This document shows positions 1 through 10,467 of a DNA stretch of 10,467 bases, piece after piece. Positions within the stretch are counted from its first letter, which is position 1. Every line of letters begins with the position of its first letter. This stretch comes from Fidelibacterota bacterium (GTDB taxonomy: Bacteria > Fidelibacterota > Marinisomatia > Marinisomatales > JABMOV01): NCBI GenBank assembly GCA_046861395.1, contig JBHHUC010000065.1, forward strand, positions 1 through 10,467. The letters run 5' to 3'. The notes beneath the pieces were generated by a model that was not told the origin of the DNA, ran no database searches, and was given only the letters and a program-made list of their open reading frames with translations. Position numbers and translations under genes: made by a program.

Positions 1-37
1 GATCTACTTGGGACTTCAGTACATACACATATATCAT
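1..37 (-). CDS. Second copy of the small GIY-YIG nuclease gene, 5' part only (truncated by window edge)
   Basis: Nucleotides 1-37 are identical to 322-358 and encode MIYVYVLKSQVD from an ATG at 37. Confidence 0.8.
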   Translation of the reverse strand, partial: MIYVYVLKSQVD

Positions 38-38
38 G

Positions 39-102
39 CGGAGGGGGAGGGATTTTGTCGAAGACATTCCTTCGGAAGAACCCCCGGTCCGCGCAAACGG
101 AC
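39..102 (-). pseudogene. Duplicated 3' half of tRNA-Ser(TGA) (variable arm, T arm, acceptor 3' strand) with a 22-nt insertion in the T loop
   Basis: 39-55 matches 360-376 and 78-102 matches 377-401 exactly. The extra sequence tgtcgaagacattccttcggaa occupies 56-77. There is no D arm or anticodon arm. Confidence 0.9.
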
Positions 103-103
103 C

Positions 104-358
104 TTACCACAGACCTTTTTCCGTAAGAAATTCCCGTAACCACTGATTGCCTTTTCCGTGTTTGAGGTAGGTTTCTCTTTTTATTGCCTCAGAGCGGGAG
201 TGAAATATTTCGGTATAGATCAGAGAGTAGGGCCGATGCGCTTTGGTAGAGCGAACTTTCCCATTATTGTGTGCTCGTAGTCTGTCTGAGAGTGATTGCG
301 TTTGTCCAATGTAGTGGAAATGATCTACTTGGGACTTCAGTACATACACATATATCAT
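104..358 (-). CDS. Small stand-alone GIY-YIG nuclease family protein, 84 aa
   Basis: MIYVYVL...HYIGQT...DRLRAHN...EAIKRE carries the YVY/YIG motif pair and the conserved Arg, His and Glu. The start is moved from 403 to the ATG at 358 because the upstream part overlaps the tRNA. Confidence 0.9.
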   Translation of the reverse strand: MIYVYVLKSQVDHFHYIGQTQSLSDRLRAHNNGKVRSTKAHRPYSLIYTEIFHSRSEAIKRETYLKHGKGNQWLREFLTEKGLW

Positions 359-359
359 G

Positions 360-446
360 CGGAGGGGGAGGGATTTGAACCCCCGGTCCGCGCAAACGGA
401 CAACGGTTTTCAAGACCGCCGCATTAAGCCGCTCTGCCACCCCTCC
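360..446 (-). tRNA. tRNA-Ser, anticodon TGA
   Basis: Reverse complement reads GGAGGGGTGGCAGAGCGGCTTAATGCG-GCGGT CT TGA AA ACCGT, long variable arm, GGTTCAAATCC T arm, CCCCTCC-G. CCA is not encoded. Confidence 0.96.
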
Positions 447-459
447 TGCAAGTTACGGG

Positions 460-546
460 CGGAGAGGGCGGGATTCGAACCCGCGATACGCGTAAACGTA
501 TACACGCTTTCCAAGCGTGCGCCTTCAGCCGCTCGGCCACCTCTCC
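460..546 (-). tRNA. tRNA-Ser, anticodon GGA
   Basis: Reverse complement reads GGAGAGGTGGCCGAGCGGCTGAAGGCG-CACGC TT GGA AA GCGTG, long variable arm, GGTTCGAATCC T arm, CCTCTCC-G. CCA is not encoded. Confidence 0.96.
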
Positions 547-581
547 AGATTATGTTAAAAAGCCAGAATGAATAGTTGTAA

Positions 582-887
582 TTAAGCGGCGGGACTTTCT
601 TCTTCCGTCTCCGGTTCGGCCGCGACGGCTTCCGGTTGTTCGGCAGTTTCTTCCCTTTCTTCGGTGTCAAAAACAGGCATTTCTATATCCAGCGCATTGG
701 CTTCATTATCCATCCGCTGTAAGGCCTGATCCAGGGTTTCTCCTCCCACCAGACGAACCATAGATTCATTAAAACGCCAGTGACCGGTTTTTTCCGATTT
801 CACACTTTTAACGTATTTGACAAATTTGATTTCAACGTGGTCCTTGCCCTTGACTTTTCCGGCAAATCCGACAGTTTTTCGTGCCAT
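582..887 (-). CDS. DUF4295 / ribosomal protein bL38-like protein with an acidic C-terminal extension, 101 aa
   Basis: The Lys-rich N-terminus MARKTV...KYVKSVKSEKTGHWRFNESMV resembles, from memory, the DUF4295 pattern MAKKTV...KMVKSPKTGAYxF. There is a GAGGAG RBS at 899-904, and the gene lies directly upstream of two tRNAs. Confidence 0.65.
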   Translation of the reverse strand: MARKTVGFAGKVKGKDHVEIKFVKYVKSVKSEKTGHWRFNESMVRLVGGETLDQALQRMDNEANALDIEMPVFDTEEREETAEQPEAVAAEPETEEESPAA

Positions 888-913
888 TGTAATTTTTTCT
901 CCTCAAAATTTGC

Positions 914-947
914 CGGCGAATTTACCCTTATATGTGCATCACTCCAA
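914..947 (-). promoter_or_regulatory. Putative sigma70 promoter for the bL38-like/tRNA-Ser transcript
   Basis: Minus strand reads TTGGAG (947-942), 17 nt, TAAATT (924-919), then a GC-rich discriminator CGCCG. The same TAAATTCGCCG precedes tRNA-Arg. Confidence 0.55.
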
Positions 948-1050
948 TGGGATTAAAGACGAATTCTGTTCAATTTACATTCCGGATCTGGGTTCTTTGG
1001 CGGCAGAGTTTATCCCTGTAATCCGGTTCTGTTCCCTGCTAATTTTACCT

Positions 1051-2544
1051 ATGCATAATGATTCCGTTCGAGTTCGTTTCGCGCCCAGCCCCACCGGAGA
1101 TTTTCATGTCGGCGGAGCCCGCACCGCCTTATTCAACTATGTATTTGCCCGTCGTCATCAAGGTTCGTTTATTCTTCGCATTGAGGATACGGACCGCAAA
1201 CGATTCAATCCGGATGCCCTGGACTGGTTACTAAATGGGTTGCGATATCTGGGAATGGAGTGGGATGAAGGACCGGAAGTGGGCGGCGAATACGGACCTT
1301 ATATTCAATCTCAACGACATGAGATTTATCACGAAAAAATCGCTATTTTACTGAAACATGATAAAGCATACGCCTGTTTCTGTACCTCGGAACGGTTGGA
1401 GGCGCTGCGGGAAGATCAGAAACTCCGGAAACAGGATATCGGATATGATGGACATTGCCGACGGTTGTCCCTGGCGGAAGCAGAGAGGCGAATTGAGGCC
1501 GGAGAATATCATGTAATTCGTGCCAAACTCCCGGAAAACGGTACGGTGATGATTCAGGATGAAATCCGCGGAGAGATTACATTCGATTATGGACGTATGC
1601 AGGATGCCGTGTTGCTGAAAGCAGATGGAACACCGACCTATCATTTCGCCAATGTCGTCGATGATCATTTAATGGCAATAACGCACATCCTGCGCGGAGA
1701 TGAATGGGTCAATAGTCTGCCACTGCATCATTTCCTGTATTCAGCCTTTGGCTGGGATCCACCCTTGTTTGTCCATCTTCCTGTCATTCTAAATCCCACG
1801 GGAAAGGGGAAAATGAGTAAACGGGCCCAACGGGCTCCGGACGGATCGGAATATCCGGTCTTTGTGCGGCAATTTCAGGAAGCCGGATATTTACCGGAAG
1901 CATTGGTGAATTTTCTGGCTCTGCTGGGGTGGAGCTATGATGACCACACGGAATTCATGACGATTGACGAAATCATTAGACGATTTTCCCTGGAACGGAT
2001 TTCACCGTCACCGGCGGCTTTTGATTATGAAAAATTGCGGGCCATGAACGGACATTATATTCGTTCCTTGTCTATGGATGATCTGGCCCGGCGAATAATC
2101 CCCTTCCTTGAAAAAGCCGGTTTACCTGCCGATCAACAGAAAGTGGAAGCATTGCTCCCCTTGGTTCAGGAAAGAATGTTTACCCTCGCGGAGAGTGCGG
2201 GACAGCTGGATATTTTCCTTCAGGAAAAATTGGCGCCCTACGATCCGGCGATTTTATTGCCCAAACGAACCGGCCCGGAGGATACGGTTGCGGTCCTGGA
2301 AAAAGTATCATCTGTTTTGCAGGGTGTCCAATTTGACGAAGAAAATATCGAAGGGGCCTTAAGACGGCTGGTGGAAGATATGGGTCTGAAAGCAGGCGTT
2401 GTTTTTCAGCCAATACGCTGTGCCGTTTGCGGTCGTAAGAATGCTCCGCCCTTGTTTGCCACTCTGGCGGCCATGGGACGGGAAAAAGTCTTGCAACGGT
2501 TGGCGGCGGCTATCACGTTATTAACGGAATGGAATGATAATTAA
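1051..2544 (+). CDS. gltX: Glutamate--tRNA ligase
   Basis: [17 protein letters not shown] (HIGH motif), LRIEDTD, CFC...[14 protein letters not shown] and KMSKR. The start is set at ATG 1051 because the track's extension from 817 overlaps the opposite-strand gene and promoter. Confidence 0.96.
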
Positions 2545-2545
2545 T

Positions 2546-4228
2546 ATGACGGAAAAAGATTCAGATACATCCAAAACGCGACACTTTATTGATGCCATAA
2601 TTCAGGAAGATCTGGCATCCGGGAAGCATACGTCCATCGCCACCCGGTTCCCTCCCGAACCCAATGGCTATCTCCATATCGGTCACGCGATATCCATCTG
2701 TATGAATTTTGGATTGGCCGAACAATACGGCGGAACCTGTAATTTGCGTTTTGACGACACCAACCCGGTGAAGGAAGAAGACGAATATGTCGATGCCATC
2801 AAGGAAGACGTGCGTTGGCTGGGTTATGATTGGGGCGACCGACTGTACTTCGCGTCAGACTATTTCGAACGAATGTACAACTTGGCACTGGATCTGATAA
2901 AAAAAAGGAAAGCCTATGTATGCGATCTGACGCCGGACCAGATTCGGGATTATCGCGGTACACTGACAAAACCGGGGAAGGAGAGTCCTTACCGCAACCG
3001 GTCGGTGGAAGAAAATCTTGATCTTTTCATTCGCATGAAGAATGGAGAATTTCCGGACGGCAGTCGTACTCTCCGGGCTAAGATTGATATGCAGGCTTCC
3101 AATCTCAACTTGCGTGATCCCATTATTTATCGCATTCTCCATGCTCCCCACCACAGAACAGGAGATACTTGGTGCATTTATCCCATGTATGATTGGGCTC
3201 ACGGACTTGAAGATTCGATCGAAAAAATCACTCATTCACTCTGTACGCTGGAATTCGAAGATCATCGACCCCTGTATGATTGGTTCCTGGAGCAATTGGA
3301 CGTATACCATCCCCGGCAAATTGAATTTGCCCGTTTGAATGTGAGTTATACCGTCACCAGCAAACGTAAACTCGTGCAGTTGGTGAATGAGGGCATTGTT
3401 CAGGGCTGGGATGATCCCCGCTTGCCCACCATTATCGGTATGCGCCGTCGCGGGTATCCGCCGGAGGCCATTCGTTTGTTTTCAGACAAGGTGGGCATTG
3501 CCAAGCGGGACTCCATCACCGATATGGCTTTATTGGAATATTGTGTACGAGATGTTCTCAATCGCACGGTGCGCCGGGTGATGGGTGTATTGAATCCACT
3601 CAAAGTGGTCATTACCAATTATCCTGAGAAGGAGATCGAATACCTGGAAGCCATTAACAGCCCGGAAGATTCGAATATGGGCACACGTCAGGTCCCGTTT
3701 GCAAGGGAAATATATATTGAACGGGAAGATTTTATGGAAGACCCGCCGCGGAAATATTTCCGACTTGCGCCGGGACGTGAAGTCCGGCTCCGCTATGCTT
3801 ATTTCATCACCTGTGAAGAAGTGGTAAAGGATGAGCAAGGAAATATCCTGGAGCTGCACTGTACCTATGACCCGGCCACACGTGGCGGATCTGCACCGGA
3901 TGGACGAAAAGTGAAAGGAACAATTCACTGGGTGGCCGGTCCCACAGCCTGCCGGGCCACAGTGCGGTTATACGATCGGCTGTTTACGGTTGAACAACCA
4001 GGCTCCGGGGGAGAGGACTTCCGGGACAATATTCATCCGGAATCACTGGTTGTATTGCAGGATTGTCTGGTGGAACCGGAAGTGAAGACGTTTGCGCCGG
4101 AAACCCGCTTCCAGTTTGAACGAAAAGGGTATTTTTGCATTGATCGCAGGGACAGCACACCGGAGTCTCTTGTCATTAATCGAACTGTAACCTTACGTGA
4201 TACTTGGTCCCGGAAGGCGCGATCGTAA
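2546..4228 (+). CDS. glnS: Glutamine--tRNA ligase
   Basis: [71 protein letters not shown] and FQFERKGYF. An alternative start exists at 2534. Confidence 0.97.
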
Positions 4229-4273
4229 AAATTGGTTTTGAGAAACAGGGAAAAACAGGTAATTTGGATTGAT

Positions 4274-5575
4274 ATGAAGGTGACCAAAGCAGGACTATTT
4301 CTGGTTTTACTTTTCCTCTTTACAGGTGTCTGGTCGAATCCTGCCGCATCACCGCGGGTAAATTTATACCTGATAAAATTTGATAATCTTAAAAATGAAG
4401 AAAGCATCAATTGGCTTTCCAGTGCCTTCCCGGACATGCTCAGGGAATACTTTAAGGGAAATCATCAGGTGGCGACCCGCAACAATGAAGACCTGGAAAC
4501 AATTATGTCCAATCGCAATCTGCTTCTCCATCAACCGCGGGGGACGAAGAATTTCCTTGTACTGGGGAAATTCGAGCGGCAACTGGATGAAATTTCAATC
4601 ACGATCCAATTAATCAATATTGCCAACTGGGAGGAAATCGGATCCCGGAAGATTGCCGGACTGTATACGGCAATTCCCGATATTAATAAAGAGATCACGG
4701 AAAATATTGAATCAATGATTCAACCCTTTATTCCGAATGTTACCGCGAAAAAATATCCGGAATTCTCTGAACCGGAACCTTACCGGCCGAAGCGCGATTT
4801 TTCCGAATCATCCCGGGATTTGACATCATCCATCGATAAGGCCATCGATGAATTGGAAATAAGCTTGGATATGGCTTCCGGCGCACGGGGAAAACCGGAT
4901 GAACATGATCCGGCCTCCGAAGGAGAGTGGGTCATGGATCTGAATGTGGATAATGAAATTGAGAAAAATCCGGAAAACGACGCCAATACGGAAATGCTGG
5001 AAACCGTCATCAGAACCCTGACCGACAGTCCCTACAATGTCAGCATGAAACGACCCCAGTTTGAGTACGATCGGGAGGACGATTCGAAAATGCAAGTGAT
5101 TTTCCCGGTAACTTATACCCTGAAAGAAAATATTATTAAAGATATGTTGGTGTCGTTGCCCTATTCCGGTCTGCAGCAGGACGGTAGTTTGACTATTTTC
5201 TATTTTAATCGGGACAAATTTAATTTTCCCGACCGGCTCATTCATCTTATCCAGAAGCAGCAGTATCGGGCGGTTCCCGTGATTCAGTTCACTGATAAAT
5301 CCGGGAATCCGAAAGTCGTAATTGTGGACAGTCCCGACACGGGTGCGATGAAACGGGAGAGTCAACGGGTACAATATATTCCCGTCCATCGCTTTTCACC
5401 CCTGATCGATTTCACCCTGGGCGGCTGGTCACTGCAGATTGCCATGGAGACGGTTGAAATTCCGGTGGAATACCGTTTCAATATGGACATCAAAGATGTG
5501 GACGGCCTGGAACGGGTTCGTCTTAAATTTGTTCCGGAAGCCGAACTGGATGCCTTTTTAGATAACATTTTATAA
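4274..5575 (+). CDS. Exported hypothetical protein with an N-terminal TolB-N/CsgG/FlgO-like domain
   Basis: Signal peptide MKVTKAGLFLVLLFLFTGVWS, then the pattern FDN...WLSSAFPDML...LVLGKF...ITIQLINI typical of TolB-N-like domains, an acidic linker and an unrecognised C-terminal part. Confidence 0.6.
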   Translation: MKVTKAGLFLVLLFLFTGVWSNPAASPRVNLYLIKFDNLKNEESINWLSSAFPDMLREYFKGNHQVATRNNEDLETIMSNRNLLLHQPRGTKNFLVLGKFERQLDEISITIQLINIANWEEIGSRKIAGLYTAIPDINKEITENIESMIQPFIPNVTAKKYPEFSEPEPYRPKRDFSESSRDLTSSIDKAIDELEISLDMASGARGKPDEHDPASEGEWVMDLNVDNEIEKNPENDANTEMLETVIRTLTDSPYNVSMKRPQFEYDREDDSKMQVIFPVTYTLKENIIKDMLVSLPYSGLQQDGSLTIFYFNRDKFNFPDRLIHLIQKQQYRAVPVIQFTDKSGNPKVVIVDSPDTGAMKRESQRVQYIPVHRFSPLIDFTLGGWSLQIAMETVEIPVEYRFNMDIKDVDGLERVRLKFVPEAELDAFLDNIL

Positions 5576-5589
5576 CCCGGGTTTATCAA

Positions 5590-6078
5590 ATGAAACGATG
5601 GCTGATATTCTTCTCCCTTTTTCATATTGGTTTATTTTCCCAAACGACCCAAGTCGCCCCCAATGTAACATTAACATTGCTGGACGGTAAAAAAGTCCAG
5701 TTAAAGGATATAGCCAGCCAGGGTCCGGTGGTAGTCGATTTTTGGGCGACCTGGTGCGAACCGTGTAAGAAAGAAATGGTTCAACTGGAAAAAATATATA
5801 AAAAGTACAAGGAACAGGGACTGACCATTCTTGCCATCAGCCAGGATTCGCCGAGAAGTCTGGCCAAGGTAAAACCGTATATCCGGTCAAAACGCTTTAC
5901 TTACCAGGTGGCGCGAGATCCCAACCAGCAAGTGGGGAAAAAGTTTAATGTACAGTTACTGCCCACGACATTTATCGTCAATTCCGGGATGGAAATTGTC
6001 TGGACCCACCAGGGCTATATTCCAGGGGATGAAAAAAAACTGGAAACGATAATCCTGGGACTGTTGGGTGATGAATAA
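5590..6078 (+). CDS. TlpA/ResA-family thiol:disulfide oxidoreductase, exported
   Basis: Signal peptide, VVVDFWATWCEPCKKEM active site and LLPTTFIV cis-Pro loop. Confidence 0.93.
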   Translation: MKRWLIFFSLFHIGLFSQTTQVAPNVTLTLLDGKKVQLKDIASQGPVVVDFWATWCEPCKKEMVQLEKIYKKYKEQGLTILAISQDSPRSLAKVKPYIRSKRFTYQVARDPNQQVGKKFNVQLLPTTFIVNSGMEIVWTHQGYIPGDEKKLETIILGLLGDE

Positions 6079-7870
6079 CCGGATTTTATATTTTATAGTC
6101 TGCTGTATCACCCTTTCCTTTCTGTCGGCACAAGTAACCGTTTCCGGCAGTGCCAATATTCGTTACGGGGAAGATAAGACCGGGTTCATTTATTCGGAGA
6201 AATTTTTTGACACTCAAATGCAGATCGGACCCTTGACTACCTGGTTTCAATGGGAATTCAGTAATCCTCCCGAAGTGGGGTTGCCCCATGCCGGTCTGCG
6301 AAAATTCCGGTTTGAGTATGAATCGGACCGGACCATGATAAAATACGGTGATCTCTATGAATTCTGGGGCCGGGGCCTGGTCCTGAATCAATTTGAAAAT
6401 CAGCAGATTGATATCGATAATTCCGTGACCGGGCTTTTCTTGTCCTCGCATCTGAAGGAACGCTGGGTCCTGGATATCATTTCAGGGCAGGGGAAGCTAT
6501 GGTATCAGGATGAACGGGTGAATAATCCGCCATATGATGAAAGACGACCCAATTACCGCCGGGAACACAGAGTCATCGGTTCTCGTCTGCATTATCAGGG
6601 GGACCGGTTCGATATGGGAGCAACCTATCTCCAGTCCAGGGAACGCCATCCCTACCCATCCGGAACTCCATTGGGTTCGGAAATGGATACACTGGCCCTG
6701 AAGCATCGATTAAATAGCCTATATGCCAACCTATACCTGCCATTCATGGATGTATCCCTGGAATATGCCGAAACACGCACGGCTGAGTTCATCCCGGACA
6801 GGGTGGCATTATTTCCCCGGGGTCGGGGTCAGTCCTTTTACGGGAGTGTCAATGCCTACCTGCCCCTTTTGACCGTATTTTTTGATTATAAGCGGTATGG
6901 TTTCGACTCGCGCATTCCCGATGAAGGTTCACCGGCCTATTATTATACCGGAGCCCTGGGTTTTCAAAGCCCGCCCATTGTTATCAAGGAACATACTTCC
7001 CAATTGTTGAACCGGATAACACACGTGACGGATATTGACAATGAAGTAGGTTACCAGGTCGAGATATCAGGACCCATTACCTCTGATCTGGTGGCCAATC
7101 TGAATTTCAGCCGTGCCAGCATGATCAATCGTTGGCAGCAGGAACGGCTGCAACCCTTTGGCTGGGAATGGAAGAAGAACGGGTCCGCCATATTTTGGCC
7201 GGTTCAGGATAAATCCGCCAAACCGTTTGGTGAAATTTATGCCGAAATAGAAGGGTATATTTCCGATCCCGTGCATGTGAAAATGGGCGCAGCGTATACC
7301 GAAGATATTCCGGAATTCATCGGCTATTCTATCACGGATACTACACGGGACCTGAATTATGTGACGCTCAAGGCCCACACCTACCCTCTGGCACTGGATA
7401 TTTCCTTTGCCGATCATTGGAACCTGGAAGTGAAATATGAACGCCAGATTCTGGAAAAAATGCGACGGTCGTCGGTTTCTATTCTTATGCCTGATACCAT
7501 TCAGTTGATTGATAACAGCTTTTCTTTGTTTGAAAACGGGGGGGCTCAAGATGGCTGGATTCTGAGTTTAGGGATCGGGCGGTCACCACAATGGTCGTTG
7601 AATATTCTCATCGATGCCATATCGACTCGGGAATTCGGAACCTATGAAGATTTCCAATTTGAAAATCCGATGGAAAAAATATTTGCCCGATTCATGGAAA
7701 TAGAGAATAAATGGATTTCGCTGGAATTTAGCGTGAATTTAACGGAAAGAACTCGGTTCCAGGTCGCCTATGGATCGCTGCAGGGCGGTATTGTGTGTAC
7801 AAACGGAATCTGTCGTTTCATCGAACCATTCAACGACGGTTTTCAACTGTCACTTGTATCTCTGTTTTAA
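6071..7870 (+). CDS. Putative outer-membrane beta-barrel protein, DUF6029-like
   Basis: Signal peptide, GDLYEFWGRGLVL motif, alternating amphipathic strands, C-terminal GGIVCTNGICRF motif and terminal Phe. It overlaps the TlpA stop codon. The family name is from recognition, not a search. Confidence 0.7.
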   Translation: MNNRILYFIVCCITLSFLSAQVTVSGSANIRYGEDKTGFIYSEKFFDTQMQIGPLTTWFQWEFSNPPEVGLPHAGLRKFRFEYESDRTMIKYGDLYEFWGRGLVLNQFENQQIDIDNSVTGLFLSSHLKERWVLDIISGQGKLWYQDERVNNPPYDERRPNYRREHRVIGSRLHYQGDRFDMGATYLQSRERHPYPSGTPLGSEMDTLALKHRLNSLYANLYLPFMDVSLEYAETRTAEFIPDRVALFPRGRGQSFYGSVNAYLPLLTVFFDYKRYGFDSRIPDEGSPAYYYTGALGFQSPPIVIKEHTSQLLNRITHVTDIDNEVGYQVEISGPITSDLVANLNFSRASMINRWQQERLQPFGWEWKKNGSAIFWPVQDKSAKPFGEIYAEIEGYISDPVHVKMGAAYTEDIPEFIGYSITDTTRDLNYVTLKAHTYPLALDISFADHWNLEVKYERQILEKMRRSSVSILMPDTIQLIDNSFSLFENGGAQDGWILSLGIGRSPQWSLNILIDAISTREFGTYEDFQFENPMEKIFARFMEIENKWISLEFSVNLTERTRFQVAYGSLQGGIVCTNGICRFIEPFNDGFQLSLVSLF

Positions 7871-7882
7871 TCAACTGATTAC

Positions 7883-7911
7883 TTGTGAAATATTTTCCGT
7901 TGCTGTAATTT
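7883..7911 (+). promoter_or_regulatory. Putative sigma70 promoter upstream of selenoprotein 1
   Basis: TTGTGA (7883-7888), 17 nt, TAATTT (7906-7911) in an AT-rich intergenic gap. Confidence 0.35.
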
Positions 7912-7933
7912 GTCTGAGAAATTGGGGAACATT

Positions 7934-9409
7934 ATGAAAAAAACACTTTTGGCCGGTATCCTATTGGCAGGCGTGATTACGGCCCAGACCTATAATGTGG
8001 GTGACGTGGTGGCCAATTTTTCCGAAGCTATTTGCGCCAACGGAACAGGAGACTGGGTTCTGGATAATTATAATGGTGATCTCAATGGCGGTGATTACCA
8101 TGTGATTTGGATTAACCTGTTCACATCTTGGTGACCAAGCTGTCAATCGGAGGCTCCGATTACAGAAGGAATTTATCAGACTTATGCCGATCAGGGTTTA
8201 GTCATGGTGGCGGCCGGATTCGACTGGAATCAACCGTACAGTTGCGAAAGCTGGGCTCAAACTTTTGGTTTAAGTTATCCCATTACCGACGATGAATCCA
8301 ATCTGGTCTGGAATATGTTCGGTCAGGGGTATATTCCGCACAATGTTATTCTGGATCACAATTTTGAAGTATTGTACTCCGAAGCCGGATTCAGCCAGGG
8401 AACCATCATTGCGACGATTGAAGCGGCCCTTGCCAATCTGCCGGCAGATTTGGATGGGGACGGTATCCTCAATGATCTGGATAATTGTCCGGAAATCTAC
8501 AATCCTGATCAGGCCGATTTGGACAACGATGATATCGGTGACCTGTGTGATCCCTGTGATAATGCGAATGTCTTTGTCGCCGGGAATGTAACCGGGGATG
8601 TAACGGATGACGGGCCGGTTCTGGATGTTTTTGATGTCCTGACGCTGGTCGATCTGATCCTGGATAATGATTTCCCCGGCTGTACGGGAGAATCAGCCAA
8701 TTTCAACGGCGATAATTTTATTAATGTGCTGGATGTCGTTCAATTGGCCCAATACGTTACCGGTCTATATGGTCGCTATGCCCCCGTGGAACTATCCCAG
8801 GCGACGGTCACCATTGCCCGGGATGAAACTAAATCATCGCTTCTTATTGAGAGTCAAACAGGCATAGCAGGGTTCCAATTGGAAGTCAAAGGTCAGGAAC
8901 CAGCGTTTAACGGAATTTCCGATGCGAATCTTCCGGAGACCTGGATTCTTGATTACCGACAGGATGAAAATTCGCTTCAGATCCTGGGCGTGGATTTGAG
9001 TATGACGCAATTGACTCAATCCATTACGATTGGGATTTCCGGGGCCGAATCTGTTGGTCAAATCATCATCAGCGACCGGAATGGTAATGAAATTCCCGTT
9101 ACGATTAATACATCGGCGAACGGGCGACCCATTGAACTCCCGGCAGACGTTCGCTTGAATGAATTGTATCCCAATCCTTTTAATCCGGTAGTTTCGGTTC
9201 CTTTTTCCCTGCCGTTCCAAACGGATGTTACCATAGCCGTTTATAATCTGAATGGGCAGTTGGTGGATATCCTCCTTCAAGCCCAGGATATGGTAAGTGG
9301 TTTTCATGAAGTCCGGTGGGATGCCTCACGCCAGGCATCGGGAGTGTATATTGTTCAGATACAGACCCAACAGGGAATTGACACACAAAAGGCTTACCTC
9401 TTGAAATAA
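7934..9409 (+). CDS. Exported thioredoxin-fold (AhpC/TSA-redoxin-like) selenoprotein, 491 aa with Sec67, plus thrombospondin type 3-like, dockerin-like and T9SS/FlgD-type C-terminal domains
   Basis: ORFs 7910-8134 and 8204-9409 are in frame and separated only by TGA 8132-8134. Readthrough gives [16 protein letters not shown]. Signal peptide [23 protein letters not shown]...DNCP...DQAD repeat (about 8447-8560), dockerin-like motifs (about 8582-8764) and YPNPFNP at 9167. Confidence 0.88.
8141..8164 (+). promoter_or_regulatory. Putative bacterial SECIS hairpin, gene 1
   Basis: TGT-C-AATCGGA-GGC-TCCGATT-ACA, with 17 nt between the TGA and a G-starting loop. Confidence 0.75.
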
Positions 9410-9425
9410 GAAAGGTTTAGCTCTG

Positions 9426-9457
9426 AAAAAAAGCCCGGAATTTCCGGGCTTTTTTTT
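9426..9457. terminator. Intrinsic terminator, probably bidirectional
   Basis: AAAAAAAGCCCGGAA-T-TTCCGGGCTTTTTTTT perfect inverted repeat, 16 nt after the stop at 9409. Confidence 0.9.
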
Positions 9458-9517
9458 ATTATTGTCCAGCCGGCGACAGCATGAGGCTCCAACAGTCGGT
9501 AATTTCTGTAAAACGGA

Positions 9518-10327
9518 ATGATGAGAATGATAAGAAACCTGATCGGATTAATCCTTTTCTTCGGTGTCATGAGTGGGCAACCATACGTGGTCGGGGACGT
9601 TGTGGCGGATTTTCAGCAAACAATTTGTGAAAACGGCAATGGATCCTGGTCGCTTTATAACAGTACGGGGTTTGACGGTAACAGCAGCGGCCGCATTACA
9701 CTACTCATTTTTTTTGCTTCTTGGTGAATTACCTGTCAATCGGAGGCTCCGATTTTGGAAGGAATGCAACAACAATATGGCAATCAGGGGTTACAGGTTA
9801 TATCGTTGGGATCACAATGGAATCAGCCATATTCCTGTACATCCTGGGCCACGACGTTTGGTCTCACTTTTCCGATCCTGGACGATGATTCCTATTCGGT
9901 AGGCAGTCTTTTCAGCGTCAACGGTGTTCCGTTTACCGTTATCATCGATCATACCATGGTTTTACGTTACCGAGCTCTGGGCTTTAACCAAAGTGTCGTG
10001 GTGGCTACCATTGAAGATTTGTTGACCGAATTGGATGTATCCGAATCTGCGAGCGTGTTGTCTGAGAATTTCTCTCTCCGTCCAGCCTACCCCAATCCAT
10101 TTAATGCCAGTGTGACCATTCCCTTTACATTAACCCGGGAGGAGGATATGAGCGTCACCGTTCATGACATAACCGGTCGGGTCGTTGCCACTCTGGCGAA
10201 GGGGATGATGCCGGCCGGGGAACATGTCATACGGTGGTCACCTGTGGTGAGATCCACCGGTATTTACTTTATTTCCGTGGCATCCGGGACCCAGCATCTG
10301 GTATATAAGATAGTTCAGGTAAAATAA
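9518..10327 (+). CDS. Exported thioredoxin-fold selenoprotein, about 269 aa, with a T9SS/FlgD-type C-terminal domain; paralogue of 7934-9409
   Basis: ORFs 9518-9727 and 9755-10327 are in frame across TGA 9725-9727, giving LIFFASW-U-ITCQSEAP. Signal peptide present, WNQPYSC shared with gene 1, and YPNPFNA at 10088. The start could be 9518, 9521 or 9527. Confidence 0.87.
9734..9754 (+). promoter_or_regulatory. Putative bacterial SECIS hairpin, gene 2
   Basis: AATCGGA-GGC-TCCGATT at the same offset from the TGA as in gene 1. The 22 nt at 9733-9754 are identical to 8140-8161. Confidence 0.75.
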
Positions 10328-10362
10328 ATTCCGATCATAGGGAGGGAATCCCGGTAAAAGAA

Positions 10363-10400
10363 TTGTAAGCCTATGCCGGAACAAGTTAAATTCGCCGCGC
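10363..10400 (+). promoter_or_regulatory. Putative stable-RNA promoter for tRNA-Arg
   Basis: TTGTAA (10363-10368), 18 nt, TAAATT (10387-10392), then a GC-rich discriminator CGCCGCGC. Confidence 0.55.
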
Positions 10401-10417
10401 TTTTTGAACAGTAATAT

Positions 10418-10467
10418 GCGCCCGTGGCTTAATTGGATAGAGCACCTGGCTACGGACCAGGGGATTG
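10418..10467 (+). tRNA. tRNA-Arg, anticodon ACG (truncated at window end)
   Basis: GCGCCCGTGGCTTAATTGGATAGAGCA-CCTGG CT ACG GA CCAGG, with the anticodon at 10452-10454. Confidence 0.92.

Follow-up and report, generated by a model that had tools for sequence, protein, structure and literature searches.

A mobile 22-nt double mini-hairpin carried in GIY-YIG nuclease cassettes at tRNA-Ser genes

A 22-nt insert (termed plug) in a displaced tRNA-Ser fragment is one copy of a real, covarying, mobile family of double mini-hairpins, and it is also a constant part of a nuclease cassette borne by tRNA-Ser genes. It has the look of a signal or cargo belonging to a small selfish DNA system lodged at tRNA-Ser. 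There are reports of mobile repeats of 20-30 nt for which no mobilising enzyme is known, and in the accessible text on SMRs their mobilisation is called enigmatic (PMC3119063). The covarying 22-nt family described here has a candidate enzyme, a target rule and a clade-specific pairing, making the question testable with one small protein and a few oligonucleotides.

The tRNA-Ser locus and its insert

The window, i.e. the whole stretch of 10,467 nucleotides that was analyzed, is one complete contig of a 2.37-Mb assembly and begins at a contig end. The features around the insert are collected in Table 1. The displaced tRNA-Ser fragment (positions 102-38) corresponds to the last 43 bases of tRNA-Ser(TGA) and begins 1 base past the nuclease stop codon, while the nuclease ATG abuts the 3' end of the intact tRNA-Ser(TGA) gene (358/359), an arrangement in which tRNA processing could yield a leaderless nuclease mRNA. 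Since positions 1-55 and 78-102 repeat positions 322-376 and 377-401 with 100% identity, the 22 nt are the sole difference from the tRNA-Ser(TGA) gene at 359-446, as the first-pass annotation of this DNA had stated. The insertion register at TTC^AAAT is fixed, no sliding being possible. The same annotation had offered destruction of a target site as one role for the insert, a proposal weakened by the fact that the working tRNA gene, at a distance of 299 bp, still has the identical target uninterrupted.

Table 1 Features of the tRNA-Ser locus in the window.
Feature	Positions	Strand	Basis or remark
22-nt double mini-hairpin insert (plug)	56..77	.	in T-loop TTC^AAAT of the displaced tRNA-Ser fragment, without target duplication
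Half A: C-G-closed 4-bp stem, GAA loop on + strand	56..66	+	sequence
Half B: C-G-closed 4-bp stem, GAA loop on - strand (the tRNA-sense strand)	67..77	-	
Displaced tRNA-Ser(TGA) fragment, part 1: variable arm, 5' T stem, TTC	78..102	-	100% identical to 377-401
Displaced tRNA-Ser(TGA) fragment, part 2: remaining T loop, 3' T stem, 3' acceptor strand	38..55	-	100% identical to 359-376
84-aa single-domain GIY-YIG nuclease gene	104..358	-	PF01541, E 5.6e-16
Intact tRNA-Ser(TGA) gene; empty target site between 377 and 376	359..446	-	
tRNA-Ser(GGA) gene, upstream; insert-free, unduplicated	457..547	-	
Further copy of the nuclease gene, first 12 codons, truncated by the contig end	1..37	-	within the 55-base assembly overlap
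Tandem unit, one 321-bp period: nuclease gene and plugged tRNA fragment	1..321	-	

The first 55 bases of the window are the assembler's 55-base overlap, of which 38 contig ends of this assembly show an example. Because of this overlap at the contig start and because the 321-bp unit loops in the assembly graph, the tandem copy number is not fixed by the assembly. Four DNA sequencing runs from a single sample contain 0.89-0.96 of the words, but they may be the source of the assembly and so are not independent; other sequencing runs hold small word shares that provide no evidence, and the RNA runs hold 0.05.

The insert reads TGTC-GAA-GACA at 56-66 and TTCC-TTC-GGAA at 67-77, the latter being TTCC-GAA-GGAA on the minus strand. 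The two 4-bp hairpins abut and each strand receives one C-GAA-G loop, so the back-to-back arrangement described in the first-pass annotation is exactly what the positions contain. GNA mini-hairpins are unusually stable in DNA, the nucleic acid for which the accessible text describes them (PMC13037366). In a nearest-neighbour DNA model, the linear 22-mer folds preferentially into an alternative single hairpin with the GAA and TTC loops paired (-3.1/-3.5 kcal/mol), and under the same model the circular 22-mer folds into an 8-bp duplex with both loops as caps. Among the 21 cassette plugs detected (see below), the loops are exactly complementary in just 2 and non-complementary in 19; because the stems covary and the loops are mostly non-complementary, we prefer the double-hairpin form over the single hairpin of the model. 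No Rfam match was obtained over 56-77 at E<=1, and seven related loci gave tRNA matches only.

Elsewhere in the window, two adjacent ORFs (817-4228) are glutamyl- and glutaminyl-tRNA synthetase-like and carry HIGH/KMSK-type motifs. Two thioredoxin-like secreted-protein genes (7910-9409 and 9518-10327) are each split after a UxxC-like position: both ORFs stop at TGA, after "...FTSW" and "...FASW", and then continue in frame. A tRNA-SeC is present in the assembly, and the reading frames suggest selenocysteine read-through in both split genes. Between them, a 15-bp inverted repeat (9426-9456), perfect and with runs of A and of T, is likely a bidirectional terminator.

A covarying family and its insertion sites

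The exact 22-mer occurs once in this assembly. Any two abutting hairpins with 4-bp stems and 3-nt loops occur 45 times in its 2.37 Mb, and the strict pattern with C-G closing pairs and N-N-A / T-N-N loops occurs twice, in the window and at C5:245, with 0 occurrences in the reversed assembly. The second family member (C5:245-266) has AAA and TTC loops and lies at a YTN^NA site; the gene downstream of it seems to be a decayed transposase.

In other genomes, the exact 22-mer was found in two copies in one titled Neomarinimicrobiota, both within IS3 transposase genes whose separate flanks match rve_3 (Pfam), and once on a metagenome contig. With up to 2 mismatches it occurs at 13 places in 9 of the 401 genomes of the phylum, this assembly included (reversed control, 0), and variants of the first stem have C-G in place of T-A, a compensatory change. 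Relaxing the pattern produced 114 strand-hits, spread over 18 of 201 genomes, versus 7 in the control; one of the loci (L036) may be a chance hit. The matches listed include at least 93 distinct family copies of 22(-25) nt with at most two mispairs, at least 60 of them perfect. Within these matches, the two stem positions that the pattern leaves free are paired at 58 of 68 places (shuffled mean 11.3, maximum 22), a count in which places are not independent events since many copies in genome G058 ride within a larger repeat; by distinct sequence, again among the matches listed, 29 of 39 are paired (shuffles 5.5, maximum 14). The stems covary beside GIY-YIG homologues too. The halves mix freely, with 22 module pairings in 69 copies, and the half A module of the window (GAA, 56..66) recurs in 14 free-copy halves, both counts again referring to the matches listed. 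Loop counts from free copies found by pattern are biased by the search pattern, and loop variation was therefore judged on the cassette plugs instead.

Free copies lie in genes and in spacers, in either orientation. The gmd gene is interrupted cleanly, its flanks covering Pfam positions 33-79 and 81-132, and in two GxxExxY genes the flanks abut on an intact homologue. A paired-BLAST test for split genes confirmed 2 of 87 sites at its thresholds, and the gmd and IS3 cases were confirmed by Pfam on the separate flanks. Among the matches listed, a 4-nt target duplication was seen at 0 of 60 sites and a 2-nt duplication at 5 of 60 (control 10%). The target is symmetric: at the 57 non-tRNA sites among these matches, YN^NR is found 45 times, TN^NA 29 times and YTN^NAR 14 times, compared with 24%, 10% and 2.6% at shifted control positions. 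The T-loop insertion site obeys the YN^NR rule. No tetranucleotide tag was seen in the flanks of the 60 sites among the matches listed, which show the YN^NR preference alone. Targeting of hairpin loops was considered as the main rule and set aside in favor of the sequence rule, as 10 of 60 sites among the matches listed lie in a stem of at least 5 bp, versus 8% in the control.

Nested copies occur at seven loci (L096, L097, L099, L137, L146, L147 and L302), with entry two bases into the second hairpin; some nested forms are common to several loci and hence may be inherited. At another locus (L037) the loop of a GTAG-type palindrome houses a family copy; this palindrome resembles REP. No neighbor gene is common to the free copies: in a set of 80 of the 82 listed ORFs nearest to them (the window's own ORF and one near-duplicate removed), the most frequent type, PDDEXK_3/GxxExxY, occurs 5 times. 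Among the matches listed, a gene for this nuclease lies within the 1.5-kb flank of just 3 of the 93 family copies. The viral contigs searched had no match to the 22-mer family, to the nuclease, or to the plugged T loop.

The first-pass annotation had argued that the insert is neither a random indel nor a simple misassembly, and this is borne out, as the insert behaves as a tiny mobile element. It had also proposed a tiny REP-like insert; mobility was retained from that proposal, whereas a classical REP was not, given that no GTAG/CGTC tag flanks the insert and no Y1/RAYT transposase was found in the assembly.

The nuclease clade and its tRNA-Ser cassettes

The nuclease is an 84-aa protein with PF01541 as its only domain and no extra DNA-binding domain. 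It matches the UPF0213 structures 1ywl/1zg2 (E 2e-5), and its Atlas model (pTM 0.90) matches GIY-YIG clusters. GIY-YIG enzymes are hydrolytic and unable to join DNA themselves. Homologues were present in 28 of the 41 genomes of the first set, this assembly included, and most of them adjoin a tRNA or tmRNA gene, together with a tRNA piece that is duplicated and bears a hairpin. In a tree of 77 proteins over 84 columns (a single short row was omitted, and 32 of the 74 inner branches are open), the window protein falls in a clade of 20 proteins from 7 families with a support of 87, or of 95 in a tree that also holds NTS-flanked proteins. Residues Y5, Y16, G18, R26, H30, and E62, presumably the catalytic residues of the GIY-YIG fold, are invariant in all 20 members. 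Phages yielded only distant homologues, the best with 45% identity over 76% of the protein, and the plasmid collection yielded none.

All 20 clade proteins are encoded at tRNA-Ser genes, spanning four anticodons. In 19 of these 20 cassettes a dead tRNA copy contains a double mini-hairpin, placed in its T loop or its anticodon loop, versus 2 of the 57 other homologues; the expectation that similar double hairpins lie near homologous GIY-YIG genes was thus confirmed. Fifteen of the 19 were identified by a strict detector and the others by eye, three being nested (L137, L146, and L147) and one degenerate (L143). One locus, L006, carries a half-decayed double mini-hairpin. Of the 21 detected plugs, 16 are 22 nt long; 16 lie at TTC^RA and 5 at the anticodon-loop site TTG^AA. 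Their outer stems are Watson-Crick paired at 120 of 126 positions with variable loops: GAA accounts for 11 of the 42 loops, so that it is not the conserved feature suggested by the first-pass annotation, while GNA accounts for 19 and loops ending in A for 36. Loops differ even among copies of one array (L300; G180:C7:24300-26900), where three plugs have identical stems and different loops and where the loop bases may mutate fast. The working tRNA gene of every cassette keeps an identical unplugged site. At several loci (L135/L300, L139, L147, and L075) a full-length plugged tRNA gene lies next to an intact copy. In the single-contig genome G067, a four-copy array with copies 692 bp apart carries a nuclease of another clade.

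Other clades at tRNA-Ser bear other hairpin families, with 3 label changes among 23 Ser-linked rows; since kin share labels, the tree is evidence for joint travel of plug and gene, not for their co-evolution. A second plug family of 31-40 nt, which begins with CCTGCC or CCAGCC, uses the same TTC^GA site and is tied to two other nuclease branches (L005, L007, L008, L010, L012, L032, L080, and L148). In fragments of tRNA-Gly, -Pro, and -Asp, the place of the T or anticodon arm is taken by a hairpin of a third family, TCCCGA...TCGGGA, which often follows CGTC as in SRM repeats (L013, L015, L016, L020, L025-L028, L086, L153, and L157). Across these loci the hairpin family follows the clade of the nuclease, which would fit a recognition mark.

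In this assembly, five further GIY-YIG loci with other hairpins lie at tRNA or tmRNA genes or fragments: C66:1-431 (tRNA-Gly), C77:1-400 (tmRNA), C31:1790-2114 (tRNA fragment), C68:3225-4080 (tRNA-Ser(GCT)) and C4:58-455 (tRNA-Met). Four of them have a duplicated 3' piece and three end in the 55-base assembly loop. At the contig ends of C83, C109, and C110, fragments of tRNA-Leu and tRNA-Lys that carry hairpin inserts stand in tandem, and no nuclease gene is visible there. The tRNA-borne cassettes account for a common cause of broken assemblies and of false tRNA fragments at tRNA genes.

Candidate mechanisms and known systems

As best explanation, to which we give an even chance, the two hairpins serve in cis as the signal for a single-strand nuclease of Ssn type, and its cuts lead to duplication and, occasionally, to insertion at ectopic sites. 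This nuclease would bind the hairpin on single-stranded DNA and nick nearby in the manner of SsnA, and one purine-loop hairpin per strand would make either strand a substrate. Repair by recombination between the tRNA repeats would duplicate and spread the unit formed by tRNA piece, plug, and gene, as with SegB cuts; only orders that keep one unplugged tRNA would survive, and rare repair on 2-3 matching bases would drop the 22-mer alone at an ectopic site. According to the accessible text of the respective studies, SsnA cuts ssDNA at hairpin repeats that flank its own gene (PMC11893778), and SegB, through its nuclease activity, causes a phage tRNA locus to amplify in tandem (PMC13096335). The clade-wide siting at tRNA-Ser, the 19 of 20 plugged cassettes, the clade-specific hairpins and the Watson-Crick stems with free loops support the cis signal, as do the two tRNA loops hit within one clade, the real arrays, the plugged full-length tRNAs beside intact ones, the five other GIY-YIG loci at tRNA/tmRNA, and the failure to find a Y1 transposase in the assembly. 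On the other hand, the 36 pattern hits in genome G058 go with a best homologue at just 40%, a homologue at 52% or more is present in 8 of the 30 genomes that gave no strict-pattern hit, the nuclease gene is near so few of the free copies, and the protein falls outside the NTS-flanked branch. Genome-level co-occurrence of free copies with the nuclease clade gave no clean signal, and the clustering of plug labels on the tree is equally expected from plain co-inheritance. If the nuclease does read hairpins, the Ssn principle would extend to a second, abundant clade of uncharacterised GIY-YIG proteins, a source of new single-strand-specific nucleases.

The main rival, a tentative possibility, is that the 22-mer is an independent SDR/SMR-like mini-element, moved in trans (e.g. 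by a Y1 HUH transposase), and that the cassette just happens to carry one; the T loop with TTC^RA would be an ideal target, and inserts would persist only in dead tRNA copies. This would suit the 90 of 93 copies, among the matches listed, that have no nuclease gene nearby, and the target rule from the 57 non-tRNA sites in those matches already predicts the T-loop site. Plugged tRNA fragments seen without a nuclease gene (C83, C109, and C110) and the use of one TTC^GA site by different hairpin families point the same way, and PF01797 is present in 15 of 16 chosen relatives. However, PF01797 has 0 matches in this 94%-complete assembly and is found in 0 of the 80 genes nearest to free copies. An independent element also leaves unexplained why 19 of 20 cassettes of one clade carry one family and other clades carry other families, and why stems are conserved with free loops inside dead tRNA copies. 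Conversely, the 84-aa nuclease and host repair alone might mobilise the element, either as a dumbbell or as end caps, with a cognate hairpin cargo for each clade and tRNA genes as home sites, which we regard as unlikely. The element would move as a nicked DNA dumbbell (a circular 22-mer whose 8-bp duplex is capped by both loops), or two 11-nt mini-hairpin caps would be added to both 3' ends of a YN^NR break and then joined; the capping route would account for the symmetric target, the absent duplication, and the free mixing of halves. Mobilisation by the nuclease would amount to transposition without a transposase, for one of the smallest mobile DNAs.

The insert does split a fixed site, and the target is symmetric, as would suit an immunity plug, where a homing endonuclease cuts the unplugged T loop of tRNA-Ser and the insert destroys the site in the cassette's own copy; SegB is implicated, in the accessible text, in cutting tRNA-containing DNA (PMC13096335). 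We nevertheless find such immunity quite improbable, because each cassette retains the identical site, unplugged, in its working gene, the protein has 84 aa and no extra DNA-binding domain, any insert would destroy the site, so that the conservation of the stems is unexplained, and so are free copies in unrelated genes. Still more doubtful, and in our estimate very improbable, is a device acting on RNA, in which the plug blocks folding or processing of the duplicated tRNA piece and so tunes nuclease expression. It would agree with the nuclease ATG directly after the tRNA end and with plugs located in tRNA loops, but one purine loop per strand is a two-strand symmetry of DNA type, the accessible account of GNA mini-hairpins concerns DNA (PMC13037366), and free copies are found in genes and spacers alike, pointing either way. 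An assembly artefact at the contig end is barely credible: the insert lies one base inside the 55-base overlap of a looping contig end, yet the exact 22-mer recurs in two other assemblies in unrelated contexts, and the same plug type occurs in the tRNA-Ser copies of 18 other cassettes, many of them far from contig ends.

The 22-mer family has the features of very small mobile repeats, i.e. it is non-coding, shorter than 30 nt, precise and duplication-free in its insertion, and shows compensatory changes and nesting. In these features it resembles the Nostoc SDR repeats (cited in PMC5861425 and PMC3116915, as far as their accessible text goes). Elhai et al. in 2008 reportedly described SDR1-8 as repeats of 21-27 nt with nesting and a common structure. 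Both are mobile repeats of about 22 nt with a target preference, nested insertion, and a structure kept by compensatory change; the SDRs belong to another phylum and have no known nuclease partner. One Nostoc plasmid, a small sample, held 0 double mini-hairpins of the window type. With REP/REPIN elements, in the accessible part of Bertels and Rainey 2011 (PMC3116915), the element shares two inverted hairpin units and a non-autonomous nature, but REPINs have a spacer and lie beside a Y1 transposase, whereas the halves here abut, without spacer or tag. SMRs, in the accessible text, likewise lack a target duplication and insert into other mobile elements and palindromes; they measure 80-110 bp, in contrast to 22 nt here (PMC3119063). 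The make-up of two stem-loops recalls the double-hairpin elements of fungal mitochondria. Those are non-coding and mobile as well, but organellar, longer, and GC-rich.

For the cassette as a whole, the literature searched (largely open-access) did not describe any small GIY-YIG gene accompanied by hairpin-plugged tRNA copies, although the Ssn supplements could list such proteins. SegB offers a likeness, as a GIY-YIG gene beside the tRNA genes of T-even phages with tandem repeats of tRNA and nuclease that arise through cutting and recombination, at least in the accessible text (PMC13096335); the window system differs in being chromosomal, with a single domain of 84 aa and hairpin-plugged dead tRNA copies. 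It differs from Seg-type homing endonucleases in that the unplugged T-loop site, taken as the putative cut site, persists beside the gene. A further parallel is Ssn (cd10448), where the accessible text describes a small single-domain GIY-YIG gene flanked by its own hairpin repeat, which is dispersed in the genome (PMC11893778), and a repeat family paired with an enzyme lineage (Chenal et al. 2025, PMC11893778). The Ssn repeat is given there as a 28-nt, CGTC-tagged single hairpin, compared with our 22-nt abutting pair of 4-bp hairpins, and the flanks of the window gene are tRNA sequence and double hairpin rather than CGTC-type NTS/SRM, the SRM definition in that text being degenerate. Here the gene is lodged at tRNA genes with duplicated pieces, and the repeat is seen inserting cleanly into genes. 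The window protein shares about 30% identity with three NTS-flanked proteins, does not have their C-terminal motif and sits on another branch: the NTS-flanked proteins form a branch of their own (99*), separate from the window clade (95*), with 19-25 identical residues over 63-79 columns, a placement made by a tree with 3 NTS-flanked proteins from 80 of 133 viral loci. Our best reading is that the nuclease would function like Ssn/NTS while not being a member of that group.

Follow-up and report, generated by a model that had tools for sequence, protein, structure and literature searches.

How a catalytic selenol could be kept reduced outside the cell is the question raised by four consecutive genes on the + strand of a Fidelibacterota contig (JBHHUC010000065.1, assembly GCA_046861395.1; the whole stretch analyzed, 10,467 nucleotides, is referred to here as the window). 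The initial annotation described four exported-type proteins, each with a redox motif (CEPC, CTNGIC, UPSC, and UITC), a description that the frames of the window confirm. All four genes (TlpA, barrel, redoxin A, and redoxin B) end in TAA, and the N-termini of their products, judged by eye, are signal peptide-like and followed by Gln. To our knowledge, the known thiol–disulfide relays do not extend beyond the periplasm, and the known electron conduits of the outer membrane rely on hemes. No description of a relay or of a function for the cassette was found in the literature on DUF6029, Omp28 selenoproteins, and DsbD and the outer membrane, and a thiol route across this membrane to exported selenoenzymes may not yet have been described in bacteria. 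The features of the locus are as follows.

4232..5575, + strand: exported protein with a FlgO/CsgG/TolB-N-like N-terminal domain; upstream neighbor, frequent, not core
5590..6078, + strand: TlpA/ResA-like reductase with WCEPC (C56, C59), cis-Pro loop (P125), and HxGYxPGDE
6068 (GTG) or 6071 (ATG)..7870, + strand: DUF6029 outer-membrane β-barrel, 24 strands, PF19494
7784..7831, + strand: Cys hairpin GG-x-x-C-x4-C between strands 23 and 24, the proposed relay dithiol
7934..9409, + strand: redoxin A, 491 aa; ResA-like WUPSC domain, TSP3 repeat, dockerin-like segment, and T9SS type A C-terminal domain
8132..8164, + strand: redoxin A Sec codon (TGA, 8132–8134) and SECIS-like hairpin (core 8145–8161)
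9424..9458, no strand assigned: terminator-like stem with A- and T-tracts between the redoxin A and B genes; 16 pairs, 6 of them G–C
9518..10327, + strand: redoxin B, 269 aa; WUITC domain and, immediately after it, a T9SS C-terminal domain
9725..9757, + strand: redoxin B Sec codon (TGA, 9725–9727) and SECIS-like hairpin (core 9738–9754)

Cluster organization and selenocysteine decoding

The upstream exported protein has homologs at 37 of 81 loci; it matches no Pfam or NCBIfam entry above cut-off, and its Atlas features are FlgO/CsgG-like, with a poor model. The 16-pair stem between the redoxin genes suggests that redoxin B may form a separate transcription unit, in a scan that found no overall excess of such sites (10 vs. 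7.5 in shuffles). This possible terminator between redoxin B and the operon counts against the relay reading set out below. A promoter scan gave no excess over shuffles, a plasmid search gave no match, and an RNA holder search listed none.

In redoxins A and B, a TGA (residues U67 and U70, respectively) stands where the first Cys of a Redoxin/AhpC-TSA domain would be, with the domain extending to either side of it, and an identical 17-nt hairpin lies 3′ of both codons. The source genome encodes selA, selB, and a TGA-bearing selD, all above cut-off, plus tRNA-Sec. Reading the TGA as stop or Trp was rejected, given that TGA terminates 412 of 1057 long frames in the source genome, that the other Trp codons are TGG, and that the TGA aligns with Cys; a close Cys form of the client (WCVPC) occurs at locus L027. 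Six of 76 genomes lack selA, all of one genus and all with Cys clients. Stems of 4 bp or more occur at a fixed offset in 39 of 57 TGA sites vs. 2 of 28 Cys forms; synonymous shuffles gave a mean of 11.6 and a maximum of 21 in 1000, the offset window having been chosen after the data were viewed. Taken by themselves, the two window hairpins are not set apart from shuffles by their folding energy (z −0.97 and −0.61). On these sequence grounds, Sec decoding of both redoxins appears well supported as more than chance read-through.

The TlpA reductase and its barrel partner

The exported reductase combines a Redoxin domain (86.2 bits; AhpC-TSA, 92.9 bits; both above the Pfam cut-off) with the CxxC and cis-Pro of TlpA/ResA proteins, and its best PDB matches are ResA and 2m72. 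It falls short of the equivalog cut-off for ResA (106.7 of 170) and of that for rhizobial TlpA, and thus represents a separate subfamily, with the motif HxGYxPGDE at residues 140–148 (nt 6007–6033). The pattern G[YF]xxG[DE]E occurs in 68 of 72 barrel-linked TlpAs vs. 0 of 11 other thioredoxin-fold segments of the genome, and C56, P58, C59, and P125 are invariant across the 72. DsbD is present in the source genome and in 6/6 genomes sampled; the source-genome protein has an N-domain with the Cx4C spacing seen in the barrel hairpin, and a stand-alone DsbD_N gave no match there. The CxPC motifs of the TlpAs (CEPC, CAPC, and CVPC) match those of ResA and TlpA, which are reductases of low potential. 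Motifs of this type argue against a reversed relay, with electrons flowing inward through the barrel from surface selenoproteins that either draw on external thiols or serve as oxidases. We regard such a reversal as highly improbable, even though a weak DUF1223-like match in one client would suit it, as would the report that HBP35, a surface thioredoxin-fold T9SS cargo, complements E. coli dsbA; the same protein also reduces insulin in vitro (PMC2907840).

The barrel matches PF19494 (DUF6029) with 73.1 bits (cut-off 27). Its AF2 model, based on a 150-sequence alignment (pLDDT 94.9, pTM 0.90), comprises 24 strands starting at residue 22 and has no N-terminal plug domain; conserved loops 93–121 and 299–327 fold inward. 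An earlier model from 20 sequences placed the hairpin below pLDDT 50, which the larger alignment mended. G568, G573, C576 (nt 7796), and C581 (nt 7811), the Cys residues being those of CTNGIC, are invariant in 150 of 150 aligned homologs with a Cys spacing that is always 4, and 119 of the 150 have no other Cys beyond residue 30. Sec within the barrel was rejected, the apparent cases being upstream stops.

The best structural matches of the barrel are the usher pores FimD (Z 17.4, rmsd 4.3, 362 residues aligned) and PapC (Z 16.2). A fimbrial usher was rejected, since only strand number and fold agree, at 9–11% identity; the model leaves no room for the usher plug or the N- and C-terminal periplasmic domains. 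A TonB-dependent transporter, expected to have 22 strands and an N-terminal plug, was likewise rejected. Foldseek and VIA comparison of the barrel found only generic barrels and no family member, and a scan of the source-genome contigs with a single barrel query gave one weak, unrelated match.

TlpA/ResA proteins keep metal-binding Cys motifs reduced, and the barrel might by the same token be a redox-gated or metal-binding channel, its Cys pair held reduced by TlpA to bind or gate a solute (copper, selenium, or thiol compounds) while the clients work alongside and are not reduced through it. A channel would account equally well for all of the TlpA–barrel evidence, and metal or cofactor transporters such as OprC appear in the Foldseek list, though as generic barrels at 7–11% identity. 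We consider it unlikely: the barrel, with strands from residue 22, lacks a TonB-dependent-type plug, no conserved transporter genes are seen by eye among the frequent neighbors, and the thioredoxin-fold client of either family in 70 of 77 loci is left unexplained.

Conserved co-occurrence in the neighborhoods of DUF6029 barrels, named by the initial annotation as a check on its proposal, is close to absolute: TlpA lies directly upstream of the barrel in all 80 evaluable genome loci and all 67 metagenome loci, and the same 105 of 201 genomes hold both the barrel and the TlpA subfamily. Fourteen natural single-chain TlpA–DUF6029 fusions (43–86% mutual identity) occur among 120 listed long matches to the TlpA profile. 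All retain WATWCVPC, GYSxGDE, and Cx4C, with TlpA just ahead of barrel strand 1, and one Atlas cluster (59 members) shares this architecture. The TlpA–barrel complex model scores 0.86 in three runs, compared with 0.24 for the best of three controls; the score mark is reached by 116 of 157 solved pairs and by 2 of 215 pairs that were mismatched, counts that are only rough (own alignments). At least 95% of contacts are common to the runs, and partner pLDDT is at least 86. A PDB profile search with the barrel returned only spurious RecA matches and no solved relative, so the high score of the complex is unlikely to reflect a memorized structure.

In the complex model, TlpA is seated in the periplasmic mouth of the barrel with its active-site face buried, through contact residues that include 53–61 (WCEPC), 122–125, and 138–147. 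The 44 strand contacts all lie 0–7 residues from the periplasmic end and extend over 21 of the 24 strands; the remaining barrel contacts are formed by turns, loops 96–109 and 300–309, and the Cys hairpin, of which residues 574, 576, and 578–582 touch TlpA. The lumen is filled by the conserved loops and TlpA. Both barrel Cys fall within this interface and, given also the natural fusions, appear accessible to a partner; of the three outcomes that the initial annotation named as refuting, two (missing co-occurrence and inaccessible barrel cysteines) did not arise. Counting against a relay, no TlpA–barrel Cys–Cys pair is among the 25 best-defined pairs listed for the complex, and paired covariation (mutual information) over 70 TlpA–barrel pairs shows no enrichment at the modeled interface (0 of the top 25 and 8 of the top 100, 6% expected). 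The fused TlpA is also tethered to the outer membrane by a short linker, which makes its recharging from the inner membrane hard to account for.

TlpA and the barrel form the constant core of the cassette. On genetic grounds the partnership may be taken as near-certain; the two proteins very probably form a physical pair, and redox exchange between TlpA and the barrel hairpin is likely.

Exported clients and a proposed route across the outer membrane

The C-terminal sorting domains that had been assigned to both redoxins and not to TlpA are recovered by Pfam (Por_Secre_tail: redoxin A, 42.7 bits; redoxin B, 36.6 bits; cut-off 27). With PF18962 and TIGR04183 above cut-off and signal peptides by eye, redoxins A and B are predicted T9SS type A cargo. 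They are 42% identical over 196 aa. Redoxin A stays under the cut-offs for TSP_3 (24.2 bits) and Dockerin (15.8 bits), and NF045500 (116.4 bits, cut-off 200) matches only its TSP3/dockerin tail (residues 158–275); redoxin B has no match to NF045500, and a profile search for PF11551 found none in the source genome.

A C/UxxC thioredoxin-fold gene, from one of two different families, lies directly after the barrel in 70 of 77 genome loci and in all 51 metagenome loci. Omp28-type clients fill the slot in 48 of the 70, one of them with 183 bits against the NF045500 cut-off of 200. The two redoxins are thus replaceable clients and not fixed parts, relatives having Omp28/GOS_C-type proteins or lipoproteins instead. 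The slot holds 40 U and 30 C forms, so that selenium is an optional client feature. An Omp28 match was found in 0 of 30 genomes without the barrel vs. 6 of 10 with it, and a redoxin-B query (E ≤ 1e-12) found 3 of 30 (all weaker than 1e-17) vs. 9 of 10. Counting against a relay, a client is absent nearby in 3 of 77 loci (L017, L022, and L081), a TGA-bearing redoxin-like match occurs in a barrel-less assembly (G091, 110 contigs), and 24 of the 70 first clients are, by a rough pattern, lipoprotein-like without a T9SS tail and could face the periplasm. No barrel–client fusion was seen among long matches to the TlpA profile, the sole query used.

The location of the clients bears on a system confined to the periplasm, in which TlpA directly reduces periplasm-facing clients and the barrel is a scaffold with a structural disulfide. 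We infer the surface location of the clients, and GldM and GldN gave no match in the source genome in searches without a positive control, both of which leave room for this arrangement. It is nonetheless very unlikely, as the T9SS tails score above cut-off, SprA, PorV, and PorU are present above cut-off in the source genome, the active-site face of TlpA is turned into the barrel in the model, and a structural role would hardly account for a two-Cys hairpin that is invariant and has a reductase of its own, in some proteins even as a fusion.

The usher pores as closest folds, and the many clients without a T9SS tail, would instead fit an export or maturation portal, an usher-sized barrel that passes or matures clients (mainly lipoprotein forms) whose active sites TlpA reduces in transit. 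Half of the first clients (35/70) are, however, T9SS-tailed; SprA is found in 199 of 201 genomes, 96 of them without the barrel; the modeled lumen is occupied by conserved loops and TlpA; and a one-off reduction could not sustain a catalytic selenol, which makes a portal quite unlikely. The same 96 genomes, with SprA-level coverage but no barrel, led to rejection of the barrel as a core T9SS part.

With moderate confidence, we favor a relay across the outer membrane from DsbD through TlpA and the barrel hairpin to surface redoxins. By analogy with the known DsbD pathway, inner-membrane DsbD would reduce TlpA, directly or via a soluble carrier. In the modeled step, TlpA, leading with its active-site face, would enter the barrel through the mouth on the periplasmic side; there it would reduce the C576–C581 disulfide in the hairpin of the last loop, a hairpin that reaches down into the lumen. 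Hinged on its conserved glycines, the hairpin could then show its dithiol to the outer vestibule, where an exported thioredoxin-fold client would dock and have its U/CxxC re-reduced; in this genome, the clients would be the two T9SS-tagged UxxC selenoproteins. This onward transfer is on balance probable. The clients may in turn reduce extracellular disulfides or oxidized surface proteins. The route from TlpA through the barrel to a surface selenoenzyme, as first proposed, is partly supported, its TlpA–barrel part by co-occurrence, fusions, and the complex model; the redoxins are replaceable, and selenium is optional (30/70 clients use Cys). If correct, the relay would explain how surface thioredoxin-fold enzymes and marine UxxC selenoproteins stay reduced outside, and would give a function to the widespread DUF6029. 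It is readily testable, given that the model names residues and that all-Cys and single-chain fused versions exist.

Comparison with known systems

The MtrAB conduit also joins a large barrel to a periplasm-side redox protein and delivers electrons to a surface partner. MtrB (PDB entry 6r2q) aligns to the DUF6029 barrel with Z 14.4 (rmsd 5.3, 401 residues aligned), and the 10% identity points to generic barrel likeness. The cassette differs in its 24 strands, its lack of heme motifs, and its proposed two-electron thiol exchange; an MtrAB-type conduit was rejected, as none of the four proteins contains a CxxCH motif.

Redoxins A and B resemble GOS_C (PMC2398784) and the NF045500 Omp28-related selenoprotein, likewise UxxC thioredoxin-fold marine selenoproteins, but their catalytic domain is ResA-like. 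Zhang and Gladyshev predicted marine UxxC selenoproteins in 2008, and the excerpts available from that paper give no electron source (PMC2398784). HBP35 of Porphyromonas gingivalis is exported to the surface by the T9SS and shows thioredoxin activity, as proposed for redoxins A and B, and the available excerpts name no source of reductant (PMC2907840). The P. gingivalis PG2175–PG2174–Omp28(PG2173)–PorA(PG2172) locus is also similar to the cassette in combining a periplasmic thioredoxin-domain protein (PG2175) with Omp28 (PMC13744359); PG2174 is an uncharacterized vesicle protein (PMC4335976), and no passage on neighboring genes was found in the PorA papers examined. The sole paper found to name DUF6029, as far as its excerpts go, treats the family as a β-barrel and suggests a polysaccharide porin from the HHpred likeness of Wzi-barrel matches (PMC9603273). 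At the loci studied here, by contrast, no polysaccharide-export gene is evident by eye in the frequent neighbor clusters.

The DsbD/CcdA pathways to TlpA, ResA, and CcmG, and the CcdA–Etrx–MsrAB2 system of Streptococcus pneumoniae (PMC3914529), likewise use a TlpA/ResA-type reductase to feed exported redox enzymes. The barrel hairpin would play the part of the DsbD N-domain, whose C103–C109 (PMC3137068) is a non-thioredoxin Cys pair bridging two thioredoxin folds. No homology between the barrel and DsbD was detected, and whereas DsbD/CcdA-type systems are helical proteins of the inner or a single membrane, the relay pair proposed here lies in an outer-membrane β-barrel. We lean, cautiously, toward a broader view of DUF6029 barrels as the outer-membrane counterpart of DsbD, with their own TlpA plug and a swinging Cys hairpin that would pass electrons to any surface thioredoxin-fold protein, sustaining the surface selenoproteome of marine Fidelibacterota (Marinimicrobia) and, in Bacteroidota, providing the missing reductant source for Omp28 and HBP35.

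Composition of the cassette

The four consecutive genes, redox motifs and coordinates proposed in the initial annotation all hold on the window sequence:

5590-6078 (+), TlpA, a Redoxin/AhpC-TSA protein with WCEPC; nearest relative ResA
6071-7870 (+), 599-aa barrel protein scoring over the DUF6029 cut-off
7934-9409 (+), redoxin A
7934-8250 (+), extra cysteine pair of redoxin A, C34/C104
9518-10327 (+), redoxin B
9518-9840 (+), counterpart pair in redoxin B, C37/C107

With TGA read through as selenocysteine (U), both redoxins carry a ResA-like WUxxC domain between a signal peptide (by eye) and a T9SS C-terminal domain. Redoxin A has two further elements scoring below cut-off, one a TSP3 repeat and the other resembling a dockerin. 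The two additional cysteines common to both probably form a structural disulfide, and a terminator may separate redoxin B from the rest of the cassette. Fidelibacterota is the commonest phylum of the Atlas clusters containing the closest barrel-like proteins.

An exported protein with FlgO/CsgG-like features (4232-5575) adjoins TlpA in 37/81 loci. At the window edges, a GIY-YIG-like small ORF (104-403, minus strand, by eye) lies below two tRNA-Ser genes (region 1-403 and 359-547), bases 1-50 recur at 322-371, and a tRNA-Arg(ACG)-like gene start (10418-10467; by eye, no ARAGORN call) is cut by the contig end.

Linkage, clients and selenocysteine

PF19494 matches occur in 103/201 genomes of the phylum. 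Eighty loci from 76 matching genomes, hand-picked for spread and flank, and 80 of 314 metagenome loci were analyzed. The conserved co-occurrence on which the initial proposal depended was found: TlpA lies immediately upstream of the barrel in 80/80 evaluable genome loci (counting the window itself and excluding one contig-edge locus) and 67/67 metagenome loci, and a C/UxxC thioredoxin-fold gene directly follows it in 70/77 genome loci with sufficient flank and 51/51 metagenome loci. The 70 followers divide into 48 of Omp28/GOS_C type and 22 of the redoxin type found in the window (40 U, 30 C). Such exported proteins, here termed clients, occur somewhere in the cassette at 74/77 genome loci (none at L017, L022, L081). 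The client counts for genome loci are partly circular because client profiles were seeded from them; metagenome loci were not used as seeds, yet share taxa with them.

Several loci depart from this layout. Arrays of 3-5 U/CxxC clients stand beside a single barrel at L029, L049, L053, L056 and L100, and a second TlpA further along at L029, L116, L126 and L146-L148 suggests a second cassette. At L172 and L173, unlinked Omp28-domain UxxC proteins occur in genomes where the cassette itself has a Cys lipoprotein as client. A third TGA-split redoxin (WUPVC, with a T9SS tail and a long N-terminal repeat region) lies distant from the cassette in this genome (G000:C65, ~3000-5000, plus strand); since WUPVC proteins adjoin the barrel at L054, L064, L067 and L070, it may be a dispersed client.

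The genome encodes selA, selB, tRNA-Sec and a selD bearing its own TGA. selA is present in 70/76 barrel-holding genomes searched; the remaining six, all of one genus, have TSTTC where seven loci of selA genomes have TS[TS]TUGPC. At a single fixed offset, selected after inspecting the data from mutually related sequences, stems of 4 bp or longer follow 39/57 client TGA sites versus 2/28 Cys forms, and synonymous shuffles of the 57 sites gave a mean of 11.6 (maximum 21 in 1000). The two window TGA stretches on their own fold no better than shuffles. The selA-less genomes of this genus, g4 (G024, G035, G043, G071, G168, G176; ~1 Mb), retain TlpA, barrel, Cys lipoprotein client and SprA, with DsbD too in G024; the TlpA-barrel pair is missing from 5/13 g4 genomes.

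At cut-offs fixed in advance, barrel and TlpA subfamily occupy an identical set of 105/201 genomes, with gaps within several families, a pattern that deletions and broken assemblies hitting adjacent genes also produce among non-independent relatives. Clients are scarce where the barrel is absent: Omp28 was found in 0/30 barrel-less versus 6/10 comparison genomes (its model failed to detect four genomes with a known client), and the redoxin-B query in 3/30, weakly, versus 9/10. That the barrel serves as an export portal is a reading we consider unlikely. SprA is found in 199/201 genomes, so the barrel is not a core secretion component.

This genome has SprA, PorV and PorU. A search of it without positive control gave no match to GldM or GldN, and its T9SS possibly operates without the usual motor. 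Ten PorV-family matches over cut-off and ~45 C-terminal-domain proteins are spread over several contigs.

Barrel structure and modelled TlpA docking

The AF2 barrel model (150 sequences; pLDDT 94.9, pTM 0.90) comprises 24 strands joined by short turns at one end of the barrel and long loops at the opposite end. In outer-membrane barrels the long-loop end typically faces outside, and the acidic Asp-Gly repeats that some homologues insert there, probably calcium-binding, fit this orientation. Insertions of ~150 residues with acidic DxDxDG repeats occur in an outer loop of barrels P0018-P0027, P0030 and L047. A PDB profile search returned no solved family member; among solved structures, usher pores and further barrels of generic likeness come nearest (~10% identity). 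A gated or metal-binding channel is a reading we regard as rather unlikely. Only seven positions are invariant across 150 homologues (19-78% identity), four of them being G568, G573, C576 and C581. The Cx4C pair (C576, C581) forms a β-hairpin within the last long loop. Remaining conservation is concentrated in loops 62-75, 93-121 and 299-327.

The barrel-TlpA complex scored 0.86 in three runs (best control 0.24), above a mark attained by 116/157 solved and 2/215 mismatched pairs (approximate counts, with own alignments). Contact agreement between runs was at least 95% and partner pLDDT at least 86, and the model supports, rather than proves, TlpA binding to the barrel. All 44 strand contacts lie within seven residues of the periplasmic end, over 21/24 strands; the others involve turns, loops 96-109 and 300-309, and hairpin residues 574, 576 and 578-582. 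In the model the hairpin thus projects into the lumen, within reach of the periplasm, and the barrel cysteines, whose inaccessibility to partners would have told against the initial proposal, are predicted to lie in the TlpA interface. No Cys-Cys pair is found among the 25 best TlpA-barrel pairs listed. A periplasm-only system with a structural barrel disulfide is improbable in our estimation.

TlpA contributes residues 53-61, 122-125 and 138-147, which we take to be the usual substrate face of thioredoxins; 122-123 and 141-142 sit beneath strands 24 and 23, the modelled hairpin base. Within this face, G[YF]xxG[DE]E is found in 68/72 barrel-linked TlpAs, and the motif occurs in 0/11 of the genome's remaining thioredoxin-fold segments. 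Covariation between paired TlpA and barrel sequences gave no support for the modelled interface.

The domain layout of natural fusions locates TlpA at this periplasmic mouth as well, on evidence separate from the complex model. A 59-member Atlas cluster among the structural neighbours, commonest in Krumholzibacteriota, joins Redoxin and DUF6029 in a single chain, and at least 14 fusions were found among 120 listed of 280 long-protein matches to the TlpA profile (domain scores 134-160 bits; other listed matches at most 114). In all 14 the CxxC, subfamily motif and Cx4C hairpin are retained, and a linker of about 10-15 residues (by eye) connects TlpA to strand 1. These proteins (P0188-P0201) bear the source label 'peroxiredoxin'.

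A candidate relay and known systems

TlpA and barrel make up a real, conserved redox unit whose exported clients, thiol or selenol, are interchangeable. Its best reading, as yet unproven, is a trans-outer-membrane disulfide relay, which we judge probable. DsbD would reduce TlpA, which would dock to the barrel as modelled and pass electrons to the Cx4C hairpin; from there, with the hairpin presumed to be accessible from outside, they would reach an exported client, whose location and substrate are likewise presumed. Sequence, conservation, linkage and fusion of these parts are observed. A tethered TlpA raises a problem for the first leg, as inner-membrane DsbD would not be easily reached; this genome has no match to a stand-alone DsbD_N. 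Electron flow in the reverse direction seems very improbable to us.

Thioredoxin folds usually exchange with one another by way of a non-thioredoxin dithiol, such as nDsbD C103-C109 (PMC3137068). The DsbD N-domain of this genome has a Cx4C of the same spacing as the barrel pair, a likeness best treated as analogy rather than homology.

A literature search, with most subscription journals outside its coverage, returned no published description of the system. The components are members of named families; the cassette resembles MtrAB in layout and DsbD in chemistry, but belongs to neither, and a trans-outer-membrane disulfide relay, if true, would be categorically new.
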